Shown: piece by piece, positions 1 to 64,000 of the stretch
How positions within the stretch are numbered: the stretch's first letter is position 1
Layout of the letters: every line of letters starts with the position of its first letter
NCBI GenBank assembly: GCA_050011875.1
Contig: JBEKIG010000001.1
Span: 32,001-96,000 of the forward strand
Origin: Nitrososphaeria archaeon
GTDB taxonomy: Archaea > Thermoproteota > Nitrososphaeria > JACIWG01
Reading direction: 5' to 3'
DNA: 64,000 bases
Translations under genes and position numbers: made by a program
The notes under the pieces: model-generated
Told to the model about the DNA's origin: nothing
The model's database searches: none
What the model saw: the letters and a program-made list of their open reading frames with translations, nothing else

Positions 1-263
1 ATTGCAAGGAAACCAGCGATTATGACGAAGACATGAACACCTTGGTAACCCATTTCAGTCAATTTCAAAATACTCTGTGAAATGGACGATAGTGATCTAA
101 GGTCGAATCTGAAGTAAGTGGTGAAGAGGCCTGGAAAAAATGAGAAAAGGTCGTGATCAGCAGAAGTGCCATAGACGCCTTCATAGGCATGCTGCATGAT
201 AATTCCAATGATCGCGATGCCCTTAAGAAAATCTGGTGCTTTCATTCTATCCATGAAAGTCAT
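1..263 (-). CDS. Acyltransferase-3 (OafA/YrhL-like) membrane acyltransferase, N-terminal part; runs off the window edge
   Basis: Manual minus-strand translation MTFMDRMKAPDFLKGIAIIGIIMQH...MGYQGVHVFVIIAGFLA matches the family motifs D-x-L-(R/K)-G-x-A...H and GVxxFxxxSGF; not in the ORF track. Confidence 0.75.
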   Translation of the reverse strand, partial: MTFMDRMKAPDFLKGIAIIGIIMQHAYEGVYGTSADHDLFSFFPGLFTTYFRFDLRSLSSISQSILKLTEMGYQGVHVFVIIAGFLA

Positions 264-392
264 GTTTGGATACAGTTTCACAGTATATATATATTTCAAG
301 AAGGTGTTGTAAAGTTATCAGTTGATTTTTCTTAACAGTTTTTCTTGAGTTCTCCATAAAGTATATTATTCACATTTGAGAAAAATAATCTA

Positions 393-563
393 ATGCACAG
401 AAAATTAAAAAGATTATTGCATAATGCAACTGGCAGATCTGAGCATATCATGGTAGTTAATTTAGACATAAGGGGATTCACTCCTTTTTGCCAAGCTCAA
501 GATTCTCTAAATGTTGCAACATATATTAAAAAAGTATATATGAAAATACTAGATGAATACTAG
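393..563 (+). pseudogene. Truncated class III adenylate/guanylate cyclase-like gene (56 aa)
   Basis: Translation MHRKLKRLL...IMVVNLDIRGFTPFCQAQDSLNVATYIKKVY.. contains the DIRGFT first metal-binding motif, then an early TAG. Confidence 0.6.
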
Positions 564-838
564 AAAAAAGAGTTGAAGAAAAGGAATCAAAAATCAGTTA
601 ATGGTTAACTGATCTCTAGCCTTTTCTATCAAGGAATAGGGGTTTAAAAAAGAAGATAGTGGCTAGTTGACTGGTCTAATGATATTTCCCTATCACTATC
701 AGCATTTTAGAAGGCTCTTAAAATCGTTTCATGTAATTAAGACTCAATAAATCATTAGTCATAATAATAAAAGTTAACTATCCTTTTATACTTATTAAAA
801 ATAATTTAAACAATTCACCTAACGGTTTTAACACTTGT

Positions 839-2032
839 TCATCCGGAGCCTAAATATTTTAACAAGATCATTGCATAGATCTTAGATGCATCAATAATCT
901 GTTGAACTGGCAGGTTTTCATTAATCGTATGAGCCATCTTTATGTTCCCACATCCCAGAATGATAGTAGGAATCCCTGCCTTAACAAAATGTGACATCTC
1001 CGTTGTCGCAGGCATCCCTTCCACTCGAGGCTCAATGTTAACGGTTTCTTTGATAGCTTTCTTCGCTATTTCTACTATCTCTTCTGATAAATCAGTCTCT
1101 GAAGCTGGTTGAGAATTATATAGTTCGAGTTTAAACCTGAATTGTGGATCATCATTAGCGATCTTTGCAAGTTCCACCTTTAACTCACCTTCAATACCCT
1201 GTGGAGATTCATCTGGCAAAAGTCTTCTATCAATAGTTATTTCACAGGAATCCGGAACAATGTTATCTTTGGCACCTCCTCTTATTACACCGACAGAAAG
1301 CGTCGGCTTACCAAGGAAAGGATGTGAGTTGCTTGAATGGGAGTAGCTTGCTGCTATTTCTTCAAGCCTGTTGATGGCTTTTGACATTTTGTAAATAGCG
1401 TTTACACCCTCATCCGGATTGCTCGAATGCGCAAGCTTCCCGTATGTTATCAGATTAAAACGCGCAAACCCCTTGTGTGCGATGTTTATCTGTAGACCAC
1501 TAGGCTCCCCTACTATTGCGGCTGAGGCGTGATACCCTTTTTCCAGTATATCTTTTGCACCAAGGCATGAATCTTCTTCATCGGAAGTTAAAGCAATAAC
1601 GATGTCGCCTGCTAGTTCGACTTTTGACCTTACAATCGCCCTGAGAGCGCTTATGAACGCAGCAATTGAGCTCTTCATGTCGGCAGATCCTCTTCCATAC
1701 AATCTACCATCTTTAATGTCGCCACTTAGGGGGTTAGTTGTCCATTTTCCGAGGTCTCCAAAGGGAACAGTATCCAAGTGTCCATTGAAGATCAAGGATC
1801 TCACATTTGAGCGAGAGTGATAGACGCCGACGACGTTCGGTCTGTTAGGTTTGAAGTCATATTCTACGGTTTCCAACCCTGCAGCTCTGAGAATATCTGC
1901 CATAAAGTCCGCAAGTTCTTTTTCTTTCCCAGGTGGATTCTCACTGTCTATGCGGATCATCATTTGAGCTAATGAAATAGGGTCTTCTTTGGCGAGTTGG
2001 TTGAAAACCTCAGATTTAGGGTCTACTAGCAT
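839..2032 (-). CDS. M20 family metallopeptidase (ArgE/DapE-like deacylase)
   Basis: NGHLDTVP, GRGSADMK, DEE, GEP and AHT motifs. Confidence 0.92.
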   Translation of the reverse strand: MLVDPKSEVFNQLAKEDPISLAQMMIRIDSENPPGKEKELADFMADILRAAGLETVEYDFKPNRPNVVGVYHSRSNVRSLIFNGHLDTVPFGDLGKWTTNPLSGDIKDGRLYGRGSADMKSSIAAFISALRAIVRSKVELAGDIVIALTSDEEDSCLGAKDILEKGYHASAAIVGEPSGLQINIAHKGFARFNLITYGKLAHSSNPDEGVNAIYKMSKAINRLEEIAASYSHSSNSHPFLGKPTLSVGVIRGGAKDNIVPDSCEITIDRRLLPDESPQGIEGELKVELAKIANDDPQFRFKLELYNSQPASETDLSEEIVEIAKKAIKETVNIEPRVEGMPATTEMSHFVKAGIPTIILGCGNIKMAHTINENLPVQQIIDASKIYAMILLKYLGSG

Positions 2033-2114
2033 ATTAAAATAATTGAATGAGCAATATAAAAATCTTTTAATCCAGAGGCGAAGACTAGGAAATACCTAAA
2101 ACAACTCAAGTCAA

Positions 2115-3230
2115 GTGAATGTTTTGAGAAAATCTGGCATTGCTGACCTTCCACTTCATGGAGGAAGATGCCCAAGGTGGCTATTTCCAAAAATGGTGAA
2201 ACTTTCAAAAGAAATTTCAGAAACAATCATCCTAGAGTTCGGTAAAGAAGAGTTCCTAAGAAGGATTTCAGACCCCTTTTTCTTCCAATCCTTTGGATGC
2301 GCCGTAGGATTCGACTGGCACAGTTCAGGTCTAACAACTACATTAACAGGAGCACTCAAGGAAGCAATAAGTGTAGAAGAACATGGAATTGCAGTCTGTG
2401 GAGGTAAGGGAAGAATGTCTAAAAAGACTCTGGACGAACTAGACGAGGCAGGTCAGATCTTCTCTTTTTCAAGCGATAGGATTGAGAGACTAAAGTATAC
2501 GAGCAAAATAGTCGCTAAAGTAGACAATACTGCAATACAGTCTGGTTATCAACTTTATCACCACGTTTTCTTCGTTGATGAGAAAGGCAAATGGGCCGTT
2601 GTCCAACAGGGCATGAACCCAGCAAACGGCTACGCAAGAAGATATCATTGGCTTAGTGATGAGGTCAAAAGTTTTGTTGTTGAACCTCATTCGGCGATTG
2701 TTGGAGATAATGTAGAAAAGAAAGTCCTAAATCTGACTTCTGTTAAAAGCACTGAAACACAGAAGACTATAACCGACGTTTCACGAGAGAAACCGCATAA
2801 AATACAGAACATGTTGCAAGAATTGCACGATAGATCCTGTATCACACTACTAGACTGGATAAACCCTTCAACAAAGAAGCTCGAAGCAGACCATCTTGTT
2901 ATGCCTAGGAACATTGATTGGGAAGCGGTTAGACAGCTTTATGACAAACAGCCTGAAAACTTTGAGGAAGTTCTTATGACCAATGGGGTTGGGCCGAACA
3001 CTTTAAGGGCACTTGCATTGATTTCAAACCTAATTTATGGAACTGAAATTGACTGGAAAGATCCCATTAAATATAGTTTCAGTGTGGGAGGAAAAGATGG
3101 AGTTCCCTTTCCAATAGATAGACAAGCATACAGTAATTCTACCAAATTTCTTAAGGAAGCCATAGAAAATGCGAGAATAGGGAAGGATGAACAGGTTAAA
3201 GCACTGAGAAGATTAGGGAATTTGGTTTGA
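2115..3230 (+). CDS. DUF763 family protein
   Basis: ADLPLHGG, DWHSSGLTT, VQQGM and GGKDGVPFP motifs typical of DUF763. Confidence 0.9.
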   Translation: MNVLRKSGIADLPLHGGRCPRWLFPKMVKLSKEISETIILEFGKEEFLRRISDPFFFQSFGCAVGFDWHSSGLTTTLTGALKEAISVEEHGIAVCGGKGRMSKKTLDELDEAGQIFSFSSDRIERLKYTSKIVAKVDNTAIQSGYQLYHHVFFVDEKGKWAVVQQGMNPANGYARRYHWLSDEVKSFVVEPHSAIVGDNVEKKVLNLTSVKSTETQKTITDVSREKPHKIQNMLQELHDRSCITLLDWINPSTKKLEADHLVMPRNIDWEAVRQLYDKQPENFEEVLMTNGVGPNTLRALALISNLIYGTEIDWKDPIKYSFSVGGKDGVPFPIDRQAYSNSTKFLKEAIENARIGKDEQVKALRRLGNLV

Positions 3231-3268
3231 AATAAGCTTTAATAGACGCAGGACGGCGTCAATTTACA

Positions 3269-4225
3269 ATGCCTGAAGACAGCAAATATGATGTAATCAT
3301 AGTTGGTGCGGGGGTTTCAGGACTTACAGCAGGAATTTATACGTGTCGCAAAAGCCTTAAAACGCTAATAATATCCAAAGACGTCGGAGGACAGGCTCTG
3401 ATCGCCAAGGAGATAGAAAATTATCCTGGAGTCGAGAGAACGGGGGGCGCAGATCTTGTTCAGAAAGTCTTAGCGCAGGCACAGAGCTTTGGTGCTGAAA
3501 TTATTTTGGACGAAGTTGAATCCGTACTTAAAAAAGGTGAGGGAGAATTTCATATTCAAACATCTCATGGAGAGTATTTGGCAAAAGCAGTCATTATCGC
3601 TTCAGGAAAGATTCCTAGAGATCTGAATGTGCCAGGTGAAGATAGGTTCAAAGGTATGGGGGTATCTTATTGTGCTATATGCGATGCTCCATTATACAAA
3701 AACAAGAAAGTGTTGGTTGTTGGTGATGGGAGCTATGCTTTTGACGCCGTAATTCTTCTTTCAAAATATGCTAAAGAAGTTCATTTTGTTTTAAAGAGAA
3801 AAGATTTACCGAGAGATCAAGAGGACATCAACCTTTTTGAGGAAACTAAAAACGTAACCATATATTATGACACGATTGTCAAAGAAGTGAAGGGGACTTT
3901 TAAAGTCGTTTCTGTGGTTCTAGAATCGATTGGGAAAAACGTTTTTGAACTACCCGTTGACGGAGTTTTTGTTGAATTAGGGTACGAGATCAAGGTTGAA
4001 CCGTTCAAGAATCTGGTGACATTAGACGAGAGAAAACAGGTTGTCGTAACCGGTAAGAACGAGACGTCTACGTCGGGAGTATTTGCCTCAGGAGATGTTA
4101 CAAACACACCCTTCAAACAGTTTGTAATATCAGCCTCAGAAGGGGCTAAAGCAGCTCTTTCAGCCTACGAATATGTGCAGAAGATATCTGGTAAACCTGC
4201 GGTAACAATCGACTGGCATAGTTGA
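3269..4225 (+). CDS. trxB: Thioredoxin reductase
   Basis: GAGVSG FAD motif, GVSYCAICD redox CxxC, GVFASGD. Confidence 0.9.
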   Translation: MPEDSKYDVIIVGAGVSGLTAGIYTCRKSLKTLIISKDVGGQALIAKEIENYPGVERTGGADLVQKVLAQAQSFGAEIILDEVESVLKKGEGEFHIQTSHGEYLAKAVIIASGKIPRDLNVPGEDRFKGMGVSYCAICDAPLYKNKKVLVVGDGSYAFDAVILLSKYAKEVHFVLKRKDLPRDQEDINLFEETKNVTIYYDTIVKEVKGTFKVVSVVLESIGKNVFELPVDGVFVELGYEIKVEPFKNLVTLDERKQVVVTGKNETSTSGVFASGDVTNTPFKQFVISASEGAKAALSAYEYVQKISGKPAVTIDWHS

Positions 4226-4300
4226 ATCAATGATAAACCGCAGTTTTTAGTAAATAGTCCTAATCAAAAGATTTTTATCTATTAGTCATTAAGACGTTTT

Positions 4301-5605
4301 ATGGCTAGTCTAGAAGAATTTATTCAGAACATTTGGATCATGGATACGCATGAACACACTGTTCCGGAGCAGGAAAGGATCAGTCAACCGGCTGACCCAC
4401 TGCGGATATTTTTATCACATTATGCTTCATCAGATCTTATTTCAGCCGGACTAAGTGTCGATGACTACGGAAGATCAATCGACCTGAATATACCGCTTAT
4501 CGAGCGATGGAAAATCATTGAACCCTTTTGGCTCAAAGCACAGAATACTGCCTACTTTAATTCTCTCAAGATCGCAGCTAAGGACATTTATGGAATTGAA
4601 GAAATAAACGGAGGGACAATAGAGGAGCTTTCACGAAGAATGAAGAGTATGAACAAAAGTGGACTTTACAGGTCTATCTTAAAAGACAGAGCGAAGATCG
4701 AGCGCTCGATTTTCGATGGAATAAATGATATCATCGACGTGGACAGAGAATTTTTTTCACCAGTTGTAAGACTTGAAGACTTTATAATTATACGTAGCAG
4801 AGAAAACATCAGAAGTTTAAGTCTTACGTTAAAGACTCCTATACATTCCCTTAGAGACCTAGAAAGGGCGTTGGAACTGAAGGTCGAAAGTATTTTGGAC
4901 AAGATCGTGGGCTTCAAGATCGCCTTAGCATATAAAAGAAAGATCTACTTCGAAAAGGTTACGTTCGATGACGCAGAAAAGGTGTTTAACAAAATAATTA
5001 GTTCCAAGGACACCTATGTAAGATGCACGAGACCCGACGGAGTTAGGGTTACCTTATCAGACGAAATTTCGATAGAGGAAGGACGGTGCCTTCAAGACCA
5101 TATGGTTCACAAGATGCTCCAGCTTGCTTCCAAATATACCCTGCCGGTTCAGGTTCACACAGGTATACAGGAGGGAAATCTTAATTTGGTCAGCAACTCC
5201 AACCCGATCTACTTAGCCAACCTTTTCATGGAATATGATGACGTCAAGTTCGATATCTTCCATGGATCATACCCCTATACTAAGGAGCTTGCAACAATTG
5301 CTAAGAACTTCCCTAACGTTTACGCCGATCTGAGTTGGCTACATATAGTTTCACCAACTTCGGCGAAGGAAGTGCTGAGAGACTGGCTGGACACTATCCC
5401 ATCGAATAAGATACTGGGATTCGGTGGAGACTACAGATTTGTAGAAGGAATATATGCTCACTCGAAGATGGCTAGAGAGGACATAGCAACCGTACTAAGG
5501 GAAAAGGTGGATGAAGGAAGGTTCAGTGAAGATGAAGCAAAACTTATAGCAAGAATAATTTTAAGAGACAACGTCCTAGAAGTATTCAACAGAGTAAAAG
5601 TTTGA
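4301..5605 (+). CDS. Amidohydrolase-superfamily protein (uronate-isomerase-like fold)
   Basis: DTHEH, QVHTG, IFHGSYP and FGGD motifs. Confidence 0.8.
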   Translation: MASLEEFIQNIWIMDTHEHTVPEQERISQPADPLRIFLSHYASSDLISAGLSVDDYGRSIDLNIPLIERWKIIEPFWLKAQNTAYFNSLKIAAKDIYGIEEINGGTIEELSRRMKSMNKSGLYRSILKDRAKIERSIFDGINDIIDVDREFFSPVVRLEDFIIIRSRENIRSLSLTLKTPIHSLRDLERALELKVESILDKIVGFKIALAYKRKIYFEKVTFDDAEKVFNKIISSKDTYVRCTRPDGVRVTLSDEISIEEGRCLQDHMVHKMLQLASKYTLPVQVHTGIQEGNLNLVSNSNPIYLANLFMEYDDVKFDIFHGSYPYTKELATIAKNFPNVYADLSWLHIVSPTSAKEVLRDWLDTIPSNKILGFGGDYRFVEGIYAHSKMAREDIATVLREKVDEGRFSEDEAKLIARIILRDNVLEVFNRVKV

Positions 5606-5715
5606 TTTTTATTCAAACAGGTATACAACAAGTCTAGTAGGACTTGTACCAAAATGGATTAATGTTCTTATGGGATGATCTGGGGATATGGCGTTTTAGC
5701 GTATTCAAGTTCATA

Positions 5716-5865
5716 CTATTTATTCTCCAATTGCTCTAGTGCAGATTGAAGATTTTCGACTACTTCTCTTGCTAGTATGTCTAGGGAGGGAAGGTTTTCA
5801 GTGTCTTCTAGACTTTCGTCTTTGAGCCAAAATATGTCTAGGTTTCTTTTATCGCGTTTTATGAT
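5716..5865 (-). pseudogene. hsdM: C-terminal relic of a type I restriction-modification M subunit
   Basis: Manual translation IIKRDKRNLDIFWLKDESLEDTENLPSLDILAREVVENLQSALEQLENK* resembles the HsdM tail LDIFWLKDESLE..NLP.P..LA.EIVENL..ALEQ. Confidence 0.8.
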
Positions 5866-5896
5866 GCCCGATCAAGTCGATGAACGCAAAGAAACC

Positions 5897-6185
5897 AAGG
5901 AAAGTCAAGGAAAGCATAAGGAAAGTAAGATATTGGAGGAATTAGAAAAGAATACTCAATGGAACGTTATTGCGCAAAGTATTTTATACAACTCTATTTT
6001 ATACAACTTATTAAATTTGCCAAGAAGGTAGGCCCTGATTATCTGCACATCGGTATCGGAGGTATCCTTCTAGCCCTACTAGACTTCCGTCAAATGCGTC
6101 AAAAGGGCCGTCAAATGCGTCAGATCACATGTTACAATGCGCCAGTTTTGCCAGCGTTCAAATTATACCATATCATTTACCATAT
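5897..6185. repeat. Cluster of short tandem duplications (iteron-like)
   Basis: AAGGAAAG x3 (5897, 5907, 5918); TATTTTATACAACT x2 (5980, 5995); CCGTCAAATGCGTCA x2 (6087, 6108); TACCATAT x2 (6165, 6178). Confidence 0.7.
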
Positions 6186-6386
6186 GAAACCCTTAGCATA
6201 CCAGTTATTGCTAGAGGATAATAAGTCAATCAGCATACTTCACTATCATATAGGTAGCCTAAGACATACACAGGGACTGCGGATTGTACTGGGATGTCTG
6301 GTGTTGTAGAGGGTTTAAACCGTTAATTGGTGCTCAATAGGGTACCCTAAAGACGCTACCCTTAAGAGCGCCCATGACCAACCTTA

Positions 6387-6917
6387 TTGGACTTGACGTT
6401 CGTCGTATGTCCCCTGTGCGGTAAGATGACCAGCTTAAGGGCGTTCAAACCTCAGTTATTGGACCTCGATATCTACGCTCAGGATGTAAAGGGGCTCGGT
6501 CGGGGTAGAGGGTTCAAGGTCGTCGGCAGAGGTTCGGCCCTTGATAAACCGTCGGTTACTGAGCCGATAAAAGGTAGGCTTCTTGACCTGTCCCTGATGC
6601 TGTACAGAGAGGGATTGTTATCCAAGGAGGAGCTGGTTAAAAGATTTGACTTAATCCTACCAAAGGATTATCAGGCGCTCGAAGAGGAACGTGACGTATT
6701 GCAGGCTGATCTTGAAGAGGCAGAGGAAGGATTTTCAGGCAAGCTGAACGATTTGACCGATCTTATAGCCGACGCGTTGGGGGAAGACAGAGAAGACTGG
6801 GAGGCCGAAATAGAAGGAGAAGGGAAAGATAGAGCCTACGCCACCCTCAGATATGCACTAGAAAGGTTAATAGATGAGTATCAAGCAATTAAAGCTATGC
6901 AGGAGGAGAAATCATAG
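6387..6917 (+). CDS. Hypothetical protein, N-terminal CPLC (Zn-ribbon-like) and acidic coiled-coil C-terminus
   Basis: 176-aa ORF abutting the next ORF; no family recognised. Confidence 0.6.
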   Translation: MDLTFVVCPLCGKMTSLRAFKPQLLDLDIYAQDVKGLGRGRGFKVVGRGSALDKPSVTEPIKGRLLDLSLMLYREGLLSKEELVKRFDLILPKDYQALEEERDVLQADLEEAEEGFSGKLNDLTDLIADALGEDREDWEAEIEGEGKDRAYATLRYALERLIDEYQAIKAMQEEKS

Positions 6918-7424
6918 ATGTTAGAAGAATCGAGCAAGACAGGGGATCAAGAGAAAATATCAGCATGCAGCTTAGATAGTCTTGGGAAGCTGTACGAGAA
7001 ACATCCTAAAGTTCTCTTCATCGCTACAAAGGAGGATAAAATGTACTTCGCCCAAAAGTTTGTGGATGTCGTTTCGCCTGATGGTGTCACAATCGTTCCA
7101 GTGCAGGCGGGTGGATCTTGCGAAATTATCGAAAAACTTGGGCTCGACACACCCACAGCAGTACTAGTAGAAAAGGGAAAGGTGAAGGACCGAGTTACCC
7201 TGCAGAACGACGACGTTAAAGATACGATTAGTTTAATGAAGGTTTTGTCGGAGAAGCCATCCGAGGTTAGATCATGCGAGGCCAAGCTTACCGTCGATGG
7301 CAAGGGTTGGGGGATTAAACTTGAACCAGGCTCACCGTGCGAGAGGGAAATATCCAACCTCTCCAAGCTGCCGCCCTCCGTCCAAAAGTATGTAACAAAG
7401 CACATAGAAACGGCCGATAAGTGA
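6918..7424 (+). CDS. Hypothetical protein, possibly a degenerate thioredoxin-like fold
   Basis: 168-aa ORF starting right after the previous stop, GGAGG upstream; LGLDTPTAVLVEKGKVKD resembles the cis-Pro strand of Trx folds. Confidence 0.55.
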   Translation: MLEESSKTGDQEKISACSLDSLGKLYEKHPKVLFIATKEDKMYFAQKFVDVVSPDGVTIVPVQAGGSCEIIEKLGLDTPTAVLVEKGKVKDRVTLQNDDVKDTISLMKVLSEKPSEVRSCEAKLTVDGKGWGIKLEPGSPCEREISNLSKLPPSVQKYVTKHIETADK

Positions 7425-7666
7425 ACTCTTGAGCGATCGTGCTCGTAGCACGCACACGTTATTAGGAATTATGATTTCCCAGTTTATTATGGGTTTAGCC
7501 TAGAAATATTTGATTAGCAGCACCTATTCTCATAGATAAATCAGATGTGCAAGAACGTGAAAGCCTTATCGAAAAAGTCATAATTGAAATGAATATATGC
7601 AATTATTTACATGAACTGTATTTGCCTATAAAATTGAACTTTTTTTAAAGACTTAAACCTAAAGGA

Positions 7667-7710
7667 GGGTTCAAATCCCACCGGGCCCGCCTATAATTAA
7701 GTGCGAATAC
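7667..7710 (+). other. att-like site: tRNA 3' half (T-loop plus acceptor strand) followed by an arm sequence
   Basis: GGGTTCAAATCCCACCGGGCCCGCC then TAATTAAGTGCGAATAC, 36 bp before the integrase ATG; no tRNA 5' half upstream. Confidence 0.75.
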
Positions 7711-7746
7711 TTTATTTAGCAGATATTAGATAGCAGACTTAAGAAA

Positions 7747-9060
7747 ATGCCGCACAAGGAAAATTCAAAATACGATAGTATCGTGCCTGATATTAGACGG
7801 TGGCTTGATAACATAGAGCGTGGAAGTCCCCTCACCGCCGAAGTCGCGTTCAGAAGGCTTGGAAGAGCATGCGAACTGCTGAAACTCACTCCAAAGGAAA
7901 TGGTCGCGCGCGCAAGAGAAGACCTTAAAACATTCCAAGACAGCCTTGAAGACCTAGTCAACAGACTCGAAGAAGAGAAGAAGGCACCCCAGTACATAGC
8001 CGGCATACTCAAAAACGTCCGCTCATGGCTGAGATACAATGATATTACTCTTACTCGCAAGATCAAGATTAGGAATATATCATCTACGCCGACCATAGAA
8101 GACGAGCAGGTGCCATCGCAAGAAGAGTTAGCGAGAATATTCAGAAATTCCTCAAACAGAGCAAGATTGGCGGCTGTGTTGATGGCGTTCGCGGACCTAA
8201 GACCTGAATCAATAGGGAACTATAACGGCTCTGACGGACTAAAATTGAGCGACCTACCTGAAATAAGGATTGAGAACGGACAGGTTGTTTTCGATAAGAT
8301 GCCAACTATGATAGTTGTTAGGGCGTCGTTGAGTAAGGCAAGACACAAGCACTTCACTTTCCTTTCAAGCGAAGGCTTCACCTACTTGAAGGAATATCTT
8401 GAAGAAAGGATCAGATTGGGAGAGAAACTTACTGCAACTAGCCCGCTTATCACACACGAGAGAGTCGAAGCAGCAACAAAGCCATTCATGCTCACGAGAA
8501 AGATTACAGAACTCATTCGGAAAGCAATGAGGAAGGCAGGTGTGCGCAAGAGGCCTTATGTTCTCAGAGCGTACGCTGAAACACAGCTGATTATCGCGGA
8601 GTCAAAAGCAAAGATTTCTCATCCATATCTTCAATTCATAGCCGGACACAAGGGAGACATTGAAGCAAGATACTCTACTAACAAAGGTAGACTACCGCCG
8701 AACATGATCGAGGACATAAGGGAAGCATATAGGTTATGTGAGCCGTTTCTATCTACAATAGCACAGCCGATAGAGCAGATTACGATAATCAAGGAAGCGA
8801 AGATCGAAGCGTTGAAGAGCATTGCGAAGACCATGTTTGGGATAGACCTTCTTGAGGTGAAGATAGCGAAGGAGAATGAAGAAAACAAGGAGCTGACACA
8901 GGATGAAACAATCGAGCTGTTCGAATCTGAAATGAAGAAGACGAGGGAGCAGCCTGATCCGCAGGTAATAGTTGAAGAGAAAGAGCTCGAGAACTACCTC
9001 AAAGATGGATGGCAGTTCGTCAGCGTACTGCCGAGCCGAAGAGTACTAATAAGAAAGTAG
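7747..9060 (+). CDS. Tyrosine recombinase / site-specific integrase
   Basis: DLRPES (Arg), SKARH (Lys), PYVLRAY (YxLR variant of HxxR), AGH and a catalytic Tyr in ARYS. Confidence 0.9.
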   Translation: MPHKENSKYDSIVPDIRRWLDNIERGSPLTAEVAFRRLGRACELLKLTPKEMVARAREDLKTFQDSLEDLVNRLEEEKKAPQYIAGILKNVRSWLRYNDITLTRKIKIRNISSTPTIEDEQVPSQEELARIFRNSSNRARLAAVLMAFADLRPESIGNYNGSDGLKLSDLPEIRIENGQVVFDKMPTMIVVRASLSKARHKHFTFLSSEGFTYLKEYLEERIRLGEKLTATSPLITHERVEAATKPFMLTRKITELIRKAMRKAGVRKRPYVLRAYAETQLIIAESKAKISHPYLQFIAGHKGDIEARYSTNKGRLPPNMIEDIREAYRLCEPFLSTIAQPIEQITIIKEAKIEALKSIAKTMFGIDLLEVKIAKENEENKELTQDETIELFESEMKKTREQPDPQVIVEEKELENYLKDGWQFVSVLPSRRVLIRK

Positions 9061-9304
9061 CATGATATTTTATAGCAATCTCTTTGTGCTGAGATTTGAT
9101 ATCATGTATACTAAGATCGGTAACCTAAACCACCACCTCTAGTGCATGATAAACTTAGTCCTTCATTACTAATATAAATGATAGGAGGTAGTATCTATAA
9201 GAGGAGTAGCTGGTAAAAGCAATAGATCATCGATAACAAGCCCTTTGTAGTAGTCTTCTGAAGTTCGAGAGAAGATAAGACTGTTCAATTCAACCTATGA
9301 GACC

Positions 9305-9673
9305 TTGCAACAGCTGAAGAATTCCTTCAAACTTGGAATAGTCTCAGACTGCCAAGTAGACTACGCTATACCAGAACTCAAAATACTTGAAGTTCATGAC
9401 TTTTTCGATTCAATAATCATTTCAGGAGACTACGGCTTTCGAAAACCTGATACGAGACTTTTTAACCAATGTCTTTCAAACCTATGGGTTTCAAACAATG
9501 ACGTGATATTCGTCGGGAACGATTTCTTCAGGGACATAAACAGAGCAAAGTCTGCTGGTTTAAGAACAGTACTGTTTGGAGACCAAAAAAGACCTTTTGA
9601 TAGAACATTGCCAGAGCCAGAATTTAGAATCAATCGACTTTTCCAGCTATGGGACGTCATCCAAAGATTGTAA
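9305..9673 (+). pseudogene. HAD-superfamily hydrolase, C-terminal part only
   Basis: LGIVSD, RKPD and FVGND..RDI motifs present; motif I (DxD) region absent. Confidence 0.7.
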
Positions 9674-9890
9674 CCATGAAAAAGGTAATCCGATAATCAA
9701 AACATCTCCAAAAAAAGTTTAGAAGAAAAAGTGTTTGCCAACTTGCTTGCTTAAATGTAGCTAGTGTCACGCTCTTTTTATGTGAAGATATTACTATGCT
9801 TAAGCAGTAAAGTTAGAAGGGCGTTTTCAAGCGCGCGAGCGCGTGACTATTTTAAAGAAGAAACACAGAACATAGTGGGTGGTGTGGAGA

Positions 9891-10271
9891 ATGGAGTTCA
9901 TATACACTGGTATTCGTGTCAAAGACCTAGATCGTTCAGTGGAGTTTTACACGAAGACAATGGGCATGAAAGAAGTGCGCAGAGGAAAAATGGAGGCGGG
10001 GGGAATCTGGGTAGAACTGAAAAGCAAGAATTCAGATCATCCGCTTGAGTTGAACTATTATCCGCCGGGAAGCAGGTTCTATGAGATGTATGTTGAAGGC
10101 TCAGAGTTAGATCACTTAGCGTTCGCATGCGATGACGTTCGAAAAAGCTACAAGAAAGCACTCGCAGGAGGTGCCACAGCGGCCATTGAGCCTTGGGATG
10201 AAGGCGGATCTACTCTGGCTTTTGTGAGAGATCCAAGCGGCGTCTGGATCGAACTGCATAGCAGAACCTAG
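9891..10271 (+). CDS. VOC / glyoxalase family protein
   Basis: GIRVKDLDRSVEFYT, DHLAF and FVRDPSGVWIEL. Confidence 0.88.
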   Translation: MEFIYTGIRVKDLDRSVEFYTKTMGMKEVRRGKMEAGGIWVELKSKNSDHPLELNYYPPGSRFYEMYVEGSELDHLAFACDDVRKSYKKALAGGATAAIEPWDEGGSTLAFVRDPSGVWIELHSRT

Positions 10272-10820
10272 CGCGCATTGTATAACATCACTGAGTTGAT
10301 ATCAGATGGTAGACAAGCAAGATTTCAAGAAAACGATAGTGCTATTTAACAAAAGTATTATATGATAGCAGGAACTCAAAATGTCTTAAACTCATTGAGT
10401 TGTTTGAATACATTCATGTCGGTCGCCCCTAATGATTCAATATTTTCTGTAGCAAGCATAAAAATCTCTTTTGTAATACACTTAGCTCGAGATCCTATTG
10501 TTAATTTTTGTGCGACTTGGGCAAGGTATGCAAAAGAGATAATCAGTGCCATAGGAAACCAAATAAGCTCGTCGTTCGTGATCTTACCATCAAAAATACA
10601 TTTCTTCCTGAATATTTAAAAGATGTCTCCTACTTTTGCCTTCTTGATTAATTCAATTCTCGAGCATCCTCCACAAAAAAGCAATTATCTTTAATTTGAC
10701 TGAATATAATGATTCAAAATGCCAGCCAGTAATCAATATTTCTGCCTTTTTATAACATAATGCTCTTTAAAGTGTTTAAAGTTTATAATTAGAGTACTTT
10801 TTTAGATGAGGGCTGATGGA

Positions 10821-10880
10821 AGGATTCAAAGCGTGACAGGCTTCAACAACAGTCTGAAGGTCGATTGGATCCCAAATGAA
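10821..10880 (+). pseudogene. Relic paralogous to the gene at 19119-19490
   Basis: RIQSVTGFNNSLKVDWIPNE versus RLQSLTGLNGNLKVNWIPDG. Confidence 0.7.
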
Positions 10881-11002
10881 TTGCATTACGTTGAACATTT
10901 GCATGCATTTATCTATTTATATCTTGCTACTATTGGCTTAGCTATTACTGTTTATTGTGGTACTGCCTTTTTCTGCGTCTGGTGCTTCTTTCTTCTAGCT
11001 GT

Positions 11003-11713
11003 TTATGCGTAACCTTCTGTTATGGAAGCATTTTTTTCTCTTCTAATTAGCCTGCTTGACAAAATCAACAATACAATTGACAGCGCACCAACTACGCCAG
11101 CAATAAGCAGCTCAATTAAGACACCGATAAAAAACGGTAAAATATAAGCAAGTAGGAAAGTGTGAAAGACAATCCACGAGCCAAGCATTAAAGCAAGAGG
11201 ACTATTGGCACCTACTCTCTGCTTTTGTAACGAGCTGAAAGCAACCATAGCAACTGTAACAAAAGAGACGACTGAGAAACCTAACGCGGCAGTGACAGCT
11301 AACACCACTAAACCTAAAATGATGGTAACTTGTGTTCCTATAACCACACTTATTACGACATTGACTGTAAATTCGGCAATGAAAATAGTAAGCGCCAAGA
11401 AGAGCGCGGCTTTTAAGTAACGCTTAAAGATGTCGCCTTGATTCCACCCAAGCGAAAGCAAGTACTCTAAAACACCGTTATTTTTGTCATAAACATACAG
11501 CAGAATAACAGGCATTGCGAAAAGAAGAATTCCCAGAACCAAAGGCGTAACAGAAGCAAGCGCGACCCTGCCATTTACAAGGACATTTATAGTTAAAACG
11601 TTGCCGAAATTTAATACCAAGATCCCAATGGAAGCAAGAACAATCCCCATTACATATTGTATTTTGTTTAAACTGAGGCTTCGCTTAGCAAAAGTTAATG
11701 CACTATTTGGCAA
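11003..11713 (-). CDS. ABC exporter membrane subunit
   Basis: Multi-TM ORF with DKNNGVLEYLLS motif; likely TTG start at 11713 overlapping the ATPase stop. Confidence 0.75.
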   Translation of the reverse strand: MPNSALTFAKRSLSLNKIQYVMGIVLASIGILVLNFGNVLTINVLVNGRVALASVTPLVLGILLFAMPVILLYVYDKNNGVLEYLLSLGWNQGDIFKRYLKAALFLALTIFIAEFTVNVVISVVIGTQVTIILGLVVLAVTAALGFSVVSFVTVAMVAFSSLQKQRVGANSPLALMLGSWIVFHTFLLAYILPFFIGVLIELLIAGVVGALSIVLLILSSRLIRREKNASITEGYA

Positions 11714-12599
11714 TTTGCTGTGACTCCTTTTGAGTTTTTTCCACATTTCTTTTGGGTATCTCGAAAAGTTCTTGCAACGGATTATCAAGCTGACGCATTT
11801 CAGTGACCAAAACACCATTTTCAACCAATTTTCTTAAAGCAAGCCCTGCTTCCTCAGGGCTAGACACATTCAAAACAAAGTAATCGCCCTCACCACGTCG
11901 GGCATCTATAATCTTAGATATGTCCGTTGAGGCTTTAATGCCTACTCGGTACTGTTTCGGTTTAATGTTTGAGATTTTATCAAACAATGTTACCGAACCA
12001 TTCTTGATCAGAATCAGGTAAGTTCCAATGTCAGTTGCTTCATAGAGGTTATGTGAAGAGTACAAAATCATTTTGTTCTTACTTAATTTTAGGATAATAT
12101 CTCGAATTTCCTTTGAAATTGACGGGTCTAAATTCGCAGTGGGTTCGTCCAACAAATACAAATCTCTCTCGAAAAGAAACACTTTTGCAATGGCAGCTCT
12201 CTTTTTTTGTCCTTGCGAAAGGTCAGAGAACCTTTTATTTTTCAGTTGACCAAGGTCCAGCAGATCAATCACTTCGTCTGGATCTCCGCCTTCTATATCA
12301 GAGTAAAACTTAAGCGCGTTATACACAGTCATCTCTTCAGGCATTGCATTGTACTGTGAGAGATAGCTTATTTTTGTTCTCGCCTTGCCTGATGTGGTTA
12401 TGTTTTGGTCGTCGAAAAGAATCTTGCCGCTAAATGGCTCTAGTATGCCAGCGATTGTTCTAAACAATGTTGTCTTGCCTGCGCCGTTTGGTCCTAAAAC
12501 AACGTATATTGACGGCTCTTTCAGTTTAAAGCTGATATCGTGCAAAACGGCTTGCCCATTGTAACCAGAAGTTACGTTATTCAATTCCAAAACATGCAC
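11703..12599 (-). CDS. ABC exporter ATP-binding subunit
   Basis: GPNGAGKTT, LSQGQ, LLDEP and SSH switch. Confidence 0.92.
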   Translation of the reverse strand: MHVLELNNVTSGYNGQAVLHDISFKLKEPSIYVVLGPNGAGKTTLFRTIAGILEPFSGKILFDDQNITTSGKARTKISYLSQYNAMPEEMTVYNALKFYSDIEGGDPDEVIDLLDLGQLKNKRFSDLSQGQKKRAAIAKVFLFERDLYLLDEPTANLDPSISKEIRDIILKLSKNKMILYSSHNLYEATDIGTYLILIKNGSVTLFDKISNIKPKQYRVGIKASTDISKIIDARRGEGDYFVLNVSSPEEAGLALRKLVENGVLVTEMRQLDNPLQELFEIPKRNVEKTQKESQQIAK

Positions 12600-12666
12600 T
12601 TCTAATTCACCTCATTTATTCAGGGATAATTTTAAAAATCTCCTCCTTTGGAACACTCATCAAACA

Positions 12667-12804
12667 TTAAACTTGTAGACAAACCGTGCGCCCTATGAGG
12701 GAGATAACAACGATTGCAAGAGTGGCTAGTAGAGCAAGCACCTTACGACCATAACGAGGATCAAACTTGTCTGAAGCTCTAGCTGAAGTTGAAATTTGTT
12801 CCAT
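12667..12804 (-). pseudogene. N-terminal relic of an MFS-type transporter
   Basis: MEQ...KFDPRYGRKVLALLATLAIVV gives one TM segment, then the frame ends; divergent from the regulator. Confidence 0.45.
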
Positions 12805-12917
12805 GCTTTTTTTCACTCCACGTAATTCCATGATGCAAAGCCACCGGATTAAGGTTATAGCGAGCATATTCGCCTTTTTACACAAACTTATTTATTGTAC
12901 CAAATCAATTTCTATTT

Positions 12918-13643
12918 ATGCGCAGGATCGTTTTAGAGTGGTCAATAAAAGACCTAGAAAACCTAAAGGGCGTTGACAAATCTGGGGTAGAATTTTCGAA
13001 TCAGGAAATAAAGTCACTTGGGATACAGCGGGGTTTAAAGATGCTTGAGATGCTACAAAAGACAAAGTCGTTTGAGGTGCTGCACATTCTCAGAACTGAT
13101 CAAGACGAATTCGCATACATATTCAAGGTAGAAACCAAAGACCCTTCTTTCAACATTAAAGACCTATTATTAGAGTTGGTTCATGGCACCGAGGTCAAAC
13201 TGCAGCTTCTACAGCAGGAAAAGGAAGGAACTCGTACCTACTTCATCAAGGGAAAGCTTCCCCATCCAAGTCCTGAAACAAACAGCAAAAGAATTAATAT
13301 GTATCCACTCTTGCCATTTAGTTTCAGAGATGGAAAAGTTAGGGTTGCTTTGCTTGGAGATAATAACCAAGTGGAAGAGTTCCTTGAATTTGTCGAAAAA
13401 GCAGGGACTTTTAGGGTGGTTTCGCTTATGGATGCGAAGTTTTTGCCTAGTTCACCAGTTAACCGCTTAACTGGAAAACAACGAGATGCCATTATCTTAG
13501 CATTCAAACTTGGGTACTTCGATACGCCTCGGAAGATAAGTTCAGAGCAGCTTGCAACGAAGCTGGGTCTTGCTAGTTCCACTTTGGCAATACATCTAAG
13601 GAGAGCCGAACGCCGCTTACTCGCTGAGATGTTAAACGAATAA
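12918..13643 (+). CDS. Bacterio-opsin-activator-type (HTH_10) transcriptional regulator
   Basis: C-terminal LTGKQRDAIILAFKLGYFDTPRKISSEQLATKLGLASSTLAIHLRRAERRL. Confidence 0.9.
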   Translation: MRRIVLEWSIKDLENLKGVDKSGVEFSNQEIKSLGIQRGLKMLEMLQKTKSFEVLHILRTDQDEFAYIFKVETKDPSFNIKDLLLELVHGTEVKLQLLQQEKEGTRTYFIKGKLPHPSPETNSKRINMYPLLPFSFRDGKVRVALLGDNNQVEEFLEFVEKAGTFRVVSLMDAKFLPSSPVNRLTGKQRDAIILAFKLGYFDTPRKISSEQLATKLGLASSTLAIHLRRAERRLLAEMLNE

Positions 13644-13834
13644 CACCTAGCTAGCCACCTGACCAATCAAAGGGATTTCTCGCATTTTCTATATCTACTT
13701 TTATATAGATCTGACAGGATCCAGTATTCGAAATTATACCTCTTTTTCCATAAGTAATAATCTTTGATCTCATTTAATAACGCTACAAGTTAGTAATCAT
13801 AAGAATTTTATACGACGATGTTTCCTATTCTTTT

Positions 13835-16800
13835 GTGCTCCAGACCCGTTTACCCGTTATCCAAGTATCATCTGAAAAGAAAGAAAATCTTGACAAGAAA
13901 TTGGATGAAATTTATCAGAACATAAAGAACAGATTCAAGGTTTTTGGAACATTCCAAGACGTGTTAACCAATTCAGCAAACTATTCTTCATCTAATTTAA
14001 AGGATGAACAGGCTCCAGAAGAATTCACAAAAAGAACTATCATAGAACCGTTAATCGATTTACTAGGTTTTGAGATAGTCCCTGAAACAGTCTTACCCTC
14101 ACCCGGTGGAAGAAAAGAACCAGATTACATAATCAGGCCTAAAAACCAACAAAGCCCTGTCTTCTATATGGAGGCCGAACCACTGAATACAGATCTTCAT
14201 AGTAAAGGAAAAGGCGTCTGGCAAGTAAACGACTGGTTACTATCAAGGGCTTCAAAAACTGATTACGGTATAGCCACTGATGGATTCACATGGATATTGC
14301 TCAAATTTGACATCGTTTCAGCTCAAAGTAAGGAAGTCTTAAAGGTGAATTTAAGTACTATTTTAATTAGAAAGCTGAATCCAACCGCATTTATTAGTGA
14401 TGATGACATAGAAAGAGCGAAGTCAGACTTTTTGACTTTTGATTGTGAATACATTTCCCATTTCCTTGAAGGTTATTTAGAAATTATCGAGAAAGAAAAG
14501 GAAGAGATATCGAAAAGATTTTACAGCGACTACGTGAGATATGTCTTTGGATACGACGAAGCTGGAAACGCCATTAAGGGCGTAAGCTTGTTTAACAAAG
14601 TTGTACCTCCATCTGCAACTAATGACAATGATATGAAGTTGTTTTCTGTTATATTCATGAACAGGATAATGTTCATCAGATTTCTTGAAGAAAAAAGAAT
14701 AGTGCCAAAGGACCTTTTGAAGAATTTGATGGACAGGTATAAGTCATCTGGAACTCCAAGCACTTTTTATGATACGTATCTGAAGCCTCTTTTCTATGAT
14801 GTCTTTAACAAGGGCAAAGAAAGTAGGCCCTCTGCGGTGAAAAGCAACCCATTTTATGCCCAGATTCCCTATTTAAATGGTGGCCTGTTCAGAGAGGTAG
14901 TCGGGAACGAAGGGAACTATACCATAGAAAATGAGGGCGTACAGCTTGTTATAGAAAATCTTCTGGAAAAATATAGCTTCGGCCTAGATTCTGGAATAAA
15001 TCCAGACATATTGGGTTATATCTTCGAAAAGACAATCAACTTCATTTCAGGGACAGGAACTAACCAACAGAAGATGGAGGGAGCTTACTACACCCCTGAT
15101 GACGTAGTAGAATTCATAATAGATCAAACATTGACTCCAATCATTTTTAACAAGATGATCGAAGGCTTGAAAAAAGCTGGGTGGAATGATGTAGATCTGA
15201 AGGGTTACAATTCAATAGAGGATATTATGGATCCACAGAATATTCCGAAGAATCCGATTCATATTAAGAAGATGATTGAGTCGCTTGAGACGATTAAAGT
15301 ACTGGATCCCGCTTGTGGTTCAGGCCACTTTCTAACTGCTATGCTTTCACAGATCCTCCGGGTCAAAGAAGATTTACTGATTACTATTAAAGAGAATATT
15401 GAAAGATATAAATTAAAAAGAGACATTATTTCGCAAAACCTGTTCGGAGTCGACATCGACAAAAACGCTGTTGAAATAGCTCGGTTGAGGCTATGGCTTT
15501 CGATAATAGAGGAAGTTGAAGACCCTCAACATGTTGACACCCTCCCCAACATTGATTTCAATATCTTCGTAGGAAATAGTCTGATTGGCTGGTTTGATGA
15601 AAATCTTTTGATGCATCCTTTAGTTGGTTTATTGGACGATCCTGACGTGCAAAGTACACTTCATAGCCTTGGTGCGTCCTATGGGACCAAAATAGATGAA
15701 GTTGAGGAACGCCTTCGAAAAAATCGCTTGGATGACACAATTGAGGCCTATAGAACACTTTCAGAGATATACGCTTCAGAATCAGGAGAACGAGCTGTAA
15801 AGATAAGAGAAATATTGGAAAATATCAGGAATAAATTATATGAAGTAATAAATCGTTCCTATCTTGATTTTATTAATCGAAAAGGTAATCTAAATAAAAA
15901 GATATTCTATGAGTTAGGGAAGAACATTTCTAATAGAATGCCTTTTCACTGGAGAATTGATTTCGAACATATAATTAAAGAGGGAGGCTTTGATACAATT
16001 GTTGGAAATCCGCCATATATAGAAGATAGAAATTACAACATGATCGATCTTGAAATTATAAAGTGTATGAGAAAGGGGAAGAAAAAAGTCGTAGAACCCC
16101 TTTTCTTTTATTCAATAAGTTGTGGAAATACGTATGCCTACTTTATCGAAAGATCGATTGAACTGTTAAAACAAAATGGTAAATTTGGATTCATAGTTCC
16201 TATTGCCCTCGTATCCACTGATAGAATGGATGATGTAAGAGAAATTATTTATAAAAATTCATCTGAAGTTAAATACTACAATTTCGATGACCGCCCGGGC
16301 AAAATATTCAGTGGAATAGAAGATTGTAGGTCAACGATCGTAATAACGAAAAAAGGAACTGGAGTAGATAAAATAACTACGAGTAAATACCACAGATGGT
16401 ACACAAGAGATAGACCAAAAGTATTCAAAAATCTCCAAACAAGCGATTGGTATATCGTGGATCCCAAAGGAATCGTACCAAAAATAGGCACCAACATTGA
16501 GAAGGCTATACTGAACAAACTCGATCAGAAATCAAAGGGTAAAACAGTGGAGAACTTTGTAGAAGATATCGGTGTCAAAATATGGTATCATAATGCACCA
16601 CGATATTGGATTCACGCTCATCCAGAGAATTACTTACCATCTGTCGAATATTATGAAAACTATGAAACAAATACTGACACTGGCGAGGTTGTACTAAATA
16701 ACCTAAAGGAAAAGCAAATATCATCACATTACAAGCCTTTGATCTTTGCGAAGGAAAGTTTTGATGGCATCCTTGGTCTACTTAACAGTTCTTTGTTCTA

Positions 16801-17137
16801 CTGGTGGTTCATTGTCTGGTCTGACGGAAGGGACCTCTTGGCAGATCATATACACAGTTTTCCGATAGATATAAAGAACTTCCCTGACAATTTTAAAGAA
16901 AAACTCAAACTATTGGTAAATGGTTTGATGGAAAATTATGATAAAACATCTAACATCAAAATAAACGTGAGATCTGGTGGATATGCTATAAAGATAAAGG
17001 AGATAATTCCATCCAAGTCAAAGAATATCATCGATCAGATTGATGAAATATTTGCAGATTACTTTGGATTCACAGAAGATGAAAGAAAATTCATCAGGGA
17101 ATTCGACATAGAATTCAGAATAAAAAGTGAGTCATAA
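13835..17137 (+). CDS. Type IIG (Eco57I-like) restriction-modification fusion: nuclease, N6-adenine MTase and TRD
   Basis: N-terminal PDY...EAE and IATDG; YLNGGLF; GAYYTP; VLDPACGSGHF (motif I); GNPPY (motif IV); LLNSSL in the TRD. Confidence 0.9.
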   Translation: MLQTRLPVIQVSSEKKENLDKKLDEIYQNIKNRFKVFGTFQDVLTNSANYSSSNLKDEQAPEEFTKRTIIEPLIDLLGFEIVPETVLPSPGGRKEPDYIIRPKNQQSPVFYMEAEPLNTDLHSKGKGVWQVNDWLLSRASKTDYGIATDGFTWILLKFDIVSAQSKEVLKVNLSTILIRKLNPTAFISDDDIERAKSDFLTFDCEYISHFLEGYLEIIEKEKEEISKRFYSDYVRYVFGYDEAGNAIKGVSLFNKVVPPSATNDNDMKLFSVIFMNRIMFIRFLEEKRIVPKDLLKNLMDRYKSSGTPSTFYDTYLKPLFYDVFNKGKESRPSAVKSNPFYAQIPYLNGGLFREVVGNEGNYTIENEGVQLVIENLLEKYSFGLDSGINPDILGYIFEKTINFISGTGTNQQKMEGAYYTPDDVVEFIIDQTLTPIIFNKMIEGLKKAGWNDVDLKGYNSIEDIMDPQNIPKNPIHIKKMIESLETIKVLDPACGSGHFLTAMLSQILRVKEDLLITIKENIERYKLKRDIISQNLFGVDIDKNAVEIARLRLWLSIIEEVEDPQHVDTLPNIDFNIFVGNSLIGWFDENLLMHPLVGLLDDPDVQSTLHSLGASYGTKIDEVEERLRKNRLDDTIEAYRTLSEIYASESGERAVKIREILENIRNKLYEVINRSYLDFINRKGNLNKKIFYELGKNISNRMPFHWRIDFEHIIKEGGFDTIVGNPPYIEDRNYNMIDLEIIKCMRKGKKKVVEPLFFYSISCGNTYAYFIERSIELLKQNGKFGFIVPIALVSTDRMDDVREIIYKNSSEVKYYNFDDRPGKIFSGIEDCRSTIVITKKGTGVDKITTSKYHRWYTRDRPKVFKNLQTSDWYIVDPKGIVPKIGTNIEKAILNKLDQKSKGKTVENFVEDIGVKIWYHNAPRYWIHAHPENYLPSVEYYENYETNTDTGEVVLNNLKEKQISSHYKPLIFAKESFDGILGLLNSSLFYWWFIVWSDGRDLLADHIHSFPIDIKNFPDNFKEKLKLLVNGLMENYDKTSNIKINVRSGGYAIKIKEIIPSKSKNIIDQIDEIFADYFGFTEDERKFIREFDIEFRIKSES

Positions 17138-17347
17138 TTTTGCACTAATACGCCACTTTGCTACTCTTTTCTTGTAGACGTCAATCGTTTTGATACTTTC
17201 CCCGCTTTCCTTTCTAAAGCTAGATTATGTCAGATACAATATGGATCTACCAGTTGATAGACAGGCTGTGGAAAGTGCTTGACTTGTCCGGGGCAATACT
17301 TATTATACTAAATTTGCGTCATAAATTTAGCGGTAAAAACAAAGAAT

Positions 17348-17791
17348 TTGATTTACTGCTTTCTTCCATTAATTTCAGCAATGATATCTAATGTGATATT
17401 CTTGCTCCTCGCAAAGGCAGGAATGCGGTCAATGGGAGCTTCGGGTATAGACTATGGAATATTGGGGATAATTCTTGCAAACGTGTTAATGAATAGCACT
17501 TCTGGTGTAGAGTTTTATTTTCGAAAAATGTGCCGTGCTATTGTAGACAAATACAAACTACGTTTAACCATAATGAATTTAATTTATATTTTGAGCATCG
17601 CATTGTACTTAACTCTTCTCATTGCGATAGTGGGTTCCATCATTTCTCAACCATCAGATTTTCTAAACCTAAAACAAGGTGTAAACCCGATTGCGCACGC
17701 ATTCAGTTTTATGATCTCGTTTGCTGTATACCTTTTTATTGGTTTCAAGTATAGTAAGAGCCAAGTGATTAAGACATCTTTTTCGGCCTAA
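17348..17791 (+). pseudogene. Rhomboid-like intramembrane serine protease, 5'-truncated
   Basis: Hydrophobic ORF with GASG and NPIAH motifs; only 147 aa with a TTG start. Confidence 0.55.
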
Positions 17792-18076
17792 TGATGACTA
17801 TCCTATTGCCTCAAAAATCTGTCCATTGTTAAGAACCGCTATTATCTGCACAATACCAACAGGGTAAACGGTTTAGGGTGAGCCTTACCCTAAAAATAGA
17901 AAAGCAAGCCGGACATGAAAGCAAATATGCCTCTAAAGCGTCAAAAAAGGCGATTTTTATAGCTCTAAAATCGTCAACATGAGAGGGGGCTTGTCATTTT
18001 CTAAGGAATTTTGGGGGGGAACCGTGCGTGTATAATTAATTATAATATAAACCATTAAAATAATAGAATATTAGAT

Positions 18077-18655
18077 TTTGCTCGAACGGTGTCCCATTAT
18101 GTAATAATGGGACACCGACTGATGCAACATTATAGAATTATGTTGCATCGCTTTAAATAATAGAGCAAACATTCGTCATTTACCGAATATGTATTTATCG
18201 GTAATCAGTTAAATATGAGACAGAGGCTGACAAAAAAGGTAGCAAGCGCGAGTTGCCTATTATAAATTTATAGGTAACTCATTAAAGATGAGACAGAGGC
18301 TAAACAATAACGATAGAAAAATTGGACTTAATCCTTCCATATGTTATTTACCCAAGGAGATATAACTGACAAACGTAAGTCGTAAGGAATAATGTTCTTA
18401 TACGTAGCTACCTAGCGTTTGGCGTAATAATCGCTACTGCTCTGAACGACTCCTTGGCTCACACGACGTATCTGGAAGCACCGATATTAAAACAATGAAA
18501 GCATTTTATAATGCATCAAAAAGCGATGCAAAACCCTAATTGGCCTAACTGCGGAATAAGCATCAAAGTAATATTGTTAATGCCATGGCAGAAGACGGTA
18601 ATGAAAGGATTATTGCCAAAGTTTGATAAATAAACCTATCAAGATATGTCAAACC
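18077..18655 (+). ncRNA. Candidate structured non-coding RNA or structured ssDNA element
   Basis: No long ORF; dense nested and serial inverted repeats, several with G-T pairs on the + strand; AT-rich TATA-like tract at 18031-18050 upstream. Confidence 0.45.
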
Positions 18656-18731
18656 ATGGAGAAAAGTTAGGTTTTAGACAGATATCCTCTGGTTATACAT
18701 GCAAAAAGTTATATAATAAAATGGGTAAGTT

Positions 18732-18770
18732 TTATAAACCCACCCACCCCCTTATAAACCAACCCCACCC
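18732..18770. repeat. 20-bp tandem duplication, TTATAAACC plus C-rich tail
   Basis: TTATAAACCCACCCACCCCC followed by TTATAAACCAACCCCACCC. Confidence 0.75.
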
Positions 18771-18939
18771 GCCTGAGACCCGCCGTCCACGAGCAAGTTG
18801 GCCTAAAGGTGTGATCTACAATATGAGAAAGGAAAGAGAGCTGTTGGATTTAGTTGGGGATGGTTATGAGTAGAACCGTTGATATAACAGTGATTAAAGA
18901 TTTTGCGATACAACAGGTTTTCTACGGAGATGTTAGCAA

Positions 18940-19122
18940 ATGAAGCACTACCTAATACGCGTGATAAAATATTGTTGGAACCCACTTACAAAAAGCGTGC
19001 AGCAAAAGCCCGTAGCCAGCAAAAGCATTTCCATGCCCAAAGACCTAGATGCTAACACCATAAAAAATGTTCTGAACCTATTGACAAAGGAACTTTCCAC
19101 GCAAAAAGTTGATGAACAATGA
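18940..19122 (+). CDS. Small hypothetical protein (60 aa)
   Basis: GGAG upstream; ATGA overlap with the next ORF suggests translational coupling. Confidence 0.5.
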   Translation: MKHYLIRVIKYCWNPLTKSVQQKPVASKSISMPKDLDANTIKNVLNLLTKELSTQKVDEQ

Positions 19123-19490
19123 TAAAGTCCAAGGATCTCTCTAAGGCCCACAAGACAGGAGAGGAAGAGCAGGACGTTCAAATTGAGCTCGAAAGGGAGC
19201 TGAGCAGACTTCAGAGCTTAACGGGCCTAAACGGTAATCTAAAGGTCAATTGGATCCCGGATGGAAGCAGAGAGGTTCACGGTGAAGTCATAAGCGACGT
19301 AATCCACGTCTACGATGAAGACTTGGAGGAAGCGATTCGAACCCTAAAACACGAGTTCGTAGACTACTGTATAACAAGGGAAGTTGTCACACCTCTTGTC
19401 GACCTCGTGAACGCCTTGATAAAGAGCAGGGAAGCTGAAGTCTACAGGAGAAAGGAGAAGTTGGTAGAACTCTTTTCAAGCCTTATATAA
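19119..19490 (+). CDS. Hypothetical zincin-like protein (HExxD variant)
   Basis: HGEV...IHVYD...TLKHEFVDY; decayed paralogues elsewhere in the window support that it is a real gene. Confidence 0.65.
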   Translation: MIKSKDLSKAHKTGEEEQDVQIELERELSRLQSLTGLNGNLKVNWIPDGSREVHGEVISDVIHVYDEDLEEAIRTLKHEFVDYCITREVVTPLVDLVNALIKSREAEVYRRKEKLVELFSSLI

Positions 19491-19687
19491 ACCGTACTTC
19501 TCATAGAGACTATAAGAAAGCTGAATGATTACATATTAGATAAATCATGAATAATACTAAGAGTCATTATTAGAAAGAAGTCTTAATCACGTGTTCTTAC
19601 CATACCTTTGACATGTTCGGTTCTTTTGCCTCTCAAAGCTAGGTTAAAAGTTTAAATCATTTTCTTTTAATTTATTACTGTCAAATT

Positions 19688-20332
19688 ATGCGCATGGAAG
19701 TAAGGTTAGAGGTTGACGAAAATTTTCAGGAATTTGCCAGAAAAATTGGTAAATCACCTAAAGAGGTTCTCCAGCAACTGTCTGAGACCATCTGGCTTGC
19801 ACGTCTTCCTTTGACAGAGAGGCTTAAGAACGGTGTGGATCTTCGAGCCTCTTTGCTTGAGACATACGATTTAGCAGAACTGGGATGGCGAATAGACGAC
19901 TATATAAGAAAAGCACTTGAATTGAAGGTTGATGAATTTGTTCTAGACGACAGCGAAGTTAATCTTGAAGACCAGCACTATTTTCTTGCTTATTCTGCTA
20001 ATTCGAACTCCAATGGGAAAGTATCGTCGGTATACGTTATATTAGATAAAGGATCAGCAGAACTGATTTGTGACGGATGCGTTGAGGAAAAACAATTGCT
20101 ATCCAAAATAAAAGCAGTTACGGAAGATCTTGATGAACACTATGACACTTTTGGAAAACTGGACGGATTTAGTGAACTGATGGATAGTGACCACGAATTC
20201 AATTTTGAAGAAGAGGATGAGCCACCGTATAATTATTCGCTCACAGTAAATGCAGACGAACTAGGATACCTACCAACCGTATCCCAAATCTCAAAATTGT
20301 TCAGCAAGATAGAAGAGATAGCGTCAACGTAG
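19688..20332 (+). CDS. Acidic hypothetical protein with a possible N-terminal ribbon-helix-helix
   Basis: MEVRLEVDENFQEFARKIGKSPKEVLQQL shows an alternating strand plus two helices. Confidence 0.6.
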   Translation: MRMEVRLEVDENFQEFARKIGKSPKEVLQQLSETIWLARLPLTERLKNGVDLRASLLETYDLAELGWRIDDYIRKALELKVDEFVLDDSEVNLEDQHYFLAYSANSNSNGKVSSVYVILDKGSAELICDGCVEEKQLLSKIKAVTEDLDEHYDTFGKLDGFSELMDSDHEFNFEEEDEPPYNYSLTVNADELGYLPTVSQISKLFSKIEEIAST

Positions 20333-20655
20333 AAGGTATAGACCTCATTTGTTTCCTCCTTTAATTTCAACTGAATTTCAGGTGAACAATACACGAACCA
20401 TTGGTTCTATCAATCACGTCCATGGTCATCACCACATCTCGACCCCAGTAATTCTTATTTCCTATCCTTGAGTACAAAAGATAGCTTTCCATAATGGTTA
20501 TTTCGCGGTATTCTGTTTTACAAAAAGGTTTTAAAATATCAGACTATTTTTTTTCCACTTCCACTTTTGTCGATTTCAAAATGGATAATCAAGAATAAAT
20601 CTGATGTGTGAAGTGGGATTTCAATACTAATCTACTGGTAAATTATTAGATTCAA

Positions 20656-20696
20656 GTTCGGTGGGGTTTCTGACCTTAATTAAGTGCAGATACCTA
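20656..20696 (-). repeat. att-like arm plus core, inverted copy of 38079-38118
   Basis: Reverse complement TAGGTATCTGCACTTAATTAAGGTCAGAAACCCCACCGAAC versus TAGGTATCTGCACCTAATTATGGTCGAAAACCACCGGAC; about 35 of 41 identical by eye. Confidence 0.8.
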
Positions 20697-21094
20697 ATGA
20701 AATTTATGTTTAACCGTTATATTATAATTAGGTTTTGTTGAAATTTTTGATTTAATTATAATAACAGTCAACTGTAGGTTTGCTACCTTAAAATCATAAT
20801 CTTAACAGTTTAAGCAATTTTATGGGGGTCTATCTTGAAAAAGTTAACCATGACATTTTTAATTATTTAGTCTCTTAATTTAGTGGTTTGAAGGTGTATA
20901 TAATTAATGGCATTCTGTCTCCTATTCTGGAAAATTGTAGCCAGAGTCGGATGGAATGAATCAATAATAAATTCAACTTTACGTTTTTCTGAATGCGTCG
21001 TTAATATAAGATGTACAGTTACACTTCGATAATTTTTATGTTTAGAATCTTAAAAGCCTGCCTTAAACATTCTGAGTAGTCATAAATTGAAAAG

Positions 21095-22066
21095 CTATGG
21101 TAGAATTAATGTCTTTATGGACGTTTGATCAACTATTTCATTCTCAAAAGCTTCCTTTATTTCCTCAAGCTTGTACTTACGATTTAGTAGCGGCCTAACG
21201 TCGAATATGCCTCGTTTTATTAGCCTGAATGCATCTCTGATACCAACAACCATCTCTTCTTTTGTTCGGTGCATAAGACATGTGTGAACTATATTAAGCG
21301 CATCTTCGTGCCATCTGTACATGTTGACGGTAAACGGTTTCATATAGTGACTATAAATAGCAATGGTTCCGTTGCGCCTGACGATATTTGATGCGATATT
21401 TAACCCTTCTCCCGAACCTGAAGCTTCGACAACGACGTCCACACCTCGGCCATCAGAGATGGCCTTTATATCTTCTACATGGTTCTCTTTCTTTGGGTTC
21501 ACGATTGTGTTTGCACCTAATCGTTTTGCAAGGTTAAGTTTTTCGTCAACAATATCAATAACAACCACCTTTTCTGCACCCCCTTTTCTAGCACCTTGTG
21601 CCAGAATTTGGCCTGCAAAACCTGCACCGATTACAGCAACGATATCGCCTACTTGTATGCTCTTACTAACAAGCTGGCTAGCAAAAACGGCACACGTCAA
21701 AGGTTCACCTAAGCAGGCTATGTCCATGTCAACGCCTTCAGGAGCAGGCAGGCAGCCGTACGGCATATCAAACAAGACGTAGTCGGCGTAAGTACCTTTC
21801 CCAAATGACATCACTTTATCTCCAACCGAAAAACCGTTAACCTTGGATCCTACTTCAACCACTGTTCCACCGCCTTCATGACCCCAGGGAAAGATTGGCA
21901 GCTTAACTTCACTAGAAATGTCTCCTCTGAAGGCTATCTTGTCTGTGCCACAGATCGAAGCTTGAAAAGTTTTTACGAGAACCTGGTTAGGACCGGGTGT
22001 GAGGTCAAGATCTTTCAGATAAACTTTGCCAGGGCCTTCAAAATAGGCAGCGCGACTCTTTACCAT
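21095..22066 (-). CDS. Zn-dependent medium-chain dehydrogenase lacking the structural-Zn lobe
   Basis: ICGTD, GHEGGG, GAGFAG; no CxxCxxC segment. Confidence 0.88.
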   Translation of the reverse strand: MVKSRAAYFEGPGKVYLKDLDLTPGPNQVLVKTFQASICGTDKIAFRGDISSEVKLPIFPWGHEGGGTVVEVGSKVNGFSVGDKVMSFGKGTYADYVLFDMPYGCLPAPEGVDMDIACLGEPLTCAVFASQLVSKSIQVGDIVAVIGAGFAGQILAQGARKGGAEKVVVIDIVDEKLNLAKRLGANTIVNPKKENHVEDIKAISDGRGVDVVVEASGSGEGLNIASNIVRRNGTIAIYSHYMKPFTVNMYRWHEDALNIVHTCLMHRTKEEMVVGIRDAFRLIKRGIFDVRPLLNRKYKLEEIKEAFENEIVDQTSIKTLILP

Positions 22067-22327
22067 ATCTTACATCTTAATTAGCTATTTATTTAATCAT
22101 TAACCTTTAAACGGCTAGACAACTTTTAGAGGGTAATGACTGAGGTTATTTTTGTTCATACAAATAGCATGAGGTTCAAATTTACTTCATTCAGTGCAAC
22201 TCTTACGCAATCACTTTAAGGCAAATGATAAACTGTGCACTTCCCATAATCCATAATACGAAATATTATACGATATATCAGCATGAAAATTTCTCTAAAT
22301 CTTGATATTACATTAGTTTACTCTATT

Positions 22328-23326
22328 TTATGTGAAGTAGGGTCCTAATGCTGGCGCTATTTGGTCGATTCTTTTAAGATTTTCCTCATTCAGCTTAAGT
22401 TCGGTTGCGGCTAGATTTTCCTCAAGCTGCTTCACATTACTGGCGGCTATAATGGGTGAGGTTATTGCGGGGTTAGCTAGCATCCAGGCTAGAGCTATTT
22501 GCACCATTGGTTTACCAGCTCCTTTAGAGAAAGTCTCTAAACCTTTGATTACATTCAGGTTCTTAGGGTCCTCCCAGTGAAATCCATGTCTCGGAAAGAA
22601 GTCTGGTTTGATGGCGCCTCTGCTGCCTTCTGGAGGTGGACTACCGGCCCTGTACTTACCACTTAGAGATCCTCCGGCCAGAGGGCTGTATGGTACAATT
22701 CCGATCCCTTGGTCTACGCAGAAAGGTATAATTTCGCGTTCGATCTCTCTTTGGAGAAGGTTGTACCTGGGTTGGCTGACAACGAATCGCTCAAAGCCAT
22801 TTACATCGCTTGTCCAGAGAGCTTTACAGTGAAGCCAGGCTGGAAAGTTCGAGCATCCAATGTAAAGAACCTTACCCCATCTGACCAGATCAGTGAGTGC
22901 GCCGAGCGTCTCCTCTAAAGGCACAGGCTCGCCGACGATTCCCTTCATCATATCTATGTTGCTTGGTCTATGAAGGTACAGAATATCTATGTAGTCGGTG
23001 TCGAGTCTCCTCAGGCTTTCTTGGACTTGGTATATTATATGTTTTCGGCTTAATCCTTCATCGTTAGGTCCAAGTCCCATTCCATGACGAACCTTCGTAG
23101 CCAGTATGATGCTTTCCCTCATACCCTTGATAGCTCTTCCTGCAATTTCTTCAGACCTGCCATTGGCGTAAACATTAGCTGTATCTAGAAAATTTACACC
23201 TAAATCGACAGCCCTTCGAATAATCCTGGCAGATGTAGGTTCATCAACTTCGTCTCCAAAACCCATGGTACCCAGACATATTTCAGAGACATTCACTCCA
23301 CATTTACCAAGACGCCTGTATTTCAT
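22328..23326 (-). CDS. Aldo/keto reductase
   Basis: MKYRRLG, LDTANVY, LATK, DYIDILYLH, YSPLAGG. Confidence 0.92.
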   Translation of the reverse strand: MKYRRLGKCGVNVSEICLGTMGFGDEVDEPTSARIIRRAVDLGVNFLDTANVYANGRSEEIAGRAIKGMRESIILATKVRHGMGLGPNDEGLSRKHIIYQVQESLRRLDTDYIDILYLHRPSNIDMMKGIVGEPVPLEETLGALTDLVRWGKVLYIGCSNFPAWLHCKALWTSDVNGFERFVVSQPRYNLLQREIEREIIPFCVDQGIGIVPYSPLAGGSLSGKYRAGSPPPEGSRGAIKPDFFPRHGFHWEDPKNLNVIKGLETFSKGAGKPMVQIALAWMLANPAITSPIIAASNVKQLEENLAATELKLNEENLKRIDQIAPALGPYFT

Positions 23327-23475
23327 GTCTATAAAAGTAGAAAAAACCAATATTTAAATTTTAATACAATTTTAACACAAATCTTCTTTTGTCCGAAATT
23401 ATCATAAATTAGTTAATTTTATGTTTTTGAACTATCATAAATTTGCTAATAATAGTATATATTGTCTATATTGAT

Positions 23476-23583
23476 AAAGTTTATATTATGTTGTTATTTG
23501 GACTGTTTTGGCCAAAATTCTCCATCAATTGGTTCTTGAGCCATCAAAGGGGGCTCAACTTATGAGCCCTCAACATTTTGGCC
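23476..23583 (-). repeat. Inverted copy of the about 108-bp upstream module at 24829-24935
   Basis: Shared TGTTTTGGCCAAAATTCTCCATCAATTGGTTCTTGA...GAGCCCTCAACATTTTGGCC. Confidence 0.85.
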
Positions 23584-23675
23584 AAGTATAGTGACAAAAT
23601 TATTAACGTCCCAATGTTTTTCAATATTGATGAAAAGAGTTAAATGTATGCCATGATATTGCCCGAAAGAGAATA

Positions 23676-24446
23676 ATGCCCAAAGGTATCAGGGTTCTCG
23701 TAACAGGCGCCAGTGGCCGTATAGGCATACCGTTCCGTGAAGCTTACAGTAACTACTACTCTCTAAGGCTGATGTCCCATAAAAAAACCTTGGAAGCTCT
23801 ACCGGGAGAAGAAGTCATATCCGCAGATATTGCAGATCTAAATTCTGTTACAGAGGCTATGAATGGTGTTGAGGCCGTCGTCCATCTAGCTGCTGACTCA
23901 AAAAGTAATGCACCTTGGGACTTCATCCTTAATCTCAACATCATCGGAACATACAATGTCTTCGAAGCCGCCCGAAAGGTTGGAGTTAAGAAGGTAGTGT
24001 ACGCTAGCTCAAACCATGCCTGCGGTTTATCTGTAAAAGAACTTGACCTAGTTGGGCCAGACGCTCCCATAAGGCCTGACAGCCTTTATGGTGTCAGCAA
24101 AGTCTTTGGTGAAGCACTCGGAAGATATTATTCAGATAACTTCAATCTATCGGTCATCTGTCTGAGAATCGGTTACTGCCTAGGTCCTGGACGGGAGGAT
24201 CCAAGCAGTTACATAAAACCACTTTTCTTGGGAAAACGCCTTATCTATACTAAGGAAAAGCTTTTCGCGATGTGGATCAGTAATCGCGATATGGCACAGC
24301 TGATTCACAAGAGTTTAGAGTCGGATCTAAAGTTTGGCATCTTTTACGGAATTTCTGATAACGTTCACAAAATCTTCGACATATCTGAGACTATTGAGAA
24401 GCTAGGATATAGACCACAAGATAGGGTAGAATATTATCTTAAGTAG
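23676..24446 (+). CDS. NAD-dependent extended SDR, uronate-dehydrogenase-like
   Basis: TGASGRIG, VHLAA, ASSNH, PDSLYGVSK, LRIG. Confidence 0.85.
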   Translation: MPKGIRVLVTGASGRIGIPFREAYSNYYSLRLMSHKKTLEALPGEEVISADIADLNSVTEAMNGVEAVVHLAADSKSNAPWDFILNLNIIGTYNVFEAARKVGVKKVVYASSNHACGLSVKELDLVGPDAPIRPDSLYGVSKVFGEALGRYYSDNFNLSVICLRIGYCLGPGREDPSSYIKPLFLGKRLIYTKEKLFAMWISNRDMAQLIHKSLESDLKFGIFYGISDNVHKIFDISETIEKLGYRPQDRVEYYLK

Positions 24447-24594
24447 TATGCCATAGAATTTGCATGTTGCATCAACTTTTTTTCCTTTTCCATTAAGAAC
24501 CTTCAACCATATTATACCATATTATGATTTTTTTGCACCGCTACAATCATCAGGTTTTCTAATAAAGAACTCTTAAGATATGTTATCTATTAAT

Positions 24595-24669
24595 AAGTTC
24601 TATAGGAGAAAGGAGAAACTGGTAGACCTCTTTTCAAGCCTAATATAAACCGCAATTCTCATAGGGACT
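24595..24669 (+). pseudogene. 3'-end relic of the 19119-19490 gene with its downstream flank
   Basis: YRRKEKLVDLFSSLI* plus ACCGCAATTCTCATAGGGACT versus YRRKEKLVELFSSLI* plus ACCGTACTTCTCATAGAGACT. Confidence 0.85.
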
Positions 24670-24828
24670 CTCCCATGATATGTTCAACTTTGCTATTCTT
24701 GAGGGGAAGGCACCGCTAGAAAATAAAACCTAAATGTTCCATATTCAATAGCATAGAAAAAGTATTGAATATAATTTTTTTATTTTGCATTAACTTTAAT
24801 AATCTGAAAAAAGTAACGAAATTTTTTA

Positions 24829-24935
24829 GGCCAAAATGTTGAGGGCTCAAAAACTAAGCCCCCATTCATCCGTCAAGAACCAATTGATGGAGAATTTTGG
24901 CCAAAACACCCAAATAATTAAATAATATAAGCTTT
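24829..24935 (+). promoter_or_regulatory. Duplicated upstream module with TTTTGGCCAAAA palindrome and TATA-like tract
   Basis: Ends 16 bp before the aldolase ATG; inverted copy at 23476-23583. Confidence 0.6.
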
Positions 24936-24950
24936 TCTAGTTAAGAGAGT

Positions 24951-25970
24951 ATGTTGAAGTCGATGAGACATAAGGTTGTTTCAAGTATTCTAGAGATCGG
25001 TCTAATCCCAACATTTTATGAAGAAGACTTGGAGACCGCCAAAAAAATTGTTGGGGCATGTGCTGAAGGCGGAGCTAAAGTGGTTGAGTTCACAAACCGC
25101 GGTGCACTAGCATATCAAGTCTTCAGCGAGCTCGTAAGATGGAGGGATAGAGAGTTTCCGGACGTTGTCATAGGAGCTGGCACAATAGTAGAGCCATCAG
25201 CAGCCTCACTCTATATTAATTGTGGAGCAAACTTTATCGTCGGACCAGTATTTAACCTAGATGTGGCAAAGACATGTAATAGATACAATATTTTATGTAT
25301 TTCAGGATGTAGTACTCCATCAGAAATATCCATGGCAGAAGAGATGGGCGCAGACATAATCAAAATATTTCCAGCAGACGTACTAGGACCGCAATTTATA
25401 AAAGACTTGCTCGGTCCATTTCCATGGTTAAAACTTATGCCCTCAGGAGGCGTAGAAGCTACAAAAGAAGGCATTTCAAGTTGGATAGGAGCGGGCGCGG
25501 CAGCAATAAACATGGGCTCAAACCTCATACAAAAAGACCTAGTAAAGTCGGGCAACCTTGAAGCCATAAAAAGGAAGGTGGAAGATTGCATACAATGGAT
25601 AAGGGAGGTAAAAGGCACATCTATATTCTTAGGCGTTGAACACATAGCAATATATCCAACAGAAACCGTGAACGCTACACAAATAGCCGACTTTTACACT
25701 GAAACCTTTGGCTTCGCAAAAGAAGAAGGGCCATCGTCGATAATGCTAACAGGGACAAGTATTGGAAAAATAGAAGTCATGAAAGCATATGAAAAGGAAA
25801 CACGAACACACATAGCAATAAACGTATCAAATTTTGAAGCCGCATACAACTACCTAAAAGAAAAGGACATAGAACTCGAACAGCCAATCATAAAACCGGA
25901 CTTCAAAGTAGCGTACCTTAAAAAGACAGATCCTGCAGGAAATAAAGTGCACCTAATTTTTCGACCCTAA
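24951..25970 (+). CDS. eda: KDPG/KHG aldolase (Eda-type) fused to a C-terminal VOC/glyoxalase domain
   Basis: VEFTNR, IGAGT, IKIFP (Schiff-base Lys), MPSGGV; C-terminal VEHIAI...HIAINV...DPAGNKVHL. Confidence 0.85.
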   Translation: MLKSMRHKVVSSILEIGLIPTFYEEDLETAKKIVGACAEGGAKVVEFTNRGALAYQVFSELVRWRDREFPDVVIGAGTIVEPSAASLYINCGANFIVGPVFNLDVAKTCNRYNILCISGCSTPSEISMAEEMGADIIKIFPADVLGPQFIKDLLGPFPWLKLMPSGGVEATKEGISSWIGAGAAAINMGSNLIQKDLVKSGNLEAIKRKVEDCIQWIREVKGTSIFLGVEHIAIYPTETVNATQIADFYTETFGFAKEEGPSSIMLTGTSIGKIEVMKAYEKETRTHIAINVSNFEAAYNYLKEKDIELEQPIIKPDFKVAYLKKTDPAGNKVHLIFRP

Positions 25971-25987
25971 CCCTATTCTTAATATCT

Positions 25988-26092
25988 CTATCTGAGCAAT
26001 ATTGCTTTCCCTTTCGACTGAATGAACGTCTCAAGGTCTTTCCGTGTTGGCTGGGCTTTTATGTCTCCTCTGACTGTCGCGATTAATGCGCC
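25988..26092 (-). pseudogene. 3' relic of a second PfkB/KDG kinase
   Basis: GALIATVRGDIKAQPTRKDLETFIQSKGKAILLR* versus the intact neighbour GALATTVRGDVEGIPTYDLVRKIL. Confidence 0.75.
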
Positions 26093-26166
26093 TTGATCTC
26101 TTTTCTAGTTTAATATAGCCTACTTTTCTCATAAGGGCTCTTGAAAAGCTGTAGATTATTGATAAG

Positions 26167-26270
26167 AAGAGTTAAATGTATGCCATGGTATCGTTGTGAT
26201 ATATTATCTGAAGTAGTGCGCCATAAGATTTGCATGTTACATCAACTTTGTTTCCTTTTCAATTAAGAAC
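26167..26270 (+). pseudogene. Collapsed copy of the SDR locus (promoter joined to last codons and 3' flank)
   Basis: 26167-26187 matches 23635-23655; 26201-26270 resembles 24431-24500. Confidence 0.8.
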
Positions 26271-26347
26271 AAAGACAAACAAATATTAAAAAAAATACTT
26301 CCTAAGGTATGTAAGCTATTTATAATTATGAAGTTGTTAAAAGATAA

Positions 26348-27337
26348 TTATCTATAGAATTCTTCCCTTCCATCAAGTATTTTTCGAACAAGATCATATG
26401 TTGGGATGCCCTCAACATCTCCTCTAACAGTTGTAGCTAAAGCGCCACATATGTTTCCTATTTTTAATGCATTCTCTAAATCTCCATCTTTTAGGTAAGT
26501 CGATATAAATCCTGCAGCAAACGAGTCGCCAGCACCGATTGGATCAACAACTTCAACCCTTAATGGCTCTACAGAGTACTTCTTCCCTTCTTTAGTTACA
26601 CAGAAGGCACCTTTGTCGCCAAGTTTTACAACAACCATTTGAGGCCCCTTCCTACATACACTCTGTGCTTGATCAATATCATTTACTTCCAGAACATACT
26701 TCATGTCAGATGGACTGGTTATTAGTATGTCAACGTGCTCTAGTATTTTTCTGTATACATCTTTAGCTTCGTTTATATTAGTCCAGAGTTTTAGTCTTAG
26801 ATTCGTATCAAAAGAGACAATCATATCTAAATTCTTGGCTATCCGGATCGCATGTAAAGTCGTTTCCCTGCATGATGAACTTAATGCCGGTGTGATACCA
26901 GTCATATGTAGAAGTTTTGCGGATTTTAGGTAGTCTGGGTTCACATCTTCTGGGCTTAATTTACTTGCTGCAGATCCTTTCCTGTAGTAAAAAACAGCGC
27001 TCTTTCTAGGAAGAGGATAACCTCTTTGAATGAAATAAATACCTGTAGGGGATAATGGGTCAACCGAAACCTTAGATGTATCAACACCCTCTCCTCTAAT
27101 AAAATTTAAAATCTCAATTCCGAATTCGTCATCACCAACCCTACTAATCCAGCCTGCTTTCAATTGCATCCTAACAATACCTATGGCAAAATTTGATTCA
27201 GAACCTGCAACATGCTTCTCGAAACTTGAGACGTATCTCAGTGGACCTGTCTGATTCGCATTAAGCTGAATCATTGTTTCACCGATTGTAACAACATCCA
27301 TCTTAAACAGCTCCCCTCTTTTAGACATTAAAAGCAT
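26348..27337 (-). CDS. kdgK: 2-keto-3-deoxygluconate kinase (PfkB family)
   Basis: IGETM, AGSESN, YYRKGSAAS, FDTNLRLKLW, DPIGAGDSF. Confidence 0.88.
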   Translation of the reverse strand: MLLMSKRGELFKMDVVTIGETMIQLNANQTGPLRYVSSFEKHVAGSESNFAIGIVRMQLKAGWISRVGDDEFGIEILNFIRGEGVDTSKVSVDPLSPTGIYFIQRGYPLPRKSAVFYYRKGSAASKLSPEDVNPDYLKSAKLLHMTGITPALSSSCRETTLHAIRIAKNLDMIVSFDTNLRLKLWTNINEAKDVYRKILEHVDILITSPSDMKYVLEVNDIDQAQSVCRKGPQMVVVKLGDKGAFCVTKEGKKYSVEPLRVEVVDPIGAGDSFAAGFISTYLKDGDLENALKIGNICGALATTVRGDVEGIPTYDLVRKILDGREEFYR

Positions 27338-27670
27338 ATAAATTTTTGCAACACTTGAGTCTAAATATTAAAAGCATGTAGTAAAAATGGAGGACTTTTA
27401 ACCTTCACAATCTGATAGCTTACGCAAAAAGTTTAAATATAATTGAGCTATAAAAATTTTATGAAAGGAATAACGATATATCTTGAGCCTTCTGACATTA
27501 GACAATCATCTGGAACGAAACTGATTATTGGCAATTGTCTAGAAAAATATAAGAATTGTGGAATTTATCTCCCTGAATGTCCTCCCAAAACTAATCAAAG
27601 TAGAGCAACTATTAAACAAGTTGCATGTGAAGGGGTTTAGCGTTTTTTGAAAACTAAAGGTTAACGTGGT

Positions 27671-28744
27671 ATGATGAAAAGAATATTTGTTTGCATCGGA
27701 ACGTACACGTCCGAGGGAGGTAAAGGAATATACGTATACAATATGGATTCTGATTCGGCCGGCCTTAAGCCCTTGGGAAAACCAACCATAATCGACAATC
27801 CTTCATTCTTGGCAATTGACACTAAACACCAGTACCTTTATGCAGTGAGTGAGATTCAATCATTTGAAGGCGAAAAGTCAGGCGCAATTAGTGCGTTCTC
27901 TATAGATCCAGAGACAGGTGAATTGACTTTCTTAAACATTAAATCTTCTAAAGGCGCTTCTCCATGCTACGTAACTGTGGATAAAAACGGTAAGTATGTT
28001 CTTGTGGCAAACTACTTAGGTGGTAGCGTTTCCGTGCTACCCTTATTGGATAATGGAAGACTTGGAGATGTAATAGACTTTGTTCAGCATAAAGGATCCA
28101 GTGTTAATCCCAAACGCCAAGAAGGACCTCATGCTCATTCAGTTATACTCGATACTTCAAATCGGCATGTTTTCGTTCCTGATCTTGGACTTGATAAGAT
28201 AATGATCTATAAATTCGATTCTGAACGTGGGAAGTTGACGCCCAACGATCAGCCTTGGGTGAAAACGAAACCCGGTGCAGGTCCACGTATCTTTACTTTT
28301 CATCCTAATGGAAAGTTTGCTTACGTAATAAATGAAATTGACTCATCCATAGTTGCGTTTACTTACGATATGTGCAATGGTATGCTTGAAGAGATACAGA
28401 CAGTTTCTACTTTACCGAAAGGATTTAAAGGTGTAAATTACGCAGCCCATATCCAAGTCGCCCCTTCTGGTAAGTTTCTTTATGGCTCAAATCGTGGGCA
28501 TGATAGTATTGTGATCTATGAAATTGATGAAGATACGGGTAGGCTCAGTTGCATAGGTTATGAATCTGCACAGGGAAGAAACCCACGTAACTTTACTATA
28601 CACCCCCTCGGTAATTTCATGTTAGTAGCTAATCTGGAAACTGATAATATTGCAGTCTTTCGAATAGATCAACAAACAGGAGTGCTCGAGCCCACCGAGC
28701 TTATTACAAAAGTTCCGGCACCTACTTGTGTAAAAATCCTGTAA
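27671..28744 (+). CDS. pgl: Lactonase, 7-bladed beta-propeller (6-phosphogluconolactonase type)
   Basis: GTYT, NPSFL, VANY, RQEGPHAH, GAGPR, SNRGHDS. Confidence 0.9.
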   Translation: MMKRIFVCIGTYTSEGGKGIYVYNMDSDSAGLKPLGKPTIIDNPSFLAIDTKHQYLYAVSEIQSFEGEKSGAISAFSIDPETGELTFLNIKSSKGASPCYVTVDKNGKYVLVANYLGGSVSVLPLLDNGRLGDVIDFVQHKGSSVNPKRQEGPHAHSVILDTSNRHVFVPDLGLDKIMIYKFDSERGKLTPNDQPWVKTKPGAGPRIFTFHPNGKFAYVINEIDSSIVAFTYDMCNGMLEEIQTVSTLPKGFKGVNYAAHIQVAPSGKFLYGSNRGHDSIVIYEIDEDTGRLSCIGYESAQGRNPRNFTIHPLGNFMLVANLETDNIAVFRIDQQTGVLEPTELITKVPAPTCVKIL

Positions 28745-28784
28745 CTGATATTATTTTTATTTCAGTCTTTCTATTGGGCAATTA

Positions 28785-29591
28785 TTATGTTACAACCTTT
28801 GGAAATATTCTCCAAACTAATTCGAAGAAGAAATTAATTCCATTAGCTATGTTTGGATCATTTATCAGTAAACTATTGTCTTTTTCAACATTTAGATTTG
28901 TTGAATCGTCCTCTGTAGAGGATATTAACATATACTTACCGTCGAATATATTTATTCGAAATCCCTTTGGGATTTCTATATTCTGTATTTCTCCTAATCC
29001 TTCGAAAGCTTTGATAATTTCAGAATCTTTTTTTTCATCAAATTTAGAAATCCATCTAATTCTGACACCTCTCTTTACAGCGTTTTTGTAGGCTATTTCT
29101 AATTTTGAGTTTAAAGTCCTTATTAGGCCATTTTTTGTAGTCATAATATTTATTTCAGTTTTAGCATTAGTCGATAATCTCTCGAGCGTTTTAAGAGCCA
29201 GTTCTCTACCCTGAATTACATTGAACCGTGGAGCTTGGGGCATAGGTTGGGATTTTGGTATTTTCTCAAGTTCAGATAAAATGATTGTCTTTTCTTCTAC
29301 GCATTTTTCAACCTTTTCTATCATGTTTTTTATTAAACCGTCCAAGGCCACCGACATTGGGATAGATACAAATAGAGCAGGCTTTTGGAGCGTAGCCTCT
29401 ATCAATCCTAAAGATTGTAATTTTTTGAGAATCCTATAGGTCCGAGCTCTATCAATATTAGTTAGATTACTTAACTCACTAGCCTTTAGAGGCTTATTAG
29501 AGGCTAAACAAACAAGTAATTTACATTCCTCTCCATCTAGCCCAAAAAATTTTAATTTTTCTGTTAGCTCCTGCATTCTTACTTTAGCCAA
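28785..29591 (-). CDS. TrmB-family sugar-responsive transcriptional regulator
   Basis: N-terminal wHTH (ASELSNLTNIDRARTYRILKKLQSLGLI) and C-terminal effector domain (RGVRIRWI, IFDGK). Confidence 0.88.
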   Translation of the reverse strand: MAKVRMQELTEKLKFFGLDGEECKLLVCLASNKPLKASELSNLTNIDRARTYRILKKLQSLGLIEATLQKPALFVSIPMSVALDGLIKNMIEKVEKCVEEKTIILSELEKIPKSQPMPQAPRFNVIQGRELALKTLERLSTNAKTEINIMTTKNGLIRTLNSKLEIAYKNAVKRGVRIRWISKFDEKKDSEIIKAFEGLGEIQNIEIPKGFRINIFDGKYMLISSTEDDSTNLNVEKDNSLLINDPNIANGINFFFELVWRIFPKVVT

Positions 29592-29822
29592 TTTTATGGG
29601 AAATATTTAAGAGTTGCTTTGTAGAAAACTTTAATAATAATATAAATTTTATTTAACCCCAGTCTATAGTCATAGACATTAAAATTTAACAAACCTCATT
29701 ATAAAAAAATAAAAAATTGCCAACCTTATAAATAAAGCTTATTTTTATTATAAAAAGAAAAGGATATATAAATACATTTGTTTGTTCAATTTGGAAACAC
29801 ATAGACTTATAAAACAATTTAT

Positions 29823-31433
29823 ATGTTGCACAAAAGCATGTCACAAACGGAACAAAATATTCCGCAAAAACCTAATCGAAGGAAATTTCTTACATACGCG
29901 GGTGCTGCCGCAGCTGTGATTATCGTAGGTGGTGTAGCATATTACATTGGCACTTCTAATCGACAAACTTCTACAACAACTGCGACGTCTACTCTTGCTC
30001 CAACAACTGTAACGTCTACGTCTACTCTTGCTCCAACAACTGTAACGTCTACGTCTACTCTTGCTCCAACAACTGTAACGTCTACGTCTACTCTTGCTCC
30101 AACAACTGTTACAACAACTACGACGTCTACTACTACTAAACTTGCTGCTCCAATAGATTTCTGGTCGCCACCTTGGGGTGACCCAACGTTACAGAAAAAT
30201 CTTATAAATGGATATGTTGCTGGCTATAACCAGCAAACAGGGAATGCAGCAACATGGGAATATCTAGACTGGACGACAACATTTAATAGAGAGGCCTTGA
30301 TTTTTGAAGGCGGAGCCGCTCCAGATGTTGCCATCGGTTGTTTTACTTCTACTTATGCCCCACGAAGTACAGCCACACTTGGACTGATGCCGTTAGACGA
30401 CTATGTGAATACCCTGTTAAACCAAAACGATTACGCCATTGATCTAACGACGGCTGACCCAGGATTAGACTATTACTTTCCGGACTCCATAGCCCCAGGC
30501 GGTCACAATTGGTGGGCTGTACCATGGTTTGCAGAGACATGTGCATCAACATATCGAAAGGACATATTTGAACAAAATAATATTACTCCTCCCACGACCC
30601 TTGACGAGCAAGTAGAAATTGGTAAAAAATTGACTAACCCATCTGGCGGTGTCTACGCGATGGGTATGGGATGGGGTGACCCAGTAAGTGTGTGTAACAA
30701 CTGGTCTTATACATTCCTCGCAATGGGTGGTGGAGATGGAAAAGGAGGACCTTATCTGGAACCTGATGCAAATGGAATATATTGGAATAGCACAAAAATG
30801 GCCATAAACAACGATGCTGCAAAAGCATCTCTACAGTACTGGTATGATATGGTTTGGACGTACAATATAGTCTCTCCGGAGGTAACAAGCCCTACATACA
30901 ACGCTGAATCCGACTTTATGGCAGGAAAAGCTCTATGGTTTACTGCCCCAGCATGGGTTGGTGCCGATATCAACTCAAGTGCTCCTCAGCTGAAGGGTAA
31001 ATTCGATGCATTCATGCTTGTTAAGGATGCCACAACAGGCCTTCGTGGCGCTTCAATCGTCTACTGTCCATATTATATCTACGCCACTACAAAGTATCCT
31101 GATGCATGTGTCGATTTCATCAACTACCTTAACGATCCGGCCCGTGAACTCACAATAGATTTGCAGTACAGATTAGAACCTCTTAAGAAGTCAGCAATCA
31201 CAGATCCGACATTCTTAGCAGACACATATATGAAAGTCTTTGTTGACCAGATTAATACAGGGGAAGTACATGCAATACCTCCAGGGAACCCACACTCACA
31301 AGCACTTGTCGCAAGTAGCACAGGGCCAATCTACAACATGGTCATGAGTGTTCTATCAAAAACGGCCACAATTCCTGAGGCAATCGCAACCTGCGAAACA
31401 GCAGGCAACGCAATTTTAGCACAACCTGTGTAA
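29823..31433 (+). CDS. Carbohydrate ABC transporter substrate-binding protein with Tat-like signal and Thr-rich linker
   Basis: NRRKFL, TM segment, Thr/Ser linker, then SBP motifs (APDV, YRKDIFE, PPTTLDE). Confidence 0.88.
   Translation: MLHKSMSQTEQNIPQKPNRRKFLTYAGAAAAVIIVGGVAYYIGTSNRQTSTTTATSTLAPTTVTSTSTLAPTTVTSTSTLAPTTVTSTSTLAPTTVTTTTTSTTTKLAAPIDFWSPPWGDPTLQKNLINGYVAGYNQQTGNAATWEYLDWTTTFNREALIFEGGAAPDVAIGCFTSTYAPRSTATLGLMPLDDYVNTLLNQNDYAIDLTTADPGLDYYFPDSIAPGGHNWWAVPWFAETCASTYRKDIFEQNNITPPTTLDEQVEIGKKLTNPSGGVYAMGMGWGDPVSVCNNWSYTFLAMGGGDGKGGPYLEPDANGIYWNSTKMAINNDAAKASLQYWYDMVWTYNIVSPEVTSPTYNAESDFMAGKALWFTAPAWVGADINSSAPQLKGKFDAFMLVKDATTGLRGASIVYCPYYIYATTKYPDACVDFINYLNDPARELTIDLQYRLEPLKKSAITDPTFLADTYMKVFVDQINTGEVHAIPPGNPHSQALVASSTGPIYNMVMSVLSKTATIPEAIATCETAGNAILAQPV
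29985..30109 (+). repeat. Perfect in-frame 33-bp tandem repeat, about 3.8 copies (TSTLAPTTVTS)
   Basis: ACGTCTACTCTTGCTCCAACAACTGTAACGTCT repeated identically. Confidence 0.95.
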
Positions 31434-31439
31434 TAAATA

Positions 31440-31470
31440 AGAGGGAACTCCCTCTATCTTTATTTTTTTA
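31440..31470 (+). terminator. Hairpin plus T-tract after the SBP gene
   Basis: AGAGGGA-AC-TCCCTCT followed by ATCTTTATTTTTTT. Confidence 0.5.
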
Positions 31471-31475
31471 TAATA

Positions 31476-32375
31476 ATGATATATATGGCGACCAAGAAAA
31501 GTTGGTTTCCCTACGCAATGATTTCTGTCGCAGTAATAGTTAGCATGGTTATGAACGTTTATCCTTTGTTACTCGCTATATTTATGAGCTTTCAGAACTT
31601 TGTCGGCAGTTCGAATCATTTCGTAGGATTGTATAATTATATCAGTGTTCTTACAGATCCGACTTTTTGGTTCGTTTTCGAAGTGACAATAGTATGGACA
31701 ATATTAGTTGTATCATTCTCTGGTCTTTTGGGACTTGGTACCGCTTTACTTTTAAATGAAGAATACAGATTTAGGGGTATAGTAAGGAGCATTATCATAA
31801 TACCCTGGGTTGCGCCACCTGTTGTAATCGCATATATTTGGGTCTGGATATATTCTGCTGGATTCAGCCCAATTAGCGATTTCCTTGAGAGAGTACATTT
31901 AATAAGTGGGCCAATATATTGGCTTAGTGACCTATCTATTAAAGTAGGTCCCCTCTCGTTTCCTCTTCTCTCACTTGTTCTAGTAGGAGTTTGGGCTGGG
32001 TTTCCATTCGTAGCTGTTGTCTTCTTGGCCGCTCTACAAAGTATTCCACGTGAAGTCTTGGACGCCGCAGATATAGATAGCGCTTCCAGCTGGCAAAAGT
32101 TCAGGCATATAACATTACCATTAATTGCAAAGGTAGGCCAGATAAGTATATTACTTAGTACTATATGGACCTTCAATCAATTTGTTTACCCCTACTTGAT
32201 GACTAAAGGGGGCCCTTTGAATTTTACCGATGTTTTATCAGTCTTTATCTACCAAAAGGCGTTCACAGATTTTAATTTTGGATATGCCACCGCTGCAGCA
32301 GTCGTAATGACAACTTTCTCAGGAATTTTCGTTGCATTATACATAATCTCCAGCTATAGGAGTCTGTTTGAATAA
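31476..32375 (+). CDS. Carbohydrate ABC permease (MalF-like)
   Basis: FVGLYNY, IIPWVAP and EAA-type loop LDAADIDSASSWQKFRHITLP. Confidence 0.92.
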   Translation: MIYMATKKSWFPYAMISVAVIVSMVMNVYPLLLAIFMSFQNFVGSSNHFVGLYNYISVLTDPTFWFVFEVTIVWTILVVSFSGLLGLGTALLLNEEYRFRGIVRSIIIIPWVAPPVVIAYIWVWIYSAGFSPISDFLERVHLISGPIYWLSDLSIKVGPLSFPLLSLVLVGVWAGFPFVAVVFLAALQSIPREVLDAADIDSASSWQKFRHITLPLIAKVGQISILLSTIWTFNQFVYPYLMTKGGPLNFTDVLSVFIYQKAFTDFNFGYATAAAVVMTTFSGIFVALYIISSYRSLFE

Positions 32376-32396
32376 TATTATTAAAGGTGAAAATAT

Positions 32397-33239
32397 ATGA
32401 TTAAAATTAAAATGAGAAAAAAGATAATCCTTGTAATCGCTAATACATTGTTACTACTGTTTGTTCTATTCCCATTCTTTTGGATGTTCAAAACATCGAT
32501 TGAGCCAACTACAGAAGTCTACGGGTTGCCTTTAACATGGTTCCCTTCTCAACCGACCTTGGCTCATTATGCCGAAACCATTAATCTTGTAAACATCCCA
32601 TTACATATGCTTAATAGCCTGTTTGTAGCAGGATTCAACACAATAATTGCTGTGTCCGTCACAAGCTGTGCAGGATACGCACTAGGCAGATTCAGTTTCA
32701 GAGGTAACAGACCTTTCAGCATATACCTTATAGTAACGAACCTCATGCCAGGGATAGTATCAATTATCCCGTTTTACTTCTTTATGAGGGACATAGGACT
32801 CTATAACACATACTGGGCGCTAATTTTAGCTTATCTCTTCTGGTCTCTGCCTTTCTGTACTCTTATGCTAAGGAGCTACTTCAAATCCTCTTTTCCAAAC
32901 GAAGTGCATGACTCGGGCCTTGTTGACGGATGCAGCGAATTTTCAACATTCTGGCGACTTTGTGTGCCTGTCTCATGGCCAGGGATCGCCGCTGCGGGCA
33001 TATTTTCTTTCATTCTTGGATGGAATGAATTCTTCTGGGCGAGCATCATGTTGACGAATGCGTCTATGGCGACTATGCCGCTAGCTCTTGCAGATTTCAT
33101 AGGCGAAATGGGGCGTAACCCATACGTAGCTCAGTTCATGGCCGCTGGTGTTCTTGTTACCATACCTGCGATCATATTGTTCGCTTTCCTTCAAAAGTAC
33201 TTTGTTATGGGTCTAACTATGGGATCCGTAAAAGGTTAA
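32397..33239 (+). CDS. Carbohydrate ABC permease (MalG-like)
   Basis: PFFWMFKTS, AGYAL, DSGLVDGCS, WNEF, GLTMGSVKG. Confidence 0.92.
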   Translation: MIKIKMRKKIILVIANTLLLLFVLFPFFWMFKTSIEPTTEVYGLPLTWFPSQPTLAHYAETINLVNIPLHMLNSLFVAGFNTIIAVSVTSCAGYALGRFSFRGNRPFSIYLIVTNLMPGIVSIIPFYFFMRDIGLYNTYWALILAYLFWSLPFCTLMLRSYFKSSFPNEVHDSGLVDGCSEFSTFWRLCVPVSWPGIAAAGIFSFILGWNEFFWASIMLTNASMATMPLALADFIGEMGRNPYVAQFMAAGVLVTIPAIILFAFLQKYFVMGLTMGSVKG

Positions 33240-33262
33240 ATAGCTTTTGTACAGGTTGAAGG

Positions 33263-34372
33263 ATGATAAAAATGGCTAAAACTGGTAAAGCGGCCATCGC
33301 CGTAGGTTATGGGAAACCCTTAGAAGTTAGGGAGTTTGAGCTACCTGAAGTTGATGACAATTCCATGTTGCTCAAGAATAATCTTTGCGGAATATGCGGA
33401 ACCGATATCCATATTTGGGAAGGAAGAATTCCTTTCAAGGCTCCAGCCATCATAGGGCATGAAGTTGTCAGTAAAATACAGGTGCTTGGAAAAAACATCA
33501 AAACCGACAACACAGGTACACCAGTAAAAGTGGGAGACCGTGTCATGGTAAACGTGGGCGTTGCGTGCAAAAGATGCTACCTTTGCTTATTAGATGAATA
33601 TACTGAATGCTTGAATAAAACAGGACCCCAACCCCCAGGCGTTCAGACAATAGAACAGAAACCACACTTTGTTGGAGGTTATGCAGAGTATTTCTTTGTC
33701 AGATCTGGCATGGAGTTTGTAAGGATTCCTGATGAATTAACTGACGAAGAAGTCGCATCTTTCAGCTGTGCTGGGCCAACTATTATACATGGATTTGAAA
33801 GAATAACTTTACGAGCTGGAGATTCAGTCGTTGTCCAAGGTGTTGGACCTGTTGGACTTTTTGCAATCATATACGCAAAAGCTATGGGAGCTGGCAAGGT
33901 CGTCGCAATTGGTGCTCCTGAAAGGAGACTGGAAATGGCCAAAAAGCTAGGTGCGGATTCAACGATAAACATTGAAAAATATGGAACTAACGAACGAATT
34001 GCTAAGGTAAAGGAGTTGACAAACAATATAGGCCCAGATTTGATCTGTGACGCCTCAGGCATACCTGCAGCAGTACCCGAAGGAATGGAAATGCTTCGCA
34101 ACAGTGGAACCTACCTGATAGTTGGCCAGTTCTCGGACAGGGGCACAATTCCTATCAAGCCACACTATATCACACTAAGACAACTCAAATTGCAAGGAAC
34201 AATGGGATATACTGCTCGTGAAATCTATAGGTATCTGATGTTCCTCAAGATGACTAGGACTCAGATCCCATATAAAGATGTGATTTCACATAAATTCAAA
34301 CTAGAACAAGCGACTGAAGCATTGGAAACGGTTAAGAAAGGGGAAGCAGTTAGAGCGGTTTTCGTTCCTTAA
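33263..34372 (+). CDS. Zn-dependent alcohol dehydrogenase (MDR)
   Basis: ICGTD, GHE, CKRCYLC...C, GVGPVG. Confidence 0.92.
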   Translation: MIKMAKTGKAAIAVGYGKPLEVREFELPEVDDNSMLLKNNLCGICGTDIHIWEGRIPFKAPAIIGHEVVSKIQVLGKNIKTDNTGTPVKVGDRVMVNVGVACKRCYLCLLDEYTECLNKTGPQPPGVQTIEQKPHFVGGYAEYFFVRSGMEFVRIPDELTDEEVASFSCAGPTIIHGFERITLRAGDSVVVQGVGPVGLFAIIYAKAMGAGKVVAIGAPERRLEMAKKLGADSTINIEKYGTNERIAKVKELTNNIGPDLICDASGIPAAVPEGMEMLRNSGTYLIVGQFSDRGTIPIKPHYITLRQLKLQGTMGYTAREIYRYLMFLKMTRTQIPYKDVISHKFKLEQATEALETVKKGEAVRAVFVP

Positions 34373-34414
34373 ATTTCGGAACATCTTCAGAATGGGAACC
34401 CCTACATCTCCCTT

Positions 34415-35548
34415 TTGTTGGCCCTTTTTATGCTGTCTATGCGTTTAAATAATATCTCTGCGAATTCATTTTTCAAAATTATCGTAATAATTTTAGTATT
34501 AATGTTATCTTCTTCATTACCTTCAGCTGGAGCATCCGCCAATAAGGTAGTTAATATCGAATTTTTCTATTCCTACTGTTGTCCCGGTCTATGGAAGCCA
34601 GTTGGAAATGTAGATTCGCTGTTATCGCAAATGAAACAGATTTATGGTGATCAAATTAACATTACGGGAATAGATGTGACTACAAATAGTGGGATAGAAC
34701 AATGGCGTATATACAACTTTACATATATACCTTTCATCGTTGTTAACCACGAACTCGTGATCACCCAAAATAATATAACCGCAGAGAAACTTAAAACAGT
34801 AATAGATAGCTATCTAAGTGGTGATACCACCGTTAATCAAACAAAGCCGAGTACCTTAAACGTTAATGTTTTTCTCGTAATTGGTGCAGGACTGATTGAC
34901 GGAATAAATCCATGCGCATTCGCAGTTCTATTATACTTTGTAACTGTTCTTTTCACATTTAGAAAAGATACAAAAGGAAGAGTTTTTCTCGTCGGCTTGC
35001 TCTACATGTTCGCTGTGTTCCTGGCCTACTTGATTATAGGGCTCACACTCTTAAGACTGATGGTAATAGTAAAATACTATGAATACATAGCAACGGCAAT
35101 TATAGGACTAATCGTTATGGCGATGGGTGCATTAAATATAAAAGACTACTTCTGGTATGGCCACGGTTTAAGCTTAAAAATACCTGATTTCCAGTGGATA
35201 AATATCAGAAAATGGGTGCACAAGTTCACTTTACCAGCTGTTTTTGGTATAGGACTTTTGGTAGGTCTTTTCGAATTCCCTTGTACAGGCGCAATCTACC
35301 TTGGAATCTTGGCGATGCTGTCCCTAAGTCAAACCTCTGCTTTAGCTCTCTCCTATCTTATTCTTTACAATATTGCTTTCGTTCTTCCGTTATTTGCTTT
35401 GTTACTTATTGCCTCCAATAGGGGCATAAAAGAGTTCTCATTTAGCAGATGGAAAGAACATGAGAATAGAAACATGAGACTTGTTCTTGGTATAATAACA
35501 ATAGCTGTTGGGTTAGTGCTAGTCTTATATGCCTTCAATTTATTGTAA
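34415..35548 (+). CDS. Thioredoxin-like domain plus CcdA/DsbD-type membrane protein
   Basis: GLIDGINPCAF and FEFPCTGAIY transmembrane Cys motifs; extracellular Trx-like domain. Confidence 0.82.
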   Translation: MLALFMLSMRLNNISANSFFKIIVIILVLMLSSSLPSAGASANKVVNIEFFYSYCCPGLWKPVGNVDSLLSQMKQIYGDQINITGIDVTTNSGIEQWRIYNFTYIPFIVVNHELVITQNNITAEKLKTVIDSYLSGDTTVNQTKPSTLNVNVFLVIGAGLIDGINPCAFAVLLYFVTVLFTFRKDTKGRVFLVGLLYMFAVFLAYLIIGLTLLRLMVIVKYYEYIATAIIGLIVMAMGALNIKDYFWYGHGLSLKIPDFQWINIRKWVHKFTLPAVFGIGLLVGLFEFPCTGAIYLGILAMLSLSQTSALALSYLILYNIAFVLPLFALLLIASNRGIKEFSFSRWKEHENRNMRLVLGIITIAVGLVLVLYAFNLL

Positions 35549-35566
35549 ATTTTCTGAAACTATACT

Positions 35567-36733
35567 CTAAACAATTCCTGGTATCCATCTGAAAGGATGT
35601 TTAGCTATTTCGTCCTCATTTAGGTCCACGCCAAATCCGGGCTTTGTAGGTAATTCAAGGTATCCATTGTTGACTTTTATTGGTTCAGAGACAACTTCAT
35701 CTCTCCAAGGGACATCGTCCACATCCAATTCCAGTATTAGAAAGTTTGAAAGAGTTGCACATAAATGTGCGTTGATAAATGTGGCTAGCGGGCTATGGCA
35801 GTTGTGTGGTGCAACAGGCATATAGTACATTTCACACAAGTTCGCAATCTTTTTTCCTCCGGTTATACCGTTCCAAGGAATGTCTAGCATGGCAACATCT
35901 ATAGCGTGCAGATCCAAGAAAGGCTTGAATTGAACGGCTTGGTAAAGTCCCTCACTCATGCAAATCGGCGTTTTAGTGGACATCCTAACAGTCTTACAAG
36001 TTCCAGCATCCTCGATTGGCACAGGTTCTTCTAGCCACAACAAGTTGTATGGTTCTAAAGCTCTGGCAAGTTTTATTGCAGATGTTTCATTAAACATGCA
36101 GGCAACGTCTAACATGATGTCTAGATTTTCACCTACTGATTCTCGGAAAGTACCAACTATATCTATGGCATCCTGTATTATCTGATTGTCTATCTGACCT
36201 CCGATTTGTCTAGATCTTCCGGTACCATGGAGATCTAGAATATTTGTTTTTAGTCCTGTGTAACCTCTTTGAACAACTTCTTTACCGAGCTTAGCGATAT
36301 CCTCTTTTGTATTTAGCTTAGGTTTTCCGATAACCTCATTAAACAGAAATCGTGTCCAGCCACAGTGTGTCCAATAGAGTCGAAGTTGGCTGTGGAAACG
36401 CCCACCCAGAAGTTCGTAGACTGGTACTCCCAAAGACTTTCCTTTGATATCCCAAAGTGCAATATCGATACCCGCAAGAGCCTTGTGGGCTATACCTCCG
36501 ATTGCTCTGATGTTTTGGTTGTACATCTTCCACCAGAGTTTTTCTATATTGTTCGGATCTTCTCCGATTACAGTTTGTCCGAGTTGTTTAACCTCTTCTG
36601 CGACCGTCAAGGCTTTACCCCAATCTGTGCAATCGCCATAACCTATAATTCCCTCATCTGTACTCACTTTGACAAAAGTCCATGGCCTGAATCCACCGTC
36701 ACAAAGAATAGGTTCGATATTTGTTATCTTCAT
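35567..36733 (-). CDS. Mandelate racemase/enolase-superfamily sugar-acid dehydratase
   Basis: GIDIALWDIKGK, GLKT, MLD, WLEEP, MSE, APHN, LPTKPGFG. Confidence 0.9.
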   Translation of the reverse strand: MKITNIEPILCDGGFRPWTFVKVSTDEGIIGYGDCTDWGKALTVAEEVKQLGQTVIGEDPNNIEKLWWKMYNQNIRAIGGIAHKALAGIDIALWDIKGKSLGVPVYELLGGRFHSQLRLYWTHCGWTRFLFNEVIGKPKLNTKEDIAKLGKEVVQRGYTGLKTNILDLHGTGRSRQIGGQIDNQIIQDAIDIVGTFRESVGENLDIMLDVACMFNETSAIKLARALEPYNLLWLEEPVPIEDAGTCKTVRMSTKTPICMSEGLYQAVQFKPFLDLHAIDVAMLDIPWNGITGGKKIANLCEMYYMPVAPHNCHSPLATFINAHLCATLSNFLILELDVDDVPWRDEVVSEPIKVNNGYLELPTKPGFGVDLNEDEIAKHPFRWIPGIV

Positions 36734-36832
36734 ACAAAGTTGTCGTTTTTACCTTCCTTAATAATATTTCTACAATATTATTGGGGATTTCAAAACTGAA
36801 ATACTTGTTTAAAATCAGACCTGGACTAGACT

Positions 36833-37969
36833 CTACTCTATTACTTTAGAAAATTTATCAAGTATGTCTTCGTTAAACTCAATTCCCAAACCTGGTCTTG
36901 AAGATGGTTCAAGAAAGCTATCTTTACATAATATTGGTTCTTTGACAATCCTAGACCTTAGATCAGATGGATCAGTGACATAGTAGTACATTGGAAATTC
37001 GAGAGCCAGAAGGTTAGGAATGGCTGCCGATAGGTGAGCGCAAATTGCATCGTAAACTGGACCATACGGATCATGTATGACAACCGGTAGAGTATATGTC
37101 TCAGCCATATTAGCTATCGCTATCGATTCAATGAAGCCGCCTGCCCTGAGCGGATCTATCTGGACGATATCTACACAGTGTCCTGAGATCATGTCCCTAA
37201 AGGCGTGCTTTGTGCAGAGCCTTTCCCCTGAAGCTATGGGTATACTGGTTTTGCTTGCTATTGTTTTCAGCGCTCCGAAGTCTTCGCTTCCCACAGGTTC
37301 CTCAAAGAACCAGGGATCATACTTTTCAAGTTTCTTGCAGATTCTCATTGCAGAGGGAAGGTTGTATTTTGCATGAATTTCTATACCTATTTCAATTTCT
37401 TTGCCTACAGAATCGCGCACCGTCTTCAGTTTCTCCTCGGCGTTCTCGAGTTCTGCGGCGTTGATCACCTCACCTTCAGGATAAAACCAGAAAGGATCAA
37501 ACTTCAAGTATCTAAAACCTTCGTCGACAAGCTTTACGGCATTTTTTATAATCCATTTAGTATCATGTGCTATCTTAGGAAATACTGGTTCACAGTGTGC
37601 ATATGCCCTGACCTTATCGTTGTACTTTCCCCCGAGAAGTGTATATAATGGCGTCTTTGACTTCTTTCCAAGAATGTCCCAACATGCGACTTCAATCCCT
37701 GCTAAAGCAGTGATTTCGAGGGAACCAGGTCCTCTAATATCCAATTGGTTCTTGTAGACGCTGTTAAAGATTTTTCTCATTTCTAACGGGTCTTTTCCTA
37801 ATATGTAAGGTTTTAGCTTAGCCACCACTTGCGCTTGGGCTTCTTCTCCATAGACAGTACTCACTTCAGATATTCCAACTATTCCTTCGTCAGTAAAAAG
37901 TTTTACGAACACCCAATTAACTGCACACCCCGTGCCAACAATGTATGTCTTGATGTCGCTAATTTTCAT
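36833..37969 (-). CDS. Mandelate racemase/enolase-superfamily dehydratase (galactonate-dehydratase-like)
   Basis: WVFVKL, WDILGK, LKFDPF, IEIH, FFEEP, ASGER, RPGLG. Confidence 0.9.
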   Translation of the reverse strand: MKISDIKTYIVGTGCAVNWVFVKLFTDEGIVGISEVSTVYGEEAQAQVVAKLKPYILGKDPLEMRKIFNSVYKNQLDIRGPGSLEITALAGIEVACWDILGKKSKTPLYTLLGGKYNDKVRAYAHCEPVFPKIAHDTKWIIKNAVKLVDEGFRYLKFDPFWFYPEGEVINAAELENAEEKLKTVRDSVGKEIEIGIEIHAKYNLPSAMRICKKLEKYDPWFFEEPVGSEDFGALKTIASKTSIPIASGERLCTKHAFRDMISGHCVDIVQIDPLRAGGFIESIAIANMAETYTLPVVIHDPYGPVYDAICAHLSAAIPNLLALEFPMYYYVTDPSDLRSRIVKEPILCKDSFLEPSSRPGLGIEFNEDILDKFSKVIE

Positions 37970-38078
37970 CCTTTTACTACTTCTCTTTCTCTCTTTATGG
38001 ATAACGCTATTTAATAGTTATTAATCATGTCAAAAAAAACTAAACAGTCCATGTATATATGATATGTAGAATATATAA

Positions 38079-38121
38079 TAGGTATCTGCACCTAATTATG
38101 GTCGAAAACCACCGGACCCGC
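38079..38121 (+). other. att-like site: arm followed by a degenerate tRNA 3' core
   Basis: TAGGTATCTGCACCTAATTAT then GGTCGAAAACCACCGGACCCGC; the arm is the near reverse complement of 7694-7710. Confidence 0.65.
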
Positions 38122-38355
38122 ACCCAATTCTTCTTTGTTCATTATTTACAAGTAAATTAATGCTGAAATTCCAACCCCCGCACTATTCATTTTATATTGG
38201 CAAGACTCTTACTGTAAGAGAAAAATATTTGCCCAGAGTCATTGTAGCTTGTAGGGAGAATAGAAGTTTTTCTAAGATTATAATTTCAAAAAAAATCAGC
38301 ATACAACGCAAAGTCGTTCCGTTCATTCGAATGTCAGTTCTAGAGGTTTCCCTCC

Positions 38356-39378
38356 TCAAACCTTTTCGTCAGAGATGCCATCTTTACTTGGTAGGAGCTT
38401 TCTGATTTGAAGATGGTATGGGCATCTTAATTCGCATTCGCCGCATTTAAGACAGGTTGGAACTAGCTCTTTGGCCTTTTGAAACTGACTTTTAAGGCTA
38501 GGTGTCCACCCCATCCGTCTTAGAAATTGTTTTTCAGTGCGTAATACGTAGGATATAGGTATACCCCGCTGACAAGGTTGGCAGTAGTCGCAGCCGCGGC
38601 AGTATTCGGTTCCGAGTTCTTTCTTGTCTTTTTCTATGAGTTTCAGCTCTTCGGAGCTGAGTTTATAAGAAGCGGATGCAGTAGCGATGTTCTCTTCTAC
38701 TTCCTGTAAATTCATCATTCCTGGAATTACTACATCGACATTCTTATCGTTTAGTAGGAATTTAAGTGCTGTCTTTGTATTGCTGAAGGCTCCTCCGCCA
38801 AAGGGCTTCATTATTACCGTGCCCACCTGGTTTTTACTACAAAAAGGTAGCAAGTCCTCTCCTGGCAGAGTCGTGAGGTAGTTATAAGGTACTAAGATAG
38901 TTTCAAAGATGTTTTCTTGTACGATCTCTTTCAGAAGCAACGGATTATGGCTTGTGATTCCCAGGTGCTTTATTTTCCCATCTTCATGTGCCTTAATTAA
39001 GGCTTCCAGTGCTCCACCCGGGGCTTTAACCTGCTTCCAAGCCTCTTTTGTTGTCACATTATGCAGTTGGTAGATATCTACCCATTCTGTTCTAAGATTT
39101 TTTAGGCTTGTCTCAAGTTCTTGTAGAACCTCACCTTTGGTTAGTCGCTGTGTTTTTGTTGCTATGATTACATCGTCTCTCACATCTTCAAGAGCTTTCC
39201 CTATCCTCTCTTCACTGACCGTGTACGCTCTTGCCGTATCAAAATAATTAATACCCCTATCATAGCAGTGGCGGACGACCTTAACAGCTTCGTCTTCAGA
39301 GATTCTCTGGATTGGGATACCACCAAACCCCAGGGTCTTTACCTTTAGACCTGTTCGACCCAGAATTCTTTCTTTCAA
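38356..39378 (-). CDS. Aldo/keto reductase with a C-terminal 4Fe-4S dicluster domain
   Basis: GFGGIP, FDTARAY, DIYQLH, MKPFGGG, CRGCDYCQPC, CLKCGECELRCP. Confidence 0.92.
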   Translation of the reverse strand: MKERILGRTGLKVKTLGFGGIPIQRISEDEAVKVVRHCYDRGINYFDTARAYTVSEERIGKALEDVRDDVIIATKTQRLTKGEVLQELETSLKNLRTEWVDIYQLHNVTTKEAWKQVKAPGGALEALIKAHEDGKIKHLGITSHNPLLLKEIVQENIFETILVPYNYLTTLPGEDLLPFCSKNQVGTVIMKPFGGGAFSNTKTALKFLLNDKNVDVVIPGMMNLQEVEENIATASASYKLSSEELKLIEKDKKELGTEYCRGCDYCQPCQRGIPISYVLRTEKQFLRRMGWTPSLKSQFQKAKELVPTCLKCGECELRCPYHLQIRKLLPSKDGISDEKV

Positions 39379-40048
39379 AGTATTTATCCTTACCTCTTGC
39401 GTTACATTGAATATATAACTCTTCTAACCACGAGAATAGCTAATCCTTTTTACGCTTATACCTTTAACAAATTAATCTTTCTTAGCGCGATAAGTCCTGT
39501 TAAGCAGGCTGTTCCCAGACCTTTGCAATTTTTTCTCAAGATATACTTGATCTTACTATTGTATCCAATTGTTCTAGCAGTGATCTCACTTTCAATCTCC
39601 ATTCATCTTCAAAATACTATTACAGAAATGAAAAGCTAAAATAAACCGTATTTCCTGATTGTTATCATCATTTCTAGATACCCCATTTTTTTAGTATATT
39701 CATTATTTTTATATCAAACAATCTTAATAAGACAAACGTGGTTAAAGTTAAAGAGCAGTTTTTTGTTGAGTACCGCACACAGTTTCCTTTTTGCATTAAT
39801 ATTTAGAGCAGAGTCAAAACTTAGACTATTCTACTAATTTACAATTCGATCAAGTAGACATCCTCACTATATTGGGAGATTATTCTGGAATTGCTGAAAA
39901 AAATTAATGACAGATAAATAGTTAATTAGACAATAATAAATTAAGGAGTTCAGAGATCTACCCATTTCTAGAAACTGTCGCACAAATAATATATCCAAAA
40001 ATACAAAGAATATATAATTAAAACGTAAGATTATGGAAAGTTTAATAA

Positions 40049-41752
40049 TTGATTGAAGCCTGCCTTATAACTAGTGATATTTTGGGTCCTCAAGAGGGAA
40101 TAATTAAAATCCTCAAACAGGAAGGAATTGAATTTTTGAGTGTCATGCCCGTCGGCAACTTAACCCCTCAAGCTAGCAAAGAAAAACTCCGTATCATCAT
40201 GATGAGAACTGAACGCTTCGCGGTCGGTCTTGCAGACGGCTACTCCAGAGCTTCAAACGGGAAGAAGATAGGTGTATTTAACATTCAAGGAGGAGCCTTC
40301 CCTGTAGGAGCTGAGATAGCTCAAGGGGCTGTAGCCCAAGCCTTTGAAGACAGCTCACCAATCCTAGGTATAATGGCTGGTCCGACGCTCAGTCAACTCG
40401 GGCAGAACCGCTTCGATATAACAAGACAATATTCAGGGATTACAAAATGGACAGCTTACATCCCTGAAAGTTATCGAATTCCAGAGTTTATGAGGAGAGC
40501 ATTCACCTACCTCAGAACTGGGAGGCGAGGACCTATCGTCCTGCACTGTTCAAGTGTGAACAGGGGACCTGAAGAACTGAACTGGGGTGACTATGATAAC
40601 ACGAAGTACCCCTACGAACCGGTTAAGGGGTGGCGATATCCTGGAGACCCTCGAGATGTGGAGGTGACGGTTAAGGCCCTTCTGGCAGCGAAGAAACCTG
40701 TGATATACGCAGGTCAGGGAATCTTCTATGCTGACGCCTGCCAAGAGCTTGTCGAATTCGCTGAGCTCGTTCAAGTACCAGTAGTGACAACGCTACTGGC
40801 TAAGAGCGCCTTCCCGGAGGATCATCCTCTTTCAGTAGGTGTCTCAGGGATTCCAGCGGAGCATTATATTGGTGGCGCCGACTTGGTCTTTGGCATAGGG
40901 GAGAGCCTTTCTCCAGGAGATTTCAAGCACTACTTTGACGGCTCAGGTAAAATTATAATTCAAGCTGATATTGATGAAAGAGACATTAACATCCGCTATA
41001 AGATCGATCACGCCATAATCGGCGACGCAAAACTTATTCTACAACAGCTAATATCAGAAGTCAAAAGACAAGGAAGACAAGGAATCCGAAAGAATGAGAA
41101 ACTGCAAGATGATATAAGAGGGCTCAAAGCTAAGAAGATGGAAAAATACAAGCAAGCGATCGAATCAAACGAAAAGCCGATCAATCCATATAGGGTCTAC
41201 TGGGATTTAATGAACACCATAGATAGGAGGAATTCAGTTATCTCCCACGAGGCTGGGAGCACTAGAGATCAGCTGAGAACCATCTATGAAGCCATCATTC
41301 CAAGAGGCTTCATTGGCTGGGGAAACGCTAGCAGCCTCGGCTTCGGATTAAGTGCCGCAGCAGGAGCAAAACTCGCTTATCCAAAGAGGGATTGTATCCA
41401 TGTGACAGGCGACGGAGGTATCATGTATCAGATAGGCAACTTCGAAGCCCTCGTCAGAGAAAATATAGCAATAACCACAATCCACATCAATAACAGCGGC
41501 TTTGCAGGATATGGATCTGGCTTCTGGGGTTCAGGACATAATCCGGAGACGAGCGCTGTTACATCATCCACTATACTGAGTACAAGTCGGATAGCTGAGG
41601 GATTTGGCGAACATGCTGAGCGGGTTGAAGAACCCGACGAGATAATGCCTGCCATCAAAAGGGCAATTAAAGTCAATCGTTCAGGAAAGCCTGCGTTGCT
41701 TGAGTTCATCTGCTCCCAATACCCAGTCTACGACGATTGGATGCACAAATAA
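40049..41752 (+). CDS. Thiamine-diphosphate-dependent enzyme (acetolactate-synthase-like)
   Basis: RTERFAVGLADGYSR, GRRGP, TGDGG...INNSG. Confidence 0.88.
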   Translation: MIEACLITSDILGPQEGIIKILKQEGIEFLSVMPVGNLTPQASKEKLRIIMMRTERFAVGLADGYSRASNGKKIGVFNIQGGAFPVGAEIAQGAVAQAFEDSSPILGIMAGPTLSQLGQNRFDITRQYSGITKWTAYIPESYRIPEFMRRAFTYLRTGRRGPIVLHCSSVNRGPEELNWGDYDNTKYPYEPVKGWRYPGDPRDVEVTVKALLAAKKPVIYAGQGIFYADACQELVEFAELVQVPVVTTLLAKSAFPEDHPLSVGVSGIPAEHYIGGADLVFGIGESLSPGDFKHYFDGSGKIIIQADIDERDINIRYKIDHAIIGDAKLILQQLISEVKRQGRQGIRKNEKLQDDIRGLKAKKMEKYKQAIESNEKPINPYRVYWDLMNTIDRRNSVISHEAGSTRDQLRTIYEAIIPRGFIGWGNASSLGFGLSAAAGAKLAYPKRDCIHVTGDGGIMYQIGNFEALVRENIAITTIHINNSGFAGYGSGFWGSGHNPETSAVTSSTILSTSRIAEGFGEHAERVEEPDEIMPAIKRAIKVNRSGKPALLEFICSQYPVYDDWMHK

Positions 41753-41800
41753 AGAAGTAACCTTTCTTCTCTCTCTTATTTTCCTCTTTCCATTGATCTT

Positions 41801-41911
41801 CTAATGAGAAATTATAGATGAGGAGGTCATCTTGGTGAACTCAGTAACTCTATCCATGGAGCCGGATGCTGGGGTGAGCGCAACACCAAATACTATGTCT
41901 TGGTCCTGCAA
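41801..41911 (-). pseudogene. Possible ribulose-phosphate 3-epimerase fragment
   Basis: Minus-strand LQDQDIVFGVALTPAS resembles the Rpe GVALNPAT strand; the match is short. Confidence 0.3.
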
Positions 41912-41914
41912 ACT

Positions 41915-41937
41915 GGTTCAAATCCCATTGGTTCCAC
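41915..41937 (+). other. Third att-like tRNA 3' core at the island/core boundary
   Basis: GGTTCAAATCCCATTGGTTCCAC; 18 of 23 identical to 7668-7690. Confidence 0.55.
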
Positions 41938-42116
41938 TTAAGAAAGGAAGGGAGCTTAAACACATATAGTACTAGCTCTATCTATCATATTATTTAAAGA
42001 AAAAAATAGATGCCTGCTAAACTTAAAAAACCCAGCGTTTGCCTCTACACTAAATTGTCTTCTCTCTTCTAGTCTCTTAAAGGAAACAAAAATGTTAATC
42101 TAACAGCTAAAACATA

Positions 42117-43196
42117 ATGTCGGTATCGACCATGCAGGAAGCAAGACTTTACGAAAAGATCAATGACATAAAGATCAAGTGTACAGCCTGTCCGAGGTAC
42201 TGTAGGTTATCGGAAGGGCAAATAGGATTCTGTGGCGTCAGAAGGAACGTTGGAGGAAAACTCTTCCTCTTAGTCTACGGTAGACCCATTTCACTTAACA
42301 TGGATCCCATAGAAAAGAAGCCCTTTTCACATTACATGCCGGGATCGAAGGTCTTAAGCCTTGGGACAGTTGGCTGCGATTGGGCCTGCCAGTACTGCCA
42401 AAACTCCGATATAAGCCAGAGGAGGTCCATCGGAGGGTTAGAAGCTACGCCGGAAAAGCTTATCGAGTTAGCCCTAAGATATGGTTCAGACGGCATCGCC
42501 TACACCTACAATGAACCCACGATATTTGTGGAATACGCTCACGATACAGGCGTTTTGGCTAGAAAAAAGGGGCTTTTCAACGTCTTCGTAAGCAACGGGT
42601 ACGCTACCCCAGAAAGCGTCAAGATGATGCTCAATTTCCTGGACGCGATTACAGTTGACTTCAAAGGAAATGGTGAAAAGCGTTTTTTGCAGAAGTACGC
42701 TATGGTAGTCGATCCAGAGCCGATATATCAGACTCTGATCGATCTAAAAAAAGGCGGGGTTCATATAGAGATCACAGATCTTGTTGTCCCAAAGATAGGA
42801 GACGACCTTGGAGAAGCGAGGAAATTGAGCAAATGGATCTTAGAAAACCTAGGCGAAAATGTTCCAATTCACTTTTTGAGATTTCATCCCGACTACAATA
42901 TGCAAAACCTTCCCCCTACACCTGATAATACCTTAGTAAAGCACTATTCTATCGCTAAGGAAGTCGGGTTGAAGTATGTTTATCTAGGAAATGTCCCGGG
43001 GCATTCCTATGAAAATACGTATTGCCCTTCATGCGGAAAGATGGTTGTTGAAAGATATGGATTCGATATTATAAATTGGCATCTCGATGGAGACAACAAA
43101 TGCCAATACTGTTCTCATCCGGTGGCTATCGTGGGAAGGCTTAAACAATATAGGTCTCAGGAAAGATTTTTTCCAATAAATTTAAACAAGCCATAG
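42117..43196 (+). CDS. AmmeMemoRadiSam-type radical SAM enzyme (PflA-like)
   Basis: CTACPRYC, DPIEKKP, CDWACQYCQN, YTYNEP, TYCPSCG. Confidence 0.9.
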   Translation: MSVSTMQEARLYEKINDIKIKCTACPRYCRLSEGQIGFCGVRRNVGGKLFLLVYGRPISLNMDPIEKKPFSHYMPGSKVLSLGTVGCDWACQYCQNSDISQRRSIGGLEATPEKLIELALRYGSDGIAYTYNEPTIFVEYAHDTGVLARKKGLFNVFVSNGYATPESVKMMLNFLDAITVDFKGNGEKRFLQKYAMVVDPEPIYQTLIDLKKGGVHIEITDLVVPKIGDDLGEARKLSKWILENLGENVPIHFLRFHPDYNMQNLPPTPDNTLVKHYSIAKEVGLKYVYLGNVPGHSYENTYCPSCGKMVVERYGFDIINWHLDGDNKCQYCSHPVAIVGRLKQYRSQERFFPINLNKP

Positions 43197-43259
43197 TGAA
43201 TTCCACTGGAGAATAAATAGAAACGCGAACAACTTCCAATTTCTGAAAACCTTTAATAA

Positions 43260-44099
43260 ATGCAATGTTCCGGAATCTTCGGAAAGCAGATGACGGTTGA
43301 GCAGGTAGCTCCAGAGAAAGGTTTAGGTTTTTGGAAGTACGCTCTCGGACTGGTGCTGATAGTTTTTTTTGTGTATTCCCAATACTTATTTAATATTACT
43401 GGACTCCTCTACGGCGTTATTCTTGTCTACCTTCTGCCTTCAATAGTCGTGTTACTAATTACTGGGAGGAGAATACTCGTTAAGGCAGGTGCTAACTTCA
43501 AAAAGGCAATCAGATACGGTTTCGGATATTTTGGTATATTCAGCGCAGCTGGAATCGGCTTGGCTGTTTTTCTTTTAGCATTGCTCTTCGCTTTCGATCC
43601 ACAAATCGTGAATATATTGAACCGACCGAACCCCCTGCTTGAAGTCTCACCTAATGTAGCGTGGTTGATGATACTTTTTTCCTTTGTTATCGTAGGGCCG
43701 TTTGAAGAATTTCTTTTTAGAGGCTTTGTCTTCGGTGAGCTATCGGACATCTTGAAAAACAGGCACTGGATCATTTCAGCTCTTATTGCATCAATAATCT
43801 TTGCAATGCTTCATCTCTACTATTTGATAATATATGGGATAGCTTCTATAATACAGTTATCTCAGATCATAATGTTTGGTCTTGGTATGAGTGGAGCCTA
43901 TTATAAGTCTAAGGGAAACTTGGTCGTACTAGCCTTGATCCACGGTGCTTTTGATGCAACAAGCTACCTGATCATTGCGATCCCCAACAACATATTCATA
44001 GGGATAGGGCTTAAGTTTGCGCTGATACTTATCAGCGTGTTTGTGGGTATTTTTTATGTTTTTGGAAATAAGCAGTCTGACAGCTCGATAGCGCCTTAG
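43260..44099 (+). CDS. CPBP (CAAX protease / Abi) family membrane metalloprotease
   Basis: EEFLFRG, FAMLH, HGAFD. Confidence 0.9.
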   Translation: MQCSGIFGKQMTVEQVAPEKGLGFWKYALGLVLIVFFVYSQYLFNITGLLYGVILVYLLPSIVVLLITGRRILVKAGANFKKAIRYGFGYFGIFSAAGIGLAVFLLALLFAFDPQIVNILNRPNPLLEVSPNVAWLMILFSFVIVGPFEEFLFRGFVFGELSDILKNRHWIISALIASIIFAMLHLYYLIIYGIASIIQLSQIIMFGLGMSGAYYKSKGNLVVLALIHGAFDATSYLIIAIPNNIFIGIGLKFALILISVFVGIFYVFGNKQSDSSIAP

Positions 44100-44106
44100 T
44101 CTTTTT

Positions 44107-46074
44107 TTAGTTCATTATTTTACCTGTATCCTCTGTTGCACTGTAACCTTTGAACATCCGCGGGAGCAGTGTCTGAAACTCCTTTGACCTCAAGCATTTG
44201 ATGAAGTCTTCTATTCCAGGTTTTTTGAGGCGCTCCCTTAGTACTACGAAGTCGTACTCCTCTTCAGTAAGGAAGGTGAACCCTAGACCATATTTTTCAG
44301 CGTAGAACCTCAGCCCTACTCCAGCATCAGCCCTTCCTTGGACAACAGCTAAGGCGACCGCCGAATGCGTTTTAGCTTCATAGTTATATCCGTTTATCTT
44401 CTTCACCATCCTGTTAAAGTCTTCTCCACTTTTTGAGGCTATCTTCTTAAGCGCATAGTCGAAGAATGTTCTTGTGCCTGAGCCTTTGTTTCTGTTGATA
44501 ATAGTAACCTTAGGTTTTAACATGTCTTCGATAGAAGAGATCCTTTTTTGATTTTCCTTTAAGGTTATGATACCCTGTTCACGCTTGTACCCCTTTACTA
44601 ATACAGCAATATCTTTTAGATTGAACTTGTTTAGGAAAGGAATGTTGTATTGAAGACTATCTTCATCGAGCAGGTGTGTACCGGCGATGTCCGCCTCTTT
44701 CTTCTTTATTGCATTCCAACCCGAAAGGGAACCTAAGTTTATGATCTTAGCCGTGCGTTTTATAGGAAATAGGCTTAGAATTAGTTCGACAGCAGGGCAA
44801 TGGCTTCCTATAATGTTTAGGTCAGGTATCCTTAGCTGATCAGAAAAGAGACTGACGCAGACGTCCTCGTTCTCTTCAATAAATTCGATATTCTCAGGAA
44901 TATCGATGAAGCCGTCACTATAGTTCAGAGTGGATACAGAGCCCGAGCTTCCAGGCGTCGGATACGCGATGTTTTCGCCACCATTATCTATGACACTCAC
45001 GGGAATAAGGGATCTTTTACCCTTTGCATTAAATATCCTGAACGGCACTTTTGCAGTTAACGTCCTCCCAGATACGCCTTCGTAACCGCCTATCTTTTTA
45101 AGAACAGGCACCACCAAAGCTGTAAAGACCATCATAGCTGACACAGGGAAACCTGGGAGGCCAAAAAGCAGCTTTCCCCCCGCGACTGCGACGATTGTTG
45201 GTTTACCCGGTTTTATCTTCAAGCCATGGACAACGACGCCTGGCCTCCCAATCGAATCAAACACCCTGTACATGATGTCACCAAGCCCCGCAGAAGTGCT
45301 TCCTGAAGTTAATACCATATCATTTTTATTTAACGCATCACTTACTGCCTTCAACATCGTGTCGTAGGTGTCTGGCAGAATCCCTAAGAAATATGGCTCT
45401 CCGCCACATTCACTTATCATCGAACATATTGCTGGGCCATTTGCGTCGTAGATCTTACCTGGGATAAGGCTTTTTCCTTGCTTCATAACTTCGTTGCCTG
45501 ATGAGAAGAGCCCGATCTTTGGCCTTCTGTATACAATAACTTTTTCGAATCCTAGGGCTGAAAGCGAAGCTATTTCTCTTGATGTTAGCGTAACCCCCTT
45601 TCTGAGGAACAGGTCGCCGAGGACATAGTCTGAACCTGCCTGAGCGATGTTTTCGCCATGAACTATTGATCTGTATATGTAAACGTTTGAACCCACTTCC
45701 TTTGTGTACTCCACCATGACAACAGAATCCGCTCCCTTAGGCAAAGGGGCTCCTGTCGAAATACTCATACATTCGTTATTGTGAATTTCCTTGGTGGGCA
45801 TCTTTCCTACTTCTGAGAAACCTATGATTTTCAATTCTGCAGGACTGCCTTCTTCAGCATCTGAGACGTCATCAGCGGAAACAGCGAAGCCATCCACTTC
45901 TGACCTATCGAAAGGTGGAGAATCGATTGGGGCAAAGACGTCCTCGGCCAAGACGCGTCCAAGAGAATTTATCAGATCAACCTTCTCTTTTCCCTTAGGT
46001 TTAAGATCAACAGCTTGCCCTATGATTTTTTGAGCTTCTTCGATAGATAAAAGGTTATGGAAGATCTTAGCCAA
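44107..46074 (-). CDS. moeA: Molybdopterin molybdenumtransferase MoeA fused to a PBP domain
   Basis: PPFDRSEVDGFAV, SSGNE, KPGKP, GLPGFP; C-terminal GSHC...NRNKGSGTR. Confidence 0.93.
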   Translation of the reverse strand: MAKIFHNLLSIEEAQKIIGQAVDLKPKGKEKVDLINSLGRVLAEDVFAPIDSPPFDRSEVDGFAVSADDVSDAEEGSPAELKIIGFSEVGKMPTKEIHNNECMSISTGAPLPKGADSVVMVEYTKEVGSNVYIYRSIVHGENIAQAGSDYVLGDLFLRKGVTLTSREIASLSALGFEKVIVYRRPKIGLFSSGNEVMKQGKSLIPGKIYDANGPAICSMISECGGEPYFLGILPDTYDTMLKAVSDALNKNDMVLTSGSTSAGLGDIMYRVFDSIGRPGVVVHGLKIKPGKPTIVAVAGGKLLFGLPGFPVSAMMVFTALVVPVLKKIGGYEGVSGRTLTAKVPFRIFNAKGKRSLIPVSVIDNGGENIAYPTPGSSGSVSTLNYSDGFIDIPENIEFIEENEDVCVSLFSDQLRIPDLNIIGSHCPAVELILSLFPIKRTAKIINLGSLSGWNAIKKKEADIAGTHLLDEDSLQYNIPFLNKFNLKDIAVLVKGYKREQGIITLKENQKRISSIEDMLKPKVTIINRNKGSGTRTFFDYALKKIASKSGEDFNRMVKKINGYNYEAKTHSAVALAVVQGRADAGVGLRFYAEKYGLGFTFLTEEEYDFVVLRERLKKPGIEDFIKCLRSKEFQTLLPRMFKGYSATEDTGKIMN

Positions 46075-46076
46075 AA

Positions 46077-47360
46077 TTATCCCTCTAAAGGCTGGAAAAG
46101 GAGTACATCGACGGATTCACCTTCATCATAGCCTTCCAATCCCTCTTCCATAATAAGTAACCCGTTTCCTCTAGTTAGCGAAGAAAGAAGGCCGGAGCCT
46201 GTAAGCCTCATAGGTTCAACGGAAAATCCACCTTTATAGTATTTCTCAACTTTAACCCTTACGAAAGCTTTGACGCCCACTGGTTTTACCAGCCGCCTGG
46301 TCAGGCAAGCTTTGATGACAGGATAGCTGAGAGGTTTAGAGCCTCTTAGAAAGTTAATAGCAGGTTTTACAAAGACTTCAAAGCCAGTGAAGGCAGCTAC
46401 GGGATAACCTGATAGCATGAACACCGGCTTTCCCTGAACAAGAGCTAAACCTGTGGGACGACCGGGTCGCATCCTAACACCATAAAATAAAACTGATGAA
46501 TAACCTATCTTTGTGACAGCTTCCTCGACCAAATCTGTGGCTCCAACACTTGTGCCCCCCGTTGTAACAATAGCGTCAACGCCTGATGACGCTTCCAAAA
46601 TCTTTGAACTGATAATTTCAACGTCATCCTCCACAACTCCGAGGTCGACTGGTTCACAAAATTCTTCACAGGACATTGATAGTATAAGGGGTTTTGTCGA
46701 ATCAATCACGCTTTTGTTCTGAGACGTGGAATATTTCAGTTCACTTCCCGTTGATAGAACGCCGACCCTTAATCTTCTAAATACCTTTATCTTCCCACTT
46801 CCTGTTGACAAAAGTGCTGCAAGATGCCATGGTCTGATAAGCACACCTTTTTCAACAACGACTGATCCCTTTACAAAGTCTTCACCCCTTCTAGACACAT
46901 TCAGCCATTGGGGAACACTCCTGTACACAAGAACCGAGGAGCCTTCTAACTTGGTGTCTTCAACCATGACGACAGCATTTGAATTGGCAGGAAGAGGTGA
47001 ACCCGTATAGACTATGGCAGTTTCACCATTACATAAAGGCCTAATTTTTTCTTTCAGAGCGTCAATGCGTATTTCCTGTATTACTCTTAATACAGTGGGG
47101 TTGGTGGTTGAACTGCTTAATACATCCTCTGAGATAACGGCGTATCCGTCCACTGCACTTTTATCGTACTTTGGAGAATCGAATCTTGAAAGCACATGTA
47201 CCGCACAGAAATGATGAAGTGAATCAGAGACTGCAATCTCTGAAACACCTAGGTCAGGTTTCTTAAGAGACTTAAACATCAGATCAATAGATTCTTCAAC
47301 GCCTCTAAGAGACTTAAAGGATCTAACCTTATCGTACATTTTTCCTGTCATATCTCCCAA
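46077..47360 (-). CDS. moeA: Molybdopterin molybdenumtransferase MoeA
   Basis: SAVDGYAV, STGSEL, TTGGTSVG, RPGRP, LSGYP. Confidence 0.92.
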   Translation of the reverse strand: MGDMTGKMYDKVRSFKSLRGVEESIDLMFKSLKKPDLGVSEIAVSDSLHHFCAVHVLSRFDSPKYDKSAVDGYAVISEDVLSSSTTNPTVLRVIQEIRIDALKEKIRPLCNGETAIVYTGSPLPANSNAVVMVEDTKLEGSSVLVYRSVPQWLNVSRRGEDFVKGSVVVEKGVLIRPWHLAALLSTGSGKIKVFRRLRVGVLSTGSELKYSTSQNKSVIDSTKPLILSMSCEEFCEPVDLGVVEDDVEIISSKILEASSGVDAIVTTGGTSVGATDLVEEAVTKIGYSSVLFYGVRMRPGRPTGLALVQGKPVFMLSGYPVAAFTGFEVFVKPAINFLRGSKPLSYPVIKACLTRRLVKPVGVKAFVRVKVEKYYKGGFSVEPMRLTGSGLLSSLTRGNGLLIMEEGLEGYDEGESVDVLLFQPLEG

Positions 47361-47416
47361 AGTTCTAACGCCATCCCATGTATCTTTCTTACGCTCGAAT
47401 ATCTAATTAATTTAAT

Positions 47417-48487
47417 TTACGACCTACCTTTTATTTTTTGAGAGGTTTCCGTAATTATTCCCAACGCCTTGTAGATGTCTTCTCTTTCTATTCCCCTATG
47501 GGTAACCATCCTAATGTCCTTGTCGCTAACCGACAGCGACAAAACACCTTGAGCCTTTAAAGCTGAGGTGAATTTGCTTGAAGATACACCCAAACTGCTT
47601 ACATCAAATTTAACCATGTTGGTCTGCACAGCTTTCATGTTAACTGATAAGCCTTCGATCTTTGCTAACCCTTCAGCTAACAATCGGGCGTTTCTATGGT
47701 CGTCTTCAAGTCTGCTGATCATCTTTTCTAACGCAATTATACCGGGGGCGGCAACGATTCCAGCTTGGCGCATGCCTCCTCCAAGAACCTTCCTGACCTT
47801 CCTTGCCCTATCAATAAAGTCTTGGCTTCCAACAACAATTGAGCCGATAGGACAGCTTAAACCTTTCGAAAGACAGAACATCATGTTATCGACGTACTTC
47901 GTAAAGTTCTTCACGTCGACTTTTAGCGCCACTGAGGCATTGAATATTCGGGCGCCGTCCATGTAAAGTTTTAGACTGTGAGACCTTACGACTTCACTTA
48001 TAGATTTTATCTGTTCGGGTGTTGCAATTGTTCCACCTGCCCTGTTGTGAGTGTTTTCGATTTCGACCAAGGTCGTTTCCGGAAAGTGAATATCCTTAGG
48101 CCTTATCGCTGCTTCAACGTCTTTTGGATCGAGAACCCCCAAATTACCTTTGATCGTGTAGGGCACAAGGCCACCGATTGCGCATAGACCTCCTACTTCA
48201 TAATAAAAAACATGTGCTTCAGCCTCCAATATTACCCCGTCACCTCTTTTGGTGTTACTTATCATCGAGACCAGGTTGGCTTGAGTTCCACTTGTCACCA
48301 GCAAAGAGGCTTCCTTACCCATTTTCTCAGCAGCCATTTCCTCAAGTTTTTTTACAGTGGGATCTTCCCTAAAGACGTCGTCGCCGAGCTTAGCGTGCCT
48401 AATGGCTTCAAGCATTTCATCAGTTGGTAGGGTTACCGTATCACTTCTTAGATCAATGATTTCTTTCACCATCTTAGCACCACCCAT
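47417..48487 (-). CDS. ltaE: Low-specificity L-threonine aldolase
   Basis: DLRSDTVT, SGTQAN, ENTHN, DGARIFN, CLSKGL, GGGMRQAG. Confidence 0.93.
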   Translation of the reverse strand: MGGAKMVKEIIDLRSDTVTLPTDEMLEAIRHAKLGDDVFREDPTVKKLEEMAAEKMGKEASLLVTSGTQANLVSMISNTKRGDGVILEAEAHVFYYEVGGLCAIGGLVPYTIKGNLGVLDPKDVEAAIRPKDIHFPETTLVEIENTHNRAGGTIATPEQIKSISEVVRSHSLKLYMDGARIFNASVALKVDVKNFTKYVDNMMFCLSKGLSCPIGSIVVGSQDFIDRARKVRKVLGGGMRQAGIVAAPGIIALEKMISRLEDDHRNARLLAEGLAKIEGLSVNMKAVQTNMVKFDVSSLGVSSSKFTSALKAQGVLSLSVSDKDIRMVTHRGIEREDIYKALGIITETSQKIKGRS

Positions 48488-48540
48488 TAACTAAAAAAGG
48501 CCTCACATAAATCATTATTGCTGAATTAAACCGTTATTGG

Positions 48541-49050
48541 TTAAACTTTGATAGGAAGCTCTTTGCAAGAGTCTAAGATTATCTTACTCGCTGTAAGCAT
48601 CCATAAAACCTCCTCTTTGGAAACAGGTAGATCTGCAATGGATCTTAACCTAATGGAGTTCATATGCTCTACAGATTCATAAAAGGATAAACGGATACCT
48701 TTTGAAATTATCACAAAGGACATGTCCACTATATTAAAATCTTGAGGGAATTGGATATTCAAATAGTTCAAAATCTTTGCTAGAACATCTTTTACAGATG
48801 AATAGCTGTGTGAAATAGAACTCTTGTAGTCCATAATTTCGTATTCACTCTTGGCCTGATTGTAGGACATCGTAGCTTCATTTATATCGATCGTAACAAA
48901 ATATTCCATCCCTGAAGACACAGTTGGTGGGGCTGGAGGAGCAGATTTTGACATCTTCTTAACGGCTCCATATGTTAAAGCTACAGCCAACATTACGCCA
49001 AACGTTACGGTACTCCATTGAAAGATCACCATATAGTCTATCTGAGACAC
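48541..49050 (-). CDS. Membrane-anchored hypothetical protein with a HEPN-like helical domain
   Basis: N-terminal TM, Pro linker, YKSSISHSYSSVKDVL helix pattern; no RxxxxH motif. Confidence 0.6.
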   Translation of the reverse strand: MSQIDYMVIFQWSTVTFGVMLAVALTYGAVKKMSKSAPPAPPTVSSGMEYFVTIDINEATMSYNQAKSEYEIMDYKSSISHSYSSVKDVLAKILNYLNIQFPQDFNIVDMSFVIISKGIRLSFYESVEHMNSIRLRSIADLPVSKEEVLWMLTASKIILDSCKELPIKV

Positions 49051-49272
49051 TTATCAGTCAACGTACAACTTAACATGTTGCTAAAAAACTTTTATACCCT
49101 GTATATGTAAAACATAAATGGCGTCGATGAAGAATCAGAGTTATTGAAAACATTAATGATCTTAAGGCATTTGTCCGAGACGCCGCCTTCAATAGTAACT
49201 GTCGAAAAATGATGAGTTACTTTTATTAGCGTATCCAAAGCATGGAAGAAGGCTTTAAACCAAACAATATTT

Positions 49273-50148
49273 TTAGATTTTCGCAGATACTATATCCCAG
49301 AGCGTTTTGATGTCATTTAAACATTGTTCCAAAGAATCTTGCGGTGTCTCTATTATTATAGGGAGGTCCCTGATCTCCTTGACTGATAAGAATGATTTGA
49401 ATCCTTCTAACCCAATTTTACCCGCCCCTATATGCTCATGCCTATCAAGGTGATCATTAAGATCGCCTTTAGAATCGTTTGAGTGGATCATCTTCAGTCT
49501 ATCTAATCCTATAACGTCTTCAAAATCTTTAATGAAAGAATCGACCTTTTGTGCAGAACGAATGTCATATCCTGCCGCGAAACCGTGGCATGTATCGTAA
49601 CATATGCCAATTCGCTTTTGATCTTCCACGAGGCTTAGACAGCGTTCCAACTGTTCAAACGTGTACCCAACGCTGTTTTTCTGGCCTGCTGTGTTTTCAA
49701 GTAATAACATTGAGTTGCCTTCTGATTCTTTAATAGCTCTGTTGCACGCGCTAGTTACACGCTCTATTCCCTCCTCTTCTGATGTTCCCATATGGCTGCC
49801 TAAATGAGTGACAAGGTAGGGGATTCTGAGACAGTGACATTTTTGAAGCTCTTCAGCTAAGATGCTAACCGATCTTTCATAGTTGTTTGCATCTGGTGAA
49901 GCTATATTTGGAAGATAGGGCATGTGTGCGATGGGAAAAAGTTCCGTCCGCTTAAGTTCTGAGATAAAATCGTTAAAGTCTTTTTTCTCCAACTTTTTAG
50001 CCTTCCATCCTCTTGGGTTCCTTGTAAACATCTGGAAGGCGGTACAGTTGATTGACCTAGCCCTTTCGAATGCATTGCACAACGCACCTTGAATGGAGAC
50101 GTGAGCACCTATCAGAGGCATTTTATCAAACGACTGAGATATATTCAA
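49273..50148 (-). CDS. nfo: Endonuclease IV
   Basis: IGAHVS, HMPYLPN, HLGS, LLENTAG, DTCH, HSNDS, DRHEHIG, ETP. Confidence 0.95.
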   Translation of the reverse strand: MNISQSFDKMPLIGAHVSIQGALCNAFERARSINCTAFQMFTRNPRGWKAKKLEKKDFNDFISELKRTELFPIAHMPYLPNIASPDANNYERSVSILAEELQKCHCLRIPYLVTHLGSHMGTSEEEGIERVTSACNRAIKESEGNSMLLLENTAGQKNSVGYTFEQLERCLSLVEDQKRIGICYDTCHGFAAGYDIRSAQKVDSFIKDFEDVIGLDRLKMIHSNDSKGDLNDHLDRHEHIGAGKIGLEGFKSFLSVKEIRDLPIIIETPQDSLEQCLNDIKTLWDIVSAKI

Positions 50149-50176
50149 AAATATATAGGTTTCGCAATAGAAAAAA

Positions 50177-51424
50177 TTATGGAAAGTTGCCTGAAAGTTT
50201 CATCGCTTCAACAACTCTGTTAATGCTCAGGATGAGCGCGGCTGTTCTCATATCGACGTCTTTTGATGATGCAATGTTGTGGACATCAAGGAAGGCTTCG
50301 TGCATCTTCTTTTCTAGACGTTTGTTAACCTCGTCCTCTGTCCAATAAAAGCGAGAAATGTTTTGCACCCATTCAAAGTAGCTCACTAGTACGCCTCCAC
50401 CGTTTGCCAAGATGTCGGGTACAACGAGAACATCCCTGTCAAATAGGATCCTGTCCGCTTCCGGTGTAGTCGGACCATTCGCACCTTCCACGATTATCTT
50501 TGCCTGAACCTTGCCTGCGTTTCCCTTATGTATTTGACCCTCAAGCGCTGATGGAATTAAGATATCACATGAGATTTCTAAGAGTTCTTCATTTGAGATA
50601 CTTTTAGAGCCCGGATAGCCTACTACTGAACCCGTCTTTTCCTTATACTTTAAAACGTCCGACGGATCCAAGCCTTTTTCACAATATATACCACCCCTCG
50701 AATCGCTTACAGCTACGATCTTAGAACCGTACTCTTTAGCTATGATCGCAGCATTTGCACCGACGTTACCAAATCCTTGGACAGCAATTCCTCTTCCAGC
50801 CAAACTTTTTCTAGTCATCTTAGCAGCTTCTTTAGCGATGACCACTGCGCCTCGTGAGGTGGAAGTTGAACGCCCCAACGAACCCCCTAAGGAGATTGGT
50901 TTACCTGTTACAACTGCTGGAACTTGATAGCCTACCATATGACTGTAGGTGTCCATTATCCAAGCCATAGTCTGAGAGTCCGTGTAGACATCTGGTGCAG
51001 GGATATCTACATAAGGACCAATAACAGGAGATATCATCATGGTGTACTTCCTAGTCAGTCTCTCAAGTTCGTCTTTTGACATTTCTTTAGGGTTGCAGGT
51101 TACACCCCCCTTTGCACCACCGTACGGAATGTTCAATACAGAGGTCTTCCACGTCATCCACATGGATAGGGCGCGAACTTCGTTAACGTCTACGGCAGGA
51201 TGATATCTAATACCGCCTTTGAACGGCCCACGCGCGTCGTTATGTTGGATGCGATAGCCTGTAAAAACCTTTACCTGCCCATTATCCATTTTGACTGGGA
51301 AACTCACTTGTAATTCTCTCTTGGGTTTACTTAGCACATCTATGGTAGCTTGGTCAAGGTCGATGTACTTCGCGGCATTCCTCAGCTGTTCTTTTGCAAT
51401 ATCGTACGCGTTCAAAAACTTCAC
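50177..51424 (-). CDS. gdhA: Glutamate dehydrogenase
   Basis: RGPFKGGIRYHP, GGAKGG, PAPDV, QGFGNVG, EGANGP, SYFEW. Confidence 0.96.
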   Translation of the reverse strand: MKFLNAYDIAKEQLRNAAKYIDLDQATIDVLSKPKRELQVSFPVKMDNGQVKVFTGYRIQHNDARGPFKGGIRYHPAVDVNEVRALSMWMTWKTSVLNIPYGGAKGGVTCNPKEMSKDELERLTRKYTMMISPVIGPYVDIPAPDVYTDSQTMAWIMDTYSHMVGYQVPAVVTGKPISLGGSLGRSTSTSRGAVVIAKEAAKMTRKSLAGRGIAVQGFGNVGANAAIIAKEYGSKIVAVSDSRGGIYCEKGLDPSDVLKYKEKTGSVVGYPGSKSISNEELLEISCDILIPSALEGQIHKGNAGKVQAKIIVEGANGPTTPEADRILFDRDVLVVPDILANGGGVLVSYFEWVQNISRFYWTEDEVNKRLEKKMHEAFLDVHNIASSKDVDMRTAALILSINRVVEAMKLSGNFP

Positions 51425-51490
51425 TACGATGAATTTGAAAATGAGCGGTTATAAGTGTTTCTCGCAGGAAGTTTTCTCCTTGTTTATACG

Positions 51491-52150
51491 CTATAGTTTA
51501 CCTATTAGGGGAATGATGTCGGTTAAGCTGGATACAATGTGGTCAGGTCCTTCATTTCTAAGCTTTTCTATTGATGTGAATCCGCCTAATACGACAATAG
51601 TCTTTACCCCAACAATCTTAGATGGCGTAATATCTATGATCCCATCACCTACTGTTACGCATTCCCAAGGTTTCAGCTTAAAAGAATCTAATAGGTAGCG
51701 CACACCAACTGGAGAAGGTTTCATGAATTCTACATCATCACGAGTTAAGATGATGTCGAAAAAGTCGGTGATCTGAAATCTTTTTAAAACAAAATTCGCA
51801 GCCCTTCTACCGCTGTTAGTTAAAAGTGCCAACTTTTTACCGGAATTTCGAAGCTCGCTTAATATGTCAATGGCATCAAGTCTTAGTTCAGTTTTACGCG
51901 CTGCCTCTTCTTCAAAAGAATTAAGAACACTATAAACGCGCTCTCGAACCTTTTCGTAAACAACCTTCTCAGCGGATTCTCTTACCCTATCTAACATCAT
52001 ATGGTAGCTTCCCGAGCCGTCTAAGCCCCCCAGGTCAGGTAGAACTGATTTGATCACCTTTAGCACTTCGATTTTCGAGCCATGGACATCTAAATTAAAT
52101 TCGACTAGTGTCCCATCTAAATCAAAAAAGACGGCTTTAATCATCATCAC
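51491..52150 (-). CDS. HAD hydrolase (phosphoglycolate-phosphatase-like)
   Basis: FDLDGTL, LLTN, KPSP, VGDG..D. Confidence 0.88.
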   Translation of the reverse strand: MMMIKAVFFDLDGTLVEFNLDVHGSKIEVLKVIKSVLPDLGGLDGSGSYHMMLDRVRESAEKVVYEKVRERVYSVLNSFEEEAARKTELRLDAIDILSELRNSGKKLALLTNSGRRAANFVLKRFQITDFFDIILTRDDVEFMKPSPVGVRYLLDSFKLKPWECVTVGDGIIDITPSKIVGVKTIVVLGGFTSIEKLRNEGPDHIVSSLTDIIPLIGKL

Positions 52151-52297
52151 ACATCAGAAGGAAAGACTTAAGAATTTTTAAAAAAAATAATGGTAGCCTA
52201 TTTCTATTCTATATCTATTTAAACACAAGGGTGATTAAAACACTTAACTTAAGAAGATTTATATAAAGAAATTTGGTTAAAGGCATAAGATGAAAAC

Positions 52298-53734
52298 ATG
52301 AGCGGAAAGGTGGATAGCTTAAAATACAAACCCGTTACGCCAAACATTTTATCTAAACTGGAGGAAATAGTCGGCTCAGAGAATCTCTCTATAAGACCTG
52401 AAGAGCTGATCTGTTATGCGCGGGATTCGTCAATATTTGTTTACAAACCTGATGTCGTATTGAGACCTAGGACTACAGAGGAGGTGGCCGCTATCTTGAT
52501 GGTCGCCAATGAAAACCACATACCGGTGACACCTAGAAGTGGTGGGACGAGCGCCGCCGGATCGCCTCTAGCTGTTGGTAAGGGAATCCTTCTCGACATG
52601 TCAGGTATGACCAAGATTATTTCGATCAATATCGATAACCAGATGGTTGTAGTTGAACCCGGAGTCTTATGTGACAACCTGAACGAAGAACTTGCAAAGT
52701 CCGGTTTCTTCTTTCCTCCTGACCCGGCTAGCAGCCAAGCCTGCTCAATAGGAGGAATGGTCAACACAAATGCTTCAGGAAATAGGACAATAAAATATGG
52801 CCCGACTAGAGACTATGTCCTCTGGCTCGAAGTTGTTCTTCCTAATGGTAAAATAATTGAGACAGGTTCAAAAACACTCAAATCCGTATCGTCTTATGAT
52901 TTAACCAGACTATTTGTTGCCTCCGAAGGCTCCTTAGGCGTCGTCACTAAGGTTGCCTTGAAAGTTGTTCCTCTACCGGAAAGCTACTCTACAGCATTCT
53001 TCATTTACGAATCAGTTGACGCCTTAGCGCGCGCAGCCCTGAGAATTAGGAGAGCGGGCATGGTTCCGGAAATGCTTGAATTTATGAGCAGGGCGACGAC
53101 AAAAGTCACCTTCAACTACGTAGGCATAAAGAGCGTGCCAGACGGAAACTTTATGCTGCTGGACTTTGGAGGTGTTCGGGAAGCTGTAGGAGTGCTGTTA
53201 GAGAAGGGGGTGACGCTCTGCAGACAAGAGTCTCCTACCTATTTTGAAACAACAGTAGATCCAGTCTACAGACAGAGTCTTGTGAACGCTAGGAAGGCGG
53301 CCTTCCCTGCACTCGCTAGACTTAAGCCCACTACGGTTATGGAGGACTGTACCGTCCCCCCTACGAGGCTTCCGGAGGTGGCTTCAAGCATCGAAAAGAT
53401 ACCGGAAAAGATAGGTGTCGCTGGATTTGATTTAGGCAATTTCGGTCATATAGGAGACGGTAACATGCATCCAACATTTCTATTTGACTCAAGAATAGAG
53501 GAGCACCGAAAAGCTTTTCTTCGCGCCTTAGACATACTCTACGAGGAAATAGTTTTACCTGTAGGTGGAAGTGTAACAGGGGAGCATGGGATAGGCCTTA
53601 TAAGGGCCAAATATGTTGGCATCGAACATCCATCAACCGTGTCCCTAATGAGAGAATTGAAACGGTTCTTTGACCCAAATCTTATACTTAATCCGGGAAA
53701 GGGGAAGGGAGGCCCCTACCCTATAGATGCATGA
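52298..53734 (+). CDS. glcD: FAD-linked 2-hydroxyacid oxidase subunit (GlcD-like)
   Basis: FPPDPAS, IGGMVNTNASG, SEGSLG, GHIGDGNMH, GEHGIG, LNPGK. Confidence 0.88.
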   Translation: MSGKVDSLKYKPVTPNILSKLEEIVGSENLSIRPEELICYARDSSIFVYKPDVVLRPRTTEEVAAILMVANENHIPVTPRSGGTSAAGSPLAVGKGILLDMSGMTKIISINIDNQMVVVEPGVLCDNLNEELAKSGFFFPPDPASSQACSIGGMVNTNASGNRTIKYGPTRDYVLWLEVVLPNGKIIETGSKTLKSVSSYDLTRLFVASEGSLGVVTKVALKVVPLPESYSTAFFIYESVDALARAALRIRRAGMVPEMLEFMSRATTKVTFNYVGIKSVPDGNFMLLDFGGVREAVGVLLEKGVTLCRQESPTYFETTVDPVYRQSLVNARKAAFPALARLKPTTVMEDCTVPPTRLPEVASSIEKIPEKIGVAGFDLGNFGHIGDGNMHPTFLFDSRIEEHRKAFLRALDILYEEIVLPVGGSVTGEHGIGLIRAKYVGIEHPSTVSLMRELKRFFDPNLILNPGKGKGGPYPIDA

Positions 53735-53746
53735 GATGATGACTAA

Positions 53747-54907
53747 ATGAACGAAAAACCGTATGTTCTGGAGGACTATCGCGAAGACGTCCAAATGTGC
53801 ATGTGCTGCGGCTTGTGCCGGAACCTGTGTTCAACTTCTGACCCGAATGACTGGGAAAGCAACAGTCCTAGAGGAAGAATCCAGATTATAAAAGCCCTAT
53901 TAGACGGGGAAATCCAGGCAAATTCATATATCGCCGACCGAATCTATGGCTGTGCGCTTTGTGGATACTGTCTTTGGCGATGCCCTTCAGGTGTGAGAAC
54001 AGCAGATGCTATAAAGGCGGCCAGGGCGGCTCTTATTGAAAACGGAAGTTACCCGAAAGGTTTGGATAAGTTAGAAGCTGACCTAGTTAAAGACCATAAC
54101 CCCTTTGGCCTATCAGATCTTTCAAGAACGGAATGGGTCAAGCTTATAGGCGCCCGGAATTCGGTCCCACTGAAAGACCAGGCGGAATATGTCTACTTTC
54201 CAGGCTGTAGTACAGCAATGACAAAAGCAGGGATGAAGGTAGCGGCAGCGACAACGTCAATATTGAATTCAGCGCATCTTGACTGGACGATCCTTGGAAA
54301 TGAAGAATGGTGCTGTGGAAGCCCCTTGATTCTTTCTGGTAAAGTTTCTTTTGCCAGAGAATTTGCAGATCATAATGTGAAAGCAGTTAAAAATGCGAAG
54401 GCAACAACGCTGGTTACAAACTGCGCGAAATGCTATCGTACGCTAAGCCAAGAATATCCAAGACTTTTAGGGGACTTAGGGTTCAAGGTCGTCCACATCT
54501 CACAACTCTTGGACAACCTCATCGCTGATGGAAGTCTAAAGCTCAAGGGAAAACTCCAATTAAAGGTAGCTTACCATGATCCCTGTGAACTGGGAAGATA
54601 CATGAAAATTTATGACCAACCGAGGCGCGTATTGAAGGCGATAGATGGTATAGAACTAAAAGAATTTCCAAGAAATAGAAATACATCCGCATGCTGTGGA
54701 GGCGGAGGCGTTCTAAGATATACTAACACCGAAATTGCCCTGAAATTGGGGATCAAAAGATTAAGCGAAATTATGAATTCGGGAGTTGAAGCAATTGTTT
54801 CAGCCTGTCCCACATGCGAAATCAACCTCTCCGATGCAGCAGCTAAAGCACGACCTGGACTTAGGGTACTTGACATAACAGAAGTTGTAGCAGATGTTCT
54901 AGATTAA
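53747..54907 (+). CDS. Fe-S oxidoreductase with CCG domains (GlcF-like)
   Basis: Two CxxCxxCxxxC clusters, SPRGR, WCCG, YHDPC, CCGGGG, ACPTC. Confidence 0.88.
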   Translation: MNEKPYVLEDYREDVQMCMCCGLCRNLCSTSDPNDWESNSPRGRIQIIKALLDGEIQANSYIADRIYGCALCGYCLWRCPSGVRTADAIKAARAALIENGSYPKGLDKLEADLVKDHNPFGLSDLSRTEWVKLIGARNSVPLKDQAEYVYFPGCSTAMTKAGMKVAAATTSILNSAHLDWTILGNEEWCCGSPLILSGKVSFAREFADHNVKAVKNAKATTLVTNCAKCYRTLSQEYPRLLGDLGFKVVHISQLLDNLIADGSLKLKGKLQLKVAYHDPCELGRYMKIYDQPRRVLKAIDGIELKEFPRNRNTSACCGGGGVLRYTNTEIALKLGIKRLSEIMNSGVEAIVSACPTCEINLSDAAAKARPGLRVLDITEVVADVLD

Positions 54908-55043
54908 AGTGAATATGGAACTAACATAACGCAAATCTCTTACACCTTACGTCATTTTACACGCCAATTGCCAACACAAAGTCTTTGGTACTTTTGAGTC
55001 TAGATGGTCCGTTTAGTGATCAACTTTAAAAAGTAGATGGCCG

Positions 55044-55721
55044 TCAATTCTTTTCTAAGGTATCCCCATCTTCAACTGATACTTTAAGAAATTCGTCCAG
55101 TCTCCCATCTGCTTCGCTGATAAAGGACTTTAGCATGTCGCATGAGACAATAGGAACACCGTTAAAGTACTTCTGGTTGGAGGGAAATAGTGTTACGATA
55201 ACCGGAACTAGCACTGTTCCCTTCTTCAAATTTTTATCGCAAGACAGAATAATCTTTGCCCTTGCTATTTGCTTAATCACAGCAGAATTCAGATTAGATG
55301 CGCTGAGAATTTTGTGCCACTGTTTGCAGTCAATAAGTAGCCCATATGAATTTCTTAATGCAAGAATATCGACCTCAATTCTTGGTCTCTTAAGCCTATA
55401 GTTCTTAAAAGTCTTATACCCAAACTCGGAAAAAATCATTTCGACGAAGTTCTCAAAATCCTGCCATCTAATAATGTTGAATACCTCATTGAAAGACGCG
55501 CCTCCCTTTATCGCCTGAATAGCCAAGGAGATAATCGCTCCCTCCTTAGCCACAAAATTCTCCTTACGATCTTCTAAGAAGCCTTGTTCAATAAGTATAC
55601 CCATTACTTCAGACACTGTCTGGTATGGCACACCAGTCTCCTTCGAAATATCGTCTATTGAAAAAGATTCTTTTCTCAAATAAGGTAGTATCTTCAGAAG
55701 AGTCTTGGAATTCATGCACAA
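55044..55721 (-). CDS. wHTH plus Mrr/NERD-like PD-(D/E)xK nuclease domain
   Basis: WQDFENFV, EVDILA, IDCKQW. Confidence 0.78.
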   Translation of the reverse strand: MCMNSKTLLKILPYLRKESFSIDDISKETGVPYQTVSEVMGILIEQGFLEDRKENFVAKEGAIISLAIQAIKGGASFNEVFNIIRWQDFENFVEMIFSEFGYKTFKNYRLKRPRIEVDILALRNSYGLLIDCKQWHKILSASNLNSAVIKQIARAKIILSCDKNLKKGTVLVPVIVTLFPSNQKYFNGVPIVSCDMLKSFISEADGRLDEFLKVSVEDGDTLEKN

Positions 55722-55829
55722 GCAAGTAACTTCCGTTCTGTTTTAATATATTCCTTTAGTTTTTGAAACTTGCACCCACTTCCTTACTATTATAGTGTTA
55801 GCCTTCACATCATCACCATCAAAGAATAT

Positions 55830-56195
55830 TCATAATTCTAAATACTTTGAAAGAAAATAATTAAAAAAACCGTCCATTTTATGAGGCTTCAGGTTAAATT
55901 TTCTCCTCATCATAGAATTGGAGGCATATCTAGCTCCACAGCTTATAGCTATTATTTGATTTTTAGTTAGCTCGTCAAACAATTTCCTTTTTAGGACTCC
56001 CTTTTCCCTGTCAAGTTCAAATCGCTTGTTATTTAGTGTATTTAATTCATCTTCCAGGGATACCTCATCATTCCTTTCCTTATCTAAGATGTTTTTGAGA
56101 TATCCAACTGTTAATTTTTCATATGTAATACCTAGTTTTCGCGATTTTTCTAATATATAAGGAGGAATAGCCAAATCTTTAGACTCGCTTTCCAA
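55830..56195 (-). CDS. Hypothetical coiled-coil protein at the end of the peptide ABC operon
   Basis: 121-aa ORF, 5 bp from the previous gene. Confidence 0.6.
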   Translation of the reverse strand: MESESKDLAIPPYILEKSRKLGITYEKLTVGYLKNILDKERNDEVSLEDELNTLNNKRFELDREKGVLKRKLFDELTKNQIIAISCGARYASNSMMRRKFNLKPHKMDGFFNYFLSKYLEL

Positions 56196-56200
56196 TTACC

Positions 56201-56488
56201 TTATCTTCCTCCCTGATCAGACTCTATCATCTCTTCTTCAGTAGCCAGTTCATTTAGGATGTCTATGACCTTTTGGCGATCTTCAAGCGTCATCGTTATT
56301 TTATGCCTGAGCTCATCTATCTCCTTTAATTCAGATGTTATATCCCTTTTATTAAATGAGTTTATTCGCTTAACTAGGCTCTCTTTAAGCGTCCTTATAT
56401 CCTCGAGTTGATTAAGTAACTGATTTATTTCATACCATTTACTACCAGAAGTCAAGGCTTCTGATCGCCCGCGGCATATAGTAAGCAC
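56201..56488 (-). CDS. Hypothetical coiled-coil protein (start uncertain)
   Basis: Heptad-rich ORF overlapping the end of the ATPase gene. Confidence 0.55.
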   Translation of the reverse strand: MLTICRGRSEALTSGSKWYEINQLLNQLEDIRTLKESLVKRINSFNKRDITSELKEIDELRHKITMTLEDRQKVIDILNELATEEEMIESDQGGR

Positions 56489-57735
56489 GAAACCAGCCTT
56501 CCATCATGCTTATACATTTTAGGTACCTGATATTGCTTGATCTTTAGCTCCGCACCGTTTTCGTATTTCTCCACCCTGTCGATCGCCATCAAGCTCTTCA
56601 TTCTTCCCTTTTCAAGATTTATAATCTCTACTAATTTTTTTTCATCCGCTTTACTTACTATCAAGCTGTTGTTTGTGCTGATGGATACGACGGTCTCATC
56701 GCTGAATTTATCTGCGTATTTATCATAAACTAAAAATATCATATCGACCATTATCTCATCAGTTGTCCATCCGCATATATCAAAGGCCATCGGACACCGA
56801 GGATGAAAGACACAACCAGATGGGGGGTCAACTAGGTTAGGTGTATCTCCCTTTAATATTATTCTGTTTGATTTTATCATCTTGCCAGGAACAGCCGATA
56901 TTAGCGCTATAGTATATGGATGAACTGGGTTCAATATGATGTCCCTCTTGGGGCCACTTTCTACTATCTTTCCCGCATACATGACATTTACCTGATCTGA
57001 CATATATGATATTACAGCTATATTATGGGTTATAATGAGCATCCCTATGTTGTACTTTTCCCTGATCCCGCGCAGAAGGGTTAAAATCTGAGCTTGCACT
57101 GATACATCTAGGGCACTGCTGGGCTCATCCAGCACAATGAACTTCGGTAGAGTCGCTATCCCTCTCGCGATCGCTACCCTCTGCTTTTGACCACCTGAAA
57201 GTTCATGAGGATATCTATATGCAAAATCTTTAGGTAATCCCACTTCATCTAGCAACTGCATGCATCTATCAAACGCTGCGTCGGAATCCATATAGCCGGT
57301 GGCTTGAATTGGCTCCTTTATAACATCCAAGACGTTTAATCGTGGATCTAATGATGAATACGGGTCCTGAAATATGATATTCATATCCTTTCTCATCTCC
57401 CTTAGTTTCTTTCCCTTTTTCAGGAAAATTGAATAATCTTTTTCTATTGCTGCAGCTCGATCGAGTTCTCCATTTTCGATGTAAAAATCGTACTTGGCGA
57501 GGACGTCATCGGATATATTAAATAAGACCACACCATCAGTTGGTTCGAGCAATCTGAGGAGCAATCGTCCCAGCGTACTTTTACCTGAACCGCTTTCGCC
57601 CACCACTCCAACGATCTCGCCCTCCTTGACCTGTATATCGACACCATCTACCGCCTTAAGCCTGAGAGGTTTTCCGAAAACACTATTTCCCTTGATCTCA
57701 AAGTGCTTTACCAGCTTCCTAGCGGCTATTATCAT
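56452..57735 (-). CDS. oppF: Peptide ABC transporter ATP-binding subunit (OppF-like)
   Basis: GESGSGKST, FQDPYSSL, YPHELSGGQ, HPYT, CVFHPRC. Confidence 0.9.
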   Translation of the reverse strand: MIIAARKLVKHFEIKGNSVFGKPLRLKAVDGVDIQVKEGEIVGVVGESGSGKSTLGRLLLRLLEPTDGVVLFNISDDVLAKYDFYIENGELDRAAAIEKDYSIFLKKGKKLREMRKDMNIIFQDPYSSLDPRLNVLDVIKEPIQATGYMDSDAAFDRCMQLLDEVGLPKDFAYRYPHELSGGQKQRVAIARGIATLPKFIVLDEPSSALDVSVQAQILTLLRGIREKYNIGMLIITHNIAVISYMSDQVNVMYAGKIVESGPKRDIILNPVHPYTIALISAVPGKMIKSNRIILKGDTPNLVDPPSGCVFHPRCPMAFDICGWTTDEIMVDMIFLVYDKYADKFSDETVVSISTNNSLIVSKADEKKLVEIINLEKGRMKSLMAIDRVEKYENGAELKIKQYQVPKMYKHDGRLVSCLLYAAGDQKP

Positions 57736-57737
57736 TT

Positions 57738-59090
57738 TTAATCGCCATAAAGATAACAGGCTACTGAATGATCCTGTTCGACTTCCCCCAGATGTGGGTT
57801 TACTATTTTACACTTTTCCATTACGTAAGGACACCGGGGGTTAAACATACACCCATCCGGCGGATCTCTCATATCTGGAACTGCGCCGCTTATGCCCTTT
57901 ATTTCGGTCGTTTGAAAAGTTGGCACGGCAGATATTAGCATAGTGGTATATGGATGAAGCGGTTTCTTGAATATCATGTCAGTTTCCGCCACCTCAACTA
58001 TCCTACCTCCATACATTATGGCTATCCTATCGCACACCTCAGAGAGTACAGAGAGATCGTGTGATATTAGGATGAAGGATGTGTTGAACCGCTGCTTCAA
58101 GTGTCTCATTAATTCTAAAATCTGAGCCTGTACGGTGACATCTAGGGCACTGGTTGGCTCGTCCATTATGACCAGCTCCGGGTTGTTTGCAAGCGCGATA
58201 GCTATTATTATCCTCTGTCTCATCCCACCCGATAGCTCATGGGGGTACATTTTCACAACTTCCTCAGGGTTGGGAACCTCCAACGTTGAAATGAGTTCCA
58301 CCGCTTTCCTGTATCCCTCTTTGAACAGGATTGACTTTGGCAGCCTGCTCAAACCTGGTATCTTCATCCAACCACCCATGCCCCTTCGATCCTTTACTCC
58401 GTTTAGGATAGCCCTTTCAAAACTACCAAGCTTAGTGGATCGAAGTGAAACGATCATTTTTTCCTTCTTAGCTTCACCAAGGTCGCTTCTACTCCAAATA
58501 TTCAGAACCTGTTCTTCTATCCCTTGTAACCCCTTGGACTCAGTGAAAACTCTGATCGCTTTCTCATCTGCCCCATTCTTCAGTAGTTCAAGCATGTCCC
58601 TCAAATCGATATCCGTTACCCTTGATCTAGCGAGCTTCCGTTTAGCGAGCATCTCTGGCTGATGGGTTACAAGTGTCTCAGATATTTGAAAACCTATCCG
58701 TAGGACAGGGTTGAGGCTTGTCATTGGATCTTGGAAGACCATGGAAATCATGCTACCGCGTATGCTGGCCAGTTGTTGGTTCAACTTTTTTATAATGTTT
58801 TCACTTTTTCTGAAATTGAATTTTTTAGAATTTCTTGAAGCGTATTCCCTCAATGGGGCTATTAAATCGCGGCCATTAATCAAGACCTCTCCTTCAATGA
58901 TGGCCGCGTTTCTGGGCACGAGCCCTATGATGGCCAAGCCCAAAGTTGTTTTACCACACCCGCTCTCTCCAGCTAGACCTAATATCTCCCCTTTCTTTAG
59001 TTGGAGGTCTACGCCGTTAAGGGCTTTATATATCCCTCTTCTAGTATAGAATTGCTCTTTAATATTTAGAACGTTTAATGTATATTCCAA
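57738..59090 (-). CDS. oppD: Peptide ABC transporter ATP-binding subunit (OppD-like) with a large insertion
   Basis: GESGCGKTT, FQDPMTSLNP, YPHELSGGM, HPYT, CMFNPRC. Confidence 0.9.
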   Translation of the reverse strand: MEYTLNVLNIKEQFYTRRGIYKALNGVDLQLKKGEILGLAGESGCGKTTLGLAIIGLVPRNAAIIEGEVLINGRDLIAPLREYASRNSKKFNFRKSENIIKKLNQQLASIRGSMISMVFQDPMTSLNPVLRIGFQISETLVTHQPEMLAKRKLARSRVTDIDLRDMLELLKNGADEKAIRVFTESKGLQGIEEQVLNIWSRSDLGEAKKEKMIVSLRSTKLGSFERAILNGVKDRRGMGGWMKIPGLSRLPKSILFKEGYRKAVELISTLEVPNPEEVVKMYPHELSGGMRQRIIIAIALANNPELVIMDEPTSALDVTVQAQILELMRHLKQRFNTSFILISHDLSVLSEVCDRIAIMYGGRIVEVAETDMIFKKPLHPYTTMLISAVPTFQTTEIKGISGAVPDMRDPPDGCMFNPRCPYVMEKCKIVNPHLGEVEQDHSVACYLYGD

Positions 59091-59091
59091 A

Positions 59092-59994
59092 TCAGCTCCT
59101 CCTCCTCGGGTCTATTACGTCCCTCAACCCATCGCCTAATAGGTTAACGGCCAACGCAAAAATAGTAATAACGACCCCTGGAAAGATGACGGCCCAAGGA
59201 GCAATCTGAACGTAGTTGAGACCCAGACTAGTCAGGTAACCCAGTTCAGGCACACTTGCATTTGTTATAAATCCTATGAATGCGAGTGTGGAGAAGATCA
59301 CCATTATGGCTCCCAAGTCCAATGAGATTTGTATAAAAACTGGCGGCAACGAGTTCGGCAATATATGTCTGAATATTATCTTGATCCTGCTAACTCCAGA
59401 TGCCCTTGCAGCTTCAACAAATGTGAATTCCTTGGTAGACAGAGTTGTGCTCCTCGTGTATCTCGCATATATAGGCCACCAGACCAGGGCAAGCGTTAGT
59501 GACATATTCATTAAGGTTCTTCCCAAAATAAACCCTATAGCGAGGGCTAGTATGAGATATGGAATACTGAAGAATATATCGGTTATCCTCATTACTATTT
59601 CATCCATCATACCGCCTATCGCAGCTGAAATAACTCCAATTACTGAACCCACTACAGCGCCCACGCCCACTACTAAGAAGGAATAGAAAAGATCTATCCT
59701 TATAGCCTTTAACGTGCTCGTATATAAATCCACGCCAGGGTACGTGGTGCCAAATGGATGCTGCCATGAAGGTGCAGTAGGAACCGGGTTCAAGAAGTTG
59801 GGGACTAGAGTGTTGGCGTAAGTTATACCTAGCAGCCCTGGATCAATCTGCATAATAAAAGCATCAGCCAGATATACAAGCACTATGATAAGGCCCACCA
59901 CCGCTGCCGTGTTGGCAAAAAATACGCTGAACGACAGTTTGATATTATCCCACCTCCGCGTGTTAACCGTTCCCCCAGACGTTTTCTTTGACAT
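59092..59994 (-). CDS. oppC: Peptide ABC permease (OppC/DppC-like)
   Basis: HPFGT, MRITDIF, FVEAARASG, HILPN, NLLGDGLRD. Confidence 0.92.
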   Translation of the reverse strand: MSKKTSGGTVNTRRWDNIKLSFSVFFANTAAVVGLIIVLVYLADAFIMQIDPGLLGITYANTLVPNFLNPVPTAPSWQHPFGTTYPGVDLYTSTLKAIRIDLFYSFLVVGVGAVVGSVIGVISAAIGGMMDEIVMRITDIFFSIPYLILALAIGFILGRTLMNMSLTLALVWWPIYARYTRSTTLSTKEFTFVEAARASGVSRIKIIFRHILPNSLPPVFIQISLDLGAIMVIFSTLAFIGFITNASVPELGYLTSLGLNYVQIAPWAVIFPGVVITIFALAVNLLGDGLRDVIDPRRRS

Positions 59995-59997
59995 TTT

Positions 59998-61053
59998 TTA
60001 ATATCTAATCCTCGGATCTATAAAAGCGTATATAACGTCGACAACCAAGTTAGCTGCCACTAATATTAAACCGAAAAGTAAAGTAGATGCCATTATCCCG
60101 CCCACATCGCTGTTTAGAAACGCCTGAGTAGTCCAATATCCAATTCCAGGATAACTGAATATTGTTTCCACTACAACAGCACCTCCAAGGAGCCCAGCCA
60201 CTGTTAGCCCAAAGAGAGTTATCATCGGTAGAAGGGCGTTCTTTTGAGCATGAATGTTATTTACAGTTCTCTCTGGTAGACCCTTTGACCTCGCCAGTCT
60301 TATATAGTCTTGATCAAGCACCTCCAGCATAGAGGACCTAAGTATCCTGATTATACTGGCTACTATAGCCAGCGCAAGTGTAAGTGCGGGAAGGATAAAG
60401 TGAAGGAACGCATCAAAAGCGACTCCCCACGCGCCATGAATTAAGGCGTCTATTAAAATTACGTGAGTAGGATAAGAAATTCCGTTTATATACCATGAAA
60501 AAGAAGAAACCAGTGTGGGGGATACAACGCCTGAGAATGGCAGTACCTTAAAATAAACTCCCAACACAATTATGAGGGCAATACCTATCAAATAGATGGG
60601 CATTGCGTAAAGAGTAAATGAACCAACCCGCAGTATGTGATCAGCGGCTGAATCCCTGCTAACTGCTGAATAAATCCCTAAAGGGACGCCTATTATCCAT
60701 ATTAATATCGCTGCAGCTACGGTTAGCACCACCGTATTAGGAAGAAAGAGCTCTATCGCAGCAGTTACTTGGCCGCTGAAGACTGGGGTGTTTGTAAACC
60801 CCCAATTACCCTCCAATACTTGCAAAAGCCAGTAAAAATACTGAACGTATATAGGCTGATTAAGATGGAACTCCGCTGTAAGCTTCTGGACAAGCAGCTG
60901 CCTTGCTGTTCCCGTCAACCTAGGATTGAGATATGTAGCTAGTAATATATTATTCCCACTAAAATGCGAAAGGATAAAAACCAAAAGGGTTAAGCCTAAA
61001 AGCGTCGGTATAAGGAGCAACAATCTCCTGATGATGTAGGCCCATATGTTCAT
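59998..61053 (-). CDS. oppB: Peptide ABC permease (OppB/DppB-like)
   Basis: YIIRRL, RSSMLEVL.QDYIRLARSKG, ETIFSYPGIG, DPRIRY. Confidence 0.92.
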   Translation of the reverse strand: MNIWAYIIRRLLLLIPTLLGLTLLVFILSHFSGNNILLATYLNPRLTGTARQLLVQKLTAEFHLNQPIYVQYFYWLLQVLEGNWGFTNTPVFSGQVTAAIELFLPNTVVLTVAAAILIWIIGVPLGIYSAVSRDSAADHILRVGSFTLYAMPIYLIGIALIIVLGVYFKVLPFSGVVSPTLVSSFSWYINGISYPTHVILIDALIHGAWGVAFDAFLHFILPALTLALAIVASIIRILRSSMLEVLDQDYIRLARSKGLPERTVNNIHAQKNALLPMITLFGLTVAGLLGGAVVVETIFSYPGIGYWTTQAFLNSDVGGIMASTLLFGLILVAANLVVDVIYAFIDPRIRY

Positions 61054-61093
61054 AATTAATCATCCCTAAAAAAATGGAAGTGTTGGTGGTGTA

Positions 61094-63700
61094 TTAACCT
61101 TTTACCCACCAATAGTAAAGCGAATCAGCTCCTCCGCCGATCATAACATTCTCTTGATATTGTATGTTTTTGTTATAGCCCGTCATGTATGGTTTTAACA
61201 TCCAGAATGTGTTGGTCTGTTCTGTATATACATACAAGTAGAGGTTTATTGCTATCTGCTCACACTGTTTATAATCCTGCGCAGCCAAGGTACTATTTGT
61301 AGTCGAATCAGCCTGTATAATTAGGTTGTTCATTTCATGGTACTGAGCGGCCTCCGCTGGATAGCCTGAAGAGTTGATAAAACTTGTAGTCCACCCAAGG
61401 CCTGAAGGATAGGCACCTCCCTGTTCGTACATTGCATTGACGTAGTCGCTTGGATAAGGATAGTCAGGCAACCAACCCAAGTTGTAAATTGGCATTGGAT
61501 TCGCACCTGGCGCCAGTTCTCCTATGATGGTAGTGAAGGCTTGGTACTCAGGCACAGCGTTTATGTTGGGGTCCATTTGGTGAAGTGCTGCAGCCCACAT
61601 TTGGAAAGCGGCGTAATCCACTATATCGCCCGAAGCTACTATAATGGGTAGTGTTACAGATGTATTATACTCACCTGACTCCTGCATCAATTGAGTGGCA
61701 TAGGTAAGGTTGTAGGTAGGAATTCCTGTGAGCTGGCTCGGTGGCACATAGTCAGCCATTCCATTGGGTATAACCCCTGCATAGGAACTTCCAAAGTTAG
61801 CTCCATATACCGAATTCCCCAGAATCTCGTCTAGAAAATTGGTTTCATTCCAGGAATAGCAGAATGCTTCCCTGACTAAAGTATTAGCGAAGTAACCGGA
61901 TGGAATGTTGAAGTTGGAACCGAACACCGATTTCATTAGTGTGGTAGAAGTATTGAAGTTGAATGGATTGAAGAATATATCTAGTGTTGGAAACGAATAC
62001 AGCGAAGTCTGCCCCTTTGCTACCTGTTGTTTGACTAATGGCATATAACTGCTAGGTAGACCAGTCACTATGTCAGCCTGTCCACTTGTGAATAGATCGT
62101 AGGCAGTTGTAGGATCCTTGACCCATTGAATCGATACAGTATCGTTAGGTGTTGGTATACTTGGTACGCTTTGGAATCCTTTGTTAGGTGTCAACACAAC
62201 TGATTGGCCGGGTACGTAGCTCTCTATTTGGTAAGGACCGGAGGCCACTGTGCTGAATTGAACCTTTAGGTTATAATCCCCTTCATTACCTTGACTTTGA
62301 TAAGCGTAGAAGCCTGCGGGTGTAAATGTTATCCCAGCTCCAACGTTCTGTAACCAAGCGGAATCCAGTACTCCTGCTCCCATCGGAAATGCCAAAGCCG
62401 TAAAGAATAAACCTGGCGCTGTTGACACAGCAAGGTGGAATGTAACCGTATCCGTCACATTGTTATACGACACTCCATTCATTATAGCATTAAAGTCCGC
62501 AGTATCATTAGCAGCATTCATTATAGGTACAAAGGGAACCAAGTTCGGTATGAGATATTGTGATAGTATCCAGTCGGCAGTGCCTGGTGCCCCTCCTTGG
62601 AATAACATGCACCTAATAGCTGTATACCATACATCGTAAGCGGTTATAGGATCTCCATTAGAGAATTTCATGCCGCTCCTTATGGTGAACGTATATGAAG
62701 TATAGTTGGCGTTTATTCCTCCATTCTGAACCGTTGGGACTGACGCTGCCAGCATGGGCAGGAACTGGGATGGAGATGATCCATTATAAACTATAAGCGT
62801 CCCCGCTATATTATATATAACCTCAGCCCCCACCGACTCATAATCCACCTGTGGATCGAACGAATATGGGCCTCCGGGAATGTTTTCAACTGTGTTTATA
62901 ATTGAAGGATTGGGGACATTTCCGCTGTATTTATAGAGAATATACGGTTGAGTTGAGGAACTCACAGCTACCGTTTGCTCAACGGTCAGGCTATACTTCT
63001 GGAGGCTGCTTGCGTTTTCCGTGATCAAGGTCAAACTGACTGGATATAGACCTGGATTAGCGTAAGACACGCTCACTGGGTTTGTAACTGGAAGAAATGT
63101 TGAACTATCAGCTAAGACGTCTTGAGTTTTTCCGTTGCCAAAGTTCCATACATATTCATATATGCTCATGTTGTTGCCCGTCGGTGGTAAATGGTAACCT
63201 CCTGTTAGAACTACAGGTGTGTTAACATTGACTACGGGTTCCGTAGGATTAACGGTCGAATTAAGTACGATAACTGGAATTGATACTAACGGTGCTAAAG
63301 TAGAGTTAACTACAGGAGTAACCTGTATTAACGTTGTCACGTTATCTGTAGAAGCTACTACTTTACCGTTGTAAGTTTCTTGTGCTGCGACCAGATATGC
63401 ACCTGAATTAGCATAAGCATGGGTAATACTAGCGGCTTTAGCCGATTGGCCATCTCCGAAGGATATGTTAAGAGAACCACCAGATACTGCTCCGTACACT
63501 GAAAATGTTATACCTACCCCTTGTTCACCTGTTAAACTAGTAGTCGCAAGAGAAATTGCGGTTATAGTAGGTCCATGTGATGTAGACAGATAGAAACCTG
63601 CTACAATAGCTATTATCAATATCACTATAATTATTGCTACGATTGCTGATTTCGCGATTGCTTTCCTCGCACGTTTGTCGAAGAACATGTTCATCATCAT
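61094..63700 (-). CDS. Peptide ABC substrate-binding protein (family 5) with N-terminal PKD-like domains
   Basis: N-terminal TM; ISFGDG and WNFGNG PKD-like motifs; FTIRSGMKFSNGDPITAYDV, SGPY, GWLPDYP. Confidence 0.9.
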   Translation of the reverse strand: MMMNMFFDKRARKAIAKSAIVAIIIVILIIAIVAGFYLSTSHGPTITAISLATTSLTGEQGVGITFSVYGAVSGGSLNISFGDGQSAKAASITHAYANSGAYLVAAQETYNGKVVASTDNVTTLIQVTPVVNSTLAPLVSIPVIVLNSTVNPTEPVVNVNTPVVLTGGYHLPPTGNNMSIYEYVWNFGNGKTQDVLADSSTFLPVTNPVSVSYANPGLYPVSLTLITENASSLQKYSLTVEQTVAVSSSTQPYILYKYSGNVPNPSIINTVENIPGGPYSFDPQVDYESVGAEVIYNIAGTLIVYNGSSPSQFLPMLAASVPTVQNGGINANYTSYTFTIRSGMKFSNGDPITAYDVWYTAIRCMLFQGGAPGTADWILSQYLIPNLVPFVPIMNAANDTADFNAIMNGVSYNNVTDTVTFHLAVSTAPGLFFTALAFPMGAGVLDSAWLQNVGAGITFTPAGFYAYQSQGNEGDYNLKVQFSTVASGPYQIESYVPGQSVVLTPNKGFQSVPSIPTPNDTVSIQWVKDPTTAYDLFTSGQADIVTGLPSSYMPLVKQQVAKGQTSLYSFPTLDIFFNPFNFNTSTTLMKSVFGSNFNIPSGYFANTLVREAFCYSWNETNFLDEILGNSVYGANFGSSYAGVIPNGMADYVPPSQLTGIPTYNLTYATQLMQESGEYNTSVTLPIIVASGDIVDYAAFQMWAAALHQMDPNINAVPEYQAFTTIIGELAPGANPMPIYNLGWLPDYPYPSDYVNAMYEQGGAYPSGLGWTTSFINSSGYPAEAAQYHEMNNLIIQADSTTNSTLAAQDYKQCEQIAINLYLYVYTEQTNTFWMLKPYMTGYNKNIQYQENVMIGGGADSLYYWWVKG

Positions 63701-64000
63701 ATCTAATTATTACTATAAAACTCTTTCGCTGCATCATGTCGCTGAGACCAATTTTTATCTTTATGGAAATAATATTAAACATGCCACAGTTCTAAATAAC
63801 ATTTATTAGATTGACATTAAGAGGGACAAAGTATGTCTCAATCTTTTAAAAAGAGAGAGAATTTCTTTCCTTTTAGACTAATTTATCATTTTTGTTTTAT
63901 GATTAAAGGCGCTAGATAAAATAGTGAATACCATTATGGTTAACCTTTTAAAATCACATTCTAATAAACTCATTATTTTGATCATAGTTATTTGTATAAT

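Follow-up and report, generated by a model that had tools for sequence, protein, structure and literature searches.

The window analysed here, a 64,000-nt stretch of contig C1 of an uncultured Nitrososphaeria archaeon from peat (soil), contains an array of short palindromes whose features were searched for in 2.64 Mb of genome. The array is located in a gene-less, 1.15-kb patchwork of relics within a region that is a variable chromosomal island with gene relics, mostly non-syntenic with respect to the sister species. The flanking genes, from 13835 to 20332, are all on the + strand, and the island also carries an HTH_10 regulator gene at 12918-13643. The initial annotation had placed the array in a mobile element and had referred to an integrase. 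The setting is instead the island described above, and neither PF00589 nor PF00239 has a match on the array contig, the four PF00589 matches of the genome being on C6, C16 and C36.

A distance of more than 640 nt, including a promoter of their own, separates the downstream genes from the array, and they matched neither Pfam nor PHROG families. This promoter, at 18703..18718, likely serves the 60-aa and 123-aa genes, and the promoter matrix derived from the same genome also reads a clear AAAAGTTTAAATCA before the 214-aa gene. The neighbouring proteins were blank in Pfam and PHROGs and gave no RNA-binding signal. The 123-aa protein has a weak minigluzincin-like fold match and nothing else. For the 214-aa protein, a profile search of the PDB retrieved designed repeat proteins only, Pfam was blank for 14 members of the family, and the single-sequence model (pLDDT 38) was unusable. 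No tRNA is found in the window. A replication origin was considered and discarded, the Cdc6 genes being on other contigs.

Both flanks of the array consist of recognizable remnants. The intergenic segment of which the left flank is a paralogue terminates with a hairpin of its own, AT-rich at the centre, and this hairpin is missing at 17940..18047. The idea of an att site or insertion at the break at 18047 was considered and discarded, the missing right half being found nowhere else in the genome. A six-frame search for protein relics between 17780 and 18950 revealed none beyond two already identified. The features of the locus are as follows.

17940..18047, + strand: left flank, an 82% paralogue of the intergenic segment G000:C1:171240-171347
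18055..18067, + strand: box a (TTAAAATAATAGA), a direct repeat of box b (13 nt, 92%, spacing 97)
18077..18083 (TTTGCTC) and 18163-18169 (GAGCAAA), unstranded: outer inverted repeat of 7 bp, enclosing H1 and H2
18087..18117, unstranded: hairpin H1, 9-bp arms and 13-nt centre ATTATGTAATAAT, self-paired throughout with 14 perfect pairs and a 3-nt loop GTA
18121..18149, unstranded: hairpin H2, 8-bp arms and centre ATTATAGAATTAT, with an optional T.G pair 18120/18150 (z -5.7)
18152..18164, + strand: box b, a decayed copy of the conserved box that has lost the ATG
18180..18204, unstranded: hairpin H3, 6-bp arms and centre AATATGTATTTAT (DNA fold z -2.7)
18209..18228, + strand: box c, TTAAATATGAGACAGAGGCT, with an ATG at 18215, 29 nt past the H3 centre start, and a 16-codon frame
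18250..18280, unstranded: hairpin H4, 9-bp arms and centre ATTATAAATTTAT (DNA fold z -4.4)
18282..18301, + strand: box d, TTAAAGATGAGACAGAGGCT, with an ATG at 18288, 29 nt past the H4 centre start, and a 25-codon frame
18338..18375, + strand: a further (sixth) unit, internally deleted, comprising a copy of the H3 5´ flank and arm and then CTGACAAA (78% repeat)
18411..18476, - strand: right flank, the frameshifted remains of a paralogue of a 354-aa gene (G000:C4:53340-53407), comprising its last ~20 codons and stop
18503..18531, unstranded: hairpin H5, a rearranged copy of the right half of H2
18703..18718, + strand: best canonical promoter of the intergenic region (AAAAAGTTATATAATA), 12.0 bits, predicted start ~18738

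The four palindromes H1 to H4, including the one G.T pair of H4, are present where the initial annotation had placed them. They occupy 194 bp, with no cassette-sized frames between them and no T-runs 3´ of the hairpins. Their arms comprise 9, 8, 6 and 9 pairs, respectively, and the sole departure from perfect pairing is the G.T of H4 (18255/18275), valid on the + strand only. A repeat search recovered H1 and H2 as inverted repeats of 14 nt (100%) and 13 nt (92%), and H1 folds as DNA at -14.7 kcal/mol (z -9.0). The centres of H1 and H2 are spaced by 33 bp and the others by 57 and 73 bp. The arms had been described as completely different yet self-complementary; self-pairing is indeed kept, but the arms of H3 and H4 are diverged duplicates (TTACCG/CGGTAA versus TTGCCT/AGGTAA, with an H4 stem 3 bp longer). 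An array of four was also an undercount, since a fifth hairpin at 18512-18530 and the deleted sixth unit at 18338-18375 have to be added. The fifth (TGCATC and GATGCA around 7 nt) reuses an H2 arm and is built from a direct copy (18506-18517) and an inverted copy with flank (18520-18531, 12/12). As for the outer TTTGCTC/GAGCAAA repeat, proposed to close H1 and H2 into one multibranch, both halves exist, but the 7-bp helix belongs to the minimum-energy fold of the - strand and is absent from that of the + strand. The best reading of this anatomy is a local stack in which one short non-coding module is present at least five or six times, the copies having decayed to different degrees.

A second repeated element accompanies the centres. 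The sequence TTAAAnATGAGACAGAGGCT occurs at 18209 and 18282, with a period of 73 nt and each time 23 nt past the centre start, and a decayed copy is found at 18153, all as first annotated. The distance from centre to box is fixed in three units (H2, H3 and H4), with the decayed copy of unit 2 in the same place; the box is intact in units 3 and 4 only, and H1 is without any box. In the two intact units, the ATG of the box is 23 nt past the palindrome midpoint. The centre is placed 29 nt 5´ of this ATG, which is the spacing between a TATA box and a start, and a start 26 nt from the core would thus fall on the GAGACAG of the box.

Furthermore, units 3 and 4 have diverged unevenly. Differences affect 2/21 positions of the linker and box and 3/13 of the centre, compared with 8/18 of the arms and 13/21 of the 3´ spacer; the contrast between the box (2/21) and the arms plus spacer (21/39) has a Fisher p of 0.008. 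The eight differences among the 18 arm positions break no pair at all. This pattern indicates a sequence constraint on the box and centre, and a constraint on pairing only in the arms. Units outside the box are 40-60% diverged. The short frames that follow the modules range from 12 to 25 codons and have only five codons in common; as no sizeable gene is located between modules, the stack is gene-less. No homologue of the short frames was found by a box pattern search of metagenome contigs or by a genome search, and no gene in the genome starts with MRQRL.

The array is a real, non-chance feature. The 261-nt stretch folds at -78.7 kcal/mol on the + strand, versus -44.6 ± 4.7 for 200 shuffles (z -7.3), and reaches a z of -6.6 on the - strand, far better than the shuffled controls. 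There are 20 copies of the centre motif AWTATRNAWTWAT across the 2.64 Mb, and only those of the array have arms of at least 5 pairs; the 16 copies of the 13-nt centre outside the array never have arms. Searched with a covariance model of the hairpin, the genome yields these four and no others at E<0.2. Palindromes with arms of at least 11 number 51 genome-wide, two of which are adjacent at the array. Among the four copies, 8/13 pairs change on both sides and 88.5% of cells are paired, versus 66.7% in shuffles, although this covariation is circular because it was counted among the same paralogues that defined the structure.

No relative of the array was found in sister genomes, in 150 to 400 genomes of the class, or in phage, plasmid, viral and metagenome collections. 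In agreement with the early view that it belongs to no known family, Rfam gave 0 matches in the window at gathering thresholds; three sub-threshold chance hits scored 15.8-17.9 bits, against 34-100. The covariance model, whose scan scored 48-150 first-look candidates per genome and is limited in sensitivity to that extent, found nothing in nine other genomes of the order and one weak match (E 0.008) in 150 genomes of the class. A two-centre pattern run on 400 class genomes returned many AT-rich chance matches, at a rate similar to that of the reversed control; in the 30 loci listed and two further ones (329 more matches exist), no arms longer than 5 bp were seen except in the window itself. 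The box pattern had zero matches in viral contigs and four in metagenome contigs, one of them 100% identical to the window and three due to chance in coding DNA. BLAST of the array against phages and plasmids retrieved no match. Neighbouring genes, used as anchors for homologous loci, led to no similar array. The 123-aa gene has 15 homologues, and at the one of them placed on genome contigs, in the sister species, the upstream DNA contains no hairpin array. For the 214-aa gene, 16 distant homologues but no close one were found, with a match in 5/200 other class genomes, and their loci hold nothing similar. Contigs of a ~94% identical strain (run X4) cover 18291-18563 and 18702-18919, and none spans the hairpins.

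Promoters with a TATA-like core inside a palindrome do exist in this genome. Perfect palindromes with a TATA-like loop are located 35 nt before the starts of a 398-aa (C4:145760) and a 356-aa (C9:62507) frame. Among 297 hairpins with an AT-rich centre, 18 are situated 20-50 nt upstream of a long frame, versus 8.6 ± 2.7 for random positions, a two-fold enrichment that intergenic bias alone may produce. The TATA hexamers of the genome (TTTATA, TAAATA, TTATAT and TTAAAT) peak 25-40 nt before ATGs, and such TATA-type words are contained in the H4 centre and boxes a to c. With the own-genome matrix, the centres and boxes score at most 8.0 bits, versus 12.0 for the 18703 promoter; a weak promoter-like site at box a (18048-18063, 7.7 bits) has its predicted start at ~18083. 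The low scores of the centres and boxes are attributable to the GC-rich arms, which replace the A-rich BRE.

On these grounds, we tentatively favour, while rating it clearly below an even chance, the view that the array is a stack of gene-less promoter-in-stem-loop cassettes, an archaeal analogue of the phage PeSLs. Each module would consist of a DNA palindrome with an AT-rich core of 13 bp that serves, or formerly served, as a promoter core resembling the archaeal TATA box, with copies arising by repeated copying. The 20-bp conserved box, retained in three of six copies (the H2, H3 and H4 units), would provide the predicted transcription start and an ATG. The centre could be constant because it is read as sequence (TBP/TATA), and the box because it holds the start site and the 5´ end of a short transcript, leaving the arms free to vary while pairing. 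The arms might form a stem-loop in RNA read through from the preceding unit, or be palindromic merely as a consequence of replication template switching. The stack would then represent what is left of small transcription units that have collapsed, or else a group of tiny units that are non-coding. The analysis establishes the anatomy, the uniqueness, the uneven conservation and the spacing of the modules, as well as the presence of TATA-in-palindrome promoters in this genome; promoter activity, the transcript ends and any role of the stems are hypotheses that we infer from sequence.

In PeSL cassettes of T4-type phages, promoter boxes overlap variable stem-loops with G-T pairs; the cassettes, which are crowded together in hyperplastic regions, end at a start codon (Arbiol et al. 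2010, PMC2839356). Both systems would be short, gene-less regulatory modules in a hypervariable region, with a promoter core (a candidate one in the array) that overlaps or abuts a stem-loop, variable stems that tolerate G-T, and an end at a start codon at a fixed spacing from the promoter; in the array, the core-to-downstream spacing is 29 nt in units 3 and 4. However, PeSLs use bacterial sigma-70 boxes, in contrast to the putative archaeal TATA box, and are found at many dispersed places beside real small genes, whereas the array is a single stack in a cellular genome with no genes between modules; neither copies shuffling around small genes nor inter-module exchange were seen. Moreover, promoter and terminator activity have been demonstrated for PeSLs, whereas promoter activity in the array is putative. 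Archaeal termination relies on T-runs, and none follow the hairpins, so that a PeSL-like terminator role is without support; hairpins are not known to act as archaeal terminators. A related proposal, which we consider unlikely, is that of tandem archaeal mini-genes in which every stem-loop would have two roles, its AT-rich loop being the TATA box of the next unit in DNA and the whole stem-loop protecting the 3´ end of the transcript of the previous unit in RNA. The RNAs would be ~60-70 nt, with a common 5´ seed GAGACAGAGGCU and different downstream parts. This could account for the constant centre, the free-but-paired arms and the tandem layout, and for a box spaced from the centre, not from the stem base.

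The closest comparison within the genome is with TATA-overlapping palindromic operators (C4:145760-145788, C31:5996-6016 and C9:62507-62534). They share with the array an AT-rich TATA-like core, perfect inverted repeats and a position one promoter length before a start. Their arms are conserved (the same at two loci), whereas those of the array differ around a constant centre, and they precede a real gene at 35 nt, whereas the array has only mini-frames at 23 nt.

Other explanations of the array have to be weighed against the promoter-cassette reading. Nearly as likely is that the array is a neutral by-product, with quasi-palindromes generated, and perfected again and again, by replication template switching around short AT-rich seeds in decaying non-coding DNA, without function or reader. 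It has been reported that template switching yields multi-base "compensatory" changes in paired arms, and its products share with the array perfect stems, multi-base changes and an inverted arm-plus-flank copy (Monttinen and Loytynoja 2022, PMC8794818). A further article, PMC13100816, appears to concern this mechanism as well. At the locus, the right arm and flank of H2 have a perfect 12-nt inverted copy 365 nt away, beside a direct copy, making a new hairpin; the H4 stem exceeds that of H3 by 3 bp through five clustered changes, for which one template switch is simpler than five point mutations; and perfect arms throughout suggest recent events. The array is, in addition, single-copy and absent upstream of the 123-aa gene of the sister species; it was not found in nine genomes from the order or in 150 from the class, and it is bordered by the remains of a gene and by a paralogous segment that is truncated. 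The initial annotation had invoked selection on folded structure, and the stems do keep pairing while their sequence changes; selection is not the sole route to this outcome, since template switching gives the same pattern and the inverted arm-plus-flank copy (12/12) is present. Nevertheless, template switching is a mutational mechanism, not a functional class, and on its own leaves the conservation of the centre and box unexplained. Neutrality does not predict the much lower divergence of the box (2/21) and centre (3/13) compared with the arms and spacer. Also against it, four hairpins have one 13-nt centre whose 16 other genomic copies are never armed, and the centre-to-box distance is fixed in three units.

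A + strand non-coding RNA or long leader, with four or five stem-loops bearing the same AU-rich loop and working as a decoy or sponge for a loop-binding factor or being cut at the linker, was the main idea of the initial annotation and appears doubtful. Its constant loops and variable stems would resemble the layout of CsrB/RsmZ-type sponges, and it would fit the very strong + strand fold, the 8/13 pairs changed on both sides, the wobbles G18255.T18275 and T18120.G18150 that pair on that strand only, the shared + orientation of the flanking genes and the weak promoter-like site predicting a start ~4 nt before H1. Against it, the - strand folds nearly as well (z -6.6) and H3 gains two wobbles there, the covariation is circular, the best promoter is downstream of the array, the neighbouring proteins have no RNA-binding signal, and no Rfam match or relative was found in any collection. 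We regard as improbable a set of double-stranded operators, in which a dimeric protein (the 214-aa or the HTH_10 protein as candidates) would recognise, at four phased sites, a pseudo-symmetric core of the form ATTAT-N3-ATAAT. As a near-palindrome of 13 bp, this core has the size of a typical operator, the 33-bp spacing of H1 and H2 approximates three helical turns, an HTH_10 gene is in the island, and promoter-overlapping palindromes with conserved arms occur in the genome, such as GCTATG-TTTATATAA-CATAGC at two loci. However, the spacings of 57 and 73 bp are not phased, the self-complementarity of the unrelated outer arms is left unexplained, and the ribbon-helix-helix look of the 214-aa N-terminus was judged by eye only, with a pLDDT of 38 and Pfam blank for 14 members. 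Least credible to us, and indeed very improbable, are single-stranded sites for a recombinase, transposase or rolling-circle Rep (attC-like, IS200/IS605- or REP-like, or nicked within the loop). The combination of variable stems and a conserved centre that is unpaired is reminiscent of attC sites and of the origins of HUH enzymes; by eye, the - strand loop of H1 fits the CRESS-type nonanucleotide NANTATTAC; and the genome has one IS200/IS605 Y1 transposase (C4:2009-2362). Yet the nonanucleotide fit is confined to H1, the transposase gene is carried by a different contig and has end hairpins (ATCCCAC...GTGGGAT and CCTACGAG...CTCGTAGG) that bear no relation to the array, no tyrosine or serine recombinase gene is on the array contig, the stems are perfect and have no bulged bases, and neither cassettes between the hairpins nor other genome copies exist. 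Pfam detected no HUH signature in the neighbours; a Viral_Rep search was blank, but so were its 14 controls, and it therefore carries no weight.

Active modules would constitute a first counterpart, in archaea, of the phage promoter/stem-loop cassettes, with a TATA box working from inside a hairpin, tiny transcription units stacked compactly and a possible new source of small RNAs. If they are inert, the array would be a clean natural case in which perfect hairpins, built and kept up by template switching, give the appearance of compensatory evolution, and a warning for covariation-based RNA discovery. In either case the reach is limited, as the evidence comes from one peat population.

Several known classes of repeats were also compared with the array. 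Sites of the attC type are 60-140 nt long and imperfect, with R´´/R´ core boxes RYYYAAC / GTTRRRY. They have in common with the array a conserved geometry and a variable self-pairing sequence, suggesting that a folded single strand is read; they differ in having bulged bases, R/L core boxes and one site per gene cassette beside intI, none of which the array has. By eye, H2 (ATGCAAC / GTTGCAT) and H4 (AGGTAAC) come near the core boxes and fail in at least one position, H1 and H3 contain nothing alike, the arms are perfect except for one G.T, no cassette-size frames lie between the hairpins, and contig C1 has no PF00589 integrase match. The attC-like assignment put forward in the initial annotation is therefore not supported. 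A CRISPR array has direct repeats that are nearly identical, with unique spacers of similar length in between; what recurs here is the 13-nt centre and the 20-nt box, at periods of 33, 57 and 73 nt, and this class was rejected. In type III toxin-antitoxin RNAs (ToxI-like), tandem repeats that hardly differ from each other immediately precede the gene of an endoribonuclease toxin; here, the units are 40-60% diverged outside the box and the downstream genes, at a distance of more than 640 nt, gave no match in Pfam or PHROGs. Finally, the REP/BIME elements of bacteria and the PATEs of archaea are mobilised by RAYT or IS200/IS605 Y1 transposases. Like the array, they are clustered extragenic palindromes between genes of the same orientation, and the host has a Y1 transposase, but they form tens to hundreds of dispersed copies with a common stem sequence, compared with a single locus with differing stems. 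They were ruled out by the regex and covariance model searches, which find one locus, and by the lack of likeness to the Y1 end hairpins. A 12-mer ~90 nt outside the Y1 insertion sequence is the only element that it has in common with the array (BLAST E 0.07).

The array is genuine, statistically well supported and unusual in appearance. Its four palindromes, their 13-nt centres and the positions of the conserved 20-nt element that follows some of them (the box) at 18087-18305 agree exactly with the initial annotation. A unit consists of a hairpin and its box, and the parts are as follows:

18087-18117: palindrome H1, 13-nt AT-rich centre (a 14-nt, 100% inverted repeat in the repeat search)
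18121-18149: palindrome H2, 13-nt AT-rich centre (a 13-nt, 92% inverted repeat in the repeat search)
18153: decayed copy of the box, 3' of H2
18180-18204: palindrome H3, 13-nt AT-rich centre
18209 and 18282: box TTAAAnATGAGACAGAGGCT, 3' of H3 and H4, 23 nt after each centre start
18250-18280: palindrome H4, 13-nt AT-rich centre, one G·T pair
18338-18375: sixth unit, internally deleted, found by the repeat search
18512-18530: fifth hairpin, formed by a direct copy of the H2 right half (18506-18517) and an inverted copy (18520-18531)

The inverted copy reproduces the right arm of H2 together with its flank, perfectly over 12 nt, and the TTAAA-type boxes 5' of H1 (18055) and 3' of H2 (18152) form a 92% direct repeat. 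The 7-bp outer helix (TTTGCTC/GAGCAAA) proposed to close the first two hairpins is present, but it appears only in the minimum-energy fold of the minus strand.

The folding energy of the 261-nt stretch departs strongly from that of 200 dinucleotide shuffles on both strands (z -7.3 on the plus and -6.6 on the minus strand). None of these controls of the same composition, considered beforehand as a possible source of such motif sets, folded as well as the array (0/200). Taken singly as DNA, H1 to H4 reach z values of -9.0, -5.7, -2.7 and -4.4, respectively. The centre motif occurs in 20 copies in the 2.64-Mb genome (40.8% GC), with arms of at least five pairs only in the array copies, and a covariance model built from H1-H4 matches those four alone in the genome. 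The genome has as many as 989 weak hairpins whose 6-bp arms flank a 13-nt spacer, and about ten other stretches contain three of these, so the signal of the array lies in long arms combined with a common centre, not in hairpin density alone.

Across H1-H4, both sides are changed at 8 of 13 pairs and 88.5% of the cells are paired, compared with 66.7% in shuffles; since these same sequences defined the structure, the count is circular. H3 and H4 are diverged duplicates, and the description of the arms as unrelated fails for this pair. More tellingly than that count, 8 of their 18 arm positions differ with every pair intact, and five clustered changes lengthen the H4 stem by 3 bp. Over the whole of units 3 and 4, differences amount to 2/21 in the linker and box, 3/13 in the centre, 8/18 in the arms and 13/21 in the 3' spacer (box versus arms plus spacer, Fisher p 0.008). 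This pattern of divergence is that of sequence elements for the box and the centre, and of pairing alone for the arms. In both units the box includes an ATG (18215 and 18288), at a distance of exactly 29 nt from the centre start; the frames that it opens, of 16 and 25 codons, have only MRQRL in common, and no homologue was found for them.

Tentatively, the array can be interpreted as stacked promoter-type modules that lack genes. Each module would comprise a TATA-like core within the palindrome, followed at a fixed spacing by a putative start box. This reading accounts for the constant centre, the conservation of the box and the freedom of the arms, as well as for a box distance that is fixed from the centre and not from the stem base. 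A described analogue is the PeSL (promoter-early stem-loop) cassette of T4-type phages. In these phage cassettes (PMC2839356), variable stem-loops containing G-T pairs overlap with the boxes of sigma-70 promoters; the cassettes end at a start codon and crowd in hyperplastic regions. Promoters of the present genome look like an A-rich BRE with TTTAAATA-type boxes, 25-40 nt 5' of start codons, as exemplified by AAAAGTTTAAATCA 5' of the 214-aa gene and by a 12-bit site at 18703. A start placed 26 nt from the palindrome midpoint would fall on GAGACAG of the box. Furthermore, the genome contains real promoters in which a perfect palindrome encloses the TATA-like core:

C4:145760-145788: 10-bp arms around TTTATATAA, 35 nt 5' of a 398-codon frame
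C31:5996-6016: arms recurring from C4:145760 (GCTATG...CATAGC around TTTATATAA)
C9:62507-62534: palindromic promoter with a TATA-like core, 35 nt 5' of a 356-codon frame

The identical arms at the first two sites suggest the operator of one regulator overlapping the TATA box. Of 297 AT-rich-centre hairpins, 18 fall 20-50 nt 5' of a long frame, where random positions give 8.6 ± 2.7; intergenic bias may account for part of this two-fold excess.

Several observations stand against promoter modules. The promoter matrix gives at most 8 bits for centres and boxes, a low score explained by GC-rich arms occupying the place of the A-rich BRE; H1 lacks a box, there is a single stack, and no T-runs were found 3' of the hairpins. 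That each stem-loop serves both as TATA box of the next unit and as 3' hairpin of the previous transcript, yielding seed-sharing small RNAs, is improbable. The array would be classed either with promoter/stem-loop cassette stacks or with template-switch palindromes. A neutral origin by template switching is only slightly less probable than promoter modules, and the locus bears the footprints of this process: an arm copied in inverted orientation together with its flank, a stem extended in one step and the perfection of all arms. Template switching is shown in published work to generate hairpins, to preserve them and to imitate compensatory change (PMC8794818). It leaves the conserved centre and box unexplained.

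A single plus-strand structured RNA or sponge would agree with the fold, two plus-strand-only wobbles and the gene orientation. It is nevertheless unlikely, as the minus strand folds equally well, the canonical promoter sits downstream of the array, and no relative or candidate partner was found. Two further readings are weaker: duplex operator sites are very unlikely, and single-stranded sites for a recombinase, transposase or Rep protein are the least probable. The genome has a single Y1 transposase, which lies on a different contig and whose end hairpins are unrelated. The array is not attC-like, every attC feature tested having failed, and no basis was found for the integrase and mobile element of the initial annotation, the contig having no tyrosine or serine recombinase gene. 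The single complete IS200/IS605 element of the genome (C4:1890-3620; Y1 transposase and a long second frame, ~50% GC) is followed, ~90 nt past its right-end hairpin, by a 12-mer identical to the H1 right arm and flank. Another 5 nt before this 12-mer is a 9-mer that exactly repeats the start of the box after H3; with a BLAST E of 0.07, this may be chance.

Rfam returned no match. Among the genes suggested as anchors, the 123-aa gene does lead to a locus in the sister species, with no array upstream. With part of the first-look candidates scored, the hairpin covariance model gave no match in the rest of the order (9 genomes) and one weak match (E 0.008) in 150 genomes of the class. A two-centre pattern produced chance-level matches in 400 class genomes, with no armed hairpins in 32 loci inspected. 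The box pattern was absent from viral contigs and, in metagenome contigs, hit only the same population and three accidental coding-region matches; BLAST of the array against phages and plasmids found nothing. The contigs of a ~94% identical strain, present in one sequencing run, miss the hairpins.

The setting is a decaying accessory region in which the array is an orphan. The window corresponds to C1:32001-96000 of the genome. The source DNA is found in peat metagenomes, one JGI contig being 100% identical across 11.9 kb. The region 9061-20964 is mostly without counterpart in the sister species, where matching pieces are scattered across contigs, and the array lies within a 1.15-kb stretch without credible genes, itself a patchwork of a copied segment and a gene relic:

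13835-17137: type IIG (Eco57I/MmeI-like) restriction-methylase gene, 1100 aa, 950 bp upstream of the array; the flanking genes lie downstream of it
17348-17791, plus strand: rhomboid-like frame, one flank of the gene-less stretch
17940-18047: 82% duplicate of intergenic DNA located at a distance of 121 kb
18411-18476, minus strand: frameshifted relic of a 354-aa gene (3' end)
18940 onwards, plus strand: overlapping 60-aa and 123-aa genes, then the 214-aa gene, the other flank

The distant copy of 17940-18047 ends in its own AT-rich-centre hairpin, which is absent at the array locus. The last 180 nt of the restriction-methylase gene recur as an 87% copy at C11:117600-117779. A separate 11-bp-arm palindrome with one mismatch (TTTAGGGTGAG-C-CTTACCCTAAA, 17872-17894), 80 nt past the rhomboid-like frame and followed by a T5 run at ~17953, may mark the 3' end of that gene. 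A 75-codon frame at 18646-18873 is probably not a gene: it carries two 1-nt indels in the related strain (run X4) and contains the best of the promoters in this region (18703-18718). Short non-coding repeats (30-90 nt) at 20582-20724 and 20783-20959 recur many times across several contigs, in this genome as well as in the sister species, and could be MITE-like or represent element ends.

None of the neighbouring proteins makes a convincing candidate for reading the hairpins. The 123-aa family (15 homologues, no Pfam match, predicted structure with pLDDT 85) weakly resembles archaeal minigluzincins, which are metallopeptidases (Foldseek E 0.04-0.15), with HEFxDY at the expected place of HExxH. 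The 60-aa and 123-aa genes (18940-19490) overlap via ATGA and have separate partial or diverged copies elsewhere in the genome and in the sister species; the 3' end of the latter (19441-19511) is copied at 24599-24669. The 214-aa protein has 16 distant relatives, with no Pfam match in 14 members. A distant homologue of the 214-aa gene, in another Nitrososphaeria genome (G105:C3:153400-154400), lies between two unrelated hairpins, both with 11-bp arms and a 13-nt loop; upstream are many GTGTCAC-type direct repeats and a ATCGTACA palindrome, and the adjoining genes are a PIN-domain gene and one with a weak RusA-like match. In the congeneric genome G103, the flanks of this locus are kept and the hairpin is absent. 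Finally, dispersed 38-39-nt hairpins, unrelated to the array, with TTGAGCCGAA/TTCGGCTCAA arms and a 19-21-nt AT-rich loop, occur in at least five copies in the genome of the array, including:

C10:12376-12414
C11:21362-21400
C11:118047-118280
C7:53528-53566
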